Shown here: positions 1 to 64,000 of the stretch, in pieces | How positions within the stretch are numbered: position 1 is the stretch's first letter | How the letters are laid out: every line of letters starts with the position of its first letter | Origin: a virus | IMG/VR virus record: IMGVR_UViG_3300021440_000003 | Location: 1-64,000 of that record | Length of the DNA stretch: 64,000 bases | Reading direction: 5' to 3' (one strand) | Made by a program: the position numbers and the translations under genes | The notes under the pieces: generated by a model | What the model was told of the DNA's origin: nothing | Databases searched by the model: none | What the model saw: only the letters and a program-made list of their open reading frames with translations

Positions 1-193
1 AAGCCTTCAGACCAAGCCAAGCAAGCCCAAACCAAGTCAAACCTCTACTGTCGAGACCCAAAAAACGCGCAGATGCAAGCTCATTTTGGCATCTTCCGAA
101 AATTAGCCTTGCCAAAAGGACGCTGTTTTACACAAAAAACTGTCATTTTGTAACAAGATGTAACGCTAAGTTGGGTTAGTACTCACTATCGAC

Positions 194-202
194 TTATCCA
201 CA
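194..202 (+). promoter_or_regulatory. Single perfect DnaA-box consensus TTATCCACA
   Basis: Exact 9-mer next to the IHF-like site; function not demonstrated. Confidence 0.35.
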
Positions 203-211
203 ACCCCCCTT

Positions 212-453
212 TATAAATCAACAACTTATTTGGATAAAGGTAGTAAGTCAGAGGTCAAAAATCGGAAAACAAAATAGTCAAATAGTTTGTTTTGATTCAA
301 GAAAACAGTGACTTAGAAGCCCAACTTTTGACTTCGGCAAGTGTTTTAGGGAAGAAAAGTCATTTTTTTTTCGTTCTGATTTCCCTCCTTATACGATTTT
401 TCAAAACACCTCTCGGATTTCCACTTGCTATCCACGTAAGTTGTTGATTTATA
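212..453. repeat. 17-bp perfect inverted repeat (212-228 / 437-453), each arm matching the IHF consensus WATCAANNNNTTR
   Basis: TATAAATCAACAACTTA at 212-228 and TAAGTTGTTGATTTATA at 437-453, in an AT-rich ORF-poor region. Confidence 0.75.
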
Positions 454-606
454 TAGACCCCCAAAAAAATCAAAAAATGCACCATTTTGGTGCATCGCCC
501 GATTTTCCTACCACACCCGACTTGCACTGTCAAGAAATTTTTGCTTCCTGACAGTTTCCTGTCATTTTTCACCCTATCTAGTATACTAGTATCGGGTACT
601 GACCCC

Positions 607-1158
607 ATGTTCACATCCAAAGTACCCCACTTGCACCCCGCCAACTACCACACAATCCTTACACTTGCCCAACGAACCAAGGGCAAACCCAACTACTCAA
701 AGAACCACAGACTGGTAATCACACCCACATCCGTGGAAGTGCTCTTGCATCACACCAACATCCTGATCTACCACAACGACAACACCCTCACCATAACCAA
801 TGGCGGGTGGGATACCCCTATGACCCGGGCATACCTGCGGGCTTACACGGACCACCCCCACCTTGCCCTGGACACACCCACCCGCATAACCCTCACCTCC
901 CCGGCCATCGTGCACCGGCCCAGATCCGACTTCACGAAGACAGTCCGATCCGCCAAAGTGCCCGAGGCCATGAAAGGGATGAGCCGACAATTCCAAGACG
1001 GCCCCTACTACCTGCGAAACCTTGCCCAACCCGTCACCAAAAGGAGCTACGCCTTACGACACCACTACCGAGACGCCTTCAAGCACAAGGAAGTGCCCTA
1101 TACCGGCCCTGAGATCTTCATGGGCGAACCGGGCTACATCCCGCTTACCCAAGCCTAA
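607..1158 (+). CDS. Hypothetical early phage protein
   Basis: ORF 487..1158; ATG at 607 preferred; contains ITNGGWDTPMTRAYL. Confidence 0.6.
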   Translation: MFTSKVPHLHPANYHTILTLAQRTKGKPNYSKNHRLVITPTSVEVLLHHTNILIYHNDNTLTITNGGWDTPMTRAYLRAYTDHPHLALDTPTRITLTSPAIVHRPRSDFTKTVRSAKVPEAMKGMSRQFQDGPYYLRNLAQPVTKRSYALRHHYRDAFKHKEVPYTGPEIFMGEPGYIPLTQA

Positions 1159-1178
1159 AACCCAAAAAGGAACCAACC

Positions 1179-1790
1179 ATGTCCGACCAACTCACCCCCG
1201 CCCAAGAAGCCCTTGCCGCCCCCTACGTGGCCAAATACACCGCCATTGGCCTGCGTACCACCCCCGAGAACACGCAAGACCGCACACTTGCAGCCAAGGC
1301 CGCTGAAGCCTTCTTGCGGGCTGACACCAACTTTGACCAGTCCCGCCCCTGCATCCACATCGACACCGCGTCCGACCCCGACCTCACACTTGCCCTCGGC
1401 CCCGACCACAAAGGCCAGGACATGAAGGCCATGTACATCGTGACCGGGACTTGGCCCCACTTGGTTGCCCTTGCCAAGAAATTCACAGGCAAGAACGACG
1501 TGTCAGACGCCTTCTGTGTCTCGCAGTACGCCGCCCACGCCCCGGCCCATGCCACCTTCATGCGGGACGTGCTTGGCGTCAAGGGCATTGACGTGCAGAC
1601 TGACGCCTTGGATGGCTTCTCTCGGCACTGCGGCGTCACCTTGATCTACGAAAAGGCCATCTTCGTTGGCGACCCACCTGTGGCCTTCAAGGAAACCGCC
1701 GATGGCAAGCTCGACCCGATCTACACGAACGCCGAGGCCCATCAAGCAGGCTTGACCACGCCTGAAGGCTTGCCCTTGGCCGATGCTTGA
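1179..1790 (+). CDS. DUF6745-like protein lacking the internal tetrapeptide-repeat region
   Basis: SD AAAGGA upstream; N-terminal LTPAQEALAAPYVAKYTAIGLRT and C-terminal FMRDVLGV...SRHCGVTLIYEKAIFVGDPP resemble the family's LTPEQ..W..I.LST and CGW..P.E.....RP segments (recalled, not searched). Confidence 0.6.
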   Translation: MSDQLTPAQEALAAPYVAKYTAIGLRTTPENTQDRTLAAKAAEAFLRADTNFDQSRPCIHIDTASDPDLTLALGPDHKGQDMKAMYIVTGTWPHLVALAKKFTGKNDVSDAFCVSQYAAHAPAHATFMRDVLGVKGIDVQTDALDGFSRHCGVTLIYEKAIFVGDPPVAFKETADGKLDPIYTNAEAHQAGLTTPEGLPLADA

Positions 1791-1990
1791 CACAACGCCC
1801 CACAGGACCGCCAAGAACGGCCTGTGGGCCTCCAAATGACCCTTGGCAAGCCCAAACCCCCATCCACCATCTCCAACCGCTGGCTGCCCCTTCCATGCGG
1901 CTCCACGCCCCAAGAGATGAACCCAGTCGGCAAGCGCATATTCGCCAGACTTGCCAAGCTGTGGAAAAAGCGAATCTAAAGGAACCCACC

Positions 1991-3025
1991 ATGTCCAAAC
2001 TCTCCATCGAACAATCCGCCCAAGCCATCCTTGCCTGCCCCGCTGTGACTTTCTCGCTCGAAGGCCCGCCCGGAGTCGGCAAAACTCACGGCATCTCCGC
2101 CCACTTGCGCGAAGCTGGCTACACCGTTCACATCATGCCTTGCCAGAACATCCCGGCCGAGGACACGGCAGCCTTGCCTGTGGTCAAGAAAAACGGGACT
2201 GTGGACTTCGCTACCCCCGAAATGTGGCACCCCGCACCCAAGACGGCCTTCATCCTTGACGAGTTGTGGAAAGCCCCGGACGACATTCTCAACGCCTTCT
2301 TGCCCATGGTGCACGGCTTTCCCCGCACCTACATGCACCATGAGTACCCCGAGGACACCATTGTTGTCGTGACCGGCAACGCTGCTGAGTTCCGTGTGGG
2401 AGACAAGTTCAAACCGCACATGGGCAACCGAGTGGTGTCCATCGAGGTGGATGACCCCACACTTGCCGAGGCCACGCAAGTCATGCTTGACCGGGGTGTG
2501 GATGCTCGCATCATCGAGTGGGTGCGTGTCAACCCGCAGGCTTTGAAGTCTTTTGATCCGCAGGCTCAGACGAGGCCCGAGACGGAGTTGATGAACTACT
2601 ACGGGTACGACCAGCGCCACCCCAAGCGCAAATTCTGCTCGATGCGCAGCTTGGAGCTTGCCTCCAACGTCATCAAGTCCGTGCCCGAGGGTGTGCGCCA
2701 GTCCTGCTTGCAAGGCGCGATCGGCCAGAAAGCCGCTTCCAACCTTGAACACTTCCTGCGCGAATCCGCAGAGTTCATCCCGCTTGCTGACATGGTGGAC
2801 GGGACCGCGAAAGTGCCCAAGCAACTGTTCGATCGACGGCTTGCTGCGATCACCGCAGCGTCCGGGCTTGACGAGAGCAACTGGAAGCAGCTGCTCAAGT
2901 ATGCGGAGCGACTTGGTTCGGAGTTGAAGCAAGTGTTCCTGCTGAACGCGAGCCGCAAGAAAGTGAGTGCCGACTTGCTGGTGAAGTCCCAGACGTGGCG
3001 AAACGAGCTTGCCGTGATTCTTTGA
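1991..3025 (+). CDS. MoxR-like AAA+ ATPase
   Basis: Walker A GPPGVGKT, Walker B FILDE, sensor VTGN, arginine finger MGNR; SD AAAGGA before ATG 1991; VWA partner downstream. Confidence 0.85.
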   Translation: MSKLSIEQSAQAILACPAVTFSLEGPPGVGKTHGISAHLREAGYTVHIMPCQNIPAEDTAALPVVKKNGTVDFATPEMWHPAPKTAFILDELWKAPDDILNAFLPMVHGFPRTYMHHEYPEDTIVVVTGNAAEFRVGDKFKPHMGNRVVSIEVDDPTLAEATQVMLDRGVDARIIEWVRVNPQALKSFDPQAQTRPETELMNYYGYDQRHPKRKFCSMRSLELASNVIKSVPEGVRQSCLQGAIGQKAASNLEHFLRESAEFIPLADMVDGTAKVPKQLFDRRLAAITAASGLDESNWKQLLKYAERLGSELKQVFLLNASRKKVSADLLVKSQTWRNELAVIL

Positions 3026-3028
3026 CGA

Positions 3029-3061
3029 AAGGAGGGCCGGGCGCAAGCCCGGCTTGCCATG
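3029..3061 (+). promoter_or_regulatory. SD - GNRA hairpin - ATG translation initiation element
   Basis: AAGGAGG (3029-3035), stem GCCGGGC-GCAA-GCCCGGC (3036-3053), 5-nt spacer, ATG 3059. Confidence 0.55.
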
Positions 3062-3211
3062 AGACTTGACAAGCCGAATGCTTATGTGTGGGACCAAGTG
3101 TGGGGCCAAGTGCTGGACCAAGTGTGGGACCGAGTGTGGGGCCAGGTGCGGGACCGAGTGCTGGACCAAGTGTGGGACCAAGTGCGGGAACGAATCAGGA
3201 GCAAACCATGA
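3059..3211 (+). CDS. VWDQ-repeat microprotein A1 (50 aa, MRLDKPNAYVWDQ...IRSKP)
   Basis: Hand-translated; stop overlaps the next start (ATGA). Confidence 0.7.
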   Translation: MRLDKPNAYVWDQVWGQVLDQVWDRVWGQVRDRVLDQVWDQVRERIRSKP

Positions 3212-3396
3212 AACTTGACAAGCCTGGTGCTTATGTGCGGGACCGAGTGCGGGGCCGAGTGTTGGACCAAGTGTGGGACCAAGTGTGGGGCCAAGTGCTG
3301 GACCAAGTGTGGGACCGAGTGTGGGGCCAGGTGCGGGACCGAGTGCTGGACCAAGTGTGGGACCAAGTGCGGAACCAAATCAGGAGCAAACCATGA
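3208..3396 (+). CDS. VWDQ-repeat microprotein A2 (62 aa)
   Basis: SD AGGAG, ATGA coupling, MKLDKPGAY...IRSKP. Confidence 0.7.
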   Translation: MKLDKPGAYVRDRVRGRVLDQVWDQVWGQVLDQVWDRVWGQVRDRVLDQVWDQVRNQIRSKP

Positions 3397-3628
3397 AACT
3401 TGACAAGCCTGGTGCTTATGTGCTGGGCCAAGTGTCGGTCCGAGTGCGGGACCAGTGCGGGACCGAGTGCGGGACCGAGTGCGGGACCAAGTGCGGGACC
3501 GAGTGCGGGACCGAGTACCGTACCAGATTCGGGACCGGGTGTGGGGCCAAGTGTCGGGCCGGGTGCTGGGCCAAGTATGGTACCCAGTGCGGGACCAAGT
3601 GCGGGACCGAACCAGGAGCAAGCCATGA
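3393..3628 (+). pseudogene. VWDQ-repeat microprotein A3 with a 1-nt deletion near 3453
   Basis: GACCAGTG instead of GACCAAGTG shifts into the CGTE/CGTK frame (stop 3635); repaired frame ends TRSKP* at 3628. Confidence 0.6.
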
Positions 3629-3800
3629 GACTTGACAACCCGAATGCTTATGTGCGGGACCACGTGTGGGACCAAGTGTCGTACCTAGTGTGGGACCAAG
3701 TGCGGGACCGAGTACCGTACCAGATTCGGGACCGAGTGTGGAACCAAGTGCGGGCCAAGTTATGTATATAGTGGTGGACCAAATCAATACCAAACCATGA
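3625..3800 (+). CDS. VWDQ-repeat microprotein A4 (48 aa to TAG 3771; 1-nt deletion near 3753, repaired frame ends INTKP* at 3800)
   Basis: MRLDNPNAYVRDHVWDQ...; SD AGGAG; ATGA coupling. Confidence 0.6.
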
Positions 3801-3943
3801 CACTATCCAACCCATACCGGCCCGGCCACTGGTCAGCGATGACAGCCCGTATCTACACCCTAAACAGTAACCTCTGGTTCTACACATCCCATCGCACATG
3901 GACCCCAGTGTGGGACCAAGTACGAGGACGAATATGTATCTAG
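3797..3943 (+). CDS. Diverged microprotein A5 (48 aa, MTLSNP...PVWDQVRGRICI)
   Basis: ATGA coupling; keeps a VWDQV unit near the C-terminus. Confidence 0.55.
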   Translation: MTLSNPYRPGHWSAMTARIYTLNSNLWFYTSHRTWTPVWDQVRGRICI

Positions 3944-4146
3944 GCGAACACAACAGGCACACCGTAGAACGGCTCAGCAGCAGAGTCTTATACGCATTGT
4001 TGGACATAGCGACCGATCAGATACCAAACCACGTGTGGAACCAATCCACCGAGATCACCTGGCAAGCCTGCTACCTAACAACCTCAACCATAAAAGCATC
4101 ATGTTTACTCAAGACGACCTCTCCAAACTCACAAAATCCCTCGTGA
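3934..4146 (+). CDS. Diverged microprotein A6 (70 aa, MYLGEH...HVWNQ...)
   Basis: Overlaps the end of A5; residual DQIPNHVWNQ. Confidence 0.45.
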   Translation: MYLGEHNRHTVERLSSRVLYALLDIATDQIPNHVWNQSTEITWQACYLTTSTIKASCLLKTTSPNSQNPS

Positions 4147-5324
4147 CCCGCTTGCCACACATCGAACCCTTCCTGTTCGTCATACCTATGCGTGTCCTCT
4201 CACCCGAGGAGTACCAAGCCAAGATCCCCGCCCACCTCCCGCAGACGGCGGCTTGCACCTCGACCGAGTTCCTGTTCCAGTCGGAGTTCATCGCCCAAGC
4301 CCCCGCCCCGCAGCAGCGCGGCTTGATCTTGCACGAGATTCTGCACGGTGCGTTGGAACACTTGTCCCATCCTTGGCGTGACAAGACGATCACCGAGGAG
4401 TCATTCTTCCGCTTGCGCAACATCGCCCAAGACGTGGTGGTGGAGAACTTCGTGGCAGAACTGTCCGAAGCCGACCAGCCGGGGGTTAAACCTGCCGACC
4501 GGTACATTCAGAACTTCATGCCCTTGCCCGACAGCTACGCCAAGTACAAGGGCTGGAACTGGCGTGATGTGTACGAGGACTTGCGCTCTCAAGCCGATGT
4601 GCAGCCCAACGATTCATTCGACCACCACGGATACGGGGACGACAACACCCCCGAGGCCGCGCAAGCCCGAGCCGAGGCCGAACGCTTGTGGAAGTCCGCC
4701 CAGAAAGCCTCCGAAGCCGCCCGCCAAGCACTGGCTGGAAACGCCCCCGGCATCGACAACATCGCTATCACAGCGGCTGCCGAGAAGGTGCGCTGGCAAG
4801 ACACCCTTGCTGACTTCCTGCAATCCATCCCCAGCCCCGAGCGCAAGACTTGGACCAAGGTGCGCCGCCGCCCCTTCTGCACACGCCAAGAGTACCGCCC
4901 GTCCAAGACCGGGGAGCAGCCCGCCCTTGACCACGTGTACCTGTTCGTTGACACGTCCGGCTCCATGCACGGAACCTTGGCCACTGTGGCCGCCGACATT
5001 CTTGGCCTGATGCGGGCCGTCCAAGTCAGCACACTGGAGATTGTGTATTACGACGTGGGGGTGCAGCGCCGGGACGTGATCGACTTCGACGACATGGAAG
5101 GCTACACCATCACCTCCATGCCCGGAGGCGGAGGCACTGCCGTGCGCCCTGCCATGGAAGAAGTGGTTGGCAGCCCCGACTACGTGCAAGGTGCTCCGTT
5201 CGTGGTGTTGACCGACGGATACGACGATTACAACATCGGCAGCTTGCCCACCGGCCCACTTGTCTGGCTGTCCTATGAGAAGCCCGTAAACAGTGACCGG
5301 GGTGTGTCCTTGCTGGTCAAGTGA
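4101..5324 (+). CDS. HEXXH metallopeptidase-like + VWA domain protein (DUF2201-like)
   Basis: LILHEILH and NIAQD in the N-terminal half; MIDAS DTSGS, GGGGT and VLTDG in the C-terminal half. Confidence 0.85.
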   Translation: MFTQDDLSKLTKSLVTRLPHIEPFLFVIPMRVLSPEEYQAKIPAHLPQTAACTSTEFLFQSEFIAQAPAPQQRGLILHEILHGALEHLSHPWRDKTITEESFFRLRNIAQDVVVENFVAELSEADQPGVKPADRYIQNFMPLPDSYAKYKGWNWRDVYEDLRSQADVQPNDSFDHHGYGDDNTPEAAQARAEAERLWKSAQKASEAARQALAGNAPGIDNIAITAAAEKVRWQDTLADFLQSIPSPERKTWTKVRRRPFCTRQEYRPSKTGEQPALDHVYLFVDTSGSMHGTLATVAADILGLMRAVQVSTLEIVYYDVGVQRRDVIDFDDMEGYTITSMPGGGGTAVRPAMEEVVGSPDYVQGAPFVVLTDGYDDYNIGSLPTGPLVWLSYEKPVNSDRGVSLLVK

Positions 5325-5331
5325 GGCTTAC

Positions 5332-5496
5332 ATGAGACTTGACAAGCCGGATAGAGAGGTGTGGGACCAAGTGCGGATTCCAGTGCGTATACAAGGGCGA
5401 TACCAATTGGTGCACCAAGTGTTGGACCAAGTGTGGGTCCAAGTGCGGGACCAAGTGTGGGACCAAGTGCTTGATAAACTAAGGAGTAAGCCATGA
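5332..5496 (+). CDS. VWDQ-repeat microprotein B1 (54 aa)
   Basis: MRLDKPDREVWDQ...LRSKP; GAGG SD. Confidence 0.7.
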   Translation: MRLDKPDREVWDQVRIPVRIQGRYQLVHQVLDQVWVQVRDQVWDQVLDKLRSKP

Positions 5497-5753
5497 GACT
5501 TGACAAGCCGAATAGTTGGGTGCTGGACCAAGTGTGGGTCCAAGTGCGGGACCAAGTGTGGGACCAAGTGCGGAACCAAGTGTGGGGCCAAGTGTGGGGC
5601 CAAGTGTGGGACCGAGTGTGGGGCCAAGTGCAGGGCCAAGTGTGGGACCGAGTGTGGGACCAAGTGCGGGGCCAAGTGCAGGACCAAGTGTGGGGCCAAG
5701 TGTGGGGCCGAGTGTGGGGCCGAGTATGGCCCCTAATTAGGAGCAAGCCATGA
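5493..5753 (+). CDS. VWDQ-repeat microprotein B2 (86 aa)
   Basis: SD AAGGAG, ATGA coupling, MRLDKPNSW...IRSKP. Confidence 0.75.
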
Positions 5754-5848
5754 GACCTGACAAATCGGATGCTTATGTGCGGGGCCAAGTGCAGGGCCAA
5801 GTGTGGGTCCAAGTGTGGGACCGAATCGAAGGCAGGTATGAGACTTGA
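5750..5848 (+). CDS. VWDQ-repeat microprotein B3 (32 aa)
   Basis: [13 protein letters not shown]...IEGRYET; SD AGGAG. Confidence 0.6.
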   Translation: MRPDKSDAYVRGQVQGQVWVQVWDRIEGRYET

Positions 5849-6020
5849 CAAGCCGAATGCTTATGTGTGGGACCAAGTATGGTACCCAGTGCAGGACCTG
5901 GTGCGGGGCCAAGTGTGGTACCCAGTGTGGGGCCAAGTGCAGGACCAAGTGCAGGGCCAAGTGTGGGTCCACGTGCGGGTCCAAGTGTGGGACCGAATCG
6001 AAGGCAGGTATGAGACTTGA
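5838..6020 (+). CDS. VWDQ-repeat microprotein B4 (60 aa)
   Basis: MRLDKPNAYVWDQ...IEGRYET. Confidence 0.65.
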   Translation: MRLDKPNAYVWDQVWYPVQDLVRGQVWYPVWGQVQDQVQGQVWVHVRVQVWDRIEGRYET

Positions 6021-6102
6021 CAAATCGGATGCCCGAGTGCAGGACCTGGTGCGGGGCCAAGTGTGGGTCCAAGTGTCGGACCTAATCAGGAGCAAGCCAT
6101 GA
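6010..6102 (+). CDS. VWDQ-repeat microprotein B5 (30 aa)
   Basis: MRLDKSDARVQDL...IRSKP. Confidence 0.6.
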   Translation: MRLDKSDARVQDLVRGQVWVQVSDLIRSKP

Positions 6103-6251
6103 GACTTGGACACCGGAATCTGGCCTCATGGAGCAGACTAAGAAGCCAGATATTGAGTATATCCGGTGATCTATCGTGGAATAAATCATCTACATTTATA
6201 TGGTCAGACGTGTGGCTTAAAGTATGCAAACGACTCAATAGCAAACCATGA
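6099..6251 (+). CDS. Diverged microprotein B6 (50 aa, MRLGHR...VWLKVCKRLNSKP)
   Basis: SD AGGAG, ATGA coupling, conserved termini. Confidence 0.65.
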   Translation: MRLGHRNLASWSRLRSQILSISGDLSWNKSSTFIWSDVWLKVCKRLNSKP

Positions 6252-6405
6252 AACTGGAAAACCTTACGCTAACATCCACTTGTGGGACCTTATCCGATAC
6301 CCAGTTATGGAACAAGTTGCAGACAGCATCCGCTCGCAAGCCCGAACTTGCACTAGGTACCGGGTGATTAGTGTGGTGTGGCAGAAAGTATGGATACAAG
6401 TATGA
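6248..6405 (+). pseudogene. Diverged microprotein B7, apparent 1-nt deletion after MKL
   Basis: Repaired frame reads MKLGKPYANIHLWDL...VWQKVWIQV* and is ATGA-coupled at both ends. Confidence 0.5.
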
Positions 6406-7081
6406 TATGCGGTAAGGGCATAGGTAGACTTACTCATACCTTAGTTTGGCGTAAGGTACCAGATTTATCCATAGTACTACTATTCTTCAGGTCAATTGGC
6501 TCGCAAGTAGAGCAGAGGATATATGGAACTTCACTATCCCTATGATGGCATTTTCGGGCGTATATGGACAGGTATCCGTCTAGTTACACCTTACATGGTA
6601 CATTACCACGGGCAAAAACTGGTGCAATACCCCACGGCCGGAAGCGTATGGGCTATAACAAGGAGAGATCGTGGCACTTGGTAATCATTCACCAACGCCA
6701 ACAATCGACTCCTTTTGGAGTCGAGTATTAAGGCAGGTAGTGAGGCAAGTCCGTATCCCAAGGCGAAGTCAAGTATACGACCTTGTATCGGACAAGATAT
6801 TCTACGTGATAGCGGCAAAAATTCTATGACTCTAGGACAAAGCGACAGGGCGTACCTGTCATCCATCTTCTACGGTATTCGTGCAGCCACAACAACATTA
6901 GGCCGCGATCTAATTCAAGTCCCAATCTTCGCTAAATGCTTTCTAGGAGTTAAACATGAAACTAGGTAAATACAAACTGCCCATCGAGCTTTCATTCAGT
7001 GACCTACTGTACTGGTGGGAGCCGATGCTAGACTTGTCCCACGACCTGTACCACGCCAGCCTTAAAGGACTCAAGAAGTGA
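6402..7081 (+). CDS. Five further overlapping micro-ORFs B8-B12: 6402-6545, 6523-6684, 6671-6829, 6826-6969, 6956-7081 (41-53 aa)
   Basis: Hand-translated, gap-free tiling; starts MICGK, MELHY, MALGN (GTG, SD AAGGAG), MTLGQ, MKLGK (SD AGGAG). Confidence 0.55.
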
Positions 7082-7704
7082 GCAACGTATTTCGCCGCCT
7101 GCTGCTTGACCAACTCCAAGGCAGGGGCTATGGCAAGTACGACTTGGAGTGGAACGTACGCTGTGACTACTTCGACACTGACGAGGTGATGGCCTTGGCC
7201 GATGCTGAGAACATCATGGAAATCGACGTGGAACAACTGTGGGACGAGTCTGTCGAATCCGCCCGCGAAAGTATGGACAGTGACGACGGTTATCGGTCCT
7301 ACAGCCCCGCGACAGCAGCCCGCTACGGCTTGCCCTACCACGGCAAGCGCAAGTACAAGCGACATACGGACGAAATGGCCTACTACCCAGCAGGCAAGCC
7401 GGGCTGGATCTTGGTCAAGCCGTACGTTAACAGTCACTTCGACTGCAACTTTGAGCTCCAAGGGCGGCAAGGCAAACACCTTGTCCTGACCGAGTTCGAG
7501 GGCCACGAGTGTACTGACTTGGAGACCTCCATACAGGATGGTGTGGTATCCAACGAGTGGTGCCGCAACTTGCTTGCCATGCTTGAGGAGTGGGATGTAT
7601 GTTTTACGCCACAGAACGCTACTGAGCATGTGAAACACAACATGGTGTTTCGAGTAGAGCAGGACTACCAGCAGATGCTGGAGGAGTGGGAGGAGGCTTG
7701 GTGA
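7078..7704 (+). CDS. Hypothetical acidic protein
   Basis: 208-aa ORF, GTGA-coupled, SD AAAGGA. Confidence 0.75.
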   Translation: MSNVFRRLLLDQLQGRGYGKYDLEWNVRCDYFDTDEVMALADAENIMEIDVEQLWDESVESARESMDSDDGYRSYSPATAARYGLPYHGKRKYKRHTDEMAYYPAGKPGWILVKPYVNSHFDCNFELQGRQGKHLVLTEFEGHECTDLETSIQDGVVSNEWCRNLLAMLEEWDVCFTPQNATEHVKHNMVFRVEQDYQQMLEEWEEAW

Positions 7705-7850
7705 GATTAGGCCGACGATCACCACGCGGTACACAGTACGATGTGTACCGAAAGTGTGCGCCCGTACCCATGGACGTGCTCAACAAATCATTTTCCATGC
7801 TATGGACCACGGTACGTGACCACGTATTCAAGAGGATTTTCAGGCAATGA
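7701..7850 (+). CDS. Diverged microprotein C1 (49 aa, MRLGRR...LWTTVRDHVFKRIFRQ)
   Basis: SD GGAGGAGG, coupled at both ends, MRLG start and VRDHV unit. Confidence 0.6.
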   Translation: MRLGRRSPRGTQYDVYRKCAPVPMDVLNKSFSMLWTTVRDHVFKRIFRQ

Positions 7851-8104
7851 CCACTTCAAAACTCTCTACATTGAGACAGCCCATTGAGCCGCTGCCTGAC
7901 AACTGGGCTTGGAATGACGGGTTCCCCACCTTGACAGCAGTTGCTGCGTTTTTTGTAGCATGTTTCACAGTTTACTGTCTATGCGAATTGGCAGCAAAGC
8001 GTGTCCAACGCTTGTTTCGTGGTACAGTCCCACACCCAGAGCAAGTGAAGATACTGTTGAACAAGGCTAACCGAGACGTGCGACGGAGACCCAGATGTCT
8101 GTAA
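7847..8104 (+). CDS. Hypothetical membrane protein
   Basis: 85 aa with one hydrophobic segment. Confidence 0.55.
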   Translation: MTTSKLSTLRQPIEPLPDNWAWNDGFPTLTAVAAFFVACFTVYCLCELAAKRVQRLFRGTVPHPEQVKILLNKANRDVRRRPRCL

Positions 8105-8316
8105 CCCTGTACGGAGTACCTGACCCAGACCCTGCGCTGCTTGACGCGGTGACTGAGTGGCTGGGTGACAGGGACGCCACGATACTGTGCCACCAGCGCA
8201 CACCAATCGACGCCAGACCTTGCCAGTACCCCGGCCGCTTGCGATACGAGCTTGTCATCAACGGAACTGCGTATGCGGCGTACCAAGAACGTACCGGAAA
8301 GATAACCCTGCCATGA
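8095..8316 (+). CDS. Hypothetical protein
   Basis: SD GGAG, tiles with its neighbours. Confidence 0.55.
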   Translation: MSVTLYGVPDPDPALLDAVTEWLGDRDATILCHQRTPIDARPCQYPGRLRYELVINGTAYAAYQERTGKITLP

Positions 8317-8654
8317 CGGAAATTCAAATAACGGTGCTCACGGAGCTGGCCAAAGGCCCGCAGCTCATGAGCCACCTCGACACACTTGGCGAGCGCCAAG
8401 CGCAAGGCCGACAGGCTGCGACCTACCTTGTCAAGCACCGATTCGCCGAGTTCATCGGCCAGAGCGTGCTAATCACCGCGAGCGGACGCAACCACTTGGC
8501 CAAGATCAATGGTGACCCCGACTTTGCTGTGGCCCAGCCGCGCCAGGTGTTCCACACCGGGCAGTATGTGCCCAAGGCATGGCATACGAGGGAGGGTTCG
8601 CAGCAAGCGGGCCAGCTCCCCAGCTTGCTCTTTGGAAAGCAACATGCAGCCTAA
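8313..8654 (+). CDS. Hypothetical protein (possible winged-helix N-terminus)
   Basis: ATGA-coupled start MTEIQITVLTELAKGP. Confidence 0.55.
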   Translation: MTEIQITVLTELAKGPQLMSHLDTLGERQAQGRQAATYLVKHRFAEFIGQSVLITASGRNHLAKINGDPDFAVAQPRQVFHTGQYVPKAWHTREGSQQAGQLPSLLFGKQHAA

Positions 8655-8832
8655 CCCCATCACCTTGCCTGTCAAGCAAGACAGGTGCCTCGGATACCAG
8701 TGCGCTGTGACCAGCCAGTGCGCCCGGTTCTCGTTTCACATCTGGCAAACCTTCGGACCCAAGACCAAGCAAGTTGCGCGGTACTGTGGCCCGGAACCCA
8801 AACCAACCCCCATCCTTCTGGAGAAAACATGA
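8644..8832 (+). CDS. Small Cys-containing hypothetical protein
   Basis: RCLGYQCAVTSQCARF...YC. Confidence 0.5.
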   Translation: MQPNPITLPVKQDRCLGYQCAVTSQCARFSFHIWQTFGPKTKQVARYCGPEPKPTPILLEKT

Positions 8833-9041
8833 CCTTCACCGTTTCCTACGACCGCCCCCTGCCCGCAGCCCGTACCCGCTCGCCCATGACCGCCGCCTTG
8901 ATGGAGATGCGTGTCGGCGGCAGCATTTCGCCCCTGACCAAATCTCAAGCCGCCAACGCGACTGCCTTCCTGCGCAAGCTCGGCGGCAAGGGCGCGATGC
9001 ACAAGGAAGGCGACACCTACACCGTGTTCAAGACCGCTTGA
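8829..9041 (+). CDS. Small basic hypothetical protein
   Basis: SD GGAG, ATGA coupling. Confidence 0.6.
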   Translation: MTFTVSYDRPLPAARTRSPMTAALMEMRVGGSISPLTKSQAANATAFLRKLGGKGAMHKEGDTYTVFKTA

Positions 9042-9349
9042 GCGATCGAGTAGTCGCCCTCTACAGGTTGTGGAACGAGGCGCACCGCGCCTTGTCCACG
9101 GGGGCAACCCTGCCTGTGGTGTGCGACGATCAACTGGTGCGCAGGACCTGGGCAGAGCTCCTGCCCGGCCTGATGCAGCAACCCGAGGTGCAAAATGCTG
9201 TGCTGGCCAGCTTGACCCCGCACCTGCGCCTCGCCCTAGCCGAAGCATACATGCTGGCACATGCTGCCCGTGTTGTCGAAAAAGGAACCCACCATGAAGA
9301 TCAAGATGTTGACGGCAGCCCGCCGTCTTTTCAATTCCCCCTACGTTAG
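9038..9349 (+). CDS. Hypothetical protein
   Basis: TTGA-coupled start within ORF 8774..9349. Confidence 0.45.
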   Translation: MSDRVVALYRLWNEAHRALSTGATLPVVCDDQLVRRTWAELLPGLMQQPEVQNAVLASLTPHLRLALAEAYMLAHAARVVEKGTHHEDQDVDGSPPSFQFPLR

Positions 9350-9449
9350 CCCTGAGATCAACCGAGCCAACCAGCGAAAGTGGGTCCGCTCCGTGCGCGA
9401 CCTTGGAGACAAGTGGTTGCTTGCCAAGTACCAAGGGAGGACCGCTTGA
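9294..9449 (+). CDS. Small basic hypothetical protein
   Basis: SD AAAGGAACCCACCATG, same as at the AAA gene start. Confidence 0.6.
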   Translation: MKIKMLTAARRLFNSPYVSPEINRANQRKWVRSVRDLGDKWLLAKYQGRTA

Positions 9450-9808
9450 TGGGCCACTACAGCGACTCGGAGCTGGTGGGCGTGGCCTTGGCCTCCATGA
9501 AGGCCACAGGCGTGCGCATCGTCAACCAGCTGGACCCGTCCAGTGACGAGGACGAACGACTGCTGGATGTGGCGCTGGATGAGCTTGAAAACTTCATCCA
9601 CGCGAACCACGTGACGTACGGTCCTCTTTACGAGGCCCCGCACCAGGCCATCATGGACGCCATTACCTTGGGCGGCTTTGTGGCCTGCCCTACAGCGCAG
9701 ACAGCCAAAGACTTGTTTGCGATTTTCAACATCCACGGCGAGACGTATGCCAGCGGGCTGTACGCCGAGATGTATCTCGACGGGCACCTCGTGGGAGAGA
9801 ACACATGA
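9449..9808 (+). CDS. Hypothetical protein
   Basis: SD GGAGG, TGATG overlap. Confidence 0.6.
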   Translation: MGHYSDSELVGVALASMKATGVRIVNQLDPSSDEDERLLDVALDELENFIHANHVTYGPLYEAPHQAIMDAITLGGFVACPTAQTAKDLFAIFNIHGETYASGLYAEMYLDGHLVGENT

Positions 9809-10108
9809 ACAACTCCGGCATCACCACCGCCGCCATCGTCCTGCTCATTGCGACAGCGGTGGCGAGCTACCTGGCTCTCCTGCTTGCCATCGACATGACG
9901 ATTGACCTGTACCACAAGTTGACTTCAAAGAAGGACCCGAATTGACCTACATCCTTGCGGCACTGGCCGCCATCTTCGCCGTGGCCGCGTACCTGTGCAT
10001 GCTCACCAGCATGACTGGCACTCAGAGCAAGTTGAAAACCACAGCCGCCTTGGCTTGTGTGGCAGGTTCCTTCGCTTGCGCGGTAACACTTGCTTGGAGG
10101 GTACTGGC

Positions 10109-10732
10109 ATGACCGAGATCACGATTGACAAAGCAGTGCTGGAGCAGACGCTTGATGCGCTGGAGAGCGTAGAAGCTCTGATTGAATACCAGTACACCGG
10201 AACGCGCGACGGTATGTCCTATCTGCAAAACACAACAGATGATGCACAGGAGGCGCTGATCACCCTCCGCACCGCCATAGAGCAGGCGGCGCATGGCCCC
10301 TGTGACGGGGGCGAAATTTGCCTTGGTTGCTCTCCGCGAAATCCAGACGGTAGCTGCCCAGATGCGCCACGCACGCCGCAAGAGTGCGTGGCCGCAAGCG
10401 CCGCCATTGAGCGCAACGCCATCGAGCAAGCTGAGGTGTTCCAGCCACTTGCAACTGTGTGGAGATGGGTCGCCATCAAAGACGGAAAAGCCATCTACCA
10501 GTACAGCGACAAAGGCTATCCGCACTTGTTCCGTCACAGTGCCGTGCAGTTGCCGACTGAGGTGGATACAGCCAAGCCGCTGACGGATGAGCAAGACCTG
10601 TTCGAGCAGCATATCCGTGCTTGCACAGTACACCACGAAGCCGCGCTACGAAAAGATGAGCACGGTCGATACAGCATGTGGATGACCAAGTTGCGCTGGG
10701 CGACTTGGCAAGAAGCTAGGAGAACGAAATGA
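10109..10732 (+). CDS. Hypothetical mosaic phage protein
   Basis: SD GGAGG before MTEITIDK. Confidence 0.6.
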   Translation: MTEITIDKAVLEQTLDALESVEALIEYQYTGTRDGMSYLQNTTDDAQEALITLRTAIEQAAHGPCDGGEICLGCSPRNPDGSCPDAPRTPQECVAASAAIERNAIEQAEVFQPLATVWRWVAIKDGKAIYQYSDKGYPHLFRHSAVQLPTEVDTAKPLTDEQDLFEQHIRACTVHHEAALRKDEHGRYSMWMTKLRWATWQEARRTK

Positions 10733-10965
10733 AGATAGCAACGCTACTGCTAACCGTAGCCCTTGCTGGCTGCGAAGTTGATTCAACAAAGGTAGATCAA
10801 TGTATGCGCCGGGAGATTTTCAACGAGTGCTTGAAAACAATACCCGCAGGGCCGACTAAGGCACACTACAACGACTGGAGCGAAGTCGTCGGCAAGTGCG
10901 AGGATGCCGCGTACTACCAAAGCTTGCGAAAAACAACGCAGATAAAACCGGAGTGCAGAACTTGA
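10729..10965 (+). CDS. Putative lipoprotein
   Basis: Signal peptide with lipobox LAGC; SD AGGAG. Confidence 0.65.
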   Translation: MKIATLLLTVALAGCEVDSTKVDQCMRREIFNECLKTIPAGPTKAHYNDWSEVVGKCEDAAYYQSLRKTTQIKPECRT

Positions 10966-11045
10966 ACACCAAGGTCAATCCTCCCCTTAAAGGGAGGTAA
11001 AAAAATACTTCACGCACAACGCAAATATGTTGTATGATTTGGCAC

Positions 11046-11183
11046 ATGGACAAGATGATTCGCACCAACTACTACTTCCCGCGCCAGATGCTAGACGCGC
11101 TCAAAGCCGCAGCGGAGAAGCACGGGTTGCCAATCAGCGAGCTCATTCGCCGTGCAATCACGGAGTGGCTAAAATGCAACTGA
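11046..11183 (+). CDS. Ribbon-helix-helix (CopG-like) protein, 45 aa
   Basis: MIRTNYYFPRQMLDALKAAAEKHGLPISELIRRAITEWL; overlaps the tnpB start. Confidence 0.8.
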   Translation: MDKMIRTNYYFPRQMLDALKAAAEKHGLPISELIRRAITEWLKCN

Positions 11184-12210
11184 CCTACAAGTTCCGTTTA
11201 CGTGATACCTGCGACAGTGAACTTCGCAGGCAAGCCCGCTCCGTCAACCTTGTTTGGAATTACTGCAACGAACGCCAGAAGGAAGCCGTCAACAAGGGAC
11301 GCAAATGGCCCAGCAAGTACGACTTGCAAAAGTTGACAGCAGGAAGCTCGAAAGAACTTGACATACACGCGCACACCATTCAGGGTGTTTGCCGCAAGTA
11401 CGACGACAGCCGTAGGACACACAAGAAAGCCTCCCTGCGCTGGCGTAGCAACAAGAAGTCGCTCGGTTGGGTGCCATTCAACCAAGGCACCGTAAGGTAC
11501 AGCAATGGGTCGTTCTGGTTCCGTGGGCGCGAATACAAGGCATGGGTCAGCCGCGACCTCCAAGAAGGTAAGACGTTTGGGGCTGGTTCGTTTAATCAAG
11601 ACTCTCAGGGTCGTTGGTATATCAACCTGCCCGTAAAAGTCGAATGCTTGCAAACCGCACAAGGCGACGCCATTGGGGTTGACCTTGGTCTAAAGGAATT
11701 GGCTGCAATCAGCAACGGAAGCAAGATTGAGCACCCTACTCACTACCGCCGCATGGAGCAGCGCATTGCCACGGCTCAGCGAGCAAAGAAAAAGAAGCAA
11801 GTCAAAAAGTTGCATGTCAAGGTAAAAACCAACGCAATGACTTCTTGCACAAAGAATCAACCAAGCTGGTAAAGCAGCATGGTGCGATATTCGTCGGCAA
11901 CGTAAAGCCATCCGCCATCGCCAAAACCCGCATGAGTAAATCAGCACTCGATGCTGGTTGGGCAATGTTTAAGCAGAAACTTCAGTACAAAGCCATTAGG
12001 CATGGAGTTATGTTTGCGGAGGTCAACGAAGCCTATTCAACCCAGACCTGTTCTTCATGCGGAAGCGTGGAGGGGCCGAAAGGTGTCGCAGGCCTTGGAA
12101 TAAGGCGATGGACGTGTAGTTGTGGCGCGGAACATGACCGCGACACAAACGCTGCACAGAACATTGCCCGCAAAGGACTATTTGCGCTTGCAGAAGGAGC
12201 CTCAGCATGA
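11174..12210 (+). pseudogene. tnpB: TnpB RNA-guided nuclease, frameshifted at an A5 run near 11824-11828
   Basis: N-terminal TYKFRL, RuvC-I GVDLG, zinc finger CSSC..CSC, RuvC-III DRDTNAA; one extra A restores VKNQRNDFLHK. Confidence 0.85.
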
Positions 12211-12306
12211 GCACAGATTCTCAAAAGAATCCCCGTGCCTTAGCGCGGGGAGTAGTCAATGGACTTGGTACTGGCCTGAGAACGCTCGGGTGGAAAGGCG
12301 TGCGCC

Positions 12307-12522
12307 GTGAGCAAGACACTTTGGAAGTGGGAGCAGAACGGCAACGGCGGCGAGAACGGCACAGCCACCTACTTCCCCGGAACCGTTTACGAGATCAGCG
12401 TGCAACTACCCACGTTCATCGAGGCGAACCACCTCTACGGTTGCATCGCTGCGACAATCCGCGACGAGCGACTTGCTGCGAGGGGTGAGCTGCTTGCTCA
12501 GATCGGGAGGTTGAAGCCATGA
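12307..12522 (+). CDS. Hypothetical protein
   Basis: 71-aa ORF coupled to the next start. Confidence 0.55.
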   Translation: MSKTLWKWEQNGNGGENGTATYFPGTVYEISVQLPTFIEANHLYGCIAATIRDERLAARGELLAQIGRLKP

Positions 12523-12716
12523 GCGACAATCTACACCCCACCGAGCAGGTCACCACGCTCTACGACCCGCTCACTAACCCACCGCCCAAAGGGGTGAGCT
12601 TGCTGCTCATCAACGAGGGCGGCGTGCTTATCATCGGCCAGTGGTACGAAGGTGCACTGGCCTGGGGCTGAAAACAGTTAGTAGAAATCTAACAAAGTCT
12701 GCTACAATCGGCTCCT

Positions 12717-13322
12717 ATGGAAAAAAGATTAGTCAAAATTGGTGAAGCGGCAGCGCTGTTGGGCGTGGCCGTCAGCACTATGCGCAAGTGGGAATCCACG
12801 GGTGAGTTGTTGCCAGACCGCAAGACGGCCGGTGGCACGCGCTACTACGACCCTGCGAAACTTGCCGGGCTTGGCGACGCGGATGCACCGACCGTGGGCT
12901 ACGCCAGAGTCAGCCGCCACGACCAGAAAGAAGACCTGGAGCGCCAGCACGCCATGCTAGAAGCATATTGCGCAGCCAAAGGTTGGCGCAGTGAGGTCAT
13001 CAAAGACCTTGGCTCCGGCATGAACTACCGCAAGAAGGGGTTGAACCAGCTGCTAGAAATGATTTTGCGCAAGCAAATGAAACGCCTGGTTATCACGCAC
13101 AAAGACCGGTTGCTTCGTTTTGGTAGTGAGTTGGTGTTTGCGTTGTGCGCCCACCAGCAAATCGAAATAATCATCATCCACAAAGGCGACGAGCCTTCGT
13201 TTGAAGAAGACTTGGCCAAGGATGTACTGGAAATCATCACCGTGTTCTCAGCCCGCCTGTACGGAAGTCGCAGCAAAAAGAACAAACAACTGATGGATGC
13301 GCTCAGCGCCGCTGTAAAGTAA
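12717..13322 (+). CDS. tnpA: IS607 serine recombinase/transposase with N-terminal MerR-type HTH
   Basis: IGEAAALLGV HTH, YARVS catalytic serine, DLGSG, HKDRLLRFG, FSARLYG. Confidence 0.95.
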   Translation: MEKRLVKIGEAAALLGVAVSTMRKWESTGELLPDRKTAGGTRYYDPAKLAGLGDADAPTVGYARVSRHDQKEDLERQHAMLEAYCAAKGWRSEVIKDLGSGMNYRKKGLNQLLEMILRKQMKRLVITHKDRLLRFGSELVFALCAHQQIEIIIIHKGDEPSFEEDLAKDVLEIITVFSARLYGSRSKKNKQLMDALSAAVK

Positions 13323-13325
13323 ATC

Positions 13326-14528
13326 ATGCACCGCGCCCACAAGATAAAACTGCAACCAACAAAGGCTCAAGAGCAATACCTTGCTCGCGCCTGCGGTGTG
13401 GCTCGGTTTGCATTTAATTGGGCATTGGCTGAGTGGAAAAAAGACTACGAGGCTGGTGGCAAGCCGTCCGAAGCGGCGTTGCGCAAGAAACTTAACAGCA
13501 TTAAGGCGACCGAGTTTCCGTGGATGGCGGATGTCACCAAGTGCGCACCGCAACAAGCCATCAAGAACGTCGGTGCCGCATTCCAGCACTTCTTCCGGCG
13601 TGTCAAGCAAGGCGGAAAACCTGGCTACCCTAAGTTCAAACGCAAAGGCCAACACGACAGTTTCCGTGCCGACAACGGGCCTGCTGACGCCAACAGCAAT
13701 GCCGTGGAGTGTGACGGCAAGACCATCAAACTGCCACGCTGTGGCACGGTCAAGATGCGCGAGTTGTTGCGCTTCTCTGGCCGCACACTGTCTGCCACCG
13801 TTAGCAAACAAGCCGATGGCTGGTATGTCACCGTTTTGGTTGACACCTCAGACATGCTGACTGGCCCCTTGGGTGGGGGCGTTGTTGGCGTTGACCTCGG
13901 CATTAAGAATCTGGCGGTGCTAAGCACTGGCGAAGTGCTGGCACCGCTCAAACCGCACCGCGCCTTGCACACCCGCTTGGTGCGTTTATCCCGTAGTCTC
14001 AGCCGCAAGAAAAAAGGCAGCAGCAACCGAGCCAAAGCGAAAACCAAGCTGGCAAAGTTGCACAAGCGTATCGCGGACATCCGTGTTGATGCGCTGCACA
14101 AGCTGACCAACCGTCTTGCAACTGAGTTTGACACCATCGCCGTTGAAGACCTGAACGTGAAAGGAATGGTGCGTAACCGCCACCTTGCCCGCAGCGTGTC
14201 CGATGCTGGGTTTGGCGAGTTCCGCAGCCAGCTTGCATACAAGTCTGCAATGACTGGTGCATCAGTTTTTATCGTAGACCGCTTCTACCCATCGAGCAAG
14301 ACATGCTCTGCGTGCGGCGAAATCCATGATATGAAGCTGAGCGACCGTGTGATGGTGTGTGACTGCGGCAACGTGATGGACCGCGACCTGAATGCGGCCA
14401 TAAACCTAAAGAACAAGGCGGTCAGCTTGACCGTTTCAGCCTGTGGAGAGGATGGCTCTGGCCGTGGTAGCAATACCGCGACGAAACCAACCTCTATGAA
14501 GCAGGAAGATTTGGCTGCATTGTGTTGA
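13326..14528 (+). CDS. tnpB: TnpB RNA-guided endonuclease
   Basis: RuvC triad GVDLG / AVEDL / DRDLNAA intact; zinc finger CSAC..CDC. Confidence 0.95.
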   Translation: MHRAHKIKLQPTKAQEQYLARACGVARFAFNWALAEWKKDYEAGGKPSEAALRKKLNSIKATEFPWMADVTKCAPQQAIKNVGAAFQHFFRRVKQGGKPGYPKFKRKGQHDSFRADNGPADANSNAVECDGKTIKLPRCGTVKMRELLRFSGRTLSATVSKQADGWYVTVLVDTSDMLTGPLGGGVVGVDLGIKNLAVLSTGEVLAPLKPHRALHTRLVRLSRSLSRKKKGSSNRAKAKTKLAKLHKRIADIRVDALHKLTNRLATEFDTIAVEDLNVKGMVRNRHLARSVSDAGFGEFRSQLAYKSAMTGASVFIVDRFYPSSKTCSACGEIHDMKLSDRVMVCDCGNVMDRDLNAAINLKNKAVSLTVSACGEDGSGRGSNTATKPTSMKQEDLAALC

Positions 14529-14589
14529 AACATGCAGCTATATCAGAGCGGCTACAAGCCCCGCATACCAGAATCAGTAAAAAGACGCG

Positions 14590-15972
14590 ATGCTAGACAA
14601 CCTGCTACAACAGATCAAACTCCCATTCGACCTGAAGCCCAAGCAACGTGATGCTATAGAAAACATAGCGCAGTTTGACCGGGGAGGCTTGTTCACGGAT
14701 GTGGGCACCGGCAAGACTGTGATGGCCACCTTGATCGCCATGATCTGGAGGCCACGCAAGGTGTTCATCGCCATGCCCCCGATCTTGCTTGACCAGTGGG
14801 CTGATTGGCTTGAGTCGATTGGCCAAACGGATGTGTCAATCTACCGGGGACCACGACGCAAGCCGGACCAACTTGACCACGCTTGGGTCCTCATGTCGCA
14901 CAACGTGTTCCGGGACTCCTTCGAGCACGTGAGAGACCGATTCGACGCGTCCCAAGACGTGTTGATTATGGAAGAAGCCCATGCGATGAAGAACCCGGGC
15001 AGCCAGCTGTTCAAGAAGGTGGGCAATGTCCTCATCCCGAAAGGCAAGGTCATCCTGCTCACCGGCACGCCCACCAGCAACCCGGGAGATGGCTACGCCT
15101 ACACCCGCATCAAGACCCCGGCTGTGTACCGCAGCAAGGGCCACTTCGACCGCATCCATGTGGCCGAGCGAGACATCTACAACAATGTGACCAAATGGAA
15201 GGACCTTGACCTGCTGTCCGCAAACTTGCACCTGCAAGCGGTCAAGCTGACCAAGGAAGACATTTTCGGGGACACCCCCGACCCGATCTACACCACCATG
15301 TCGTACAGGCTTGACCCGGCGCATGAGAAGCTCTACAACCAGCTGGCGGAGGAGCAGCTGCTGCTTCTGACGACCGGGGACAAGATTGACGCCACCACGG
15401 CCACCCGCTTGTACCACGCGCTCCAGCAGATCGTGGTCAACTGGTCGCACTTCGCCGCCCAGGACAAGCGCCCTGCGGCCTTCGACTTGCTTGACGAGGT
15501 GATCGAGTCCACACAGTGCATGGACAAGAGCAAGACCAAGCTGTCGGTGTGGGTCAATTACCGCATGACAAACGAGGCCGTTGTCAAGTACCTTCGCGCC
15601 AAGTTCGGAGATCGAGCCATCGCAGCGGCATACGGCGACGTGGACTCATCCAAGGGTGTGCACGCCATCATGAACGACCCGGAATGCCGGATTCTGGTGG
15701 CGCACCCGAAGTCAGCCGGTGTGGGCCTCAACATGCAGCACGTCTCGCACGAGATGTTGTTTCTGGAGGCCAGCACGGTGCCCATGGAGATGAAGCAGAC
15801 CATCGGCCGCATCGACCGGGCGGGACAGACCAAGGTGCCGCATATCCGGTTCGCCCAGGCCAAGGGCACCATCCAGGTCAAGCTGTTCCGAGACTTGCTC
15901 TCGAAGGACGATTTGGTCTCACACGTGGAGAGGTCTCCTAAGTCCCTTCGCAATTCAATTTACGGGTCCTGA
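14590..15972 (+). CDS. SNF2-like superfamily 2 helicase
   Basis: GTGKT, EEAH, LTGTP, AGVGLN, QTIGRIDRAGQ. Confidence 0.9.
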   Translation: MLDNLLQQIKLPFDLKPKQRDAIENIAQFDRGGLFTDVGTGKTVMATLIAMIWRPRKVFIAMPPILLDQWADWLESIGQTDVSIYRGPRRKPDQLDHAWVLMSHNVFRDSFEHVRDRFDASQDVLIMEEAHAMKNPGSQLFKKVGNVLIPKGKVILLTGTPTSNPGDGYAYTRIKTPAVYRSKGHFDRIHVAERDIYNNVTKWKDLDLLSANLHLQAVKLTKEDIFGDTPDPIYTTMSYRLDPAHEKLYNQLAEEQLLLLTTGDKIDATTATRLYHALQQIVVNWSHFAAQDKRPAAFDLLDEVIESTQCMDKSKTKLSVWVNYRMTNEAVVKYLRAKFGDRAIAAAYGDVDSSKGVHAIMNDPECRILVAHPKSAGVGLNMQHVSHEMLFLEASTVPMEMKQTIGRIDRAGQTKVPHIRFAQAKGTIQVKLFRDLLSKDDLVSHVERSPKSLRNSIYGS

Positions 15973-16024
15973 CCCGCCCGGCTGTGATACAGTCGCGGCT
16001 TCGAAAAGAAAGACAACCTAGATC

Positions 16025-16522
16025 ATGGACCACGCAGTACGCAGTTCCTTAGAAAAACGCTTGACACGACAAGCCGCGCAGCAGAGCCTCAACGAGAGCG
16101 AATACCTGCTGTACACCGGATGTACCCACTACGAAAGATACCTGTGCGGAGCAGGCAAGGTGCTTGCCCTGTGGCGGGTGCGTGACGGGCATCCGATCAT
16201 CGAGAACATCTACCGGGTGGTCTCCGTGGCGGTTGATGCCTATGACGGGTTCTCGGCCAAGATCGTGGGCGATGATTGCTCTGAGCACCGCATCACCCAC
16301 CACCCCACACAGCTTGGCCAGAACACGATCTTTGCCAGCTTCCCCTTCTTCCCTGAGACCATGTACCAATCGGTCGGCGTCAACAGCCGAATGATGGTGC
16401 GTTTTCCTCTGGTGTTCCGGCAAGCATCAAGCCCGAGCGCTACCTCCGAGGGTACCCAACACCTGACAGACATTCCGCGATTGGTTGATCTGTTCCCCCA
16501 ATACGAAGGCGTTAAATTCTGA
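16025..16522 (+). CDS. Hypothetical protein
   Basis: 165-aa ORF, TGATG-coupled to the primase. Confidence 0.65.
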   Translation: MDHAVRSSLEKRLTRQAAQQSLNESEYLLYTGCTHYERYLCGAGKVLALWRVRDGHPIIENIYRVVSVAVDAYDGFSAKIVGDDCSEHRITHHPTQLGQNTIFASFPFFPETMYQSVGVNSRMMVRFPLVFRQASSPSATSEGTQHLTDIPRLVDLFPQYEGVKF

Positions 16523-19410
16523 TGTACAAGTACTACCAAATCGAGGGTGGTGAGGAGTCTTGGAAAGAAATTCAAGCGAGCCACCGAAGCTCCTTGCCGG
16601 ACCCGATGTTCGTGACCGTGCTGGCCGTGGACCGCTTGGTCACGGATGGAATGACCAAGGCGGAGATTTCCAAGATCAAGTACAGCGGCCCGCTGTACTT
16701 TGATTGGGACGGAACCTCAGTGGCCGAGGTGGTGCCCAACGTGCAAGCGTTCATCGAGTCGCTGCGCAAACTTGGAATTGACGACGAGCACTACAAGCTG
16801 TACGCCACCGGAGGCCGTGGCTTCCACATCGAGATCCCGCCAGAGGTCTTCATGGAGAAGCCCAAGGCCGTGGAACACTTGCCTCTGATCTTCAAGGAAA
16901 TGGCGCTGGACTTGGTGACGGACACCATGGACTTGCGAGTGTATTCCGGCCGCAAGGGCCGCATGTGGCGGCAGCCCAACGTGCAGCGCCCCAACGGCAT
17001 GTTCAAGGTGCGCATCGACCATGACACGCTGGACGGAATGGACGAGGCGCGGTACCGCATGGTGTGTTCCGACACCGCCATCGACATTGACGTGTCTGCG
17101 GAGTTCAACCCCGGACTTGCCCTGCGCTTTGACAAGGCAGTCCAGAAGATCAAGCAGGTGCTGGGCAAGCGCAAGGGCGAGAAGCCTGTGGTGCTGCCAG
17201 CCAATATGCCTTCGATGGACGCCCTGATGGAAGGCCGTGGCATCAAGCCCGGCACAGGGTTCCAGACCATCGCCTTGCAGTTGGGTGTGTTTGCCAATGC
17301 GAGAGGTTACACCGAGGACGAGCTGGTTACCCGGTGTGCAGGCTTGCTGGAGTCGCATGAGTCGGACGGCTCGCGCTACAACAGCCAGGCCAAGCGCGAG
17401 CGAGAGCTGCGTCGCATGTGGGTGTACACCAACGACAACCCGTGCTACAGCTACTCCGCTGGGGCCATCAAGGTGTTGTTGACGCACCCCGCACCGGACG
17501 TGGAGGGCATGGCCGCCACACCCGAGGAAGTCCAAGCGATGATCGACACACCCATCGAGCAGCTGGAGCCTGATGTGGATGACCTTGCCGGTGTTGTATT
17601 AAACCAACACGGCGTGTTTGCCCGTACCGAGTTCGGACCCAAGCGCGTGTCGGCCATCTCGTTCGACAACGTGAGGACCTTGCGCTCGACGGACAACGGC
17701 ACCATCGCCATGGTGGAGGCTGATGTGATGGTCAACGGCAAGACCATCTGCCGGTCGCCCATCGAGCTGGACACGTTCCACAGCGCAGGCAACTTCAACA
17801 AGTTCGCTGCACGCCACGGACACGCGTTCCAGGGTAATGATGCCAACGTGCGGGGCATGTACCTACGCTTGATGGAGAAAGCCAAATTGACCGGTGGAGA
17901 CAACTTCGCGGTGACACGGGAAGGACTTGACGTCATCAACATCCCCAACCACCAAGACGAGAGGCTGCGCAAGCCCTTCTTGATCTGGGCGGACGGCAAG
18001 GGTGTGGTGCTGGAGCCGGAAGCGGCGCAGACCGGTTTGAAGATCTCGTTCCAAGGGTTTCCTGACCCACGAGGGCAGTTCAGGTCAGACTTGCACGACG
18101 CCCCAAACCTTGCCACCTGGCTTGAGGAAGGCAACCACAAGGAACGGATGCGAGTCGCTCTGGAGAATTTCCTCCAATGTCAAGCACCTAACTCCATGGC
18201 CAACCTGCTTGGCTGGTACATAGCATGCTTTTACCGGATGTTGTTCCATAAGGCGTACAACAAGTTCCCGCTGTTGCACGTGAATGGGGCCGCAGGATCG
18301 GCTAAAACGGAGACTAACAAGGCATTGCTTGGGTTATTCTATTATAACCAAGAGCCGCGTATGTTGACACCATCATCGACGGTGTTCGCCATCAACTACT
18401 GCGCCTCGGGCAGCGCGTCCATTCCTCTGGTGGTGGACGAGTACAAGCCGCACGAGATGCCAGCCGCCATGCACGACAAGTTGAAGCTGATCTTCCGTGA
18501 CGCGTACAACTGCCGCGACGTGGCCCGGGGCGGCGGCAGCCGAGACAATGACGACTACCGTGTGCTGTCCTCGGCGATGCTGGCCGCGCCCATGGCCTTT
18601 ATCGCGGAAGCGGTCGAGGACGAAGCAGCCCTGATGGAGCGTGTGGTGCTTGTCACCATGAGCCGACCGACACCCCTGCAAGCGAGCAAAAACCTTGCCC
18701 GCTACCTGCGGTTCTCGGAGTTCAAGGAATGCCTTGCAGTCATCGGCAAGTACATCGCAGCGGACATTGTGTCGAGCTACACGATCGACCAACTCAAGAA
18801 GGACTTTGACCCATTGCTTGAGGAGGCCCGCAAGCAGTTCATGCTGCAAGAGGGTGATATGTCCAACCTGGCCCCTGAGCAGCTGCAACGAAAGTTCTCT
18901 GCCAAGGAACGTACGGTGTTCAACTTCACGGTGGCACGATTCGGCTTGCGTCGGTTCAAGTCGCTGATGGAGGACATTTACGGCGACCAGCTCAACCACC
19001 TGATCGAGGACTTGGACAGCAAGCTCTACGACCGAATGCTTGACCTCGGCTCCTCCACGCAAGCGGAGTGGCTCAAGGTGCTCAACGTCATGGTCGATAT
19101 GTCGTACTTGGATGACAACCTACCCTACAAGATGGTGGTCGGCAAGGACTACGCACTGGTGCACCACGGCGGCATTGACTGTGTTGAGGTATCACCTCGA
19201 CTGGCCTATGCCAAGTATCGCCAGTATTGTCGGATGGCTGGCAGCCGTCCGTTGTTTTCAGGAGAGACCGCCTACTTGCACAGCTTGAGGGACGCGTCCG
19301 CAGTGGTCAACATGGGCCACACCGGAGGCAAGATTCAATGTGCAGGTGGCTCTATCCTGTTCGATGCACAAGGGCTTTCCGCCCTTGGCGTGCGAGCCTT
19401 CCGGAAGTGA
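16522..19410 (+). CDS. AEP-family primase fused to a helicase-like P-loop domain
   Basis: YFDWD, TGGRGFH, DLRVY...MWRQPN; later GAAGSAKT and LVVDE. Confidence 0.8.
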   Translation: MYKYYQIEGGEESWKEIQASHRSSLPDPMFVTVLAVDRLVTDGMTKAEISKIKYSGPLYFDWDGTSVAEVVPNVQAFIESLRKLGIDDEHYKLYATGGRGFHIEIPPEVFMEKPKAVEHLPLIFKEMALDLVTDTMDLRVYSGRKGRMWRQPNVQRPNGMFKVRIDHDTLDGMDEARYRMVCSDTAIDIDVSAEFNPGLALRFDKAVQKIKQVLGKRKGEKPVVLPANMPSMDALMEGRGIKPGTGFQTIALQLGVFANARGYTEDELVTRCAGLLESHESDGSRYNSQAKRERELRRMWVYTNDNPCYSYSAGAIKVLLTHPAPDVEGMAATPEEVQAMIDTPIEQLEPDVDDLAGVVLNQHGVFARTEFGPKRVSAISFDNVRTLRSTDNGTIAMVEADVMVNGKTICRSPIELDTFHSAGNFNKFAARHGHAFQGNDANVRGMYLRLMEKAKLTGGDNFAVTREGLDVINIPNHQDERLRKPFLIWADGKGVVLEPEAAQTGLKISFQGFPDPRGQFRSDLHDAPNLATWLEEGNHKERMRVALENFLQCQAPNSMANLLGWYIACFYRMLFHKAYNKFPLLHVNGAAGSAKTETNKALLGLFYYNQEPRMLTPSSTVFAINYCASGSASIPLVVDEYKPHEMPAAMHDKLKLIFRDAYNCRDVARGGGSRDNDDYRVLSSAMLAAPMAFIAEAVEDEAALMERVVLVTMSRPTPLQASKNLARYLRFSEFKECLAVIGKYIAADIVSSYTIDQLKKDFDPLLEEARKQFMLQEGDMSNLAPEQLQRKFSAKERTVFNFTVARFGLRRFKSLMEDIYGDQLNHLIEDLDSKLYDRMLDLGSSTQAEWLKVLNVMVDMSYLDDNLPYKMVVGKDYALVHHGGIDCVEVSPRLAYAKYRQYCRMAGSRPLFSGETAYLHSLRDASAVVNMGHTGGKIQCAGGSILFDAQGLSALGVRAFRK

Positions 19411-19552
19411 CCCAGAAAGGACGACTTGTCTTGATCGCAAACAGGAGCGCTATTCCCAGCTGATCTAGGATATACTCCCCCACCCAATTCAGGCGACAAG
19501 CCTGAACCCGTCGCACAAGCGGTCCTTGTGCACCACGAAAAAGGAAACGAAA

Positions 19553-20224
19553 ATGTCAATGAAAAAACCTCAATTTGAAACCAACGAAGGTACCGAAAAT
19601 GTTGCTCCTGAAGCCAGCCCCACAACGGCTGTTGCAGCGCCTGCAACATCTTCAGTGGCCATGGTCGGAGCCTCTGGCGCAGACCCTCTTGCAGCTCTCC
19701 AAGATAAACTCCACGTTGAATACGATACGCTTACTCAGGTGAAAGTGTCTCCCGGAGCTTGGCTGGAGCGCGAGACGGAAGAAAGCCTTGGCGACACCAT
19801 CGTCCTGAAGCTGCTGTCTTGGCAAGACAGCTACGTGTGCTCCCCCAACGATGACTCTGCTGAAACTGACCTCATCAAGTACAGCGACGACGGCGTGACG
19901 TCCAAGGACGGAGTGAACATGCAGGAGCATCTGGCCCAGCTGAAGGCTGACGGCTACGAAGATGCCAAGATCAGCCAGCGCATGATCTTGGTCGGTGCCC
20001 TGAAAGAGTCCGGCAAGTCCACCCGCTTCCTGAACAAGCCTGTGCAGATTGATCTGCCGCCCACCAGCCGCAAGCAGTTCGTGCGCTACCGTGCCGAGAC
20101 CGCCTACGCCGTGAGCGAAGGCTTGATGGATGGCGCGAAAGCTCTGATTGTGGAAGCGAAGATTGTCCAAGCCAAAGGTAAGGGCACGAACCGTTACTCC
20201 ATGGCAACTTTCTCGGCTGCCTAA
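19553..20224 (+). CDS. Putative single-stranded DNA-binding/replication protein
   Basis: SD AAGGA, position in the replication module, own terminator; function inferred from context only. Confidence 0.45.
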   Translation: MSMKKPQFETNEGTENVAPEASPTTAVAAPATSSVAMVGASGADPLAALQDKLHVEYDTLTQVKVSPGAWLERETEESLGDTIVLKLLSWQDSYVCSPNDDSAETDLIKYSDDGVTSKDGVNMQEHLAQLKADGYEDAKISQRMILVGALKESGKSTRFLNKPVQIDLPPTSRKQFVRYRAETAYAVSEGLMDGAKALIVEAKIVQAKGKGTNRYSMATFSAA

Positions 20225-20231
20225 CTCAACT

Positions 20232-20262
20232 GAAAGCCCGGCCCCGTGCCGGGCTTCTTCAT
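20232..20262 (+). terminator. Rho-independent terminator-like hairpin
   Basis: AAGCCCGGC-cccgt-GCCGGGCTT followed by CTTCATT. Confidence 0.65.
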
Positions 20263-20271
20263 TCACACACT

Positions 20272-20946
20272 ATGCGATATTTCGTCATCGACACGGAGAC
20301 CGTTGGTCTCAAGACGCCCGAGCTGCCAGCCTCCGGTGTTGTACAAGTTGCGTGGATTGAGATTGACAAGGACCTCAACGTGTTGTCCGAGCATTCCCAC
20401 TACGTGAACCCAGGTTGTCCCATCGACCCCAAGGCATCGGAAGTCCACGGAGTCTACGACGACGACGTGAAGGACTGCCCGACACTTGCACAGGTGATGG
20501 ACCTTGGCACTGACCCGATCACGCTGATTGGCCACAATGTTGCCTTCGACTACCGCTTCTTGTCCAACTGGGTTTACCCAGCGAAAGTCCAGACCTTGTG
20601 CACCTTGCAGTTGGCTCGGCTGTATGTCAAGCACAGCGCCAACCACAAGCTGACCACGTTGGTGGAGCACCTTGAGATTCCGCAGGACAAGGCGCACAGC
20701 GCACTTGGCGACGTGAAGATGACCAACACCTTGCTCAAGGTGTTGCTGTACATGGGGCGCACCACGCTGGAAGATGCTGTGGCCCGTGAGCAGACGAATG
20801 CGCTGATGCACCGCATGCCCTTTGGCAAGCACAAGGGGGAGCTCATGATGGAGCTGCCCAAACCCTACGTTCGGTGGATGCTCGACCAGACTGACCTGCC
20901 TCCGGCCATCCGCCGCAGTCTTGAACACTTCGTGAGGCTCGCATGA
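20272..20946 (+). CDS. DEDDh 3'-5' exonuclease (DnaQ/ExoX-like) with C-terminal MPFGKHKG domain
   Basis: DTET, GHNVAFD, HSALGD motifs. Confidence 0.9.
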   Translation: MRYFVIDTETVGLKTPELPASGVVQVAWIEIDKDLNVLSEHSHYVNPGCPIDPKASEVHGVYDDDVKDCPTLAQVMDLGTDPITLIGHNVAFDYRFLSNWVYPAKVQTLCTLQLARLYVKHSANHKLTTLVEHLEIPQDKAHSALGDVKMTNTLLKVLLYMGRTTLEDAVAREQTNALMHRMPFGKHKGELMMELPKPYVRWMLDQTDLPPAIRRSLEHFVRLA

Positions 20947-21452
20947 CCTTTGACGACTACATCCCGCTGGCCATGCGCACAGCGAAGACCCTCCCTCTGG
21001 CTTTGGACATTGACCACGGCAAGATGCTGCTCATCTCCGAGGTGGGTGAGGTGGTGGACTGCTTGAAGAAGCACGTGATCTACGGCAAGGAGCTGGACAC
21101 CACCAACCTGCTGGAAGAATGCGGTGACCTCTGCTGGGGCATCGCGCTCCTGTCAAGCCGCCTTGGCTTCGTGCCCGAGGTTTACCCAGTCAAGTCATAC
21201 CGTGTGGCCACGGACATTGAGATGGTCTATCTGATGGCGCAGATGGCATCCAACATCAGCACAGGTGACATTCGCTTTGGATGCTCCAGCTTGCTCAACG
21301 CTGTGTCCAGCTTCCTGAGCCGATTCGACTTCACACTGGAGCAGGCGATGGAAAAGAACATTGCCAAGTTGGCGGTCCGGTACGGAGACAAGTACAGCGA
21401 CTATGCGGCGCTGAATCGGGACTTGTCGGCTGAGGCCGAGGTGCTTGGCTAA
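20943..21452 (+). CDS. MazG-like nucleotide pyrophosphohydrolase
   Basis: SEVGEVVD..KK, EECGDLCW, NIAKLAVRY. Confidence 0.85.
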   Translation: MTFDDYIPLAMRTAKTLPLALDIDHGKMLLISEVGEVVDCLKKHVIYGKELDTTNLLEECGDLCWGIALLSSRLGFVPEVYPVKSYRVATDIEMVYLMAQMASNISTGDIRFGCSSLLNAVSSFLSRFDFTLEQAMEKNIAKLAVRYGDKYSDYAALNRDLSAEAEVLG

Positions 21453-22588
21453 TGGCCACAGCACTCAATCGCATTCGTGCGACCCAGTATGCGGCTGGTA
21501 AGAAGCATACGCAGCGCATCATCGAGACGCTCGTGGACCTGCTCACGAAGGCCAAGGTGCCCGGTAAGGACCTGATGGCCTACATGCCCGACGCCCCGCT
21601 GGAGTACGCCAGGCCCGCCCTGATTGCCCCCTCCAACCGGGAGACGCTGGAAGTGAGCCCCTTGATGGTGTTCACGCCCCACATGCGAAGCCGGGATCCG
21701 GGCCTGTTCTTCAGTGCGTGGAAGAAGGCATGCAACCGGCTGCTGACCCGGCCGGGGCCTTCCAAGTGCACGTCGCTACCCGACCTGTCCAAGTTCCTGG
21801 GCTTCCCTGTGGGCCACGCAGCCATGCTGTTCTCGCCCCCTATCGGGGATTCGTACCGGGATCTGGTGCAGTTCGCAGCGGAGTCCGTCGCAGTGTTCGA
21901 GATGGTCTTCGGGGTGTCCGCCTCGGTGAACGACGACAACTACTGCGTGGAGGTGGACTCGTGCATCATCGGAGTCAAGAACCACCAGCTGTGCCTGCCC
22001 GGCTTGAGTACCACGATCATGTGTACGCCGACCGAGTTGAAGGCAAGCATGATACTGGAGCGAGGCCCGGTCTCTTGCTACGGCACGCTGGACATTCTGG
22101 ACTGCATGTACATCTGGTCGGACGAGGCGGAGGACGGAGAGGAGATCAAGTCCCACTTGCTCTACCTGCGAGCCCTCAACGACCCCGAGACCTTGATTGC
22201 GGCCCAGCGAGCTGTACTGGCTGTTGACGGTGTGACCGTCGTGAAGCGGCCACGACGCCGCAGAGCTTCCCGCGTAACCCAGATGAGGGTGACCAAGCAA
22301 ATCACGTACCCTGAGATGCTCTCGGACTTCCAGCGAGTCGAGGAAATCATCATGGACGAAGCGATACCGGACATCTCCCGTGTGTACGACATCGCGGACA
22401 TTTTGGTCACGAAGTACATGGCGGAGGAGTCATTCCGAAGCCGCTTCGGAATCCGCCTTGGGTCCTTGAGAACGAGTACACTCTCAGAGGAGCAAATTGT
22501 TCGATTCAGGACAGGGTGGACGGAGTACAGCACCGCTACCTTGGCCCGTGCCCATAAGCGAGACTCACGTGACAGACAAGTATACTGA
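21452..22588 (+). CDS. Hypothetical protein (378 aa)
   Basis: TAATG-coupled long ORF; no motif recognised. Confidence 0.7.
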   Translation: MATALNRIRATQYAAGKKHTQRIIETLVDLLTKAKVPGKDLMAYMPDAPLEYARPALIAPSNRETLEVSPLMVFTPHMRSRDPGLFFSAWKKACNRLLTRPGPSKCTSLPDLSKFLGFPVGHAAMLFSPPIGDSYRDLVQFAAESVAVFEMVFGVSASVNDDNYCVEVDSCIIGVKNHQLCLPGLSTTIMCTPTELKASMILERGPVSCYGTLDILDCMYIWSDEAEDGEEIKSHLLYLRALNDPETLIAAQRAVLAVDGVTVVKRPRRRRASRVTQMRVTKQITYPEMLSDFQRVEEIIMDEAIPDISRVYDIADILVTKYMAEESFRSRFGIRLGSLRTSTLSEEQIVRFRTGWTEYSTATLARAHKRDSRDRQVY

Positions 22589-22796
22589 CCCGATAGACAT
22601 TGCCTGCGAGCAGGAAGACTTCTTCAGGCAGGAAGCCATCCGCAGGCAAGCCTTGGCGTCTGCACAAGAGTACGACCCCGAGTTCGATGGAGTGCACTGC
22701 ATCGCTTGCGATGACGACATCCCAGACGGACGCTTGCTGCTTGGCAAGATTCGCTGCATCACCTGCCAAGAAATTAAAGAAAGACGAAGACGTTGA
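22569..22796 (+). CDS. TraR/DksA C4 zinc-finger protein
   Basis: DPIDIA, CIAC...IP..R...CITCQE. Confidence 0.85.
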   Translation: MTDKYTDPIDIACEQEDFFRQEAIRRQALASAQEYDPEFDGVHCIACDDDIPDGRLLLGKIRCITCQEIKERRRR

Positions 22797-23005
22797 AAAA
22801 GTTACCACCACCCATCCCAGTCATCCACCCGCAACACCTACCACCGCCCAACTTGGCGGTGGTTTCCTTTCTGTGGTACCTGCTTGCCGACAAGTGGCAA
22901 GTTGGCCCCGGCTACGAAGCCGTTGGGTATGCCGCCATTGCTATCTTTTTAGGAGCAAGCTGGTTCAGGTACGTCGGGTCCCCTTGGTTCAAAATTCGGA
23001 GTTAA
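22793..23005 (+). CDS. Small membrane protein
   Basis: Two hydrophobic segments; TTGA-coupled. Confidence 0.55.
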   Translation: MKKLPPPIPVIHPQHLPPPNLAVVSFLWYLLADKWQVGPGYEAVGYAAIAIFLGASWFRYVGSPWFKIRS

Positions 23006-23007
23006 AT

Positions 23008-26000
23008 ATGCGTATTGCAATTGACATGGCTTCCATCCTCAAGACTTGCCTTGCTGCTGGCAAGGATGCTGAGGGCTACACCGTGGAACACGAAGGCAAG
23101 TCGGTGCAGATCAACACCGCTGCCTACGGCTACGAGTTCGTGGTCAACTCGATCAAGGCTGCCTTGGACGAGTTTGGCTTGGTGCCCATGGACCTCATCA
23201 TGGTCACCGAAGGGATGCACAGCAAGGCTCCGCGCCTTGACATGGACTCCCGCTACAAGGCGACGCGTGGCAGCCGCCCCGCCGAGTACTACAACGAGTA
23301 CCAGTCCCTGCAAGACCAAGTGCGCAAGGCGTTCCTCGACTTGGGTGCGCTGGAGATGGTCTGCGACAACGTGGAGGGTGACGACCAGCTGGCGTTCCTT
23401 GCCAAGCACACCGAGGAGGATATGGTCATCATGTCCAACGACGGCGACTTGGTGGCCCTGCACGGCGTCAACGCTCACGGCGCGAACGTCCGAGTGCGCA
23501 TCAACGGCGAGGTCGGCTACAACAAGTTCGGCCCGTTCCCGCACCACTTGGTCACCACCTACAAGGCGCTGGTGGGCGACCCGTCCGACAACATCAAGGG
23601 CTGCCCCGGCTTTGGACCCAAGAAGTTCCTCGACTTCATTGCCAAGTACAAGACGACCGGCTTGGTCGAGCTCCATGAGATGCTGGAGAACGGCAAGTTG
23701 CGCGACTTGGAAGCTCTGGCCGAGGAGTGGCAGTGCCCGCTGCTGGGTATGCTGTTTGAGCAGCGCATCGAGATCCAGAAGTCCTACAACCTGGCCCGCC
23801 TGTACCCCGAGTGGGTGGACAACCTGACCAACCCTGTGCGCTGGTCTGTGGGTCTGGTCCGCAACACGGACGACGAGCGACTCAAGCCTTGGAGCATGGC
23901 CCAGCGTCTGGTGACCGCCGACAACTTCGACAAAGCCAAGAGCTTCTTCCAGCAGCAGTTGCTGACCTCGCAGTTCGTAGCGCTCGACCTGGAAACGACT
24001 GTGCCTGATGAGAGCGATGACTGGCTGGCCGCTTCGGGCAAGGATGGGGTAGACGTGATCGGCAGCAAGATCACAGGGTGCGGCTTGACCTTCGGCCCCA
24101 ACAGCCGCTACAGCTTTTACGTGTGCACCAACCATGCGGACACCAACAACTGCTCCATGGAGCAGCTGCGTACCCTGCTGGAGTGCATCCCGCAGTCGCT
24201 CCATATCGTGTGCCACAACTCTGCTGGCTTCGAGCTGCCTGTCCTGTACAACGCCTTCGGCAAGCACTGGCAAGCCAACGGGTGGCGAGGCTTCCTGCCC
24301 AACACCATCGACACTCGAATCATGGCTTCGTTCTATGACGAGTCCGGCAAGCAAGGCTTGAAGGACTTGTCCAAGCGGCTGATGAACTACGACCAAGTGT
24401 CTTACGACACCGTGACAGGCGGGCGCAAGATGCACCAACTGTCAGGCGACGAGGTGTTCAGCTACGGTACGGACGACACGGCGGTGACGGCAGGCTTGTT
24501 CAACTTCTTCCGGCTGTTCATGCAACTCGAACACAGCTGGGACACGTTCATGGACACCGAGACGCTGCCGCCCTACCTGACGGCCCAAGCCTTTACCAAG
24601 GGCGTGCGCATCGACCTGCCCAAGCTCAAGCAGCTGTCCCGTGACGACGAAGCCGTTTATGACCAGTGCTGGACCACCTTGTCCAACTACTTGGTCGAAC
24701 ACGGCTGGGAAGGTGTGCATCCTCCGGTGTTCACTGAGATCAGCCCGGCCAACATCAAGCAAGCTGTGCAGGTGGTGCTGGGCACCGAGCTCAAGACCAT
24801 GATTCGCACGATCTCCAAGCTGGCGATTCTGGTTCGTGATCTCGATGGTGGCGACCTGCTGGCTCGCTTCATCGAGGACAACGATCTGGACTCCATCAAC
24901 AAGCTCGTCGCGCAGCACTGGACGAGCAAGCCGATCTTCAATGTGGGCTCACCTCTGCAAATCTCCAAGCTCATGTACAACGTCATGAACCTGCCTGTGC
25001 GGCTGCGCAACCCGGCCACGGAAACGCAGCGTGCCGCAGGCCAGCGTGAGGGCAACCCCCGCACGGATGACGATGCTGTAGGCTTGACCTTGAAGCTGGA
25101 TGCAACACCGGAGACAGCCCCCGTCTTGAATGCCCTGCTGACCATGAAGTCCTGCAACACCCGCAAGGCTCTCTACTGGGACGCTTGGCCCTCGATGATT
25201 CACTGGGACACCGGCCGCCTGCACCCTTCGTTCCGCCAGAGCGCGACCAACACCCGGCGCTACACCAGCAGCAAGCCCAACTTGCAGCAGATGGAAGCCG
25301 GTCCGGTTCGGGCGTGTTTGCTGCCGGAACAAGGCCACGTCATTGCAAGTCTTGACTTCGCAGGTCAGGAAGTGCGTGCACTGTGTGCCCTGTCCTGGGA
25401 CGAGAACCTGCGCTCTGTGTTTGTTGGCGAGTCTCTCAAGGACATCCACAGCATCACAGCCAGCACCTTGTTGGGAGTCCCCTACGAGCAGTTCTACGCG
25501 GAGTACACCTCGACCGACCCGGTTGTCCAGAAGACGGCCAAGGGTGTGAGGGACAAGGCCAAGATCTGCTTCTTCGCCTCGGCCTACGGTGCCACGGCCA
25601 AGAAGATTGCCGAGACGCTGGCCATCAGCGAGGACGAAGCCCAGAAGATTCTCGATGCCATCGACCAAGCGTTCCCCCGTACCGTCGAGCGTGCCGAGCG
25701 TGTGGAGCGACTTGTCAAAGAGCAGGGCTACATGACGCTGCACCCAGGCACCCGCCGCCACCTGCGCGACGAGATTCAATCGCCTGACAAGTGGGTTGCT
25801 GCCAAGGCAGTGCGCCAAGCTGGTAACGCGGAGATCCAAGGCTCTTGCGCCACGCAGACCAAGCGGGTCCTGTCCCGCATCTGGTCCAGTGACGTGCTCG
25901 ACCAAGGTGCTGTGTTCATCGCCTCCATCCACGACGAGGTGGTGCTGTCCGTCCCGAAGGACCGCCCCGATCTGGTCAAAGCGGTGCACGGCTTCATGAC

Positions 26001-26127
26001 CGAGGAGTTCTGGCCAGGCTTGCCTGCTGGCTCCAGCGTGGGTGTAGGCCCCAACTACCTCCAGCTCAACGAGCTGGGCGACTCTGCAACGCTTGAGCAG
26101 ATCACCACCGCGATGGAGGCGATCTGA
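23008..26127 (+). CDS. polA: Family A DNA polymerase with 5'-3' and 3'-5' exonuclease domains
   Basis: EGDD/SNDGD/GDPSDNIKG (5' nuclease), ALDLET (proofreading), motif A DFAGQE, motif B RDKAKICFFASAYG, motif C IHDE. Confidence 0.95.
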   Translation: MRIAIDMASILKTCLAAGKDAEGYTVEHEGKSVQINTAAYGYEFVVNSIKAALDEFGLVPMDLIMVTEGMHSKAPRLDMDSRYKATRGSRPAEYYNEYQSLQDQVRKAFLDLGALEMVCDNVEGDDQLAFLAKHTEEDMVIMSNDGDLVALHGVNAHGANVRVRINGEVGYNKFGPFPHHLVTTYKALVGDPSDNIKGCPGFGPKKFLDFIAKYKTTGLVELHEMLENGKLRDLEALAEEWQCPLLGMLFEQRIEIQKSYNLARLYPEWVDNLTNPVRWSVGLVRNTDDERLKPWSMAQRLVTADNFDKAKSFFQQQLLTSQFVALDLETTVPDESDDWLAASGKDGVDVIGSKITGCGLTFGPNSRYSFYVCTNHADTNNCSMEQLRTLLECIPQSLHIVCHNSAGFELPVLYNAFGKHWQANGWRGFLPNTIDTRIMASFYDESGKQGLKDLSKRLMNYDQVSYDTVTGGRKMHQLSGDEVFSYGTDDTAVTAGLFNFFRLFMQLEHSWDTFMDTETLPPYLTAQAFTKGVRIDLPKLKQLSRDDEAVYDQCWTTLSNYLVEHGWEGVHPPVFTEISPANIKQAVQVVLGTELKTMIRTISKLAILVRDLDGGDLLARFIEDNDLDSINKLVAQHWTSKPIFNVGSPLQISKLMYNVMNLPVRLRNPATETQRAAGQREGNPRTDDDAVGLTLKLDATPETAPVLNALLTMKSCNTRKALYWDAWPSMIHWDTGRLHPSFRQSATNTRRYTSSKPNLQQMEAGPVRACLLPEQGHVIASLDFAGQEVRALCALSWDENLRSVFVGESLKDIHSITASTLLGVPYEQFYAEYTSTDPVVQKTAKGVRDKAKICFFASAYGATAKKIAETLAISEDEAQKILDAIDQAFPRTVERAERVERLVKEQGYMTLHPGTRRHLRDEIQSPDKWVAAKAVRQAGNAEIQGSCATQTKRVLSRIWSSDVLDQGAVFIASIHDEVVLSVPKDRPDLVKAVHGFMTEEFWPGLPAGSSVGVGPNYLQLNELGDSATLEQITTAMEAI

Positions 26128-26411
26128 TGAGGGTGGTCCACGCTACCCTTGGCAAGCACGTGTACATGGATGAGAACCTCGGTTCCCTGATCGAGTGCTT
26201 CTTCATCCACCACATGAGGGTGCCGAAGGCGTCCGTTGATTCGGAGGCCATACACCGGTCGGTTTTTGAAAACTCGAATGACCCCGAGTTTTTGTCCGAA
26301 GTTGCGGGTATGATGCTGCGCTATCCGACAGACCACCTCATTTTTGAAAGTGGCCTGTCGTTTCACATTTCGCCGCAAGGCAAGATCACCACAAAGAAAG
26401 GTTCGCAATGA
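26127..26411 (+). CDS. Hypothetical protein
   Basis: Coupled ORF with SD GGAGG. Confidence 0.6.
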   Translation: MRVVHATLGKHVYMDENLGSLIECFFIHHMRVPKASVDSEAIHRSVFENSNDPEFLSEVAGMMLRYPTDHLIFESGLSFHISPQGKITTKKGSQ

Positions 26412-27091
26412 CCAATAACATCATCAACGTGCTGGACCACGGGAGCGTCCGATTGGTAGAGCACATGGGCAGCGACTTGTCCATCGTGCGAAACGCCCGC
26501 GTCAGCTACGACGCGGAGTGGCGCTCCGGCGAGGACGAGGGCAAGGATGCCAAGCTCATCGACTACTTGGTGAAGAACTATCACACGTCCCCACTAGAGG
26601 CCGTGAATCTCACCTTCGACGTGCGTGCTCCTATCTTTGTAGCACGTCAACACATGCGGCACAGGGTATTTTCTTTCAACGAAATATCAGCTCGCTACTC
26701 CGAGCTGCCTGCCGTCTTCTACACCCCTTGGGTGGATCAAATCACCACGCAGAGTCCGACGAACAAGCAGATGCGCACCAAGGAACAGCACCCGCAGGCA
26801 CTGTACTTCCAAGACCTGATGCGCAAGACCTGTGCAGACGCCTTCACCGCGTACAAGGAAATGATCGACGCTGGCGTCCCCCGCGAACTTGCACGTGGCG
26901 TCTTGCCGATGAACACCTACACGCACTACTTCTGCACCGTGGACCTGCACAACCTGATGAAGTTCTGCAAGCTGCGCCTGCACCCCCATGCCCAGCACGA
27001 GATTCAGGTCTATGCCCAAGCCATGCTTGACCTTGCCAAGCAGGCCGCCCCGATCACCATTGCAGCCGTAGAACGGCACTGGATTGCCTGA
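26408..27091 (+). CDS. thyX: FAD-dependent thymidylate synthase
   Basis: HTSPLE, RHR-x-SFNEISARY, ELARGVLP, HAQHEI. Confidence 0.95.
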   Translation: MTNNIINVLDHGSVRLVEHMGSDLSIVRNARVSYDAEWRSGEDEGKDAKLIDYLVKNYHTSPLEAVNLTFDVRAPIFVARQHMRHRVFSFNEISARYSELPAVFYTPWVDQITTQSPTNKQMRTKEQHPQALYFQDLMRKTCADAFTAYKEMIDAGVPRELARGVLPMNTYTHYFCTVDLHNLMKFCKLRLHPHAQHEIQVYAQAMLDLAKQAAPITIAAVERHWIA

Positions 27092-27969
27092 TGACACCAA
27101 CCCTTGCCCAAGACATTGAGAAGTGCAAGCTCACGTTCCCGATGATCGCCCAGCCCAAGATCGACGGTGTGCGGGCTTGCTACATCGAGTCCTTCACAGG
27201 GCGATCACTCAAGCCGTTCAAAAACAAGGCGGTCATGGAGATCTTCTCCGACCCCAAGTTCAAGCACTTCGATGGCGAGATGGCTTGGGGCTCCATCAAC
27301 TCATCCTCGCTGTGCCGGGATACGACTTCGGTGCTCAACACCGTGAACGGCTCGGCAGACGACGTGGTGTGGCATGTTTTTGACATCACGGACCACCAGG
27401 ACTGGACCTACTCTCAACGCTACTCCGAGCTGCTGTCCCGTGTGGCTACCCTGCAAGACCCCCGCATCGTGGCCGTGCCCAAGCAGGTGGTGTGGACCAA
27501 GGCGGAGATCGACAGCTTGGACGCTGCGTGGGTCTCCGAAGGCATGGAGGGCACCATCCTGCGCAACCCGCTGGCCCCGTACAAGTCTGGTCGGTCTGGC
27601 ACATCCTGCGGCAGCTTGATTCGCGTCAAGCAGTTCGCAGATGCCGAGGCCACCGTGGTGCGCGTCGTGCAAGCGATGGAAAACCGCAACGAAGCCAAGA
27701 TCAACGAACTTGGCCACACCGAGCGGTCCTCGCACCAGGAAAACATGGTGCCCAAGGACATGGTGGGGGCTCTGGAGTGTGTCACAGCAAGCGGGCAGGC
27801 CATCACGGTCGGCCCCGGCAAGATGACGCACGACGAGCGCCGACACTTCTGGGCCAACCAAGACTTGCTGGTGGGCAAGCTCATCAAGTTCAAGTCGATG
27901 GTCAGCGGGGTCAAGGACAAGCCTCGCTTCCCGACATTTTTGTCACTTCGCATGGAGGAAGACACGTGA
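27091..27969 (+). CDS. ATP-dependent DNA ligase
   Basis: KIDGVR, FDGE, EGTILR, PRFP. Confidence 0.9.
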   Translation: MTPTLAQDIEKCKLTFPMIAQPKIDGVRACYIESFTGRSLKPFKNKAVMEIFSDPKFKHFDGEMAWGSINSSSLCRDTTSVLNTVNGSADDVVWHVFDITDHQDWTYSQRYSELLSRVATLQDPRIVAVPKQVVWTKAEIDSLDAAWVSEGMEGTILRNPLAPYKSGRSGTSCGSLIRVKQFADAEATVVRVVQAMENRNEAKINELGHTERSSHQENMVPKDMVGALECVTASGQAITVGPGKMTHDERRHFWANQDLLVGKLIKFKSMVSGVKDKPRFPTFLSLRMEEDT

Positions 27970-28376
27970 CCTTCGCAAACCGTGGCAAGGCGGCGGAAGC
28001 CGCCGTCAAGAAGTACCTGAAGTCCATCGACGCGGTGGACACCATCCACTACCGCTACCCGGACTTCCGGGCTGGGTTCAAGTCCCCCGCACCGTGCGAC
28101 TTCATGGTGCTGCGTCAAGGCAAGCTGACCTTGCTGGAAGTCAAGTCTGTGGAGCATGCGTACCGCTTGCCCCACAAAAATATGTCCCCTGACCAAGTGG
28201 CCCGCATGAGGATGTGGGCTTGTGCTGGGGCTGAGTCGTGGGTTCTGGTCCAGTTCACCACCGGGTGGAGGGCCGAATCCGTTGAGCATTTTCTGGTGCG
28301 CGATGGTGGCAGTTGGGACATGAGCCTGATTGAGCCGCGCCCGCTGGTTGCAGTGATGAAGGAGATCCTGTGCTGA
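27966..28376 (+). CDS. PD-(D/E)xK Holliday junction resolvase (RecU-like)
   Basis: NRGKAAE, PCDF, LEVKS, Q motif. Confidence 0.7.
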   Translation: MTFANRGKAAEAAVKKYLKSIDAVDTIHYRYPDFRAGFKSPAPCDFMVLRQGKLTLLEVKSVEHAYRLPHKNMSPDQVARMRMWACAGAESWVLVQFTTGWRAESVEHFLVRDGGSWDMSLIEPRPLVAVMKEILC

Positions 28377-29365
28377 CCGTTTTCAACGACCTACACCTCG
28401 GAGCAATTCGCAGCTCCGGCACCACCGCGCAGTCGGCCATCGCCCTGCGCAGCTACGGCATCGACAGCTACATTGACCTGCTGCAAGGCGTCAACAATGA
28501 CGTGATGCTGCTGGGCGACTGGCTCGATACCTACAACATCCCCATGAGCGATGTGCTGAAGGTGTACTGGGCCACGGCCGAGTGGCTGGCCAAGGGCTAC
28601 CACCTGTACGCAGTCAACGGCAACCACGACTTGTCCAAGTCCTCCGAAAACTTGTCCTCCATGGAGTTCTTGTGCAAGCTGCTCGGTGCCCACTACCCAT
28701 ACACCTTCCACCACGTGGCCGCCCCTACGATGACGCCTCACGGCTACGTCATCCCGCACCTGACCAACCAGCAAGAGTTTGATGACGCCCTGGCTGGCGT
28801 CCCTGCATGCGATGTGGTGTACACCCACTGCAACATCTCCAACGAGTTCGCCAAGCAGGCCGACCATTCGCTGAACATGACGATCGGGCAGCTCAATAAG
28901 CTGCCCTGCAAGCATGTGGTGAATGCCCACGAGCACCAGACCCGCAGGATTGGCAAGTGTTGGATTCCTGGCAACCAAATCCCGACCAGCGTATCCGACT
29001 GCCTCGGCAGCAAGGCCAAGTCCTTCATCCAAGTCGATGGCGGCGAGCCCCGCTTGGTGCAGATCAACTCGATCGCGCACTGGTACGCTGAAATTGACTG
29101 GCGCAGCCCGGTTCCCACGCAAGCCCAGTTCGTGCGCATGGTGGGCACAGCGACTGCCGATGAAGCAGTGCTGGTGGCCACAGCGGTCGCGGACTACCGC
29201 CGCTCCTCCCAAGCCTTCGTCGTGGCCAACGCTGTCGTGATCGACTCGGTGGATGGCGCGGACGTTGCCCAATCGCTTGAGCAGGTCGAAGCCTTCGACG
29301 TGATGGGGGCGCTGCGCGAGATTTTGTCCCCTGAAGACATGAAAACCCTGGAGAGCCTGAAGTAA
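28370..29365 (+). CDS. Mre11/SbcD-like metallophosphoesterase nuclease
   Basis: DLHLG, LGD, GNHD, AHEH; adjacent to a Rad50-like gene. Confidence 0.9.
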   Translation: MLTVFNDLHLGAIRSSGTTAQSAIALRSYGIDSYIDLLQGVNNDVMLLGDWLDTYNIPMSDVLKVYWATAEWLAKGYHLYAVNGNHDLSKSSENLSSMEFLCKLLGAHYPYTFHHVAAPTMTPHGYVIPHLTNQQEFDDALAGVPACDVVYTHCNISNEFAKQADHSLNMTIGQLNKLPCKHVVNAHEHQTRRIGKCWIPGNQIPTSVSDCLGSKAKSFIQVDGGEPRLVQINSIAHWYAEIDWRSPVPTQAQFVRMVGTATADEAVLVATAVADYRRSSQAFVVANAVVIDSVDGADVAQSLEQVEAFDVMGALREILSPEDMKTLESLK

Positions 29366-31399
29366 ATGTTCACCTCACTCAAACTCACCAACTTCCGCAA
29401 ACACACTGACCGCGAGATCAACTTCCTGTCGGACTTCAACGTGTTGCGTGGAAACAACGAACACGGCAAGACCACCGTGTCCGAAGCCATCGCCTATGCC
29501 ATGTTTGGGGTCTCGTCCCTGCGCACCTCGCTGGACGAGACGGTCACGTACGGCAAGCCTGTCAGCTCCTTGCGTGTCGAGCTTGTGGTGTCCATCGACG
29601 GTGTGGACTACCATGTGTCCCGGGGCAAGAGCGGCGCGGAGATCCGCTACGGTGACCAGCACGTGACTGGCCAGACGGAGACCAAGGCGTTCATGGAACG
29701 CTTGCTGGGCACGTCCTCGCAGATGGCAGGCAAGCTGCTGTTCGCCAACCAGACGGAAATCCGAGGAATCCTGGCGCAAGGCCCGGCCGCTGCCAGCTCC
29801 CTGATCGAGACCTTGGCCAATCTCCAAGTTCTGGAGACCCTTGTGGAGAAGATCCAGGACCAGCTTCCCTGTGGCAATACCTCGATCTTGTCAGGCCAGC
29901 TGTCCGACCTGCGGGCCAAGGCGGGTGCCCCAGCACCGGCCGCGCCCTCACGGGAACTTGCTGACGCTGCGGAGCAGCACGTCTCTACCGTGGCCGACCG
30001 TTTGTCCCGCATGGAGGCAAACTTGTCCAGCCTGAAGGGCTCGTGGGTACAGGCAACGGAGGATCTGCAAGAGGCTCGCCAAGCACTGTTGAACAACGAG
30101 CGAGTGGCCAAGCGTCGCGCAGTGCTGGAGCAAGTCAGCCACCCAGGTGACGCTACAGTCTCGCAAGAGACACTTGACAACTTGATTCGTCAAGTCGCAC
30201 AGGAGACCACCACCCGGGAACTTTACGACGCCAGCCAGATCGTGTTTCCCGACTGCCCTCGCTTCGATGGCACGGTGGCCGAGTTCGAGGCTGCCAAGCA
30301 GACGGCCGACTGGGACAATATCGCTGCTCAGGAAGCCCTACGGAACATCATGGTGTCTGAGGCTCAAGCCGAGGCCAAGATGATTTCTGACGACGTGTGC
30401 CCCCTGTGCAAGCAGGACCTGTCCATGGTGCCGGAAGTGGCCGCCAGCAACCTCAAGATCACCGAGGAGCTGGCCCAGCTTGAGCAGATGCGGGAGATTG
30501 CTACAAAGCAGCTTACCGCCGCCCGCTTGCTGTGCGCGACCTACGCGGACATGGAAGCGGACGACCGCCGCATCCGCCGCTTGATGACGCCACACTGGAA
30601 GGCTGGTGACACCATGCCAGTGACGCCACAGTGGGTGCACGGCGTGATTGAGAAGCCGGGCAACACCAAGTCGGCTCTGGCCGATGCCCGTCTGGCAGTG
30701 CGCGGCCACCAAGAGGCCATGGCCAAGTGGGATGCCGCCCAGGCGGAACTGGCGTCCCTGAAGGACGTGTCGGTGATCGACACCGCCAAGGCGGAGGTTG
30801 CCATTGGTGCCTACGAGGAGGCCAAACGTATTGTTGAACAAGAGCGTGGAACACTGGCCGATGCCAAAGTCCACGCGGCAAAGGAAACCGCAGCCTTTTC
30901 CATTGCCAAGGCGGCGTATGACCGCCAAGTGTTGGACCGCGCCAGCTTGGCCGAGCAGATCGAGAAGACGAAAACCATGATCGAGACCATGACTCACCAC
31001 AATGAGCTGGTAAAGAAGCTGCGTGCAGCCCGTCCGGTCATCGCCAACAAACTCTGGACGACCGTGCTCGGCACTGTGGGCCACTACTTCTCACAAGTCC
31101 GTGGAACCCGCAGCATGGTGACCCGGGACAGCGACGGCTTCAAGGTCGATGGCCAAGGGGTAGGCGGCTTGTCCGGCTCCACTTTGGACGCCCTCGGGCT
31201 GGCCCTGCGCCTTGCCTTGGTAAAGACGTTCGTACCCACTGCCAGCTTCTTGGCCTTGGACGAACCAGCAGCCGCGTGTGACAGCACACGAGAGCTGGCC
31301 ATGCTCGGCACCATCGCTGGTGCTGGATTCGAGCAAGTCCTGCTGGTCACGCACAGCGATCTGGCCGACAGCTTTGCAACTCAAGTCATCCAACTTTAA
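29366..31399 (+). CDS. Rad50/SbcC-like SMC ATPase
   Basis: GNNEHGKTT, coiled coil with CPLC hook, LSGS signature, LDEP, VTH. Confidence 0.9.
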   Translation: MFTSLKLTNFRKHTDREINFLSDFNVLRGNNEHGKTTVSEAIAYAMFGVSSLRTSLDETVTYGKPVSSLRVELVVSIDGVDYHVSRGKSGAEIRYGDQHVTGQTETKAFMERLLGTSSQMAGKLLFANQTEIRGILAQGPAAASSLIETLANLQVLETLVEKIQDQLPCGNTSILSGQLSDLRAKAGAPAPAAPSRELADAAEQHVSTVADRLSRMEANLSSLKGSWVQATEDLQEARQALLNNERVAKRRAVLEQVSHPGDATVSQETLDNLIRQVAQETTTRELYDASQIVFPDCPRFDGTVAEFEAAKQTADWDNIAAQEALRNIMVSEAQAEAKMISDDVCPLCKQDLSMVPEVAASNLKITEELAQLEQMREIATKQLTAARLLCATYADMEADDRRIRRLMTPHWKAGDTMPVTPQWVHGVIEKPGNTKSALADARLAVRGHQEAMAKWDAAQAELASLKDVSVIDTAKAEVAIGAYEEAKRIVEQERGTLADAKVHAAKETAAFSIAKAAYDRQVLDRASLAEQIEKTKTMIETMTHHNELVKKLRAARPVIANKLWTTVLGTVGHYFSQVRGTRSMVTRDSDGFKVDGQGVGGLSGSTLDALGLALRLALVKTFVPTASFLALDEPAAACDSTRELAMLGTIAGAGFEQVLLVTHSDLADSFATQVIQL

Positions 31400-31408
31400 G
31401 GAGCCACT

Positions 31409-31705
31409 ATGAAACGTACTGTGAAACAACCCGAAGGCCGCAAGCTCGATACTGGAAAGCTGCGATGGTCGCTGCTGCCACTGGGCACTGTGGCCTCGAT
31501 CATCGACGTGCTGGAGTTCGGCGCCCAGAAATACGACGTGGACAACTGGAAGAAGGTACCCGATGGCAAGCGTAGATACTACGACGCGCTCATGCGCCAC
31601 ATGGACGCTTGGATTGGCGGCGAGAAGCTGGACCCCGAGTCCGGCCGCAGCCACCTTGCCCACGCCGGGTGCTGCATCCTGTTCCTGCTGTTCCTGGACC
31701 GCTGA
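31409..31705 (+). CDS. dATP/dGTP diphosphohydrolase domain protein (DUF5664-like)
   Basis: GRKLDTGKLRWSLLP, FGAQKY..DNW, ALMRH, DPESGRSHLAHA. Confidence 0.85.
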   Translation: MKRTVKQPEGRKLDTGKLRWSLLPLGTVASIIDVLEFGAQKYDVDNWKKVPDGKRRYYDALMRHMDAWIGGEKLDPESGRSHLAHAGCCILFLLFLDR

Positions 31706-32091
31706 TGCGACGTCGGGTACAGAAAGTCAATCCTCTGGTGCACAAGGTTGCGCTCAACAACCTGCGCCAGAAGGTGGTGGACATGCGAATCCAGCTGCTG
31801 ATGCTGGATGACGGAGAGTCCTGCGCGACCCATGTGCTGCTGCTCAACCAGCAGATCACGGTCCTGTCCCTGGCCCTGGAGGCCCGACAGATGCAGGACT
31901 CCGAGCCGTACCAAGCCTTGGCGGCCGCGCACGGTGTATTCCGGGCGTGCGCCGAGGGCGGGTTCAAGTGGAACAAGTCGGACGCGATGGTCGTCGATCA
32001 GGCGCTCGGTGTGTTTCTGGAATGGACAGGCAAGCTGCCGGTGGCCGAACTTGTAGAGGCTACCCGAAAAATGCTTGCCGCATCAACGTAG
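31705..32091 (+). CDS. Hypothetical protein
   Basis: TGATG-coupled; last gene of the + arm. Confidence 0.6.
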   Translation: MRRRVQKVNPLVHKVALNNLRQKVVDMRIQLLMLDDGESCATHVLLLNQQITVLSLALEARQMQDSEPYQALAAAHGVFRACAEGGFKWNKSDAMVVDQALGVFLEWTGKLPVAELVEATRKMLAAST

Positions 32092-32533
32092 CCTCGGCCT
32101 GCCGCCTGCGTTGCAGGCCCTTGTACACGACCCCACCGGCCGTGTCCGGCTTCGTAATCAAGTCGCAGGCATCGGCCAGCCGTCCCTCGTTCAAGGCGCG
32201 ACGCAAGCGGCTGGCCTTGAACGCGCCCAACCCGCAGTTGTAGGACCAGCTGGTGCAAGCTGCGTGAGCAAGTGGGTGCTCCAACAGCATGGGCGCAAGA
32301 CTTGCCACCCTCAAGCCATACGCCTGTGTGGCGGCCACCAGTTCAGCGTACGCGTCTTGCTTGGATATGGGTTTGGTGCCCTTGCTGATTCCTGTCGTCA
32401 TGCCGTAGCCTCTGGTCCAGACGGGCGGCTTGGCCAAGGTGTCCAAGTAGGGGTACACCTTGTCACCGCGCAAGACCTGGCACCCTTCAAAGGGCGCGAT
32501 CAGGGCAGTGGCCGTTTCGTACCAGGTGACCAC
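32060..32533 (-). CDS. Endolysin, GH24 lysozyme
   Basis: FEG, PYLD...WTRGYG, SWSYNCG, GLQRRRQAE. Confidence 0.9.
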   Translation of the reverse strand: MVTWYETATALIAPFEGCQVLRGDKVYPYLDTLAKPPVWTRGYGMTTGISKGTKPISKQDAYAELVAATQAYGLRVASLAPMLLEHPLAHAACTSWSYNCGLGAFKASRLRRALNEGRLADACDLITKPDTAGGVVYKGLQRRRQAEATLMRQAFFG

Positions 32534-33013
32534 TTACTTCTTCCGCAGCCCACGGTCCATGAACCAGTAGCCGATGATGCTTCCCACGATACCACGGTCG
32601 AAGTCACCATAGATGGCCACGAAGGCAGTGGCCCAAGTCATGTTGGCCATCATGGCCAAGTAGAACAGCGCACACTTGTGCACCGTGTACATGATGATGC
32701 AGTGGTAGAACGTGAGCAGGGGCCGCATCGCTGCGGAGAACTTGGCCACCCAACCGCCCGCAGCGCGAGCTTCCGCTGTCTGGCTGGCCACGGCCACCTT
32801 CAAGGCATCCCACTCGGATGCGGATTCAGCCGCTTGAGCGTCCGCCCGGCGCATCTCGGCGTCATGGGCAAGCCGCTTGTCCTGGAGCTCGACTTGCACC
32901 ATCGTCATGCGGTGCTCGTGGTCTCGCTCCTTGTCTTTGTCCTTCAGGTCCATCCAGTGCTGAACAAGACGGCTTGCGCCGCCGAATACCAATCCCAGAA
33001 TTTCAAGCATCAT
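32534..33013 (-). CDS. Holin-like membrane protein
   Basis: Coiled coil, then MRPLLT and two TM segments, ending YWFMDR; next to the endolysin. Confidence 0.6.
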   Translation of the reverse strand: MMLEILGLVFGGASRLVQHWMDLKDKDKERDHEHRMTMVQVELQDKRLAHDAEMRRADAQAAESASEWDALKVAVASQTAEARAAGGWVAKFSAAMRPLLTFYHCIIMYTVHKCALFYLAMMANMTWATAFVAIYGDFDRGIVGSIIGYWFMDRGLRKK

Positions 33014-33267
33014 TCGCCTTTCGCCCGTATTTTCCGGGTAGTTTCAGCGGTGTACCCGGCCACCAGCCAAATGAAGATCTGCACCTTGTCGGCCGCGTAG
33101 TCGGTGCGCCAGAACTCGTAGGCCAAGCCCAAGGCGAAGATTGCCATACCGGCGAAGCACAGACGCTGAATGTTGGTGTCCTCAAACCGATGAGACCAGA
33201 CGGCGAGGAAGCTGCACGCCGAGATCAGTACCAAGGCGCAGCAAGTGGTGGTAAGCATCAGGTCCAT
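33010..33267 (-). CDS. Small multi-TM membrane protein (lysis cassette)
   Basis: Three hydrophobic segments. Confidence 0.6.
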   Translation of the reverse strand: MDLMLTTTCCALVLISACSFLAVWSHRFEDTNIQRLCFAGMAIFALGLAYEFWRTDYAADKVQIFIWLVAGYTAETTRKIRAKGE

Positions 33268-33273
33268 GGTCGT

Positions 33274-33576
33274 TCACTTCTTCGGGAGGAACCCACGAAT
33301 CATACTCTCTAAGTCCATCATGCGCACGGTGTCGTACACCTTTGAGCAGACGGCCATGCCGAAAAAGCCAACGAACAGCGAGGTCAACTCCAGTGGCAAG
33401 CCACTGCGTGTGGCCATCCACTGAGCACCATAGTATGACAAGGCGCAACCGCCCAGGAACATGGTGATCTTCTCGGGCATAGTGCCCTTCATGAAGGTGA
33501 AGGACAAGCAAGCCCCGATGAATCCCGCTGCCTTGGAGGCGAATACGTCGAGGTCAGGTATGGAAGAATGAGGCAT
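33274..33576 (-). CDS. Putative holin
   Basis: Three TM-like segments with a basic C-terminus; start 33576 or 33603. Confidence 0.55.
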   Translation of the reverse strand: MPHSSIPDLDVFASKAAGFIGACLSFTFMKGTMPEKITMFLGGCALSYYGAQWMATRSGLPLELTSLFVGFFGMAVCSKVYDTVRMMDLESMIRGFLPKK

Positions 33577-33599
33577 GGTGATGGTCAGTAGTGCAACGC

Positions 33600-34094
33600 T
33601 CATTGTTGCATGGTTTTGGTGCCATCAAATGCCATTATGGGCTGTTGCTGCGCTGCAAAATACCTGTAGAGGTCTGCCGGTGAGGGCGGTGCATCGCCAG
33701 AGTCCCACGGTGTGTTATGCCCACTGCACACCAGCAAGTTGTTGCACAGTTCGGAGCAGATCAGACCGCCTGCGTTGGGTGTCGAACGCCCAAACAGGTG
33801 GAAAAATGGGCGCAACGCGAACATCAGGTAGTCCAGATACCCGTAAGTGCCCAACTCTGAGCTGAGAGCCGACTCCAGAGTCTCTTTGGTCACCAAGGTT
33901 GGGAACAGCGCCACCTGCGATGTGGTGTACAAGGGCCAGGGCCAGGGCCGCCTGCGCATCAGCAGGTGCATGTCATAGAACATCTGCCCTTCCATGTCCA
34001 GAAACCCACAATGGTACGCTGGCAAGCCGGTCCAGAACTTGCACAGCTTGCCCGGGGTGGAATTTGGGTTGAGGATGACGGCGAGGTAGATCAT
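33600..34094 (-). CDS. Permuted papain-like (YiiX/NlpC-P60-related) protein
   Basis: N-terminal YHCG, Y.Y.D, ICSEL, C-terminal SPADL. Confidence 0.6.
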   Translation of the reverse strand: MIYLAVILNPNSTPGKLCKFWTGLPAYHCGFLDMEGQMFYDMHLLMRRRPWPWPLYTTSQVALFPTLVTKETLESALSSELGTYGYLDYLMFALRPFFHLFGRSTPNAGGLICSELCNNLLVCSGHNTPWDSGDAPPSPADLYRYFAAQQQPIMAFDGTKTMQQ

Positions 34095-34363
34095 TGTGCG
34101 ACAAAAATGTTCTCGAAGACTGTTCCATCTTCTACCGCCTCAATTTCGTGCCACGCATTCTCTTTCAGGACAATGGGCGTGGTGCTCTTGTCAGCGAACA
34201 TCTCTAAGTTTTCTTTGCGAATGATGACCTTGCCAGCGTGGCACACCGTTGCATGCTGGAAAGTGTGTTCGTGCCTTGGCAAGCCTTCCCCAGCTTTGCA
34301 GTGGTACACGTTGTGAGTACACCCAGCATAGGTGAAGGTATGTGCTGGTATGGTGGGAATCAT
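34091..34363 (-). CDS. Cupin-fold protein
   Basis: PRHEHTFQH...GKV...WHEIEAVED. Confidence 0.75.
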   Translation of the reverse strand: MIPTIPAHTFTYAGCTHNVYHCKAGEGLPRHEHTFQHATVCHAGKVIIRKENLEMFADKSTTPIVLKENAWHEIEAVEDGTVFENIFVAQ

Positions 34364-34779
34364 ACTGTCTGCATTCCGGTGCTGCGTAGGGACAAGGGCA
34401 AGATTTCCTCGGACCGGGCTTCAGAGATCAAGCCGAACGTCACGAGGGCTTCCATGCCGGATGACATGCGAGGGTCGGAAAATACCACCTCTTGAGATGC
34501 CATCAACTTGTCATACCAGAGTCGAAGTGCAGGGGAAGACATTGCCGCAGTCACAATGGCAAGTTGTTCGGTATCCGTGAACTTCTCGATGAATTGCAGT
34601 GGGGTGCATTTGGTTTGCGGCACAGGTGCTTCTGCCGGTATAGCAGGCACGGGTTCATCAATGTGGTGGCCAATACCGATGTGGTCTGGGCACACTACCG
34701 AGTCCACAATCTCGCTCAGTGAGTCAACAATGACTGTGTTGATTACAATGCCGTCTTTGTTTAGAATTGCTACTCGCAT
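34360..34779 (-). CDS. Putative tail fibre-associated protein
   Basis: Downstream of the fibre gene; A.L..G.VINTVIV N-terminus. Confidence 0.55.
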   Translation of the reverse strand: MRVAILNKDGIVINTVIVDSLSEIVDSVVCPDHIGIGHHIDEPVPAIPAEAPVPQTKCTPLQFIEKFTDTEQLAIVTAAMSSPALRLWYDKLMASQEVVFSDPRMSSGMEALVTFGLISEARSEEILPLSLRSTGMQTV

Positions 34780-34780
34780 G

Positions 34781-36133
34781 TTAGATCATCTCGAAAAGAA
34801 TAATTTGACCGGGTTGCCCATTACTTGCACCGGTGCCACCATCCCCTGCTTGACCACCTGCAGCATACGGGCTGAAGCTGAGGTTGACTGTGGGGAATAA
34901 TACTTGCGCAGATGCACCGTATCCACCGGAGAATTGTGGAGAACCACAGCCTGCAACAGATCCAGAAGCTCCCGCGAGGAACTTCGGAGTTCCGGGAGAT
35001 TCGACACCCGGAGATAATGCAATAGCACTGACGTTTTGAGAGGTGGCGGCAAGCCCCCCGACTCCACCACTAAGACCAGAGGCTCCGGAGCCACCTGTGC
35101 CACCGCCACCCGCTCCATTGGATCCTGCGCTCGGCGCACCTGCACCACCGGCGTATCCATTACCGGCGCGCGAACCGGCTCCGCCGCCTCCACCACCCCC
35201 GCCGCCTGCGCCCCCGCTAGCTCCGCCAGAACCTCCAGTGGCGCTGAAAGTTCCACCGGAACCAACCCCACCGGCCCCACCGGCCCCATTAACGGTTCCA
35301 CCACTTGAACCAGTGACTGTCATCACATCAAACGTGGTAGTACCACCGGAGGTGTTGGTATTACCAGACATCGTACCTCCAGCGCCAATACTATAGGTAT
35401 ATGACGCAGCTGGTGTTGCATAGTATTTCTCGGAGTACCCGGGACCTCCAGCTCCACCAACGGAATAGCTAGGGGTAGTCCTACTAGCCGATCCTGTAGC
35501 ACCTGATACAAACACATACAACCGCTTCACATCAGAGGGTGTTGTATATACCGTACCAGATGTAAGGCTACGTACACGTATGCTACTACCACCAATACCA
35601 GTAAGAGCAGAACCGTCCACGGCAGGCAACTTGCCGGACGAATCCAACTGAACCACAGAGTTAGCACCTGTGCCCACGTTCAGCACCGCAGCTGTACCAA
35701 GACCAAGGTTGGACCTTGCACCCGCAGCCGTGCTGGGAACGTAACTCACGCACTGCCACCCATTGACCGTGCCCGAGGTCGTCTTCGGAGCGAAGATCGC
35801 TACATCCCCAGCCACCACGGAGATGTTGGCGCTGTTGGGCAGGAGCAAGGTGGTGGCGTTGTGGGTAAGCGTCGGTGTGCCGGAGAATCGCACGACCACA
35901 GGCCCTCGGTAGTTGGTGCCCAGGCTCGTGATCGACGCCGTGCCGGTGACAAGCAGCTTCATGCTTGCCTGTCCGCCAATGTCGATTGTGGCGGATGCCA
36001 CGACGCTGACTTCGGCAGCTTGGTACGCCTCGTTGAGAACGTCCCAGATGGTGCCAAGAGAGGCTCTGGCAACGCCGTTGGTTGGGTTAGGGTAGGTGTC
36101 GCTTACACCTGTTCGTGCGGGAAGCATCGTCAT
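34781..36133 (-). CDS. Glycine-rich tail fibre protein
   Basis: ARSNLGLGTAA, GKLPAVDGS linker, Gly-rich C-terminal domain. Confidence 0.75.
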   Translation of the reverse strand: MTMLPARTGVSDTYPNPTNGVARASLGTIWDVLNEAYQAAEVSVVASATIDIGGQASMKLLVTGTASITSLGTNYRGPVVVRFSGTPTLTHNATTLLLPNSANISVVAGDVAIFAPKTTSGTVNGWQCVSYVPSTAAGARSNLGLGTAAVLNVGTGANSVVQLDSSGKLPAVDGSALTGIGGSSIRVRSLTSGTVYTTPSDVKRLYVFVSGATGSASRTTPSYSVGGAGGPGYSEKYYATPAASYTYSIGAGGTMSGNTNTSGGTTTFDVMTVTGSSGGTVNGAGGAGGVGSGGTFSATGGSGGASGGAGGGGGGGGGAGSRAGNGYAGGAGAPSAGSNGAGGGGTGGSGASGLSGGVGGLAATSQNVSAIALSPGVESPGTPKFLAGASGSVAGCGSPQFSGGYGASAQVLFPTVNLSFSPYAAGGQAGDGGTGASNGQPGQIILFEMI

Positions 36134-36135
36134 TT

Positions 36136-39100
36136 TCAGTAGCCTTTGACAGTCAAATCCACGGTCGCGCCGGACACTGCGACGTGGGAAGAATTGTACA
36201 CCTTGACCAGTCTGCTGATCTTGTCAATCTCCACGGTCTCGCCCCCAGACAAGTTGGCTTGCAGGGTGGCCTGAATGTTGACGACTTTGGTGAAATTGCT
36301 GGTCAGCGGGATGGTGGTTCCGCTCGCGCTGATGGGCAAGTCGTTCACTTGCTCCTCGATGTCCGGCGCGTCGATCACGAACGCCATGTAGGTGATCTTG
36401 GGCTGCACAGTTGAGGGTGTCAATGTGACACGGAACTGGTACACATCAGCAGTGGCGGGAATCTGGCCGGGCCAAGGTGCCCATGGTGTGGCATCCGCGT
36501 AGGTTGGGTCATTGTCCGGCCCGTAGAAGCTGCCGGAGTTGGATGAGCCGTAGAAACTGCTGGAGTCCAGTCCGAAGAAAGAGCCTGGCCCAATGATGCG
36601 GTACTCGATCGTGGTGGTGGCCGCACCCTCGGTAGTCAGCAGCAGCGTGGCGTTGCTGCCAGTCAAGATGGTCGGTGGGACATACCCAAGCGTGGTGTAC
36701 ACCAACTCACCCCAAGACGCAGGGTCGTAGAACGGGTAGTTGTCCCCGATAGCGGAGCCGCCGCCAGTGTCGGAGTGGTAGAAGCTGTCGTTGTCCGGCC
36801 CGTAGAAGCTGTCCAGCCCGGTTGCAACAATGTTACCACCAGAGATCGACCCACCGGTTATCGTACCGGGGTAGCCCAAGGCATCCAGGTCGAAGGTCAC
36901 CAGCACGTTGGCCAGAGCAGCGTCTCCGAGGTCGGTGATGATGTACGCTGGATTGACGGACTCGTTTCCGCTGGTGTCCACCGCCTTGATGAGAAGCGTA
37001 ACCGGGCCGGTCGGCAGTGTGGTCATGCTGTATGGCGTCTCGGTCAGGAAACCTGAGTGCATGGGCGTGGCACTGGCCCAGTTGACGTTGTTCCCAACAT
37101 GGAACCGAACTTGGTAGCCACGCAGATCAAGCACGGACACCGGGGTCCAGGCTAGGGTAGTGCCGTAGATGGTCAGTGTTGGTACATCTGGAGGCGGGGA
37201 TGACTTGCCAATGATGGTGTGAGTGAGATATGACCAGTCTCCGCTGATACCTAGGGTAGCATTGAAGACCCGGGCACGAACCGTGTACGCCTCACCGTCC
37301 TGCACACCGGAGAAGTACGTAGAGCCATTCGACATGGCCACCGTAACGGATTCCCACGTATTGGTGACCGTCTTTTTGGCTTGTATTTCGACGAAAGATG
37401 CGCCAAGGTAGCCAGTCTGCTGCCACGATACTTTCAGGCGAGACACAATGTCGCCCGACCCAAGCACCAGCAGCACATCCTCCCCAGACTCCGCAGCCAG
37501 ACCTTGCACCAAAGGGATGGAGAACGGGTCTGGCAAGTCGGTGTTGGGTGTCTCATCCTCAACAACAGCGTCTGATTGGTCCCAGATGGTGGGGTCGTCC
37601 TCTTTCAAGGCCAGCTTGATGGGTTCCCCCACCTTGTACGACTTGTCCAGCACCCTGAACACCTTGTTGGTCATGCCGAACAAAGGCAAGGTCAAGGTCA
37701 GGCGGTCGCCGGGGCGCAAGCGCCAGGCCGCGTAGGAGAAGTCAGCCGTGATGGACAGAGCGTTACGCGTGTCCTCCATGTGGATGCGAGCCAAGTCGTG
37801 TACACCCTGCACGTTGTTCGTGTAGGGGTAGTCCACGTCGATTACAAGTTCTTCCCCGTCGGACGCCCGGTATTTGGCGTTGGTGTACGGGGTGTAGTCT
37901 GTAGGGACGTATTGGTTGGCCGGGCTGGAGTAACGGCCGCGAACCAAGTTGTACACGTCCACCAAACCAGGACCGGCATTGACGGCCAAGGACCCAACAA
38001 CAGCATCTTGTTGTAAAGCTACAACAGGTGCGCGGTACTTGCCAGCGTAGACGCTCCAAGTGGTGGCGTCCAGAGTGCCAGCCATCGAATCTGCCATCAG
38101 CTCAAGGATCTTTTTCGGAGCCTCGCCCGCCGTCACCACACCGTTGAAGGTGTAGCGCTTGCGTGTGGGTGTGCCTACCATGTCGTCGCAGTCATTGGCA
38201 GCGGCCGAGTAGTCGCTCATGGGAATGGACACGTCCGGCACGCCGATGTACGGGCCGCGCAGGTAGTCCAGCATCACCAGAGCAGGGTTGTCGCTCCACG
38301 CCGTGACGCCTGTGCGGGGGTCGTACAGCTTCTTGCCGGAGATCAACGCCTTGACGGAGGGAACTCCGTTCTGGAACTCGGGCTGGGTCAGGTTCAGGGT
38401 GATGACCAAGTAAGCGTGCCCGGGCAAGGTGTGGTCGGCCGTCCATTTGGCTGGAAGGATGTTTTGTAGGTACGAATCCGCAGGCTCCCCCGGGGTGCCA
38501 AGGTGCTTCTGGATGTTGAGCTTGGAGTTAGACGTAGACCCACTAGAACCATTCAAGCTACCAATGTAGTTATAGCTGATGGTATAAGTATCAATAATAC
38601 GATAGACGCTTGGGCTAATAGTGACTAAAGTACCTGAAATGGTAAAATCTACAGGTACTGTATATCCATCTTCGTTCCTACGTACCGATACTGAGCCCGG
38701 AACGTAATTACTTGGCAGTGTCCAAGTGTCTACTTGGTACATATTCTCAGAGATAGACTCGTTAGTACCATTGTAGTACACACCGTTGTACACCCAACCA
38801 TCATTATTGAGATCACCAACGAGCTTATCAGCTATGTAGATCTCATGGTAAGCAGTGATTTCATGGGCGGCCATTTCCACCACGAGGTGCTTGAACTCGT
38901 CGTTGTCCCCGCTGCTGAAGATGGCCACCACGTTACCGCCTACCATGTCCTTACCGTAAATGGTGCGGTAGTACTGCTCCGTGGTCACATTGGTGACCGT
39001 ACGGTCTTGCAGGGATGCAAGGGCTGCGGCCTGCGCGGCGGAGGCGCGGGCAGCCAAAGCAGCCTTGGCTTTCTTCTGTTGAGCATTACCGAATAGAGTC

Positions 39101-39249
39101 GCCCCGATCATAAAAGCGATCCGGCCGTAGGTCACACCCAGCACAGCCACAGTGGAGAAGAAGCTGGTAATCGAGGAAACTACCGCCGCTTCAACGGCGA
39201 AAGCCGAACCCGGCAGCAGGGCCAGCAGGAGCAATAGAACCGCCTTCAA
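36136..39249 (-). CDS. Tail tip / central fibre protein (J-like) with FN3-like domains
   Basis: GKKLYDPR, WSDNPAL, FNG motifs; probable TTG start at 39249. Confidence 0.85.
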   Translation of the reverse strand: MKAVLLLLLALLPGSAFAVEAAVVSSITSFFSTVAVLGVTYGRIAFMIGATLFGNAQQKKAKAALAARASAAQAAALASLQDRTVTNVTTEQYYRTIYGKDMVGGNVVAIFSSGDNDEFKHLVVEMAAHEITAYHEIYIADKLVGDLNNDGWVYNGVYYNGTNESISENMYQVDTWTLPSNYVPGSVSVRRNEDGYTVPVDFTISGTLVTISPSVYRIIDTYTISYNYIGSLNGSSGSTSNSKLNIQKHLGTPGEPADSYLQNILPAKWTADHTLPGHAYLVITLNLTQPEFQNGVPSVKALISGKKLYDPRTGVTAWSDNPALVMLDYLRGPYIGVPDVSIPMSDYSAAANDCDDMVGTPTRKRYTFNGVVTAGEAPKKILELMADSMAGTLDATTWSVYAGKYRAPVVALQQDAVVGSLAVNAGPGLVDVYNLVRGRYSSPANQYVPTDYTPYTNAKYRASDGEELVIDVDYPYTNNVQGVHDLARIHMEDTRNALSITADFSYAAWRLRPGDRLTLTLPLFGMTNKVFRVLDKSYKVGEPIKLALKEDDPTIWDQSDAVVEDETPNTDLPDPFSIPLVQGLAAESGEDVLLVLGSGDIVSRLKVSWQQTGYLGASFVEIQAKKTVTNTWESVTVAMSNGSTYFSGVQDGEAYTVRARVFNATLGISGDWSYLTHTIIGKSSPPPDVPTLTIYGTTLAWTPVSVLDLRGYQVRFHVGNNVNWASATPMHSGFLTETPYSMTTLPTGPVTLLIKAVDTSGNESVNPAYIITDLGDAALANVLVTFDLDALGYPGTITGGSISGGNIVATGLDSFYGPDNDSFYHSDTGGGSAIGDNYPFYDPASWGELVYTTLGYVPPTILTGSNATLLLTTEGAATTTIEYRIIGPGSFFGLDSSSFYGSSNSGSFYGPDNDPTYADATPWAPWPGQIPATADVYQFRVTLTPSTVQPKITYMAFVIDAPDIEEQVNDLPISASGTTIPLTSNFTKVVNIQATLQANLSGGETVEIDKISRLVKVYNSSHVAVSGATVDLTVKGY

Positions 39250-39620
39250 TTGAGGCTCCAGAACGCCGCAGCAGCAGATTGTGGGTAGAACTGGAATCCA
39301 GAAGGTATGGAAACACCAATCACGTAGGGGCCAGAGACGATACACATACCCCCAAGTGTACTGGGAAGCAAGGCCAGGTCTCCGTCTTTAGGTGACGTAC
39401 GCAGCTTGGGGCCAAGTCGGGCAGACACCCCAGACTCCAGACCGCCAACGGATGAGATCACCCGCATGGCGGCTACCTTGTTGTCCCACGTGGGCAAGTC
39501 TGATAGAACGTGCCTGCCAGTGCAGTACGCTACCCACTCCGATGCGAACATCACGCAGTCGTGCACACCCCACTCGAACGGGGTGTAGAGCTTGCTCATG
39601 AGGTACTGGTCCAGCTTCAT
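39246..39620 (-). CDS. NlpC/P60-like tail tip protein
   Basis: PFEWGVHDCVMFA, PKDGDL. Confidence 0.8.
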   Translation of the reverse strand: MKLDQYLMSKLYTPFEWGVHDCVMFASEWVAYCTGRHVLSDLPTWDNKVAAMRVISSVGGLESGVSARLGPKLRTSPKDGDLALLPSTLGGMCIVSGPYVIGVSIPSGFQFYPQSAAAAFWSLN

Positions 39621-40204
39621 CACAACCCCGATTTCTGGAATTTCTTGGAAAGCCACAGCTGGGGGTTGGCAAGCAGATCAGCCTGATACACCATACCCAA
39701 GCTGCCTGGGCTCAGGCTCTGGTGGGTGATGTTGTTCAGGCGCAGGTTGCGCGGGCGCTGCAACCGGTCGGCCGCAGGCTTGCAACGGACCGTCACCGAC
39801 CCACCGCCGTCCTTGCCCACGTCCACCACCATCTGGTCAAGGGTACCGTTCCAGCACATGACCGGCACATCGACCAGCACGCCATCTGCCAAGGGGCAGA
39901 TGTACAGACGGGCGCTCTTGCCCCTGTAATCCGTAGCCGGAACCAAGGTCATGGCCAAGATTGTGGGGTCCGCTATGTTGAGCGTCAAATCAATCGGGGA
40001 CGACTCCAGCTTCACCATCTCCTTGACATCGTTGATGGCGCTCAACGTACCGGCCCCGATCCACGTGTTACTGCCCCATACCAGGTTCTGGTTCCAGGTG
40101 GTGAATCTGATGGTAGCCGCCCGGAACTCCAGCTCGGCGAAGAAGGCGACACTGATGTACTGGGCGGACAGCGCATTTTGCTGCGCCGTGGTGAGCGTGA
40201 ACAC
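39620..40204 (-). CDS. Minor tail protein
   Basis: Position between distal tail and NlpC genes; W.G.TW.G.G motif. Confidence 0.7.
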   Translation of the reverse strand: MFTLTTAQQNALSAQYISVAFFAELEFRAATIRFTTWNQNLVWGSNTWIGAGTLSAINDVKEMVKLESSPIDLTLNIADPTILAMTLVPATDYRGKSARLYICPLADGVLVDVPVMCWNGTLDQMVVDVGKDGGGSVTVRCKPAADRLQRPRNLRLNNITHQSLSPGSLGMVYQADLLANPQLWLSKKFQKSGL

Positions 40205-40205
40205 G

Positions 40206-40820
40206 TCAGATTCTCCAGTCTTCGAGCAGGTCGAGCGACGCGCCGCTCACCACCACTGTGGAGTAGTCCCACCCGACCTCTGGCTGCTGCTGCCGAAACA
40301 AGGCGGTGGGCTTGTCCCACACTACAGCGTCGTTCGTGGCCCTTGCAGTACGGTTGGCGGGGGCAAAGCTCACGGTAGCCGTTCCGGTGCCCGACAGGGT
40401 GACGTCGGAAGTGACCATCACTACTTGGCGGTCATACCCGGAGCCAAGTCCAAGATAATCCCCGGCCTTGAGGGTCGTGTTGGCCTGCCCAGCCCCTGCA
40501 GTGATGGCCATGCTGGAGACCCCCGCAGCAAGTGAGCTGGATAGGGTGGGGCTTCCGCGCATGGTCCCTATGGGGGCTGGGCGACCGACGTTGTGCAGGG
40601 CGAGATGGTTACGGTTTCCCTCAAGCTGCATCAGCAAGGCTTGGTACGGTCCAGACTCGGCACTCGTCAACTGGTCGAACGTGACAGCGACCTTCCACAG
40701 CGGGTATCCGCCGTTGATGCCCTGCACGCCGAAGATGCTTCGGTGCACCACGTCTTGGGACATGCGAGACCAGCGCATGTCACTCACTCGTAGGGTGGAA
40801 GGGAAGCTCAGAATGGTCAT
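40206..40820 (-). CDS. Distal tail protein-like
   Basis: Immediately downstream of the tape measure gene. Confidence 0.65.
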   Translation of the reverse strand: MTILSFPSTLRVSDMRWSRMSQDVVHRSIFGVQGINGGYPLWKVAVTFDQLTSAESGPYQALLMQLEGNRNHLALHNVGRPAPIGTMRGSPTLSSSLAAGVSSMAITAGAGQANTTLKAGDYLGLGSGYDRQVVMVTSDVTLSGTGTATVSFAPANRTARATNDAVVWDKPTALFRQQQPEVGWDYSTVVVSGASLDLLEDWRI

Positions 40821-43800
40821 CGTTGCAAGGCTCCAGATTGTTCAAGTTGGTCCACCAAGCGGGCGTTGCCTGCCTGGACAGCTTGCCCGACCAGCGCCCG
40901 GATCTGGCCTTGGTCGGACCGGCTGTCAATGTTGACCACCAGATTCTGTGAGATGGTAACACCACCCATGCCGCCCAGCTTCTCAGCCGGTGTGATTACA
41001 CCCGAATTTGCACCAGTCATCAGGTAGTCTCGGCCACCCATGGAGAGCAACTCGGTACCACGCTCGTTCACTTCATAGACCGAGCGCGGGTTGACTGAGC
41101 CTCCAGATGCGAAGCCAGCCAGTGCCATCACCTCTGCGGATGCTCCGGAGTCGGACGTTACACCTCCACCAAACAAACCGGAGAACAGACCGCCAATATC
41201 GCCCTTGGCCAGAGACCCGCCAAGGGAGGACATGATGCCCCCGCCGACGCCGCCAAGCAGGTTGTCCATCATGCCCTTGACGATCACAGTGAGTGGGCGC
41301 TCCAGCAAGGCTTCTTGCAGGTAGTTGCGCAGCTTCTGGCCACCTTCCTTGCCGCCCTTGAGCAAGCTGGTGGTGATCGAGCTGGTCAACGCTGCGCTGG
41401 TGTCGGCGGTGAACTGCTTGATGTCGTTTTCGCGTTGGGTCTTCATCGCATTGACCTTGGCCATCTCGGCCCCGACCTCTCGGCGCTGGATAAGAGCCTG
41501 CTTGTTGGCTTCCGCCTTGATGCGATTGTCCACCGCGTCTTCCCACGACGTGCGGTTGCTGGCTGTCTCACTTTCGGCCAGTAGATTGCTCCACATGCGC
41601 TCGTTGTTCTGCGCCTCGGTCACCACTTTGTTGTAGCCTACCAGCTCGTCAGCGTACTTCTTCAGGTACTCGATCTTGGCCTTCGCCCCAGCAGCTTCGA
41701 CGTCAGTCATTCCAGCGGTGAACACCGTGGGCAGGGCATTCTCGGCAAGCTGCGCATCGTGCTTGTCCATGGCCAGCACAATCTTGTTGTACTCGCCTGT
41801 CGTGGCCTCCCGGTAACGCTTGAGGTCTTCGTAGCGGGCCAGTCGGGCACGCTCGTCTTCGGTACGGGCAGCGTCGCGCAGCGCCTTGCCCTGCGAGTTG
41901 TAGATGGCTTCCTTGGCAGCGGCCAGATCCTTGACCTTCATCTTGCCCAAGGCTTCCAGCTCTTTGGCAGTACCTTGGTTGATGGTGGCCACCTTCTCGT
42001 TGTACTCATCCTCGATGGACTTGACACTGGCAGCCACCGCCTCTGCGTGCGTGCGCAGACCGGCCTTTTCTTCAGCGTCGATCAAGCGGCGCTGGGACGC
42101 GTACGAGCTGGAGATTTCCTGCAAAGCGGAGGACAAGTCCTTCTTGGCGTACCCGAGGTACGGTGCTCCGGTGATGTTGTCTTTCAGAGACAGGTTACCA
42201 AATTGGTTCTTGGGTGCATTGAGTGCTTGGTTGTACTTAGTAGCCTCCGCCACCTCCTTAGACGCCAGCTTGTGCCCGGCGATCTGGAGATCAAGTTTCT
42301 TCTCAAGATCAATCAAGTCCGCGATCTGTGCGTCCAGGTCGGCCTTGCCCTGTACTCGGTTGTACCCGGTGCTGGCACTGAACGGTTCATTACCGGTAGA
42401 TGGCAGGTCCATGCGGTCGCGCTTGGCTTGCAGGGCTTCTCTGGACGACTTTGCGTCAGACTTCGCCTTACCGATGTCGCGCTCGCGCAACAAGTCCTCA
42501 AGGGAAATGTTGCGGCGCAGGGCTTCCGACTTGTCGTTGAGCGCCTTGGTCTCTTTCTCAAGCCGGTCGATCATCGCCTTGGCGGTGTTCTCAGCCAGGT
42601 TACTCTGCGCCGACTCCAGGGCCTTGCCACTGAACAAGTCGTACAGCTGCCATGCGGTGATGGCCAAGCCGATCACGGGCAGGAACCTGGAAATCCATGC
42701 GATTGTGGAAGCGACCCCGGTGGCGGCCGTCGTCATGGCAGAAGCGAACGCGGAGGTACCAGTGGCGGCCGTGGTCATGGCTGCGCCGACCGTGGTGACC
42801 TGCTGCGCCATGTTCATTTTGGACATGGCCGTCATGTCCACAGCCGTCTTCAACCCCAACATGGCAGAGGTAGAGGTCTGGATTCCCATGGCAAGTTGTG
42901 TGAACTGGCTTCCGGCGAACATGCTCAACTTGAGAGCCACCCAGCCCGCACCGACGACAGCCAGCACGTCAGCCCACTTCACCAGGAACACGATGGTTTC
43001 ACCGATGCCCACGATGAGCTTCTGAAGGCCAGACTGCATCTCCGACGACTGGAACATCTCGCGCAGTCGGGTGGACACGTCCAGGATGTAGGGCTGGGCC
43101 GAGGTGAAGGCTTCGACCAAGGCAGCCTGCCACGAGCTGGTCACCGACATCATCTGGTTCTTGCTCGTCAAGGCCAGCTCGGCAGCTGCTTGTGCCATGA
43201 AACCGAAGTGGTCCTCAATCTCGGCACGCATCTCCTGCGCCCGGGTCATGCCGCCGTACTTCTTCTGATCCTCGGCTGGCTTGGCCAGCGCATCAGATGC
43301 CTCCACGATCAGCTTACCACCACGCTCGCTGGTCAAGGTGTGGCGCAAGCGTTGGCGCTCCTGCGCGTCTCCGATCTTGTTGATGGCGACCGTGTACTCC
43401 TCGGCCAAGGTCAGCAAGTCCTTGAACTTCTTGGTGTTCTCGTCCAGGGCGCTGAACTTCAGCTTGTCCATGGCGTCTTGGGCAGACTTAGACCTACCAG
43501 ACATATCCACATACATATTGCGCAGCGCCGTACCAGCGCTGGAGCCGCCAATGTTCAAGTTGTTGAGCATGGCCACACCGAGGGCCACGTCCTCCAGGCT
43601 GACGCCATATTCCTTGTGCACCACCGAGGCGGTTTTCATGGCTTCGGTGATCGACTCGACAGAGGCTTTGGAGGTGGCCGCTGTCTTGGCGATCACATCC
43701 CCCACGTAGGAGAAGCTGCGGGCGTCCAAGTTGAAGGCCGTGGCAATACCCGTCAGCGCCTCGGCGGCTTTCTTGGAGTCCACGTCACCGGCCACCGATA

Positions 43801-45028
43801 GATTCAGCACGTCACGGATGGCATAGCTGGCGTCGGTGGCATTCTGCCCGGCCAAAGCCAACGTCTTCATGCCCTCGGCAATCGCTTGGGGGCCGATGGG
43901 GCCAGACCGGGCCATCTCCAGCATCTGAGACGTCAGGGCGGCTGTATCGGCTGTGGTGTACTGCGCCAGCACGCGCATGGTTTCCAGCGTGTGATTGACC
44001 TCGGAACCCTGCTTGATCGTCTGCACAAAGGCGTTGCTGATCGCCGCGCCAGCGAGCAAGGGACCCATGCGGCCCCACGTCAGCCAGAGCAAGTCGAATC
44101 CGCTGGCCAAGCCCCGGGCGGCGGAGCGCGCGTCGTTGGCGTGCAACGCGAAACTTTGCAGGTTCGTGTTCGTCAGCTGCGTCAAGGGGGCCATCTTGGC
44201 CTTCTTGGCAGACAGCGACTCCACCTGAGCGCTCAAGTTGGACAAGGAGCCAGTCGCCTGTGCGGCAGCCACGGCACTCTGGCCAAAACTTTGGGTCAGG
44301 GCGTCCGCCGATTGGCCGGAGTCGAGCCCGCGTAGGACTCGGCCCTGTACTCGGTACTGAGCACGGGGGTCCATCTGTGCGTATCGGTCGTCCAGCGACA
44401 GTCTCAACCGTTGCGACATGGTTGTGTAGCTGCCGGACGCAGCATCCGTTGCCGCCTTAACTTGGGCCTGGATACCGACGAACCGTGAGGTCTCAGCGTT
44501 CAGCGCCGCTTGATTGGCTACCTGGATCTCACCTTGGGTAGCCCGCATACGCATGTTTGCCAACCACTTGTCGGCATTTTCACGGGTATCTGCGTCTCCC
44601 AGCATCTGGGTCGTGCCCACCTTGGTCTTCAAGCGGAGCAACCACTTGTCTGCACCCTTGCTTGAGCCTTCATCGAACCCATCCCCGAACGCCTTGCCAG
44701 CATCCGCCCCCGCCTTGGCCGCAGGCGTACGCACATTGCCAAGCGAATTGGCGATCTGGTTGGAAATCTGTGTGCCCATCTGGCCAAAGGTCACCACAAA
44801 GGTGCTGGCCAAGGCTTCGATGCTGCGCGTCATTCCGGCTACGCCGGACGACATATTGTTCATTGCAGTCGCCATCTGCATGATGGCTTCGCGGGACTCT
44901 GTAACCGCCGTGCGCGTAGCACCCTGCGATTTGGTCATGCGGTTGCTGTTGGTCGTTATCTTGTCGATAGCATCCGCAATACGCTCTAAAGCTACAGCAT
45001 TTTGCGTGATCTCAACAGAGGTTGTCAT
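40817..45028 (-). CDS. Tail tape measure protein (TP901-type core)
   Basis: ~1400 aa Ala-rich helical protein; GSSAGTALRN; C-terminal FASGG..VNERGTEL. Confidence 0.9.
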   Translation of the reverse strand: MTTSVEITQNAVALERIADAIDKITTNSNRMTKSQGATRTAVTESREAIMQMATAMNNMSSGVAGMTRSIEALASTFVVTFGQMGTQISNQIANSLGNVRTPAAKAGADAGKAFGDGFDEGSSKGADKWLLRLKTKVGTTQMLGDADTRENADKWLANMRMRATQGEIQVANQAALNAETSRFVGIQAQVKAATDAASGSYTTMSQRLRLSLDDRYAQMDPRAQYRVQGRVLRGLDSGQSADALTQSFGQSAVAAAQATGSLSNLSAQVESLSAKKAKMAPLTQLTNTNLQSFALHANDARSAARGLASGFDLLWLTWGRMGPLLAGAAISNAFVQTIKQGSEVNHTLETMRVLAQYTTADTAALTSQMLEMARSGPIGPQAIAEGMKTLALAGQNATDASYAIRDVLNLSVAGDVDSKKAAEALTGIATAFNLDARSFSYVGDVIAKTAATSKASVESITEAMKTASVVHKEYGVSLEDVALGVAMLNNLNIGGSSAGTALRNMYVDMSGRSKSAQDAMDKLKFSALDENTKKFKDLLTLAEEYTVAINKIGDAQERQRLRHTLTSERGGKLIVEASDALAKPAEDQKKYGGMTRAQEMRAEIEDHFGFMAQAAAELALTSKNQMMSVTSSWQAALVEAFTSAQPYILDVSTRLREMFQSSEMQSGLQKLIVGIGETIVFLVKWADVLAVVGAGWVALKLSMFAGSQFTQLAMGIQTSTSAMLGLKTAVDMTAMSKMNMAQQVTTVGAAMTTAATGTSAFASAMTTAATGVASTIAWISRFLPVIGLAITAWQLYDLFSGKALESAQSNLAENTAKAMIDRLEKETKALNDKSEALRRNISLEDLLRERDIGKAKSDAKSSREALQAKRDRMDLPSTGNEPFSASTGYNRVQGKADLDAQIADLIDLEKKLDLQIAGHKLASKEVAEATKYNQALNAPKNQFGNLSLKDNITGAPYLGYAKKDLSSALQEISSSYASQRRLIDAEEKAGLRTHAEAVAASVKSIEDEYNEKVATINQGTAKELEALGKMKVKDLAAAKEAIYNSQGKALRDAARTEDERARLARYEDLKRYREATTGEYNKIVLAMDKHDAQLAENALPTVFTAGMTDVEAAGAKAKIEYLKKYADELVGYNKVVTEAQNNERMWSNLLAESETASNRTSWEDAVDNRIKAEANKQALIQRREVGAEMAKVNAMKTQRENDIKQFTADTSAALTSSITTSLLKGGKEGGQKLRNYLQEALLERPLTVIVKGMMDNLLGGVGGGIMSSLGGSLAKGDIGGLFSGLFGGGVTSDSGASAEVMALAGFASGGSVNPRSVYEVNERGTELLSMGGRDYLMTGANSGVITPAEKLGGMGGVTISQNLVVNIDSRSDQGQIRALVGQAVQAGNARLVDQLEQSGALQR

Positions 45029-45067
45029 GGCATGAAAATGGCGGGTTATAGGCCCCGCCATTTTAGC

Positions 45068-45421
45068 TCAGGAAGTAGCTTTCGCTGCTGCCGCCCGCTT
45101 GGCATACTGCACGTCAAGCCATATTCGGTCGAACATGAAGACGTATTCACGCAGTTCTTCGCTGTCTGTCACCGACAACTGGTGCAGTTGGCAGTGGGCA
45201 AGCAGCTCAGACACGGGTATTGGAAGCGGCTGGCCCTCTGTGTACGCCCGGCTACGGGCCAGCTCTTGGTACTGGTCGTAGTAGTAAGCAAGGTGGGGCT
45301 CCAGAGTAGGTGCAGTCAGCAGAGCTTTTGGGACAATCCCCATCTCCTCTGCTGTCTTCTGCAAGAACTCCATCTGGTCGCCCCACTCAGCGAGCCACTC
45401 GAACAGCTCCCTTACTTTTTT
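45068..45421 (-). CDS. Tail assembly chaperone, -1 frameshift extension (gpGT-like)
   Basis: Open -1 frame from slippery AAAAAAG (45421-45415): KVRELFEWLAEWGDQMEFLQ... Confidence 0.75.
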   Translation of the reverse strand, partial: KKVRELFEWLAEWGDQMEFLQKTAEEMGIVPKALLTAPTLEPHLAYYYDQYQELARSRAYTEGQPLPIPVSELLAHCQLHQLSVTDSEELREYVFMFDRIWLDVQYAKRAAAAKATS

Positions 45422-45816
45422 GCGTCGGCCTCGTCCTGCTCGGTTTTGAAGTTGGCCATCTCAGATGCTTGGACGTGGACCCATTCCCGGAAGTCCTTGA
45501 CGCCAAGCAGCAGCTTGGCGTTGGCCTTGCTGTACTCCAGCTTCTCGCCTTTGAAGGTCATGTCACCGCGCCAGCCAAGCAGGATGGTTTCGGCGTATGT
45601 GTCAACAGTGATTTCATCAGACTTCTGCTCGGCCGCATCCGATTTGGTCTCGATCACGCGCTTGTGCAGCTTGTACTGCTGGGCAAACATCTTGGCGAAT
45701 TTCTTGTTGCCGAAGCGGGCAATCAAGAACTCAACGTCGCCAGCATAGGGGACCCATGTGCCGGATTCTTCAGCAGCGGTGTCAGTTGCAAAGTCAGAAA
45801 AGATGTCGATGGACAT
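45412..45816 (-). CDS. Tail assembly chaperone (gpG-like)
   Basis: Between tail tube and tape measure genes; ends GCA AAA AAG TAA. Confidence 0.8.
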   Translation of the reverse strand: MSIDIFSDFATDTAAEESGTWVPYAGDVEFLIARFGNKKFAKMFAQQYKLHKRVIETKSDAAEQKSDEITVDTYAETILLGWRGDMTFKGEKLEYSKANAKLLLGVKDFREWVHVQASEMANFKTEQDEADAKK

Positions 45817-45856
45817 TGAATGTTCTCCAGGGTTAAAGACCCTCGAATTTTAGAGC

Positions 45857-45882
45857 AAAAAACACGGGCGCAAGCGCCCGTG
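45857..45882 (-). terminator. Rho-independent terminator after the major tail gene
   Basis: CACGGGCGC/GCGCCCGTG stem followed by T6 on the minus strand. Confidence 0.75.
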
Positions 45883-45915
45883 AATGGTCATGTGAATGAC
45901 CCCCCAGAGAACTCT

Positions 45916-47130
45916 TTAGACGACGGCCACACCCACGCGGTCGATGAAGACCAGTTGACGCAGGGTGGAGTCAGCATTGGATGCGTCGCGCAAGGCTGTG
46001 AAGCTCACGCTGGCCATCAAGTCCTGATCTTTGCCGCCAGCCACCACTTTGTGGGTGCTGATGTTGGCCACAGGAATCGTGAACACATAGCCGTTGCCGG
46101 AACCGTCCACCGAGCTGAACACCAGCTCGGTGTTGGTGTTGTTCAGGAAACGGTCGAAGATCGAACCATCGGCGAAGTAGATCTCAGCTTGCAGCGTCAG
46201 GTTGATGTTGCCAGAGCCAAGGCCAACAGGACCCAAGCTGCACAAGGCGTTCTGCTCGCGCAGCGAGTTGTCGTAGGACATGCTGATGGATTTCACCAGG
46301 CTCAGGGGTGCGCCGTTTTCCCACAGCACGCAAGAGCTGCCAGACACACCAGAATGCACGTCGTACGTGTACGAAGGCGTAGCGGCGCTGGGCAGCAGAG
46401 TGGAGGTGCTGCGACCGACACCGGAGCCTTTGAAGTCGAACTTGATGCTGGACAAGCCGCCCTGCGACAAAGCCACATCCATCTTGGACGGGGTTTGGCC
46501 GGTGTACTTGAAGAACTGGCCCACATCGTTCAATTCTTTCTGGAAAGTGAACGAGGTCTGGGTGGTGCCGTTGGTCAAGCGGCTGGACTGGACGGCCACA
46601 CCGGCGACAGCAGTACCGGCCACAGCAGGGGTGTTGGCATCCAACGTGATGACGGTAGCGGTGGGAGCCGTGGTCTTGCTGACGCGCAGAATCTTGCCGT
46701 TGTTGGCGTTCGCACCAGCGGAGACGCGGAACCACTGACCCTTCTTCAAGCCGGTGAAGGCGCTGGAGCCTGTGGGGGCAGCCGAGGCAGTGATCGTAGT
46801 GGCAGTGAAGTCAGCCGTGAAGGTGGCACCCACACCGTTGGTACCATACACCGTGTATGCGCTTTGCAGGGCAGCAGACATCAAGCGGTCAAACTCGGCG
46901 TATTGCAGCTCGCCGCCAATGCCCCCGGAGCTGGAGGCCGACACAGGGACCATAGAGCTTACGGAACGGTAGGCGTTGATCTCTTTGGACATCTCTTTGG
47001 AGATGCTGTAATCGAACGACTCGTCGAGCACGCGCAGGGCATAGACGGTGCCAGAAGCAGGCGTAACACCAAAGGTGGCTTCGGGGATGTACGATACGTT
47101 CAGGCGGGAAGAAGAAGCTAAGGTAGGCAT
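45916..47130 (-). CDS. Major tail tube protein
   Basis: E.TFGVTP N-terminus, position, SD GGAG. Confidence 0.8.
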   Translation of the reverse strand: MPTLASSSRLNVSYIPEATFGVTPASGTVYALRVLDESFDYSISKEMSKEINAYRSVSSMVPVSASSSGGIGGELQYAEFDRLMSAALQSAYTVYGTNGVGATFTADFTATTITASAAPTGSSAFTGLKKGQWFRVSAGANANNGKILRVSKTTAPTATVITLDANTPAVAGTAVAGVAVQSSRLTNGTTQTSFTFQKELNDVGQFFKYTGQTPSKMDVALSQGGLSSIKFDFKGSGVGRSTSTLLPSAATPSYTYDVHSGVSGSSCVLWENGAPLSLVKSISMSYDNSLREQNALCSLGPVGLGSGNINLTLQAEIYFADGSIFDRFLNNTNTELVFSSVDGSGNGYVFTIPVANISTHKVVAGGKDQDLMASVSFTALRDASNADSTLRQLVFIDRVGVAVV

Positions 47131-47255
47131 GTTCACACTCCAGGTTGGTGACCCGTAGTGTAAGGCGCTGACCTACCGTTGAATATCCGCGAACGCCGAT
47201 AGTGCTCCGGCTGTCAGACGTTCCTGAGTGTTGTTGTCACAAAAGCACTGAACCG

Positions 47256-47744
47256 TCATTCACCATATACCTTTGGCCAGCCGAATGATATATTGTGCAG
47301 CCACACGGCACTGGCAGTTGGAGCGGCCATCACGGCAGCTTTGTGAATCTCGGCCACCTTGAAAATCTCACCATCGGATGTGGCTGCGGCGAGAAAGATC
47401 TGGTGTGCAAGTTCTGGGGTCATCTGTACAAAGCTACCATCCATTGTTTTCCACAGGATAGTGGTAGGCATGTTGGACCCCATCAGCATAAGACCAATAT
47501 GCTGTGATCTGGACGTTAGGTCGCTGTGGAACCATTTACCATTGACTTGGTATCCACCTTCAAGAGTTCTACGGTCCCTCTCGGATTTTATGTCTTCCCA
47601 CCTCTTGGCTTTCAGCTTAGGAAGCTCAACTAAGTCAAGCACGTCGGTATCTTGCAGTGGTACACAACCTTCAGGTAGTAGATTCTCATTTTCGTTAGAA
47701 TCTATGAAGATAATCTCATTAGATGTGGTTCTATAGTATGGCAT
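47256..47744 (-). CDS. DUF4376-like fibre-associated protein
   Basis: IKSERDRR..GG..V.GKWFHSD..SR, WKTMDGSFV. Confidence 0.75.
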   Translation of the reverse strand: MPYYRTTSNEIIFIDSNENENLLPEGCVPLQDTDVLDLVELPKLKAKRWEDIKSERDRRTLEGGYQVNGKWFHSDLTSRSQHIGLMLMGSNMPTTILWKTMDGSFVQMTPELAHQIFLAAATSDGEIFKVAEIHKAAVMAAPTASAVWLHNISFGWPKVYGE

Positions 47745-49117
47745 TATGCTGTCCTAGCGTACCATGAATAACCGGCTGTTAACGAAGTTGGGGCTGTACT
47801 ACCTATACCATTAGGAGTCGATAGTGTAGACGCAACTTTATAAAGCTGAGATGGTGTCGTAGATTGTGTCATCAAAAAATACGTACCATTATATGCTATA
47901 GTTGATGGGGAGGATTCAGAATTAGTTGGTGTAGTAGTATGCACATTCCAAGTCACTCCATCAGCACTGTAGATTAGATTCCCTGGTACTTTCATCCAGA
48001 AATACCCACTAGCAAATATAAGCCCACCTTGGTTAGCTTGGTATGTGAGTGTATATGGAAGTGTAGCTACATTAGACCAAGTGATACCATCGGTAGACCT
48101 ATATACGTTACCACCAGTATCTAGTATTAGGAAATATGAGCTTCCGAAAACGATACCCAACGCATACTTACCGTTCGAGAATACCTGAGTTGCGTTTGTA
48201 AATGTGATACCGTCAGTACTTACGTATGAGTACCCATACCCACCGCTAAACCCAACAGTTGCAAATTTAGTACCGCTCCAACAAATATATGACGATTGGT
48301 TAAGGTTAGTAGCACCTGCTGACCATGTTATACCATCTGTACTATAGTACTGTGGCGCAGCATTACTATTACCAAGTACGAACCTAGTACCATTCCAGAT
48401 ACCCTGCTGCATCCAGCCGTTATAGTATCCTCCTGGACCATTTGTGGTTCTAGTCGTCCATGTGGCTCCACCGTCTGCGCTGGTGTAAAATAAAGTAGTC
48501 GAGCCAGTAGACAATACTATTAAGCTACCGCTAGACATTAGAGTAGCATAAGCAATGGTTGCACCATTAACGCTGCGGGCAGTCCAAACTATACCATCTG
48601 AACTGGTGTATACAGCTGGGTTAACATTAGGTACAAATGCAATCCATCGAGTGCCATCGTATATGATCTGCCCCCCAGACACCATACTGGAGGCATTTCC
48701 GAAGTTGACGTTAGACCCGTAAGAAACATACTTAGAGTTAAGTTGCTGCAAATTATGGTAATTAGCGTCGTAGGTTAGTGAAGTACCATTTAATACGGTG
48801 AACTTACCGGTACCTAGTGTAAGTAGATTAGATGTGCTTGGATACACGATAGCATCGTTAATTGCTACTTCTACTAATGCACCACCAGACCCACCTGTGG
48901 CACTCAAAGTACCTGCCGATAGGGTCAAGCCTGTACCTACCGAGATTTCTTCGATGGCACCAGTACCGGCAGTGGTTCGTCCAGCCAGCCGTGCAGCTTG
49001 CATCGTCAGGCCGCTGGACCCGATAGCCCCGGCTACGGCTACGCCGGACACAGAATCGCCAGCGGGCAACTCTTGGAGTTGCCCGCTGACCAGTACCAGA
49101 GGCTTGCGGATTGCCAT
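47744..49117 (-). CDS. Fibre/receptor-binding-like protein with S.DG.TW (BNR-like) repeats
   Basis: Repeated YTSSDGIVW, SADGGATW, STDGITW; C-terminal part is AT-rich. Confidence 0.7.
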   Translation of the reverse strand: MAIRKPLVLVSGQLQELPAGDSVSGVAVAGAIGSSGLTMQAARLAGRTTAGTGAIEEISVGTGLTLSAGTLSATGGSGGALVEVAINDAIVYPSTSNLLTLGTGKFTVLNGTSLTYDANYHNLQQLNSKYVSYGSNVNFGNASSMVSGGQIIYDGTRWIAFVPNVNPAVYTSSDGIVWTARSVNGATIAYATLMSSGSLIVLSTGSTTLFYTSADGGATWTTRTTNGPGGYYNGWMQQGIWNGTRFVLGNSNAAPQYYSTDGITWSAGATNLNQSSYICWSGTKFATVGFSGGYGYSYVSTDGITFTNATQVFSNGKYALGIVFGSSYFLILDTGGNVYRSTDGITWSNVATLPYTLTYQANQGGLIFASGYFWMKVPGNLIYSADGVTWNVHTTTPTNSESSPSTIAYNGTYFLMTQSTTPSQLYKVASTLSTPNGIGSTAPTSLTAGYSWYARTA

Positions 49118-49719
49118 TACGCCAGAACTACGGGTGGGTCAGACTGAAAGTTGATGGCCGTCGCGCTAATGGCAAATCCAATGCGCTGCGCCACATTGCC
49201 AGCGCCTGACGGGGCGGTGGAGGTGGCTCCCCCGGCTGTGGTGTTCAGGTATACCACACCTGGGGTTGCACCAGACACAGCAGTGTTGGTACCCTCGAAG
49301 TACACGGTGGCCTGTGCGCCAGAGGCCACCGCAGCCAGCACGAAGCCGTGGGCCTCTTTACCTGCGGTCGTGGCGTCGGCCTTGCGAACCTTCGCGCCAG
49401 CGGAGTTCCACACGTTCACGAAGTCTCCAGCGGCCAGTGCCTCGGATGCAGTGATAGATGCTGTATCGTCACCAAAACCGACAGGCATCATCGTCGCGTC
49501 GATGCGCCCAGAGCCGTCGAGCGCCACCACCTTGCCGGAGCTGGGCGCACCAGTAGAGGAAGTCGTGCTGTTAACGATGGTGGTGTCGAGCACCCCGGAT
49601 GCGTTCAGAGCGGGGACTTTGTTTGCGTCGGCCGCGCCAGCCGAGGTAGTCAGTGCGGCCTCCTCGGTAAGTACGCCCGATGCGTTCTTGAGGAATTTTT
49701 TGCTAGATGCGGTTCCCAT
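49117..49719 (-). CDS. Virion structural protein (cement/decoration-like C-terminal domain)
   Basis: Ala/Thr/Gly-rich; ASEALAAGDFV..KADA. Confidence 0.65.
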   Translation of the reverse strand: MGTASSKKFLKNASGVLTEEAALTTSAGAADANKVPALNASGVLDTTIVNSTTSSTGAPSSGKVVALDGSGRIDATMMPVGFGDDTASITASEALAAGDFVNVWNSAGAKVRKADATTAGKEAHGFVLAAVASGAQATVYFEGTNTAVSGATPGVVYLNTTAGGATSTAPSGAGNVAQRIGFAISATAINFQSDPPVVLA

Positions 49720-49732
49720 TTCACAACCCCTT

Positions 49733-50533
49733 TCAGGTCAAAATCAATGGCATTTGAATGTCTACGATGATTGTAGACGGAGTTTTGGCACTTGCCACCA
49801 CAAGGGAGAAAGCAGCCGGTTGCACTGGGGGAATTTGGGTGAGCGTCCCGTTTGCACCAAGGAAAATTGGGAGGTTGACGTCCCAGTTCCAAGATGGCTC
49901 ACTGATCTCTCCAAGTCGAAGAACGGTAAGCAAGGTGCCTGCGAGTGCAGCCCCCGTGCTCATACCGGCGACCTTCGGTGCATGGTCGATCATTGTATTG
50001 TCGGCGTAGATGAACTGACCAAGGGCGTCGAACGTCACCATGCGGTGGCCGCCCACAGCCATACCGGCTGGCAGTGTGAAAGTTGGGGCAACCACCAAGG
50101 TGGTGTTGGACGGGCCAGTGGCTGTTTCGTCGTACCAAAAAGGAATCACCATGCCGATGCTCAACCACCCGTCCACGGGCTTCGACGGAGGCAGAGGCTT
50201 GGCACCCATCGTTCGGATGGGCGTCAGCATGTCCGTCATATGCAAGGCGGGGTAGAAGTGGTCGAGGATCTCGTTGGCGGCTCGGGTACCCTTACCGACC
50301 TTCACCATTCCCTCCAGGAGAATGTTGCCCATCATTCGGTGGATGGGGTTCGCCGACAAGTCCACCTGCCAACCGTCCCGGAACTGGGTGCTCACGCGCA
50401 AAAATGCGTTGGACTGTGCCCCAAGGTTCAACAGCAGGTTGTCATACTCGACGCCCAGCGCGGCACCAGACCAGCTCGTCCTGCGAGCTTCCACAGCGGT
50501 GCGGATAGCGGTGCGTATGGCTTCTGTGCTCAT
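49733..50533 (-). CDS. Tail terminator-like protein with an extra C-terminal domain
   Basis: Position after the neck gene; N-terminal ~140 aa ending IPFWYD. Confidence 0.55.
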   Translation of the reverse strand: MSTEAIRTAIRTAVEARRTSWSGAALGVEYDNLLLNLGAQSNAFLRVSTQFRDGWQVDLSANPIHRMMGNILLEGMVKVGKGTRAANEILDHFYPALHMTDMLTPIRTMGAKPLPPSKPVDGWLSIGMVIPFWYDETATGPSNTTLVVAPTFTLPAGMAVGGHRMVTFDALGQFIYADNTMIDHAPKVAGMSTGAALAGTLLTVLRLGEISEPSWNWDVNLPIFLGANGTLTQIPPVQPAAFSLVVASAKTPSTIIVDIQMPLILT

Positions 50534-50538
50534 TTGGT

Positions 50539-51057
50539 TTAGGAAGAACGTGTCACGATATTGTACCCGGACAGACCGTACTTGAGTTTGATGTATTCCC
50601 CCATCATCACCTCCCCGGATGGGCCAAGGTTGACCTCCCGGATGTCGCGCCCATCGGGGCCTACACCGGCCTGCACAGCAGCCGCGTACGGGGTGCGGTT
50701 GACGAAGGTGACCTTCTGGTTCCAGCGCAGGGTGTCCAACTTTGGCATCTCGCGTACCAAGGTGGCCGTGACGGCTGGGTCATTGCCCATCTTCTGCACA
50801 CCCTTGTTGGCTTCCCCCGGGCCAGCCCACGTGGTGCTGTAGGCGGGAATCTCGCGGTAGGACGGGTTACGACCGTCGCCGATCTTGATGAACCAGTTAG
50901 ATGTCAAGTTGCCGGACCACTGCGGGGTGACCTGAACCAGGTCTGCGAACATCTCGGCCACCGCACCCCGGTACTCGGCCGTCACCCTGCCCTCAAGACG
51001 AGCCTGCACCAGCTTGGCATCGCTCAGGAGAGCATGGGCGCTGGCCATGGAGATCAT
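50539..51057 (-). CDS. Neck/tail completion protein (HK97 gp10-like)
   Basis: TPQWSGNLTSNW, N.TPYA. Confidence 0.65.
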   Translation of the reverse strand: MISMASAHALLSDAKLVQARLEGRVTAEYRGAVAEMFADLVQVTPQWSGNLTSNWFIKIGDGRNPSYREIPAYSTTWAGPGEANKGVQKMGNDPAVTATLVREMPKLDTLRWNQKVTFVNRTPYAAAVQAGVGPDGRDIREVNLGPSGEVMMGEYIKLKYGLSGYNIVTRSS

Positions 51058-51884
51058 GCAAGCCTCACCAAGCACTTCCAGGAGTCAGCCTCTGCTGTCA
51101 CCGAGAAGATCTGATACATGGTCCCAGCGACTTCCACCTGACGGCCGACTTCAGGAGATGCGGCGCTGGACGCTACCACCAGAATGTGGTCACCAGCTTG
51201 CACAAGTGGGTCTGCCTGTGTGCGGTACTCGTAGAGCTTGTAGGCTTCCAAGAGCAAGCCTGTGGTCGCTACCGTGGCCCCGGAGTACGACTCGCTGATG
51301 GGGTCAAAGGTGGACGCCTGGAACAGCACGGGCACCGTGGCGGCGTCCAGCTGGTCGGCTTCGCTGACCCGGTAGCCGTTGAGCAAGTCGTAGGTGTTTC
51401 GGACACGGTAGGTGGCCGTACCGCCCACCAGATACCCGCCCTTGGTCACCGTCTCCGTGGTGGACGTGTAGATGTTCCAGAACGTGTCGTATTGGGCTTC
51501 AGTCGGGCTGTTGACCGTGGACTTCAGGTATTCCTTCTGGGCGTACGCTGTGACGCCTCCAAGGCCCAGAGCAGCCTGCCCTGGCGTGCGCAGCACCAAG
51601 GTGTCCGTGATCTTGCGCATCGCGTATGACGTGCGTACGGCCTGCCCTTGGATGCCATCTCGCACGCCGTCCCCTACCAGCCACAGCTCTCCCAGGTAAC
51701 TGATGATGCGGCGGGGTGGGATGACAAGATCAGTGGCAAGCGACAGGACCCGTCGCTGGGAGATGGTGCCATCCACTTGGGAGTCGATGAACGAACTCAC
51801 TTGTCCATCGTACAGGTACGTGTTCACGTACCCATCGTAGATGGGGATGTCATCAAACCATCGGCTGTAGACATTGAGGTCCAT
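51054..51884 (-). CDS. Head-tail joining/closure protein
   Basis: Position in the head-tail cluster. Confidence 0.55.
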   Translation of the reverse strand: MDLNVYSRWFDDIPIYDGYVNTYLYDGQVSSFIDSQVDGTISQRRVLSLATDLVIPPRRIISYLGELWLVGDGVRDGIQGQAVRTSYAMRKITDTLVLRTPGQAALGLGGVTAYAQKEYLKSTVNSPTEAQYDTFWNIYTSTTETVTKGGYLVGGTATYRVRNTYDLLNGYRVSEADQLDAATVPVLFQASTFDPISESYSGATVATTGLLLEAYKLYEYRTQADPLVQAGDHILVVASSAASPEVGRQVEVAGTMYQIFSVTAEADSWKCLVRLA

Positions 51885-52390
51885 CAGGTGGTCACCGGGT
51901 CTTTGTTGAGGCCGGTCGCCGTGAAGTAGACACGGGTGTGGCCAGTGGCGCCGCTGCTCACCACCCCGCCGATCACCGTGTAGGCTGTCAGCAAGCGGCG
52001 GCGTAGGGTAGACAGCATCAAGGGGACGCTTTCCTTCACATCCGCGAAGGGGTCGGCAATTCGTTCGGCTTCCGCCCGCCCGTCGGTCACGCGCTTAACC
52101 GCGAAGTACGGCAGCGAGGTGAGCAAGGTGTTGCTTACGCTATACGCACTATATACCTGTGCCAGCTCGAAGTACCTCTGCTGGTCAGCTGTCCGTGAAC
52201 CTTGGGGAGTGCCAGAAACGGTGGCATACAGGCTGCGAATGCCTGAGCCTGCCGTACTGTCCAGAGAGTCCAAGTCAATCAGCAGGAGCCGCTCGTACAA
52301 GGCCAAGGCAAGCGTCTCGTCCTTGATGTCCTTGTTGGAGACACCAAGAACAGCACGAATCTCGTCGTAGGAAGTGTAGTCGGTCAGCAA
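51884..52390 (-). CDS. Head-tail adaptor-like protein
   Basis: YTSYDEIRAVLGV N-terminus; downstream of the capsid gene. Confidence 0.6.
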   Translation of the reverse strand: MLTDYTSYDEIRAVLGVSNKDIKDETLALALYERLLLIDLDSLDSTAGSGIRSLYATVSGTPQGSRTADQQRYFELAQVYSAYSVSNTLLTSLPYFAVKRVTDGRAEAERIADPFADVKESVPLMLSTLRRRLLTAYTVIGGVVSSGATGHTRVYFTATGLNKDPVTT

Positions 52391-52490
52391 AATGAACTCT
52401 CCAAGTCAGCCCGAGTATTGTGACAGGGTGGGAGCCTTGGGATGTGACAAGGTGGTGCTTGGTGTGCGTTTGGTGTATGCTTCGGCCCCT

Positions 52491-52826
52491 ATGAAAACAA
52501 ATTTTGGGTTCGATGGTCGCATGTTTCTCACCGAAGCGGAGCACTCCACCTATCTCCGACGGATGCCAGTGCGCTACGTCAAGCACAAGAAATCGCTGCT
52601 ATGTTGCGTGTGCGGAAAGCCGGGGACCAAGGAATCTCCGATTGAAAACGCCCACAAGATCGGGTTCAGGGATGGCATCGTCCGGTATTGGCTGACACCT
52701 GACTACCTGGACAGGGAGGAGAACATCGCGTCCGCACACCGTGGGGCCTGCAACTCCGCTGTGGAGTGGACGCATGAGCAGGTACAAGAATTTCTGGGCA
52801 AAGAAAACCCCGCCGAGGCGGGGTGA
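52491..52826 (+). CDS. HNH-like endonuclease, antisense to the head operon
   Basis: CCVCG...ENAHKI...N...AHRGACN. Confidence 0.6.
   Translation: MKTNFGFDGRMFLTEAEHSTYLRRMPVRYVKHKKSLLCCVCGKPGTKESPIENAHKIGFRDGIVRYWLTPDYLDREENIASAHRGACNSAVEWTHEQVQEFLGKENPAEAG
52803..52824 (-). terminator. Terminator hairpin after the capsid operon
   Basis: ACCCCGCC/GGCGGGGT stem followed by TTTCTTT on the minus strand. Confidence 0.65.
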
Positions 52827-52828
52827 TC

Positions 52829-53044
52829 TTATTTGGCCTTGGCCTTGGGCAATGGCTCCCGCATAGGCTCTACATCGACTGTGGGGTCGGGAATCTCCAC
52901 GATCGCAGGTTGAGACAAGATGGACACCGTGGGAGTAGCTTTGGTGGCCACCCCAGGCTGCAAGTACACACCGGCTTCGTGATCGAAGAAGGGGTAGCTT
53001 GCGGTCAGTCGGAACCATTTTCCTTTAGGGTCATGAATTTGCAT
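52829..53044 (-). CDS. Small hypothetical protein after the MCP
   Basis: 71-aa ORF. Confidence 0.55.
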   Translation of the reverse strand: MQIHDPKGKWFRLTASYPFFDHEAGVYLQPGVATKATPTVSILSQPAIVEIPDPTVDVEPMREPLPKAKAK

Positions 53045-53079
53045 GTGTCAGAGGGCCGGGTTTCCCCGGCCCACTCCTA

Positions 53080-54282
53080 TCAGGCAATAGTCAGGATGTC
53101 AAACCCGCGCAGTTCACTGTTACCCATCGTGCGGTAGCACAGTTCGCTCCAATCATAGCGCAGTGCTGTGCTTCGAGCCATAACGAAGTTCTCTGAGGCC
53201 GCATAATTTGCAGCTGCGTTCGTCACCTTGGTGATGGCAGAGCGGCTGTCCAGAGCCCACACTTGACCTTCGGGCACGGGGCCACCAGCGGCGTAGTCGT
53301 CCACGATGAACCACTTGACATCGTTGCCGAAGCCAGCGTTCACAGCAGATGCCTGCGGGTCGATACGAGCCAGAGTGGGGTCGTAGTTGTTGGTGCCGGG
53401 GCGACCAGTACGACCTTCAACTTGCAGGTAGGTGCCCACGGTGCCGATCACGAAGTCAACCTTGCGGTACTTGCGATTGCGAGCCAGGAACTTCACCCAA
53501 GCCTTGTGGGTCAGCACGCCACCGGTGGCAGCAGCATCCAAGGATGTGGAAGTCACGGCAGACACAGCGCCAGTGTTCAGGTCGTTGTCGCCCAGGAACA
53601 AGGAGCTCAGGTAGTCATACACGCGGCTGTCCTTCTCGACTTCCATGAAGCGAGCGGTCATCAGGGCCACCATGTCCAAGGTGCTGGCACGCAGGGCCTG
53701 GTCGGAGAACTCCATACCGATCGACCACACGGGCAGACGGCGGATACGGTCAGCGGTGCTGAACTTCAGGACCGTGGCGGGCGTGGCGTTTTGGGCGATA
53801 CGCTGTGCACGGGCTTGCTCGGGACCGCCAGCAGTGCCGTAGTTGATGACGGGCTGCTCGAAGTTCTCGTTGGTCACAGAGATGTTCTGGCCAACCATCT
53901 GGTCGAACACCACGGTGTCAGTCACGCGGTCCTTGGCAAGCTGGGACTCGATGGCGGCCAGCAAGGCGGGCGGGAACAGCGTACGGGAGGCGGAGCCGAA
54001 GGGGGTGCCGGAGTCCGTGGTGTTGATACCAGCAGAAGCCTTGCCGCTCAGGATCTCGTCGATGGTGGAAGCACGCAGGCCGAAGGGGTTTTTGCCGGGG
54101 AGGGCAAGACCTTCAGAAGCGCACAGCTGCTGGAACGCGGTACCGATTTTGAGGTCGGCGTTGGCGTGTTCACGGTTCAGGAAGTGCTCAACGCTGAGGT
54201 TGGCTTCCAGAGCTTTTTTGTGGACTTCCGGTCCGACAGCAACTTGCTGGGTGTTGCCGGAAGCGTCGATGTAGGCTGCCAT
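53080..54282 (-). CDS. Major capsid protein
   Basis: 400 aa, SD GAGGAG, follows protease and decoration genes; GC hairpin at 53053-53072 downstream. Confidence 0.8.
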   Translation of the reverse strand: MAAYIDASGNTQQVAVGPEVHKKALEANLSVEHFLNREHANADLKIGTAFQQLCASEGLALPGKNPFGLRASTIDEILSGKASAGINTTDSGTPFGSASRTLFPPALLAAIESQLAKDRVTDTVVFDQMVGQNISVTNENFEQPVINYGTAGGPEQARAQRIAQNATPATVLKFSTADRIRRLPVWSIGMEFSDQALRASTLDMVALMTARFMEVEKDSRVYDYLSSLFLGDNDLNTGAVSAVTSTSLDAAATGGVLTHKAWVKFLARNRKYRKVDFVIGTVGTYLQVEGRTGRPGTNNYDPTLARIDPQASAVNAGFGNDVKWFIVDDYAAGGPVPEGQVWALDSRSAITKVTNAAANYAASENFVMARSTALRYDWSELCYRTMGNSELRGFDILTIA

Positions 54283-54302
54283 TTCGTATTACTCCTCAGA
54301 AA

Positions 54303-54779
54303 TTAAAGACGTTCGATCACGACGGTGGTGCCAACAGCACCAGTACCGACGGTACCCAGGGACACAACGCGCCACATGAAACGGATGCCAGTTTGGGAAG
54401 TGGCCTTCACGACTTTGGGGAAGTCGGTCAGATCGGTACCCTTGGCAGTCACGGTGCCAGCCACAACGTAGTCGCCAACAGCGAGAACGCCAGTGCCAGG
54501 GGTGGCTTGCAGGCCATCAGCGCGAGCATAGATGCGACCTTCGGTCACGATGCCGCCGATGGAATAGCCGTTTTGCGTGGCGGACTCGACGGAAGACACG
54601 ACGCCTTCAATCTCGTCACCAACGGCGCACAGGTTGTAGCGGGACTCGCCCACCAACTTCACCAGCTTGCCTTCGTCAACGTCAGCGAAACGATCGCCAA
54701 CTGCATTTCCAGCACCGAGACGAACGGTGGTGGACTCCTCCGAGGGAGCGGTAGGAACAATGTAATGATCGCGTGCCAT
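54303..54779 (-). CDS. Head decoration/cement protein
   Basis: Small beta-rich protein directly upstream of the MCP; SD AAGGAG. Confidence 0.65.
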   Translation of the reverse strand: MARDHYIVPTAPSEESTTVRLGAGNAVGDRFADVDEGKLVKLVGESRYNLCAVGDEIEGVVSSVESATQNGYSIGGIVTEGRIYARADGLQATPGTGVLAVGDYVVAGTVTAKGTDLTDFPKVVKATSQTGIRFMWRVVSLGTVGTGAVGTTVVIERL

Positions 54780-54791
54780 GAAAAATACTCC

Positions 54792-56180
54792 TTATTTCGA
54801 GGCGGGAACAGATCGAGCCAACACAGCAAAGAGAGGGTTGGAAGCAGTTTCACCTTTCGGCTTGCTACCTTCAACCGGGGCGGTTGCTGCGACCCCACCC
54901 ACCTTAAACTTCTCAGCGTACACGGCAGACAAGCGTTTGTGCTCGGAGGCCAGTGCTTCACCGGTGAATGCGGAACCGCTGGCGGTGCCACCCAGGGCGA
55001 CGGCCATGTGGTCCACGCTCACGCGGACAACCGATTCAAACTCGGCGTAGAGGGCAGCTTGGCCATCGGCTTTTTCCGTGGCGGCTTTGGATTCAGCACG
55101 AGCAGCAACTGCGTCGGCTTGGGCCAGCTTCAGCTCGTCGCGCAGGAAGGACACCAGAGCGCCTTCAGTCTGCACAGCAGCAACGGGGGCCGGAGTAGCT
55201 TCAGGAGCCACAGGCTCTGCGGGGGCCACAGCAGCTACTGCGCTGGTATCTTCCAGTGTAGCTTCGGGCAAAGTAGGTTTGGTCATATCATGTCCTTGAC
55301 TCAGATGTGCGGAATTATCAATCACCGCCGAGGCCGAACCAACAGAAGCACGCTGTTTTGGCTTCATACTGGCAGCGACTGATGCTGCGTATTTTAGAGC
55401 ATCCTCGTACGTACCGATGGCGTCTACAAGGCCAACATCCAAATTTTGTGAGCCGATGAAGACACGTCCTTGGGCCATCTTGGCATCAGCTTCCATCGGG
55501 CTCACGCCGCGCTGGTCGGCCACATGGGCCAAGAACGGCTTGTAGAGGTGGTCAACCTGCGACTGCAAGGTGGCTTGGCCATCTGCCGACAAGGGTTCCA
55601 TCGAGTGCGTGTTGGCTTTGTACTTTCCAGCACGCACGACCGTCACGGTGATGCCATCCTGAGCAAGCTGCTTGCTGCGCTCGGCGTGCACTTGGAGCAC
55701 ACCGATGGAACCGGCCACTGTGGTGTCACTCACGATCACGTGCGAGCCTGTGGACCCCAGCCAATACGCCGCAGAGACCATCGTGCCATCGCTGAAAGTG
55801 GTCACGGGCTTGATCTTACCGGCTTCAGCCAGGAACTTGGCCGTGTCAGACACGCCCGCAACCTGCCCGCCACCGGAATCCACGTTGAGCAAGATGGACT
55901 TGACGTCCGGGTGGACAAGGGCTTCCACCACAGCTTGGCGCACGTTGTCGTAGCCAGTCACGCCGAAGAAGCGCATCCAGCCAGCATCACCTTGCACCAG
56001 AGGGCCTTGGATGTCAACAACACCTACGTTGCCAACCCGGTGCCACATCGGGGGCATCTCCGGGGCTTTGTCGGACGCGGCGGCAGCCATGGCCACAGCC
56101 TTGTCCGAGCATGACAGCACGTATTCGTAGCTGTCTTGGGTACCGCACCAAAACGGTTGGGGTTCGATACTGGCTCTCAT
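54792..56180 (-). CDS. S49 (SppA-like) prohead protease with C-terminal scaffold domain
   Basis: DSGGG, SAAYWLGS, GSIGV, AGKYK, GLVDAIG; possible internal start MTKPT at 55286 with SD AAGGA. Confidence 0.9.
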   Translation of the reverse strand: MRASIEPQPFWCGTQDSYEYVLSCSDKAVAMAAAASDKAPEMPPMWHRVGNVGVVDIQGPLVQGDAGWMRFFGVTGYDNVRQAVVEALVHPDVKSILLNVDSGGGQVAGVSDTAKFLAEAGKIKPVTTFSDGTMVSAAYWLGSTGSHVIVSDTTVAGSIGVLQVHAERSKQLAQDGITVTVVRAGKYKANTHSMEPLSADGQATLQSQVDHLYKPFLAHVADQRGVSPMEADAKMAQGRVFIGSQNLDVGLVDAIGTYEDALKYAASVAASMKPKQRASVGSASAVIDNSAHLSQGHDMTKPTLPEATLEDTSAVAAVAPAEPVAPEATPAPVAAVQTEGALVSFLRDELKLAQADAVAARAESKAATEKADGQAALYAEFESVVRVSVDHMAVALGGTASGSAFTGEALASEHKRLSAVYAEKFKVGGVAATAPVEGSKPKGETASNPLFAVLARSVPASK

Positions 56181-56191
56181 TTCAACTCCAA

Positions 56192-56692
56192 TTAGGCCAA
56201 GATGTCTGTAAGCAATAGGGCGAGAATATCATCATCCGACAAGTCATGACGCCCTTCCGCGAGGATTTTACCCACTTGTGTCGCATGTTCCACGTACACC
56301 ACACGAGTTTGTGCTGCTCCACTGGCCAGCAAGTCTCCAGCTTCATACTCGTGCACCGCTGGAAGCAGGCGTACTTGGGCGCTGCCTGATGCCGTGATCT
56401 CACCAATCAGGTGGTCGTATCGGACTGCCGGAATCTTGATCTCGGCAGACACAAACTTCATGGTCGCCGGGGCGTACTTGTGCAAGCCGCGCAACGGCCC
56501 GTCAAGTGTCTTCGGTACGGCGGTGGGCGCGAACCCTTGAACGGCCAGCAGCTGCGGGCTGTACCCAACACCTTGGACCGACACCGGGTTGTGATGCCCG
56601 GCAATAATCAAGCCGATCAGGCCAGCGGCCGCTACCTGAGCGACCCCGAAGCCAATACCTTGGGCCGCTGTGGCCCTTGGGTTGATTCTCAC
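56192..56692 (-). CDS. Hypothetical protein
   Basis: Coupled ORF with an internal A.QG.G repeat. Confidence 0.6.
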   Translation of the reverse strand: MRINPRATAAQGIGFGVAQVAAAGLIGLIIAGHHNPVSVQGVGYSPQLLAVQGFAPTAVPKTLDGPLRGLHKYAPATMKFVSAEIKIPAVRYDHLIGEITASGSAQVRLLPAVHEYEAGDLLASGAAQTRVVYVEHATQVGKILAEGRHDLSDDDILALLLTDILA

Positions 56693-57591
56693 GCCGTGCG
56701 CGTAACGGTCACGATGCCGTTCACGTCCGTGATGCTCTGCACCATATCACCCGCCAGTCGGGTATCCACCGAGACCACCAATGGAACAGCTGGGTCAAGG
56801 CCGTGGATTTCGTACATGCGGCGCAGGTAGTCGTGCTCCACCGGGGTGAGGCCAACACCATTGGCCAGCGTGGTGCCCACGCCCAGCATGGCATCCTTGG
56901 CCGTCGTCGTGCTGTTGAGCAGGTATTCCCACGTGGCTTGAGCAATCTGTTGCAGCGGGGGCGTGGACGAGTAGTCGCCAGAGGCAAGCCTGGTGGACAC
57001 AGCCACATCAAGTTTGGCCAGCTCGACAGCCAGCTCGGTACGTACCGCAGCAGGCATGAGGTCGATGAGCGTGGATAGGTGGTCGAACTCGGCCATGTAG
57101 ATCCCCTGCCTTGTGTCAGCTTGTGCGGTGGTTTCCAGTGCAGCGAAATCTGTGGCAAGTGCCAGCTTGACGGCTGCCGCGATGTCAATGGCCGTCGGGC
57201 CTTGGTTAACGCCGCCAGCCGTAGCGATGGTGATGGCCTGCACCGGCTGCTGGCGATTGATCTGAACGGTGAAATTGCCCAGCGTGGGCACGAAGGCATC
57301 AGCCGCGCCACCATCGACGAGCAGCACACCACCCGTCACGTTGAGGGTGTGGTCAGCTTCTTGAGGACGGATGCGCCATCCGTTCATCAAGTAGCAGTAA
57401 TACGGGATGTACGTCCCAGCCGTAGCGTCGATGGGGTCACCACCGATGATGCTGAAGGCTGGGAGGTACTTGCTGTTGTCAGCAGTGGAATGCCAGCGAA
57501 CCCAATCGCTCCACAGGTCTTGAACCGAGAGGCTCGTCGTCCCTGTGGTGAGCGTAATCAGCCGGGTTTGGCCGTCGAATTGGGTTGCCAT
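56689..57591 (-). CDS. Hypothetical virion-associated protein
   Basis: 300-aa ORF in the late operon. Confidence 0.65.
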   Translation of the reverse strand: MATQFDGQTRLITLTTGTTSLSVQDLWSDWVRWHSTADNSKYLPAFSIIGGDPIDATAGTYIPYYCYLMNGWRIRPQEADHTLNVTGGVLLVDGGAADAFVPTLGNFTVQINRQQPVQAITIATAGGVNQGPTAIDIAAAVKLALATDFAALETTAQADTRQGIYMAEFDHLSTLIDLMPAAVRTELAVELAKLDVAVSTRLASGDYSSTPPLQQIAQATWEYLLNSTTTAKDAMLGVGTTLANGVGLTPVEHDYLRRMYEIHGLDPAVPLVVSVDTRLAGDMVQSITDVNGIVTVTRTA

Positions 57592-57603
57592 GCAAAAAGC
57601 CTT

Positions 57604-58989
57604 TTACAAGTAGGCGCGGTCTTGTTCCGCGACCAGAGCAATTGTAATGCCCTTGGCTCGCGTAATGGTTGCACCGAATTGTACAGGTTTGGCACTGCCG
57701 GGGCGACCAGCGATCACGGTCACATTCGCGTCAGTACCTGCTGTACGGCCACCCTGCGAGTTGCCGTCGTAGTCGTACGTGAAGGTGATAGCGCCCGTGA
57801 ACGAGCCTGCGATGTCCACACCAGCTGCGTCCTTGACGGTGACTGCACCAGACTCGCCGAAGTCGTCCAGCACGCCTGGCAGCGTGGTGAAGAACATGCG
57901 GTAGTAGCTGCCAGCACCGATGAGGGGGCTGTTGGGCACAATGCTACCAGCCGACAGGTAGGAGTAGTAGCGGTCAACGCTGTTCTGATCCTTGAACACG
58001 ACACGGTTGATGTCGTTGGCGTTGATGTTGTTGATGAACACGCCCTGCGTGGTCTTGAGCGTGTCACCCTCGAAGGACAGCAGCGCGTCGGCGGTCTTGC
58101 CGATCACAGTGCCCGAGCCTTGGTCGATGTCGCTGTTCTGGCGAAGCAGGTACTGCACCTTGGTGTAAATCTGCTCCAGAGTAGCGCCGTTGCCCTCGAC
58201 AACAACGCGGAACGGGTAGTTCGTGCCGTTGATCGACTTGTTCTGGTTGGACGCGTAGTAGGTGACGTTGATTCCGCTGTAGGGTGCGCTGCTCATGGCG
58301 GCGTCAGCAGCGGAGATCTTCGTGTCAACCTCGTTGGACAAGAGCAAGTTGACGATGTACGCACCTGTACCAGTCTTGCCGGTGTCGGAGAGCACGCTGT
58401 CCTTGTACTTGTAGCCCTGCTCGCGCACGAAGCCACGGAAGTACGCACGGTTGTCAAAAGCGCCGTTGGTGGAGTCACCGTACACCTGCACGCCAATGTT
58501 GGCCGCGTCGGTGAAAGTGAAGTCGGTGGCCGCGCCGCCGCTGGTTTTTTGGTAGTACAACTGTGAGCCGGTGTTGACCGTGCCCAGAGACACGATGCCC
58601 ACGTACACGCGGTTGAGCGTGCCGGTGCTGGTGATCGCGCCGGGGGTGGTGGGACTCCACTCCTCCCAGCCACCATCGCGCATCATGTTGCGCGTGGCAT
58701 CATCTGCGGGCTTCCAGCCGGTGTAGAACTGACCATCGAAACCGAAACGATACTGACCTGAGAGTGCGTCAATAGCGTACATAACAAAAGGTGAGTCTTG
58801 ATATGACGCGGTTTGCCAGAGTTCGATGAACTTTGAGTAAACAGCTTGTAAACTGACACCATCCTTGGCGATAAGGCCGTTGGTTGTCGCACCAGTCGCA
58901 CTAGCTACCAATGTGAACGTACGATTCGTCTCGTCAATCGTCAGGTTTGTCCCGACGATCAGTTGAGAGCGGTTGGTTAACTTCGCCAT
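57604..58989 (-). CDS. Hypothetical virion-associated protein
   Basis: 461 aa, Thr/Gly-rich; ends QDRAYL. Confidence 0.7.
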   Translation of the reverse strand: MAKLTNRSQLIVGTNLTIDETNRTFTLVASATGATTNGLIAKDGVSLQAVYSKFIELWQTASYQDSPFVMYAIDALSGQYRFGFDGQFYTGWKPADDATRNMMRDGGWEEWSPTTPGAITSTGTLNRVYVGIVSLGTVNTGSQLYYQKTSGGAATDFTFTDAANIGVQVYGDSTNGAFDNRAYFRGFVREQGYKYKDSVLSDTGKTGTGAYIVNLLLSNEVDTKISAADAAMSSAPYSGINVTYYASNQNKSINGTNYPFRVVVEGNGATLEQIYTKVQYLLRQNSDIDQGSGTVIGKTADALLSFEGDTLKTTQGVFINNINANDINRVVFKDQNSVDRYYSYLSAGSIVPNSPLIGAGSYYRMFFTTLPGVLDDFGESGAVTVKDAAGVDIAGSFTGAITFTYDYDGNSQGGRTAGTDANVTVIAGRPGSAKPVQFGATITRAKGITIALVAEQDRAYL

Positions 58990-59010
58990 GACATGAGCCT
59001 TTCAAGTTGG

Positions 59011-61641
59011 TTAAGCGAATACGCGGTCTACAGTTTGTGCCACAGGGATTGTGGCGGCGGTTGTCGTGAGTTGGTAGTTCCTTATGTAATAAGGTACGTA
59101 TCCGCTCAAGAAAATTCCAATGTCAATCGGTTGGGTCGTCGTGTAGCCGTAGGTGTAGCTCGACGACGGCACGCTGTCCCCGGTGTCAAGCACCGTGGTC
59201 GTGCCCGCTTGGTACACCACCACGTCTGACCCCGGCTGCACACCAGTAACCGTCAAGCCCACCGTGTCAAGCGGGTACAGCGCGGCATTTTGCAGGGCAA
59301 GTGTCGTGGTGCCGTTTACCACCATTGTGGTAATGACGTTGCTGGTGCTGGCAATGGTGCAAGTGATGCGGAACCGGAACTTCAAGCCTGTGGTCGGGCT
59401 GATGCCAGTCTCGGCAGCCAGGTTGGCGTTGCTCAGGGTCTTGAACGTGCCCGAGAAGCCAGCACCCTTGTCCATGTCGTACTGGATGGTGTGGTTGTTG
59501 GGCACGTTCGTGCCCGTGGTAGCGAACGACGTTGCACCGTTCCAGCCCAGCATGAAGTACGGCATCGTCCAGGTGATCTGGTCGCCCACGGACTGCATCA
59601 CGATGGAGCCGGTGCTCGTGAACTTCGGCGTGCCGCTGTCCACGGTGTACGTGCCCGACGTGGATGTGGACTTCTCGGTGAAGACAAGGGCTACCCGCGT
59701 CGTGGTGTCGCTGGTAAAGCTGTCCCAGAAGTGCATACCGTCAACGTGCGTGTAGGACGTAGGTACAGAACCGCTGTTCTGCCGGTTGCCGCGCACAGTG
59801 CTGTTGTACCAGTTCGGGCCTTGCGTCAAGGTGGCGTCGGTGTTGTAGCAGTTCTGGAACCTGATGCTCTGCGTGGTATTCGTGCTCGACGCCAAGCCGA
59901 TGCGCAGGTTGGTTAGCCAGTTGCGCTGGAACCGGATGTTCTTGTTCAGGCCGCCATCCGCGAACAGGTAGCCGGAACGGGCGTTCGCCACGCTGCCCCC
60001 ATCCAGAGGAGATGCAGATGAGCCAAGCCCCGTCACCAGCAGATCGGAGCAGGTGTTCATATACACCCAACCGCCCAACGGATGCACGTTGGCCACCCCC
60101 GGCCAAGTTGCCACATTGGTCAGGATGCCAGCTCGGCAGTTAGCCATCAGCTCGACCGCCTGCGTAGAAACGGTCGTGTTGGTGGTCGTCGCCTTCGGGT
60201 TGTCGGCGTAGTACACATTCGTCACAGACCAGTTCGAACAAGCCGACATGATGAGGCGCTTGCCCACCAGGTACAGGTTGGTCACGGTGATGGAGTCGCA
60301 GGTGTTGATGAACACCGGCCCGGCCAGCGCGGTAGCGTCTTGCGCGAACATGCCCTTCACGTTGTCCAGAGTCCACCCACCGTACAAGTTCACGAAGTAG
60401 ATCGCATAGCCTGCGGTGCTGATCTGCTGGGCGCGAACGCCAGTCAAGCGCTTGGCGGTGCCACCAGTCAGGCACTGCTGGAACACAATGGCGTTGGAGG
60501 CATACGAGGTGGCTTGGTTGGACAAGCCGACCATCACCCCGTCGATGTCTGGAGGTGTCGAGGGCTCACCAAGCACGAACTGCTCGCAGGTGTGCATGTC
60601 CCGGATATACACCGAGTACGCCTGCTGGATGTTCATGTACCAGCAACCGGACACGCGCCGAATGTCCACAGCGCCGGACGAGTTCGTGGCAAGCTCATAG
60701 CGGGTGCCCATCGTCAAGCTGGGGGTGGTGTTGACTGCGTACCCGACTACGCCATTGGTGCTCGACGTGACGATGTTGGGCAAGCGGATTTTGCACCCTG
60801 CGGCGGGCAGGTCCCCGGCGTTCGCGCTGTTCGTGTCGAGGCCGAACGTCAGCAGGCCAGTCGAGTTCACCCAGCAAAAGCGGGAGCGGGAGTCCGTGCC
60901 GAGGTTCGCTGCGAGAAACATCTGACCGGCATTCGGCCAGTGATCGTACACACCAGAGCCGGGGGCCGTCTCCACTTCGACGCCAGGGTAACCCATCGTC
61001 TGCAAGGACGCGCCCTGCACGAAGGCCGGAAGCTGGACGGTCTGCCCACGCACACCACTAGTGGTAGCCAAGGTGCCCGCGTCGTCGATGATCGGGTAGA
61101 ACCAGTCACCGTTGATGGTCAGCTTGTTGAGCCGGTTGACCGTCAAGGTCATGGACTCCACGCCCACCACCTCGATGAAACTGCGAATGGGCGCGACGGC
61201 AATCGTCACGACCTGGCCAGAAGACAAGGTGGCCGGGCCAGTCGTGAACGTTCCGCCCGTCATGCCGCGCAACTTGATCCAAGCACCCGTCGTCCAGACG
61301 CCGCCGGAAGCGGTAACCGCACCCCCATGGCGCTGCATGGCGATCAGGAACTCCGCCGTCACACCACCCTGCGTGATCGTCACGCCGGATGCAGGCACAG
61401 TACCAGTGGCAGCAGACACGTACATCTGCCAGACGTTGTTGCCGTCAATGGTCATCGTCCCGCCAAGGGTCGATGACAGTGAGATGTTGGCGAAGGGGCC
61501 GGTCGTAACTGTGCAGTTCGGCCCGTACCTGGTATCACTATCAACAGTCAGTGAACCACCGTTAACATTGTACGTGTCAGAACCTGTCTTTCCAGACAAG
61601 GCGGTGAAGTTCTGCGCTGTAGTGATCGTGAATGTTGCCAT
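59011..61641 (-). CDS. Large beta-rich (beta-helix-like) virion protein
   Basis: 876 aa, Thr/Asn-rich; ends VDRVFA. Confidence 0.7.
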   Translation of the reverse strand: MATFTITTAQNFTALSGKTGSDTYNVNGGSLTVDSDTRYGPNCTVTTGPFANISLSSTLGGTMTIDGNNVWQMYVSAATGTVPASGVTITQGGVTAEFLIAMQRHGGAVTASGGVWTTGAWIKLRGMTGGTFTTGPATLSSGQVVTIAVAPIRSFIEVVGVESMTLTVNRLNKLTINGDWFYPIIDDAGTLATTSGVRGQTVQLPAFVQGASLQTMGYPGVEVETAPGSGVYDHWPNAGQMFLAANLGTDSRSRFCWVNSTGLLTFGLDTNSANAGDLPAAGCKIRLPNIVTSSTNGVVGYAVNTTPSLTMGTRYELATNSSGAVDIRRVSGCWYMNIQQAYSVYIRDMHTCEQFVLGEPSTPPDIDGVMVGLSNQATSYASNAIVFQQCLTGGTAKRLTGVRAQQISTAGYAIYFVNLYGGWTLDNVKGMFAQDATALAGPVFINTCDSITVTNLYLVGKRLIMSACSNWSVTNVYYADNPKATTTNTTVSTQAVELMANCRAGILTNVATWPGVANVHPLGGWVYMNTCSDLLVTGLGSSASPLDGGSVANARSGYLFADGGLNKNIRFQRNWLTNLRIGLASSTNTTQSIRFQNCYNTDATLTQGPNWYNSTVRGNRQNSGSVPTSYTHVDGMHFWDSFTSDTTTRVALVFTEKSTSTSGTYTVDSGTPKFTSTGSIVMQSVGDQITWTMPYFMLGWNGATSFATTGTNVPNNHTIQYDMDKGAGFSGTFKTLSNANLAAETGISPTTGLKFRFRITCTIASTSNVITTMVVNGTTTLALQNAALYPLDTVGLTVTGVQPGSDVVVYQAGTTTVLDTGDSVPSSSYTYGYTTTQPIDIGIFLSGYVPYYIRNYQLTTTAATIPVAQTVDRVFA

Positions 61642-61644
61642 CGC

Positions 61645-61824
61645 TTACCCCAAAATAGGCCATTTGTTGAGCGGGCACTTGGAGTTCGTCAGCAACATCT
61701 TGCCTGACAAGGGACACTTGCACTTGCCGCACACCGGGCGACCAAACAGCATGACGCGTTCTGCACACCCGGTGCAGATGGATTCTCGACGTTCGCGCTG
61801 CTCTTTGGTCGTGATAATGCTCAT
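61645..61824 (-). CDS. Small Cys-rich protein (DUF6171-like), 59 aa
   Basis: Hand-translated: RRESICTGC...CGKCKCPL..K....SKCPLNKW. Confidence 0.65.
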   Translation of the reverse strand: MSIITTKEQRERRESICTGCAERVMLFGRPVCGKCKCPLSGKMLLTNSKCPLNKWPILG

Positions 61825-62162
61825 TCCGTGGCCCTGCCAGCGATTAACTGTCGCATGCGCTCCGCATCCGACTCAACACTGGGATTGTATGCGCGAAAGT
61901 TGCCGCCGTGCCCGATGGCCAAGTGGCAGTTGATGAACTTCGTGCCTTCGCACAAAGTGATAAGATTTGTCAGTTCCAACTCCAGCTCAGGCTGCAAGTG
62001 AAACGGTTTCTTGTGATGCACTTCCACTTTGTCAGTACCACCGCACACGGCACACGCCGGGTACATGGCCAAGTGGCGCTTACGGGTGGTGGGCCATTTA
62101 GACGATCGCTTGTTACCCAAGTCGGTCTTGCCCTGTGCTACGTCAATCAAGTGGGTCAGCAT
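61821..62162 (-). CDS. HNH endonuclease
   Basis: CAVCG..EVHHKKP...NLITLC...CH...H. Confidence 0.85.
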   Translation of the reverse strand: MLTHLIDVAQGKTDLGNKRSSKWPTTRKRHLAMYPACAVCGGTDKVEVHHKKPFHLQPELELELTNLITLCEGTKFINCHLAIGHGGNFRAYNPSVESDAERMRQLIAGRATE

Positions 62163-62186
62163 CTTAGCCTCCGATGCAAGTCGTCC

Positions 62187-62224
62187 AGAAAAGGGGTCAG
62201 CCTTGTGAGCCGACCCCCTTTCTC
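62187..62224. terminator. Terminator-like hairpin
   Basis: AGAAAAGGGGTC...GACCCCCTTTCT. Confidence 0.55.
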
Positions 62225-62228
62225 AGGC

Positions 62229-63083
62229 TCAGTCAGCCAAGCCCATGCGACCACGCATTGCAGCGCGGAAGCTGTGACCAATCACGGCGCAGTTGATGTT
62301 CTGGACTTCAACTTTGGTGAGGTAGGTGTTGCCAGCAGCGGCGACATCCGAAGCCAGAGCGGCGACGGCGGCGTTGGCAGTGGCAGCAGAGGTTCCAGCG
62401 GTGGTTGCAGCGGCCTGAGCAGCAGCAGCGTTAGCCAGAGCGGTCTGAGCCGTAGCAGCAGCGGCTTCGGCAGTAGCTTGGGCAGCGGCAATGCCAGCGG
62501 CTTGGGTTTGCAGGGCCTCTACGGCAGCTTGCAGGCTGGAGATCTGGCTGGATTGGTTCGCGTCGTTGCCGGTCAGGTTGGCGACGGCGGTGTTCAGCGT
62601 GGCGATGCTGGCAGCGATGGCAGCGCAGTCACACGCACCGGCTTGACCAGCGTCAATAGCAGCTTGAATCGTCACCAGAGACTGGGCCATGTTGTCCACT
62701 TGGGACTGCACTTGGGCGATCTGGGCAGCGTTGGCGGAGTCGCCGTCGATGCGGTTCTGGGTCTCGGCAGCGAGAGCAGCCTGCACACCAGCAACGGTAG
62801 CAGCCAGGTCAGCAACAGCGGTCGAACCTTCGAGGCTCGTCACGCGGCCAGCCAGAGCGGTCAGCTGGGCCACGATGGCCTGGGCAGAAGCAGCGTCACC
62901 GGCAGTGTTGGCGGACAGCAAGCTGTTCAGGGTGTTGATCTGGGCTTGAACAGCGGCGATGTCAACGCCTTCAAGGGCCAGAACGGCGTTGATTTTTTCA
63001 TTGACCGCGAGACCAACTTCGTCACCGAAGGTGGTAGCGATACACTGAATCAAGACGGTCAAGTCGTCGTTATAGGCAGCCAT
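62229..63083 (-). CDS. Ala-rich coiled-coil protein (fibre/whisker-like)
   Basis: Heptad-like Ala/Gln pattern, ACDC motif, SD AAAGGA. Confidence 0.7.
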   Translation of the reverse strand: MAAYNDDLTVLIQCIATTFGDEVGLAVNEKINAVLALEGVDIAAVQAQINTLNSLLSANTAGDAASAQAIVAQLTALAGRVTSLEGSTAVADLAATVAGVQAALAAETQNRIDGDSANAAQIAQVQSQVDNMAQSLVTIQAAIDAGQAGACDCAAIAASIATLNTAVANLTGNDANQSSQISSLQAAVEALQTQAAGIAAAQATAEAAAATAQTALANAAAAQAAATTAGTSAATANAAVAALASDVAAAGNTYLTKVEVQNINCAVIGHSFRAAMRGRMGLAD

Positions 63084-63115
63084 GGAAATTTCCTTTGCAA
63101 AAGATTTTCCACCAC

Positions 63116-63292
63116 TTACGCGGGTGGGTTAGCGTCACCAGTGCAAGCCGTACCGTCGAGCACGGCTTGCAGTTGTTGAATCCGTGCCACCTGCGCCGCC
63201 ACCTCAGCTTCAATCATGCAGCGCAGGATGTCGCCTATCTGAGCACCCACATCCGCAAACGCACAGTTGAGCTTTTCCTCAAGTTCGTTCAT
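63116..63292 (-). CDS. Small helical protein, 58 aa
   Basis: Hand-translated MNELEEKLNCAFADVGAQIGDILRC... Confidence 0.55.
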   Translation of the reverse strand: MNELEEKLNCAFADVGAQIGDILRCMIEAEVAAQVARIQQLQAVLDGTACTGDANPPA

Positions 63293-63307
63293 TTAAAGTC
63301 CAGTGCT

Positions 63308-63697
63308 TCAGAGGTAGATGGCGAAGTCGCTCAAGTGTACCTTGAAAGTATCGTTGGTCGAACTGACATCTTCACCAAGATCAAAGACAAGCAGGGTCTT
63401 GTAGTCCGAGTAAATCTGGCCGTATCGGGCACGGATGGTCGCCCCTTTCCAAGCCGCCATACCGGAAAACTGAAGGACTGCGAACTCCCCGTCCGTTCCG
63501 ACCACTGGGCCGGCGATCTGCACACCCCCGGCCCGGTACCCCTGGGCCTTGATCTCGTTGACGGTGCTGTACTTGGCCGTCGTGATAGGCAAGGGCTCGC
63601 GGAACAAGGCCAGGTAGTACGTACCGTGCTTCCAGTCCCCGGCCAGCATCGCCTTGCGGGCTGGCGTGACCCACTTAGCGCTGCTCGTCATCGTCAT
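63308..63697 (-). CDS. Hypothetical virion protein
   Basis: YYLALF...NEI...GYRAGG motif seen in phage structural proteins. Confidence 0.6.
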   Translation of the reverse strand: MTMTSSAKWVTPARKAMLAGDWKHGTYYLALFREPLPITTAKYSTVNEIKAQGYRAGGVQIAGPVVGTDGEFAVLQFSGMAAWKGATIRARYGQIYSDYKTLLVFDLGEDVSSTNDTFKVHLSDFAIYL

Positions 63698-64000
63698 GCT
63701 CCATCACAATAGATGAGAGTCGGCCGTCCTCGTCCCGTGTGACCTTCAAGGTCTTCGGGCCGCGTTCCTTGAGCAGGGTCAGCTTGACCTCGCTGGGGGC
63801 CACGCTCACGTTCACGGGCTGGCGCGACTGGCTGGCCACCGCATTTTGCATGGCCCAAGCCAGATCGGACACGGACTTCGTGGTGTTGTCCGTCGTCTGC
63901 TTGGCATGAGCCAGCGCGTCCTGCGCGAGCGAGTGGCTGTTGTGCAGCATCGCCGTCAAGTTGGGATCGACCTCCGCCTTCGCCGGGCCTTTGGGCTGCT
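63675..64000 (-). CDS. 3' part of a gene starting beyond the window
   Basis: Frame open to the window edge; ends VTRDEDGRLSSIV. Confidence 0.55.
   Translation of the reverse strand, partial: QPKGPAKAEVDPNLTAMLHNSHSLAQDALAHAKQTTDNTTKSVSDLAWAMQNAVASQSRQPVNVSVAPSEVKLTLLKERGPKTLKVTRDEDGRLSSIVMEHDDDEQR

Follow-up and report, generated by a model that had tools for sequence, protein, structure and literature searches.

Tandem arrays of tetrad-repeat mini-genes beside a repeat-less DUF6745-like gene in an uncultured freshwater phage

DUF6745 (PF20530) is a family without known function, and a literature search by that name found no paper. In most phages it is a single protein in which a variable x-Q-V-x tetrad tract lies between a helical N-terminal domain and a C-terminal one. 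This form is represented by a protein of Microcystis phage LMM01 and by the long-type proteins of four IMG/VR phages (L131, L075, L098 and L078), with the tract contained in one polypeptide of about 370-580 aa. In other uncultured phages (for example L130, L019, L017 and L023), tandem Q-V genes of 50-90 aa stand beside a tract-less DUF6745 gene; our literature searches found no account of mini-gene arrays beside repeat-less DUF6745. A tetrapeptide-repeat protein of another kind, a tunable counter-defence, is gp54 of mycobacteriophage Tweety (with Che8 gp57 and PMC gp51). According to PMC2884959, gene 54 has a 12-nt/4-aa repeat whose number differs between close relatives, and whose third codon positions are invariant while the first and second vary. 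A review (PMC9262239) has Tweety escape the Phrann gp29/gp30 defence through changes in repeat number. Its repeat is A-A-x-x rather than x-Q-V-x, and it is a single protein rather than a library of small genes. No Pfam family matches gp54 at E≤0.1, and it was rejected as a DUF6745 homologue (hhalign probability 0.07%); it is used here as an analogy for function only, not as a homologous protein. Finally, in Klebsiella phage KP8 a gap of 10 nt separates an AAA ATPase gene from a DUF2201_N-DUF2201 metallopeptidase gene; dCTP deaminase follows, and there is no array either in the gap or downstream of the pair.

The window analysed here is a 64-kb stretch from an uncultured freshwater phage. It contains two rows of very small genes, which lie on the + strand like all the other features described below. 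We read the region, with a probability of about 0.6, as encoding a DUF6745-type protein in split form, interrupted by an AAA+/VWA-metallopeptidase gene pair that is unrelated to it. On this reading the core gene is that at 1179-1790, which has no tract, and small genes in two tandem arrays would encode the tract in its place.

The proposed core encodes a repeat-less, divergent DUF6745-like protein of 203 aa, truncated at the C-terminus. Pfam and PHROG scans of this protein gave no match. Aligned by hhalign with five repeat-less DUF6745 proteins, it gave a probability of 98.2% (E 5.3e-14), with residues 1-179 matched to columns 16-164 of 301, and an HMM built from the same five matches the relatives' copy of the gene (E 8e-7). 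The AF2 model of the protein has a pLDDT of 76.3, and a fold search of BFVD ranks the DUF6745 protein of LMM01 first (E 9.2e-5). Its homology to the tract-bearing proteins covers their N-terminal domain (LTP.QEA...Y...W..IGL.T) and the first half of their C-terminal domain; about the last 130-150 residues of the family are missing. The cores beside the arrays of other phages differ in being full length (274-301 aa) and in passing PF20530, and the truncated core here, which fails the Pfam model, may have ceased to function as a complete DUF6745 does. The initial annotation had called this gene DUF6745-like and grouped it with the micro-ORFs, an assignment that these matches and the complex model described below bear out.

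The tetrads of the fused tract are absent from the core and recur here in 12 separate cassettes. Each cassette has a head starting ATGAGACTTGACAAGCC, a number of 12-nt units with the consensus GTGTGGGACCAA, and a tail ATCAGGAGCAAACC that runs into ATGA, so that the tail holds the Shine-Dalgarno sequence (SD) AGGAG and the stop codon TGA overlaps the next ATG. Cassettes measure 149+12k nt, which shifts every ORF back by one frame relative to its predecessor. The product of an intact cassette is 30-86 aa long, with the head MRLDKP (the heads in other phages include MKSVKNQV, MKLKSV and MNSVKNQV), a V-W/R-D/G-Q/R tetrad tract and the tail IRSKP. The M-[RK]-L-D heads, SKP ends and four-residue period had all been noted before and are present as described, as are the AGGAG sites and ATGA overlaps, which are held by the cassette tails. 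Tandem Repeats Finder places the 12-nt unit at 3086-3608 (42.8 copies), 3652-3760, 5414-5469, 5528-5729 (16.8 copies), 5777-5819, 5865-5994 and 6049-6076, and also finds a 36-nt period; at a higher order it detects periods of 149, 161 and 185 nt, each spanning a whole cassette.

Cassettes were counted with an nhmmer model of the tail/SD/start/head junction (E<0.05) over the whole window. This gave five starts after the AAA+ gene (3059, 3208, 3393, 3625 and 3797) and seven after the VWA/metallopeptidase gene (5332, 5493, 5750, 5838, 6010, 6099 and 6248), with no junction signal past 6263. The micro-ORFs are a genuine family of related small genes in two tandem arrays, but the arrays are smaller than the initial annotation held, which counted about 19 members, with 6 after the first gene and 12 after the second. 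The ORFs at 6956-7081 and 7701-7850 were rejected as members (hhalign probabilities 0.8% and 3.6%), the latter having been listed as one.

In array A, cassette 1 (3059-3211, 50 aa) is intact by the nhmmer model and has no SD because of the hairpin upstream of it. Cassette 2 (3208-3396, 62 aa) is intact, with its AGGAG and ATGA overlap. Cassette 3 (3393-3635) leaves the tetrad frame through a 1-nt deletion, an 11-nt unit near 3450, and the tetrad frame goes on over 3455-3628 to an RSKP-stop. Cassette 4 (3625-3771, 48 aa) keeps its head and tract and has lost its tail, with TKP-stop in another frame, and cassette 5 (3797-3943) is degenerate (nhmmer E 0.019). Array B, identified by nhmmer throughout, begins 3.5 kb from the core gene with two intact cassettes, 5332-5496 (54 aa) and 5493-5753 (86 aa, the longest tract). 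These are followed by 5750-5848 (32 aa, alternative tail EGRYET), 5838-6020 (60 aa, alternative tail, 11-nt overlap with its neighbours), the intact 6010-6102 (30 aa), 6099-6251 (50 aa, head and tail kept, tract diverged) and the degenerate 6248-6367 (E 4.4e-4), which has tetrad remnants in another frame. In sum, nine cassettes keep the tetrad frame intact, one has a frameshift, and the two at 3797 and 6248 are degenerate, having lost both SD and repeat. Since 3 of the 12 are broken, the array is in part not maintained but decaying.

All six frames are open across the repeat, so open frames by themselves are no evidence of coding, and intact frames within one array are weak evidence, because a repeat that grows in 12-nt steps keeps its frame automatically. 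The repeats could accordingly function at the DNA or RNA level, for instance by forming an array to which protein binds, a sponge RNA or a repeat RNA like that of type III antitoxins, and the ORFs would be incidental; the 36-nt period and the GGA motifs that recur every 12 nt would suit such a role. We consider this most improbable. No Rfam family matches the repeats, the SD-ATG-stop architecture is regular, and the motif is identical to the protein tract inside DUF6745. The evidence of coding comes from comparison. The tetrad motif is conserved as protein while its codons differ between loci: across 42 array loci Q is CAA or CAG and V is GTC, GTT, GTG or GTA, nearly uniform within one locus and different between loci. 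RNA-library contigs from two studies cover parts of the region, at a depth of 2-4, and may stem from DNA carry-over.

An exhaustive search with the 86-aa protein of 5493-5753 found 989 representatives at E≤0.001, and among the best 150 of these all but one are 165-2154 aa long. Ten were scanned (ranks 1 and 3-11; rank 2, of 1756 aa, was left out), and PF20530 was found at E≤0.001 in eight of them, seven above its cut-off. In P0031 the tetrad tract is followed by PF20530 (E 8e-24). A degenerate DNA pattern for D-Q-V-W-D-Q-V-x-D-Q-V with free third positions matched at least 120 IMG/VR stretches; by our arithmetic it carries about 47 bits, so that fewer than one chance match is expected.

Among the 120 phage loci listed, 40 have at least two mini-genes, with up to 16 in one locus. 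A repeat-less DUF6745 of at least 250 aa is found in 16 of these 40 and a tract-bearing DUF6745 in none. In the other 80, tract-bearing DUF6745 occurs in 53 and the repeat-less form in three, each of which has one mini-gene. Arrays and internal DUF6745 tracts are mutually exclusive among the 120 loci listed, these counts not being independent since the loci were chosen by a pattern already demanding Q-V tetrads and several are duplicates of one sequence. Arrays and DUF6745 also co-occur at the level of whole records: PF20530 is present in 24 of 46 records with an array or a single mini-gene, including both of those that are at least 90% complete, and most of the 22 that have no DUF6745 are small fragments, less than 20% complete.

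The initial annotation had further proposed that the microproteins are adaptors, substrates or decoys of a machine formed by the flanking AAA+ and VWA-metallopeptidase proteins. Both genes are real. The AAA+ ATPase (1988-3025, 345 aa) matches phrog_1297 (E 1.3e-28) and, below the cut-off of 22 bits, AAA_5 (17.5 bits, E 0.004). The HExxH metallopeptidase with a VWA-like domain (4098-5324, 408 aa from the ATG, with a GTG at 4035) matches DUF2201_N (28.4 bits, E 1.6e-6) and DUF2201 (41 bits, E 2.5e-10), both above cut-off, and phrog_1314 (E 3.5e-37); homologues at 21-26% identity are found in N4-like phages, Bacillus phage G and cyanophage S-TIM5. The arrays lie directly 3' of both genes, in the close relative L010 as well as here, and everything is on one strand with short gaps. 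However, the VWA domain PF09967 occurs in only one of the 46 mini-gene records, that of a close relative, and the VWA gene is absent from the other 45, as against the 24 with DUF6745. A VWA homologue is present in 28 GenBank phage records, and in KP8, the one whose gene neighbourhood was inspected, genes of the same families in the same order are adjacent and array-free, whereas here a 1-kb array separates the pair and a second array follows. The arrays thus occur independently of the pair elsewhere, an outcome that the initial annotation itself had counted against its proposal, and in KP8 the pair stands without an array. We conclude that the AAA+/VWA pair is a separate phage module, apart from the repeat arrays, and regard service to the machine as improbable, while a local functional tie may exist.

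Comparison with L010 demonstrates that the arrays change fast. Genes of the window are 91.5-94.1% identical to those of L010 in DNA, and the AAA+ ATPase is 96-97% identical in L009 and L010, whereas the arrays are only 56-59% identical, their alignments containing 326-512 gap columns. In the 79 units of the window the third codon positions are nearly invariant (77, 79, 78 and 74 of 79), with variation at positions 4, 5, 8 and 11 of the unit; the same codon-position pattern is described for Tweety gene 54 (PMC2884959). Change comes by gain and loss of 12-nt units and whole cassettes and by base changes at first and second codon positions, with distal cassettes decaying. It could be argued that the arrays are functionless by-products of a former DUF6745 tract, produced by slipped-strand expansion and by duplication, and drifting to decay. 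One cassette is indeed frameshifted and two or three are degenerate, the arrays grade from clean repeat at the 5' end to unique sequence at the 3' end, and DNA-run contigs join across parts of them (these may be variants or assembly artefacts). Set against this, nine cassettes here and nine in L010 keep head, SD, start, stop overlap and tail while their tracts differ, and arrays constructed in the same way, though from different heads and codons, occur in the 40 array loci above. We give this explanation little chance.

For the mini-proteins themselves, AlphaFold2 models the 50-aa product of 3059-3211 alone as one long helix (residues 6-48, pLDDT 80.3). In a complex model with the core protein it is predicted to bind with a score of 0.72, the best of three controls scoring 0.01. 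This score is the model's own confidence, obtained with a mini-protein alignment of nine rows. Among 80 solved complexes 58 attain the mark, as against 2 among 110 mismatched pairs, counts that hold only roughly here because our own alignments were used. At least 95% of contacts are shared between runs, and the partner has a pLDDT of 82 or more. The contact residues of the core, 96-128, bracket S109/D110, the position of the tract in fused relatives (alignment A7). The mini-protein helix would therefore lie on the segment where those relatives carry their tract, and its head would pack against core residues 156-160, which are strands in the stand-alone AF2 model.

The mini-proteins might instead act alone, for example as free amphipathic helices with host proteins or membranes as targets, or by assembling with one another, their place beside DUF6745 reflecting only an origin from its tract. 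The helix modelled for the isolated protein agrees with this, as do the truncated and divergent core, the distance of array B from it and the mini-gene records that have no DUF6745. The fragmentary state of most such records argues against it, as do the absence of tract-bearing DUF6745 from all array loci, with the repeat-less form in 16, and the complex model with its contacts at the tract site. We therefore think it unlikely, and prefer a split DUF6745-type protein. In such a system each intact cassette would yield one amphipathic helix with a short conserved head and tail, and one core could display many alternative helices. Putatively the cassettes are translated, probably in a chain, since the SD of a cassette sits in the preceding tail and stop and start codons overlap. 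By analogy with Tweety gp54, the likely arena would be phage-host or phage-phage conflict; an anti-defence role, as had been suggested, is a putative one drawn by analogy. Early expression, also suggested, gains no support from position: the 127-bp terminal repeat of the record has the size expected from assembly overlap of a circular contig, so that base 1 need not be a physical end.

It is worth adding some observations on the sequence around the cassettes. A G+C-rich hairpin (3031-3058; MFE -22.2 kcal/mol, z -3.3) lies between the AAA+ stop and the first cassette; it has no T-run, was not listed by the terminator scan, and has a counterpart in L010 whose stem is identical but whose loop differs (-17.9 kcal/mol). 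The ORF at 3898-4146, which overlaps the VWA gene start, is the remnant of a sixth cassette, recognisable as such only through the homologous L010 ORF at 9744-9938, which starts MQLDDP and keeps tetrads. Beyond array B, 6368-6955 is an A+T-richer stretch of small ORFs (6378-6955) in which the nhmmer junction model finds no cassette signal. Most of this stretch appears, from a comparison of ORF lists rather than an alignment, to have no counterpart in L010; its last 100 nt or so match the L010 ORF at 12311-12421.

The mini-genes of this region are a real family of small genes, and they represent detached copies of the tetrad tract found inside DUF6745 proteins (Pfam PF20530). Each intact mini-gene, or cassette, has a head (MRLDKP), a tract of V-W/R-D/G-Q/R tetrads and a tail (IRSKP). 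All of the genes lie on the + strand, beginning with that for a 203-aa protein, here called the core (1179-1790). Next come an AAA+ gene (1988-3025) and array A (3059 to about 4100), and then a metallopeptidase/VWA gene (4098-5324), with array B (5332 to about 6370) after it. The full IMG/VR record is 72,401 bp, of which the window is the first 64 kb. Among the genes of the window, a PHROG search identified those for a tape measure, a tail fibre, a family-A-like DNA polymerase and a primase, and the record is therefore that of a tailed phage.

Tandem Repeats Finder detected a 12-nt unit over 3086-3760 and 5414-6076, together with cassette-length periods of 149-185 nt. The cassettes are built of the head, a variable number (n) of tetrads and the tail, with the Shine-Dalgarno sequence AGGAG located in the tail, and the stop of one overlaps the start of the next as ATGA (with an 11-nt overlap in two cassettes). 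Given that cassette length is 149+12k nt, successive ORFs step back by one frame. A junction model for nhmmer, trained on 15 junctions from the window and from its close relative, the locus L010, found 12 cassette starts in the window at E<0.05, none of them beyond 6263. Nine of the 12 are intact, each being a small ORF that has a start and a stop to itself and encodes a tract of x-Q-V-x tetrads. The initial annotation had described about 19 related microproteins; it was correct as to the kind of object, while the count comes to 12 plus one remnant, and the ORFs at 6956 and 7701, which it had included, are unrelated (hhalign probability 0.8% and 3.6%).

There is a gradient along the arrays, from clean repeat on the 5' side to degenerate cassettes on the 3' side. 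Cassettes 3797 and 6248 have lost both the AGGAG and the tract. Cassette 3393-3635 contains one 11-nt unit (a 1-nt deletion) near 3450 and there leaves the frame, with the tetrad frame beyond the deletion open to the usual RSKP stop (3455-3628). The cassette may have become a pseudogene recently; that the deletion marks a frameshifting site is less likely. No indel variant at this deletion is listed in the freshwater DNA-run contigs. A separate observation is that an out-of-frame tail, ...ESGAN.ET, is common to the L010 cassette 11966-12154 and an independent metagenome protein (P0008), which implies that such a frameshifted tail has been retained by more than a single genome.

All six frames are open across the repeat, and a 12-nt unit keeps frame by itself, so that neither feature counts as coding evidence; the open frames are also a reason why gene callers may mis-call the mini-genes. 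Comparison between loci is more informative. A DNA pattern made degenerate at every third codon position matched at least 120 stretches in IMG/VR, where its information content of about 47 bits (our own arithmetic) gives an expectation of fewer than one match by chance. Across 42 array loci, the glutamine and valine codons are nearly uniform within a locus and differ between loci (CAA or CAG; GTC, GTT, GTG or GTA), with the consequence that the other two forward frames vary and the x-Q-V-x frame alone is conserved. This comparison argues strongly for the tetrad frame as the one that encodes protein, a statement about the family that does not extend to the translation of every cassette in the window. 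When the 86-aa product of 5493-5753 was searched against 5.8 billion proteins, 41 of 172 candidates matched at E≤0.01, and these include A+T-rich mini-proteins with other heads, as well as longer proteins in which the tetrads stand between two domains.

The longer proteins identify the tract. An exhaustive HMMER search of 1.84 billion representatives with the same 86-aa query returned 989 proteins at E≤0.001, 174 of them at E≤1e-10. Among the best 150 of the 989 matches, 149 are of 165-2154 aa and one is of 84 aa. Ten of the best eleven were scanned (all except rank 2, a protein of 1756 aa), and eight of them contain PF20530 at E≤0.001, seven above the cut-off. In the protein P0031, the tetrad tract is followed by a PF20530 domain (E 8e-24). 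Taken together, these matches lead to the conclusion that, as judged from sequence, the mini-proteins are free-standing copies of the central DUF6745 tract. We note that some very long proteins (P0046, P0105, P0120 and P0134, of 1621-2154 aa) also carry this tetrad tract. The 86-aa product in addition scores 27.6 bits on the Pfam model DUF4816 (cut-off 29.4), with weak matches for P0048 and P0053 as well, and this Pfam family may describe a related repeat.

GenBank phages were also searched. There was no match to the 86-aa protein by tblastn or to window 1-8000 by blastn, and since the BLAST low-complexity filter probably masks the repeat, these blanks are no evidence of absence. The C-terminal domain of DUF6745 was found in 11 of 50,697 GenBank phage records, in each case covering at most 73% of a repeat-less query (that is, a DUF6745 protein lacking the tract); in the one record inspected, MW202476, the match lies inside a 425-aa CDS, consistent with the fused, tract-bearing form. 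No split form in a cultured phage was found among the GenBank phages searched, whereas the fused form does occur in cultured phages, in the family of Microcystis phage LMM01. DUF6745 itself is not mentioned in any of 8.4 million texts searched, and a literature search on tandem arrays of tetrapeptide-repeat small proteins in bacteriophages returned nothing on such arrays.

The core gave no Pfam or PHROG match. PF20530 was absent from it at E≤0.1 (cut-off 27 bits) and from the whole 72.4-kb record at E≤10. Its only relatives in a large protein collection, P0042 (96% identity) and P0043 (35%), likewise lack PF20530. More sensitive comparisons do place it. The core alignment (A3) was compared using hhalign with an alignment of five repeat-less DUF6745 proteins from array loci (A4), the first member of which, from L132, scores 130.7 bits on PF20530; the two match with a probability of 98.2% (E 5.3e-14) over residues 1-179 and 145 aligned columns, and an HMM of A4 matches the relatives' 203-aa ORF with E 8e-7. 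The AF2 model of the core (pLDDT 76.3) has as its first-ranked BFVD match the model of the DUF6745 protein of Microcystis phage LMM01, with E 9.2e-5, probability 1.00 and a TM score of 0.45 normalised to the query. In the PDB, Foldseek found nothing at E≤0.001 and VIA-align reached a Z of at most 5.4; the lack of a solved relative does not imply a new fold.

The alignments also show where the core departs from the family. It has an insertion of about 30 residues after the N-terminal domain, and both it and P0043 end after the block preceding RLH, so that the last 130-150 or so columns of the family are missing (alignments A5 and A7) and the complete set of C-terminal blocks (GPA..Y.DG, WHG, EQRR, CGTGR and EVRT) is not found in the core. 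It has no tetrad tract, and the window thus contains a repeat-less DUF6745-like gene alongside its arrays. Profile and fold both match, yet some 130-150 residues are lost, and we conclude from these comparisons that the core is a divergent, truncated relative of DUF6745, not a full member.

It had been proposed that the arrays belong to a module with the AAA+ and VWA genes embedded among them. Of the at least 120 loci matching the degenerate pattern, 120 were fetched and sorted by script with regular expressions. At least two mini-genes were found in 40 of the 120 loci, with up to 16 in one of them (L130). Within these 40, a repeat-less DUF6745 protein of at least 250 aa is present in 16 and a tract-bearing one in none, whereas the remaining 80 loci have the tract-bearing form in 53 and the repeat-less form in three, each time together with a single mini-gene; selection by motif, sorting by regular expression and the presence of duplicate sequences mean that these counts are not independent. 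In 46 whole records with arrays or a single mini-gene, PF20530 is present in 24, including both of those at least 90% complete, and the VWA-like family PF09967 in one, the window's close relative; most of the records are fragments, which makes absences weak evidence, although the contrast between the two families is still clear.

Conversely, in one phage inspected the pair occurs without arrays. The AAA+ protein, a putative member of the AAA_5/MoxR class, scores below the cut-off for AAA_5 (17.5 bits against 22) and matches phrog_1297, annotated 'ATPase', with E 1.3e-28. The VWA gene product matches DUF2201 (41 bits, cut-off 26.4) and DUF2201_N (28.4 bits, cut-off 23.2), and has both a VWA-like domain and an HExxH metallopeptidase domain, the motif being visible as HEILH. 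Neither protein gave a significant match to PDB sequences, the AAA+ protein finding just midasin at E 0.31. Homologues of the VWA/metallopeptidase with 21-26% identity were found in 28 GenBank phage records, among them N4-like phages, Bacillus phage G and cyanophage S-TIM5. In the one record inspected, that of Klebsiella phage KP8, the AAA ATPase and metallopeptidase genes are separated by 10 nt and followed by a dCTP deaminase gene, with no array. These observations speak against a joint module, and support the view that the arrays are tied to the repeat-less DUF6745-like core.

A complex of the core with the 50-aa product of 3059-3211 was predicted from alignments of 17 and 9 rows respectively, with three controls. 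This pairing obtained a score of 0.72, compared with 0.01 for the best control. In calibration, 58 of 80 solved complexes and 2 of 110 mismatched pairs scored at least as high, counts that apply roughly here since the alignments were self-supplied. Three runs had at least 95% of contacts in common, with a pLDDT for the partner of at least 82. The contacts of lowest predicted error place residues 2-7 of the mini-protein against core residues 156-160, which are strands in the stand-alone AF2 model, and the rest of the mini-protein is placed against core residues 96-128. Predicted alone, the mini-protein is a single helix (residues 6-48, pLDDT 80.3). In alignment A7, the tract of four fused relatives falls between S109 and D110 of the core, which is inside the contact zone. 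The model supports, and does not show, binding of the mini-protein to the core.

By DNA comparison, the arrays change far faster than their surroundings. Between the window and L010 the flanking genes are 91.5-94.1% identical, and the arrays 56-59%, with 326-512 gap columns; the cassette heads of arrays A and B number 5 and 7 in the window and 3 and 6 in L010. In 79 units of the window, a count biased to clean units by a filter allowing at most 3 mismatches, the third codon positions are nearly invariant (77, 79, 78 and 74 of 79). The variable positions of the 12-nt unit are 4, 5, 8 and 11, which means that every common change alters an amino acid. Freshwater DNA contigs from two runs join 3356 to 4060, 3646 to 5639 and 5468 to 5543 across parts of the arrays. 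These joints may reflect arrays of different length existing side by side, or misassembly caused by the repeats, and the contigs were placed at 90% likeness, a level prone to the latter.

A tentative reading, to which we give a probability of roughly one in three, is that the phage has split a protein, keeping a constant core and encoding the single-helix inserts separately in its genome as an interchangeable library, diversified by 12-nt slippage and cassette turnover. The inserts would snap onto the core at the site of the former tract, and so present many variants of one binding surface in each infection against variable host defences; the AAA+/VWA-peptidase encoded nearby might also serve to load, exchange or clear the helices. 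If true, the arrangement would form a combinatorial counterpart, at the protein level, of diversity-generating systems, and if the docking holds, the arrays would be a new viral way of encoding diversity in small genes. DUF6745 with the tetrad tract is frequent in phage and metagenome data, as seen from the 989 representatives and the at least 120 IMG/VR stretches, and the split form offers a handle on its function, with a tract that is apparently separable and predicted to dock back on the core. Particular to the window are a truncated core missed by Pfam, a head (MRLDKP) different from those elsewhere, arrays interleaved with an unrelated AAA+/VWA gene pair and visible decay of the distal cassettes.

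The nearest functional precedent, by analogy, would be gp54 of phage Tweety. The passages on gene 54 in the 2007 report (PMC2884959) describe 48 tetrapeptide repeats, with different numbers in Che8 and PMC, and third codon positions that are invariant while the first and second vary. The arrays of the window show the pattern of codon-position and repeat variation described in those passages. A section of a 2022 review (PMC9262239) states that mutants escaping the Phrann gp29/gp30 defence are altered in repeat number. The gp54 repeat is A-A-x-x, in contrast to the x-Q-V-x tetrads of DUF6745 and the mini-proteins. Homology between gp54 and DUF6745 was considered and rejected (hhalign probability 0.07%; gp54 has no Pfam family), and gp54 therefore serves as an analogy and not as a family assignment. 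By this analogy, the mini-proteins may have a role in conflict, as counter-defence.

Two metatranscriptome runs, from different studies, contain contigs of at least 99% identity and depth 2-4 at 1484-1684, 2029-3026, about 3821-3976, 6121-6337, 6366-6516, 6739-7089, 7291-7441 and 7946-8487. Such contigs show neither strand nor ends, and could include DNA carry-over, and are at most a hint that this region is transcribed. They are absent over the clean repeats (about 3125-3690 and 4000-5960), where a depth of 2-4 is uninformative. We infer that the mini-genes are translated. Predicted promoters (5 sites, compared with a mean of 4.0) and terminators (7 compared with 9.2) are not above those in shuffled sequence, and hence transcription units cannot be stated; searches for Rfam families and tRNAs were negative. 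A G+C-rich hairpin (3031-3058; -22.2 kcal/mol, z -3.3) follows the AAA+ stop, ahead of the first cassette. As it has no T-run, it may act in RNA processing or stability and not as a terminator. A counterpart in L010 (9042-9067) has an identical 9-bp stem and a different loop (GCAA compared with UUUC).

The 'direct terminal repeat' of the record is of 127 bp (window 1-127 being the same as record 72275-72401), and is probably the overlap that an assembler leaves on a circular contig. With a repeat of just this length, base 1 is not demonstrated as a physical end; the map may be circular or permuted, with an arbitrary start, and the position of the genes at the 'left end' was dropped as a sign of early expression. 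Of the words sampled from 1179-7850, 85-93% are present in six freshwater DNA runs of 2018, which may be one campaign or the source sample of the record.

It is worth adding some details of the region following array B. A 41-aa non-repeat ORF (MKLGKYKLPIE...) comes directly after the array in both genomes (window 6956-7081, L010 12408-12533; 85% DNA identity). In the window it is followed by a 208-aa gene (7078-7704) with no Pfam or PHROG match, apparently missing from L010 12533-12977. There, the 41-aa ORF is followed directly by a 146-aa ORF, the C-terminal part of which resembles window 7847-8104 in translation. From the sequence comparison, this looks like an indel polymorphism adjoining array B. 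Further on, right after the homologue of window 8095-8316, L010 has an ORF open at the contig end (13269-13856), which may encode a TnpB/OrfB-like transposon nuclease.

Follow-up and report, generated by a model that had tools for sequence, protein, structure and literature searches.

A compact DUF6745-like protein of a freshwater phage and neighbouring micro-ORF arrays that may supply the family repeat in trans

RESULTS

ORF1179 (positions 1179-1790) is best explained as a compact protein that has diverged within the DUF6745 superfamily and lacks the central tetrapeptide repeat of the family, the same repeat being encoded downstream by two arrays of micro-ORFs. We give this reading as a whole, including the division into one scaffold protein and many microproteins, a probability of roughly 0.5. 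The earlier note on this DNA, which had proposed such a split, was largely right, and a supply of the repeat in trans is plausible.

The phage genome and its relatives

The DNA analysed here (the window) comprises bases 1-64,000 of an IMG/VR virus record of 72,401 bp, which has direct terminal repeats and is rated 100% complete. The long ORFs of the window are phage replication genes, encoding a DNA polymerase, a primase, a helicase and an SbcC-like protein. Window DNA was seen again in freshwater metagenome runs, and the phage is an uncultured one from freshwater. Among GenBank phages, neither a megablast match to positions 1-12,000 of the window nor a tblastn match to ORF1179 was found. Two related IMG/VR contigs, L001 (which is one contig with L083) and L002, carry copies of ORF1179 that are 96% identical. 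The repeat arrays of the window phage and a relative are unlike, although the rest of their genomes is approximately 90% identical. The evidence for a repeat in trans comes from this one phage lineage (window, L001 and L002). The features discussed below are as follows.

1179-1790, plus strand: ORF1179, an ATG-to-TGA frame of 203 aa; probable short, repeat-free DUF6745-superfamily protein with the N-terminal LTPAQ helical domain and approximately the first third of the Pfam DUF6745 domain
1991-3025, plus strand: MoxR-like AAA+ ATPase, open from 1787, with ATG 1991 as the likely start; phrog_1297 at E 1.5e-28; Pfam AAA_5 short of its cut-off (17.5 against 22 bits); L001 and L002 copies 96% identical
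3036-3053, plus strand: hairpin of a perfect 7-bp stem and a GCAA loop, read from the sequence; it lies between an AAAGGAGG and the start of the first micro-ORF
3059-3211, plus strand: micro-ORF A1, 50 aa, with MRLDKP head, (xQVx)n core and IRSKP tail; E 3.9e-24 to the microprotein profile; the co-fold partner
3208-3396, plus strand: micro-ORF A2, 62 aa; AGGAG and ATGA stop-start overlap; Tandem Repeats Finder period of 185 with 91% matches to its neighbours
3393-3635, plus strand: micro-ORF A3, with a 1-nt shift near 3455 that divides it between two frames; head in the QV frame, remaining QV frame 3455-3628
3625-3771, plus strand: micro-ORF A4, 48 aa; repeat degenerating
3797-3943, plus strand: micro-ORF A5, 48 aa, mostly unique with one VWDQV remnant; RNA-library contig over 3821-3956
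4101-5324, plus strand: metallopeptidase-like (HExxH) and VWA protein of the N4 gp25 type; PF09967 at 40.9 bits (cut-off 26.4), PF13203 at 28.2 bits (cut-off 23.2); phrog_1314 at E 3.6e-37
5332-5496, plus strand: micro-ORF B1, 54 aa
5493-5753, plus strand: micro-ORF B2, 86 aa, with the longest repeat; the query that retrieved DUF6745 proteins
5750-5848, plus strand: micro-ORF B3, 32 aa; second junction type
5838-6020, plus strand: micro-ORF B4, 60 aa; E 6.1e-27 to the microprotein profile
6010-6102, plus strand: micro-ORF B5, 30 aa
6099-6251 and 6248-6367, plus strand: micro-ORFs B6 and B7, AT-richer, repeat nearly gone, coupled starts kept; RNA-library contigs over 6121-6337
6956-7081, plus strand: 41-aa ORF closing array B, conserved in L001, with 9 synonymous and 6 non-synonymous codon changes

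ORF1179 is a remote homologue of DUF6745 proteins

Judged from codon comparisons, ORF1179 is a real gene under purifying selection, since synonymous codon changes outnumber non-synonymous ones (26 to 8 against the L001 copy, 24 to 9 against that of L002). The ATG is preceded by AAGGA, and an RNA-library contig, for which DNA carry-over is possible, spans positions 1484-1684 with 0 mismatches. The AlphaFold2 (AF2) model, built with 50 sequences, showed a confident compact fold (pLDDT 90.8, pTM 0.86) whose top match in BFVD (predicted viral structures) was the DUF6745 protein of Microcystis phage LMM01 (E 4.9e-5, probability 1.00, TMq 0.47). A Foldseek search of the PDB with this model found no similar solved structure (best E 0.19), VIA-align wide against solved structures reached at best only Z 2.8 (rmsd 6.3, 117 residues aligned), and the ESM Atlas gave no usable feature match (TM at most 0.38). 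The full-length model of P0024, a repeat-bearing family protein from Williamsia sp. DF01-3, matched only generic coiled coils among solved structures (Z at most 4.4) and provided no functional lead. No family was assigned to ORF1179 in scans against Pfam, PHROGs, NCBIfam and PADLOC.

The earlier note had suggested an HMM or HHpred comparison with DUF6745, and the two kinds of search gave different answers. PF20530, the Pfam model of DUF6745 (206 positions, gathering cut-off 27 bits), was absent from the hmmscan of ORF1179 at E≤1, so that the protein lies below the cut-off, and the model had 0 matches in the whole 72.4-kb genome. ORF1179 fails this direct test because PF20530 spans only the post-repeat part of the family proteins: residues 222-409 of P0024 align to positions 25-202 of the model, i.e. 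downstream of the repeat. Profile-profile comparison with hhalign was clearly positive. The ORF1179 family (3 sequences) aligned to 30 of the 120 listed repeat proteins at 97.8% (E 1.1e-12) over ORF residues 1-179, and with 11 short relatives the values improved to 98.6% and E 7.1e-16, the alignment running through template column 267 of 407; the controls, two neighbouring ORFs, gave 0.2% and 1.3%. A search of 1.84 billion representatives with the ORF1179-family profile returned 119 proteins at E≤1e-3, 10 of them at E≤1e-10. When 10 of the 119 were scanned with Pfam, PF20530 was above its cut-off in all five long proteins, and all five short ones were without a match at E≤0.1. P0133, P0135 and P0137, all of which carry PF20530, were matched by the same profile at 2.5e-9 to 5.7e-8. 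HMMs of the regions before the repeat (N-part, from 106 of the 120 repeat proteins) and after it (C-part, from 100 of the 120) both ranked the ORF1179 frame first among 901 window frames, with E values of 8.8e-6 and 1.1e-3, respectively, and their matches within the ORF stood in the correct order. Since hhalign, the profile search, the HMMs and the fold match were all positive, we conclude that ORF1179 is almost certainly a remote homologue of the DUF6745 family.

ORF1179 shares two segments and a likeness of fold with the repeat-bearing PF20530 proteins, such as P0024 and the LMM01 protein. The N-terminal helical domain (LTPEQ, or more generally LTxEQ..(W/Y)..GL.T) lies outside the Pfam model and is present in high-confidence hhalign columns at residues 1-47. 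The second segment is the start of the DUF6745 domain, about Pfam positions 1-67, comprising the post-repeat helix and GWWWPF..ERP..RLH. The architecture given in the earlier note, with an LTPEQ N-domain, a central tetrapeptide repeat and a CGW..P.E....RP motif, was correct except that the motif is not the end of the family proteins; it falls at approximately Pfam positions 25-67 of 206, early in the domain. Likeness of ORF1179 to this motif was weak by plain HMM and clear by profile-profile comparison. The related claim that ORF1179 has recognisable versions of both family ends was only partly right, since the last approximately 140 residues are missing. These C-terminal two thirds of DUF6745 (about Pfam positions 68-206) were found neither in ORF1179, in which the alignment stops at residue 179 of 203, nor in other frames of the genome. 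Two candidate sources of the missing part, ORF 487-1158 and ORF 7078-7704, were ruled out by their hhalign values of 0.2% and 1.3% and, for the 7078 frame, by an HMM E value of 2.7. With two thirds of the Pfam domain missing, ORF1179 is more than a family protein minus its repeat.

The same truncated and repeat-free layout was observed in a short subfamily of 180-240 aa (P0123-P0132). Scans with short-relative queries (including P0240 and P0245 against viral, P0125 against metagenome and P0241 against genomes) found no relative. ORF1179 can also be compared with the repeat-free full-length proteins P0133, P0135, P0146 and P0153, which like ORF1179 have no central repeat and possess a homologous N-domain and DUF6745 domain start; unlike ORF1179, they score above the Pfam threshold, at 66-139 bits, and have retained the 206-position domain wholly or for the most part. 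All four of these long relatives are ordinary, seemingly complete PF20530 proteins, and such proteins are common.

The micro-ORF arrays encode the DUF6745 repeat

As the earlier note had stated, ORF1179 itself is free of the central (xQVx)n repeat, and the repeat is encoded downstream in stand-alone genes. These form two arrays (3059-3943 and 5332-6367) of 12 cassettes, 1.3-4.6 kb downstream of ORF1179. Tandem Repeats Finder detected a 12-nt unit, GTGTGGGACCAA, and cassette-sized periods of 149-185 nt with 80-91% matches. With micro-ORF B2 as query, 138 longer proteins were retrieved at E≤1e-3; PF20530 was present in 104 of the 120 listed, and the listed proteins have the order N-domain, (xQVx)n, DUF6745 domain. 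Comparison of the micro-ORFs with these repeat regions showed a phase-by-phase match of residue use. The four phases were Q 0.70, V, W 0.56 or R 0.22, and D 0.46 or G 0.33 in the window micro-ORFs, and Q 0.96, V, R 0.31, W 0.31 or G 0.20, and D 0.47 or G 0.26 in the 120 listed long proteins, the V at the second position being fixed by the unit-counting rule. We are therefore very confident that the micro-ORF repeat is the repeat of the DUF6745 family, which makes it the same tetrapeptide repeat that repeat-bearing PF20530 proteins contain within their own chain and that the window lineage encodes in separate small genes. A search of the genome with the microprotein profile gave 13 matching places, all on the plus strand between 3059 and 6420. 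In IMG/VR, at least 367 loci carry the DUF6745 repeat as unmistakable coding sequence. Other metagenomes contain stand-alone QV-repeat microproteins whose heads and tails differ (55 candidates, 9 of them at E≤1e-3), and a scan of IMG/VR with the junction DNA motif returned the L001 contig only.

The cassettes bear putative translation signals. ATGA was found at 12/12 cassette starts, AGGAG lies within 20 nt upstream of six of the twelve and weaker SD-like sequences (GGAG, GAGG or AAGG) precede three more, and the majority of the junctions are 4-nt stop-start overlaps. The arrays of L001 have other cassette numbers and sequences, and they keep the frame, the MRLDKP heads, the IRS(K/R)P tails and the junctions; against these differing arrays, the flanking AAA+ and VWA proteins of L001 are 95-96% identical to those of the window. 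The repeat is open in all three plus-strand frames. RNA-library contigs, for which DNA carry-over is again possible, cover unique cassettes (3821-3956, and 6121-6337 and onward), and in the two RNA libraries no cover was found over the pure-repeat parts of the arrays. Contigs from DNA runs show joints inside the arrays, with skips of 703, 1992 and 74, which may be variants or assembly artefacts.

Distribution, linkage and co-folding of ORF1179 and the microproteins

Across 83 loci we counted 101 stop-to-stop frames with at least 4 repeat units. Fifteen of these frames were 130 aa or shorter, all in L001/L083 and L002, and stand-alone repeat ORFs of this size were found in 0 of the 80 loci of cis-repeat DUF6745 phage proteins. 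ORF1179 and both arrays lie on one strand and at most 5 kb apart in the window, L001 and L002. By homology they are a candidate split gene pair: the scaffold matches the segments on the N and C sides of the repeat in single-chain relatives, the micro-ORFs match the repeat itself, and all are encoded together.

The co-folding of the two chains, also proposed in the earlier note, was positive for the microprotein used. ORF1179 (11-row alignment) together with micro-ORF A1 (15-row alignment) yielded an ipSAE of 0.77 (0.73, 0.81 and 0.77 in the individual runs), and the highest-scoring of 3 controls stayed at 0.00. The mark applied is reached by 58 of 80 solved complexes and by 2 of 110 mismatched pairs, a calibration that holds only roughly here because the alignments were self-made. 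Contact agreement between runs was at least 96%, and the partner pLDDT was at least 82. The tightest predicted contacts link residues 34-46 of the microprotein to helices 13-25 and 117-128 of ORF1179, and the microprotein tail to residues 176-180; helix 117-128 is the one that follows the repeat in the cis relatives. The positive co-fold may reflect the likeness of the two chains together to a single-chain family protein. The AF2 model of a cis protein showed the repeat as a low-confidence helix (pLDDT under 50, residues 83-200) undocked from the domains, and the predicted interface residues of the co-fold were no more conserved than the remainder (0.31 vs 0.33, p 0.48). Since repeat-free but complete DUF6745 proteins are common, the missing repeat of ORF1179 implies no trans partner and needs no compensation. 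On the co-fold model we put the docking of microproteins onto ORF1179 at even odds, a prediction resting on one model and one lineage; that the micro-ORF products would supply the repeat to ORF1179 in trans is plausible and about equally poised. For the wider claim of the earlier note, that a variable module has been externalised into interchangeable subunits, the occurrence of free repeat ORFs, among the 83 loci, only beside a repeat-free scaffold and the co-fold speak in favour, and the ordinary nature of all four repeat-free long relatives speaks against.

The flanking AAA+ and VWA genes

Arrays A and B directly follow the AAA+ gene and the peptidase-VWA gene, respectively. The AAA+ identity of 1991-3025 comes via phrog_1297 only, and the gene stands next to a VWA gene with an N-terminal HExxH domain, so that the two flanking genes match the MoxR AAA+/metallopeptidase-VWA pair of the N4 gp24/gp25 type (PMC7824862). 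Homologues in the order ATPase, X, VWA and, further on, DNA polymerase occur without such arrays in N4-like phages, e.g. Acinetobacter phage Presley, whose order the window shares. For phage MoxR-VWA pairs with a fused metallopeptidase, a chaperone function with peptidolytic processing has been proposed by Iyer et al. (2021, PMC7824862). Unlike the window, the known pairs are not known to have micro-ORF arrays or a DUF6745-like neighbour.

DUF2201 was detected in one of 50 records searched, namely the close relative L001, and in 0 of the 49 other DUF6745-phage records (49 of 80 fetched, 22 of them at 90% completeness or above). Similarly, tblastn with the AAA+ and VWA proteins found them in L001 and L002 only among 82 loci. 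A general association of DUF6745 with MoxR/VWA genes was ruled out by these two results. The N4-like order without arrays and the rarity of DUF2201 suggest that the AAA+/VWA pair is a conserved core and that the arrays have grown into its intergenic gaps; the pair need not belong to the DUF6745-like module.

Alternative explanations

ORF1179 could instead be a self-sufficient short DUF6745-like protein, and the arrays an independent, fast-evolving microprotein family or an expanding minisatellite derived from a DUF6745 repeat, with targets of their own and no binding to ORF1179. We consider this possible though unlikely. It would agree with the commonness of repeat-free PF20530 proteins, the confident fold of ORF1179 alone, the undocked cis repeat in the AF2 model, the unremarkable conservation of the interface residues and the QV-repeat microproteins with other heads and tails in other metagenomes. 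It leaves unexplained why the co-fold score falls from 0.77 to 0.00 on replacing either chain and why short repeat ORFs are confined, among the 83 loci, to the lineage with a repeat-free scaffold, with all parts on one strand within 5 kb. The proposal that the arrays are not translated at all, being 12-nt DNA or RNA repeats (protein-binding or recombination-prone satellites) with the ORFs as a by-product, appears very improbable. The openness of the 12-mer in three frames, the frameshifted cassette A3 and the joints in the DNA-run contigs would fit it, but L001 has other sequences and still the same starts, SD sites, ATGA overlaps and QV frame, Q and V hold constant phases, which is also true of hundreds of genuine DUF6745 proteins, and the repeat is plainly coding in the IMG/VR loci counted above.

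The interleaving of the arrays with the MoxR-like AAA+ ATPase and metallopeptidase-VWA genes raises a further explanation, in which the microproteins are clients or substrates of these two proteins, for processing or loading, and ORF1179 is incidental. The direct succession of gene and array, the conserved heads and tails that flank a variable cassette core and the chaperone and peptidolysis proposal (PMC7824862) are in its favour. We nevertheless judge it improbable in view of the array-free AAA+, X, VWA order in Presley, the presence of DUF2201 in L001 but in none of the 49 other records and the restriction of the tblastn matches to L001 and L002.

Proposed arrangement and its implications

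Under the preferred reading, with the family repeat supplied in trans, the short subfamily would have kept the LTPEQ N-domain and the first third of the DUF6745 domain, the central repeat and the C-terminal two thirds being gone. The window lineage would encode the repeat as approximately 12 translationally coupled micro-ORFs with an MRLDKP head, a variable core and an IRSKP tail, and the arrays would change fast through 12-nt slippage and whole-cassette duplication. We infer that the microproteins would be helical peptides docking on ORF1179 between helix 13-25 and helix 117-128, beside the position of the cis repeat in the relatives, so that one core would be fitted with interchangeable, fast-evolving arms. 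A combinatorial system, in which a DUF6745-like socket would take any of a dozen hypervariable helical microproteins and thereby generate rapidly evolving heteromeric early proteins directed against the host, is a tentative extension that we regard as rather unlikely. The microprotein genes would then arise and be reshuffled through 12-nt slippage and duplication of cassettes. If this is true, a hypervariable repeat would have been broken up into a library of genes, a mode of diversification not described so far.

Short in-frame repeats change fast, through slippage and unequal crossover, in tandem-repeat contingency loci and in cassette-based diversification. The window arrays resemble these systems in the rapid change of short in-frame repeats and differ from contingency loci in that the repeats of the latter lie within one surface protein, whereas those of the window lie in separate translationally coupled genes whose products are predicted to plug into a common protein. 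Our literature search found no paper naming DUF6745, a family without known function, and a search on phage arrays of small ORFs with tandem tetrapeptide repeats returned nothing relevant by title or abstract.

As the count of IMG/VR loci indicates, phages often encode DUF6745 repeat proteins, and the window lineage, in which the family core is parted from its hypervariable repeat, can serve as a natural experiment. Binding of the microproteins to the core, if it occurs, would reveal what the repeat touches; it would also demonstrate that a short repeat kept in frame can be set free as a collection of coupled micro-genes, and small soluble parts would become available for DUF6745 biochemistry. 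Whether tandem micro-ORFs of phage early regions are genuine genes is a further question that can be put to these arrays. Only their hypervariability and early-region position point to a likely role in phage-host conflict. Repeat-bearing DUF6745 genes of phages and proviruses have a similar position: in two other phages, the cis gene was located among early and replication genes, whose products are a DnaB-like helicase, an endonuclease and a Mom-like protein.

Entry, exit and reading frames of the repeat arrays

Arrays A (3059-3943) and B (5332-6367), whose cassettes encode the (xQVx)n repeat, are bordered by the following two features:

3028-3059, AAAGGAGG followed by a hairpin, read from the sequence directly 5' of the first micro-ORF ATG
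7078-7704, ORF of 208 aa, adjoining array B directly after its last cassette

The hairpin at the entry of array A (3036-3053) has a perfect 7-bp stem and a GCAA loop and might place a Shine-Dalgarno-like site near the start or control entry into the array. Within array A, cassette A3 (3393-3635) is in the QV frame (the frame reading the repeat) at its start and undergoes a one-base shift near 3455; beyond it, what is left of the QV frame (3455-3628) still terminates in the RSKP tail typical of the cassettes. This cassette is therefore either a broken copy or the source of a hybrid product. A second-frame ATG-to-TGA ORF encoding Cys-rich CGTK-type repeats was also observed in every cassette (3078-3403, 5769-6102). 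All three frames of the repeat in P0042, a PF20530 (DUF6745) protein, are read through inside one protein.

The 3' cassettes of array B (6099-7081) are AT-richer (GC 0.46-0.47 versus approximately 0.6) and nearly repeat-free, with the coupled ATGA starts retained. The final cassette (6956-7081) is conserved in the related contig L001. The ORF at 7078-7704 is missing from L001, and the likeness of its N-terminus to the post-repeat YGxHDAGW motif was faint and non-significant (hhalign 1.3%; HMM E 2.7).

Repeats in other assemblies and phage affiliation

Stand-alone QV-repeat microproteins of 55-87 aa were also found in other metagenomes (P0251-P0258), mostly on short contigs; they share the QV repeat with the micro-ORFs of the window but differ in their heads and tails. 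DUF6745 matches often touched contig ends (L046, L067 and many further IMG/VR loci; L046 and L067 belong to one record of 127.5 kb), and a DUF6745 gene spans both ends of one complete record. Assemblies seem to break within the DUF6745 repeat, and the family is therefore probably under-counted. Array segments are skipped in contigs from two DNA runs, with joints at 3356-4060, 3646-5639 and 5468-5543 that leave out 703, 1992 and 74 bases, and these joints could represent population length variants or repeat assembly artefacts.

Interleaved with the arrays (1991-5324; compared with locus L084) lie genes for an AAA+ ATPase and an HExxH-VWA protein; homologues of both occur in N4-like phages, where the gene order is ATPase - X - VWA - ... 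- DNA polymerase. Given also the 72-kb genome and its terminal repeats, the phage may be Schitoviridae-like.
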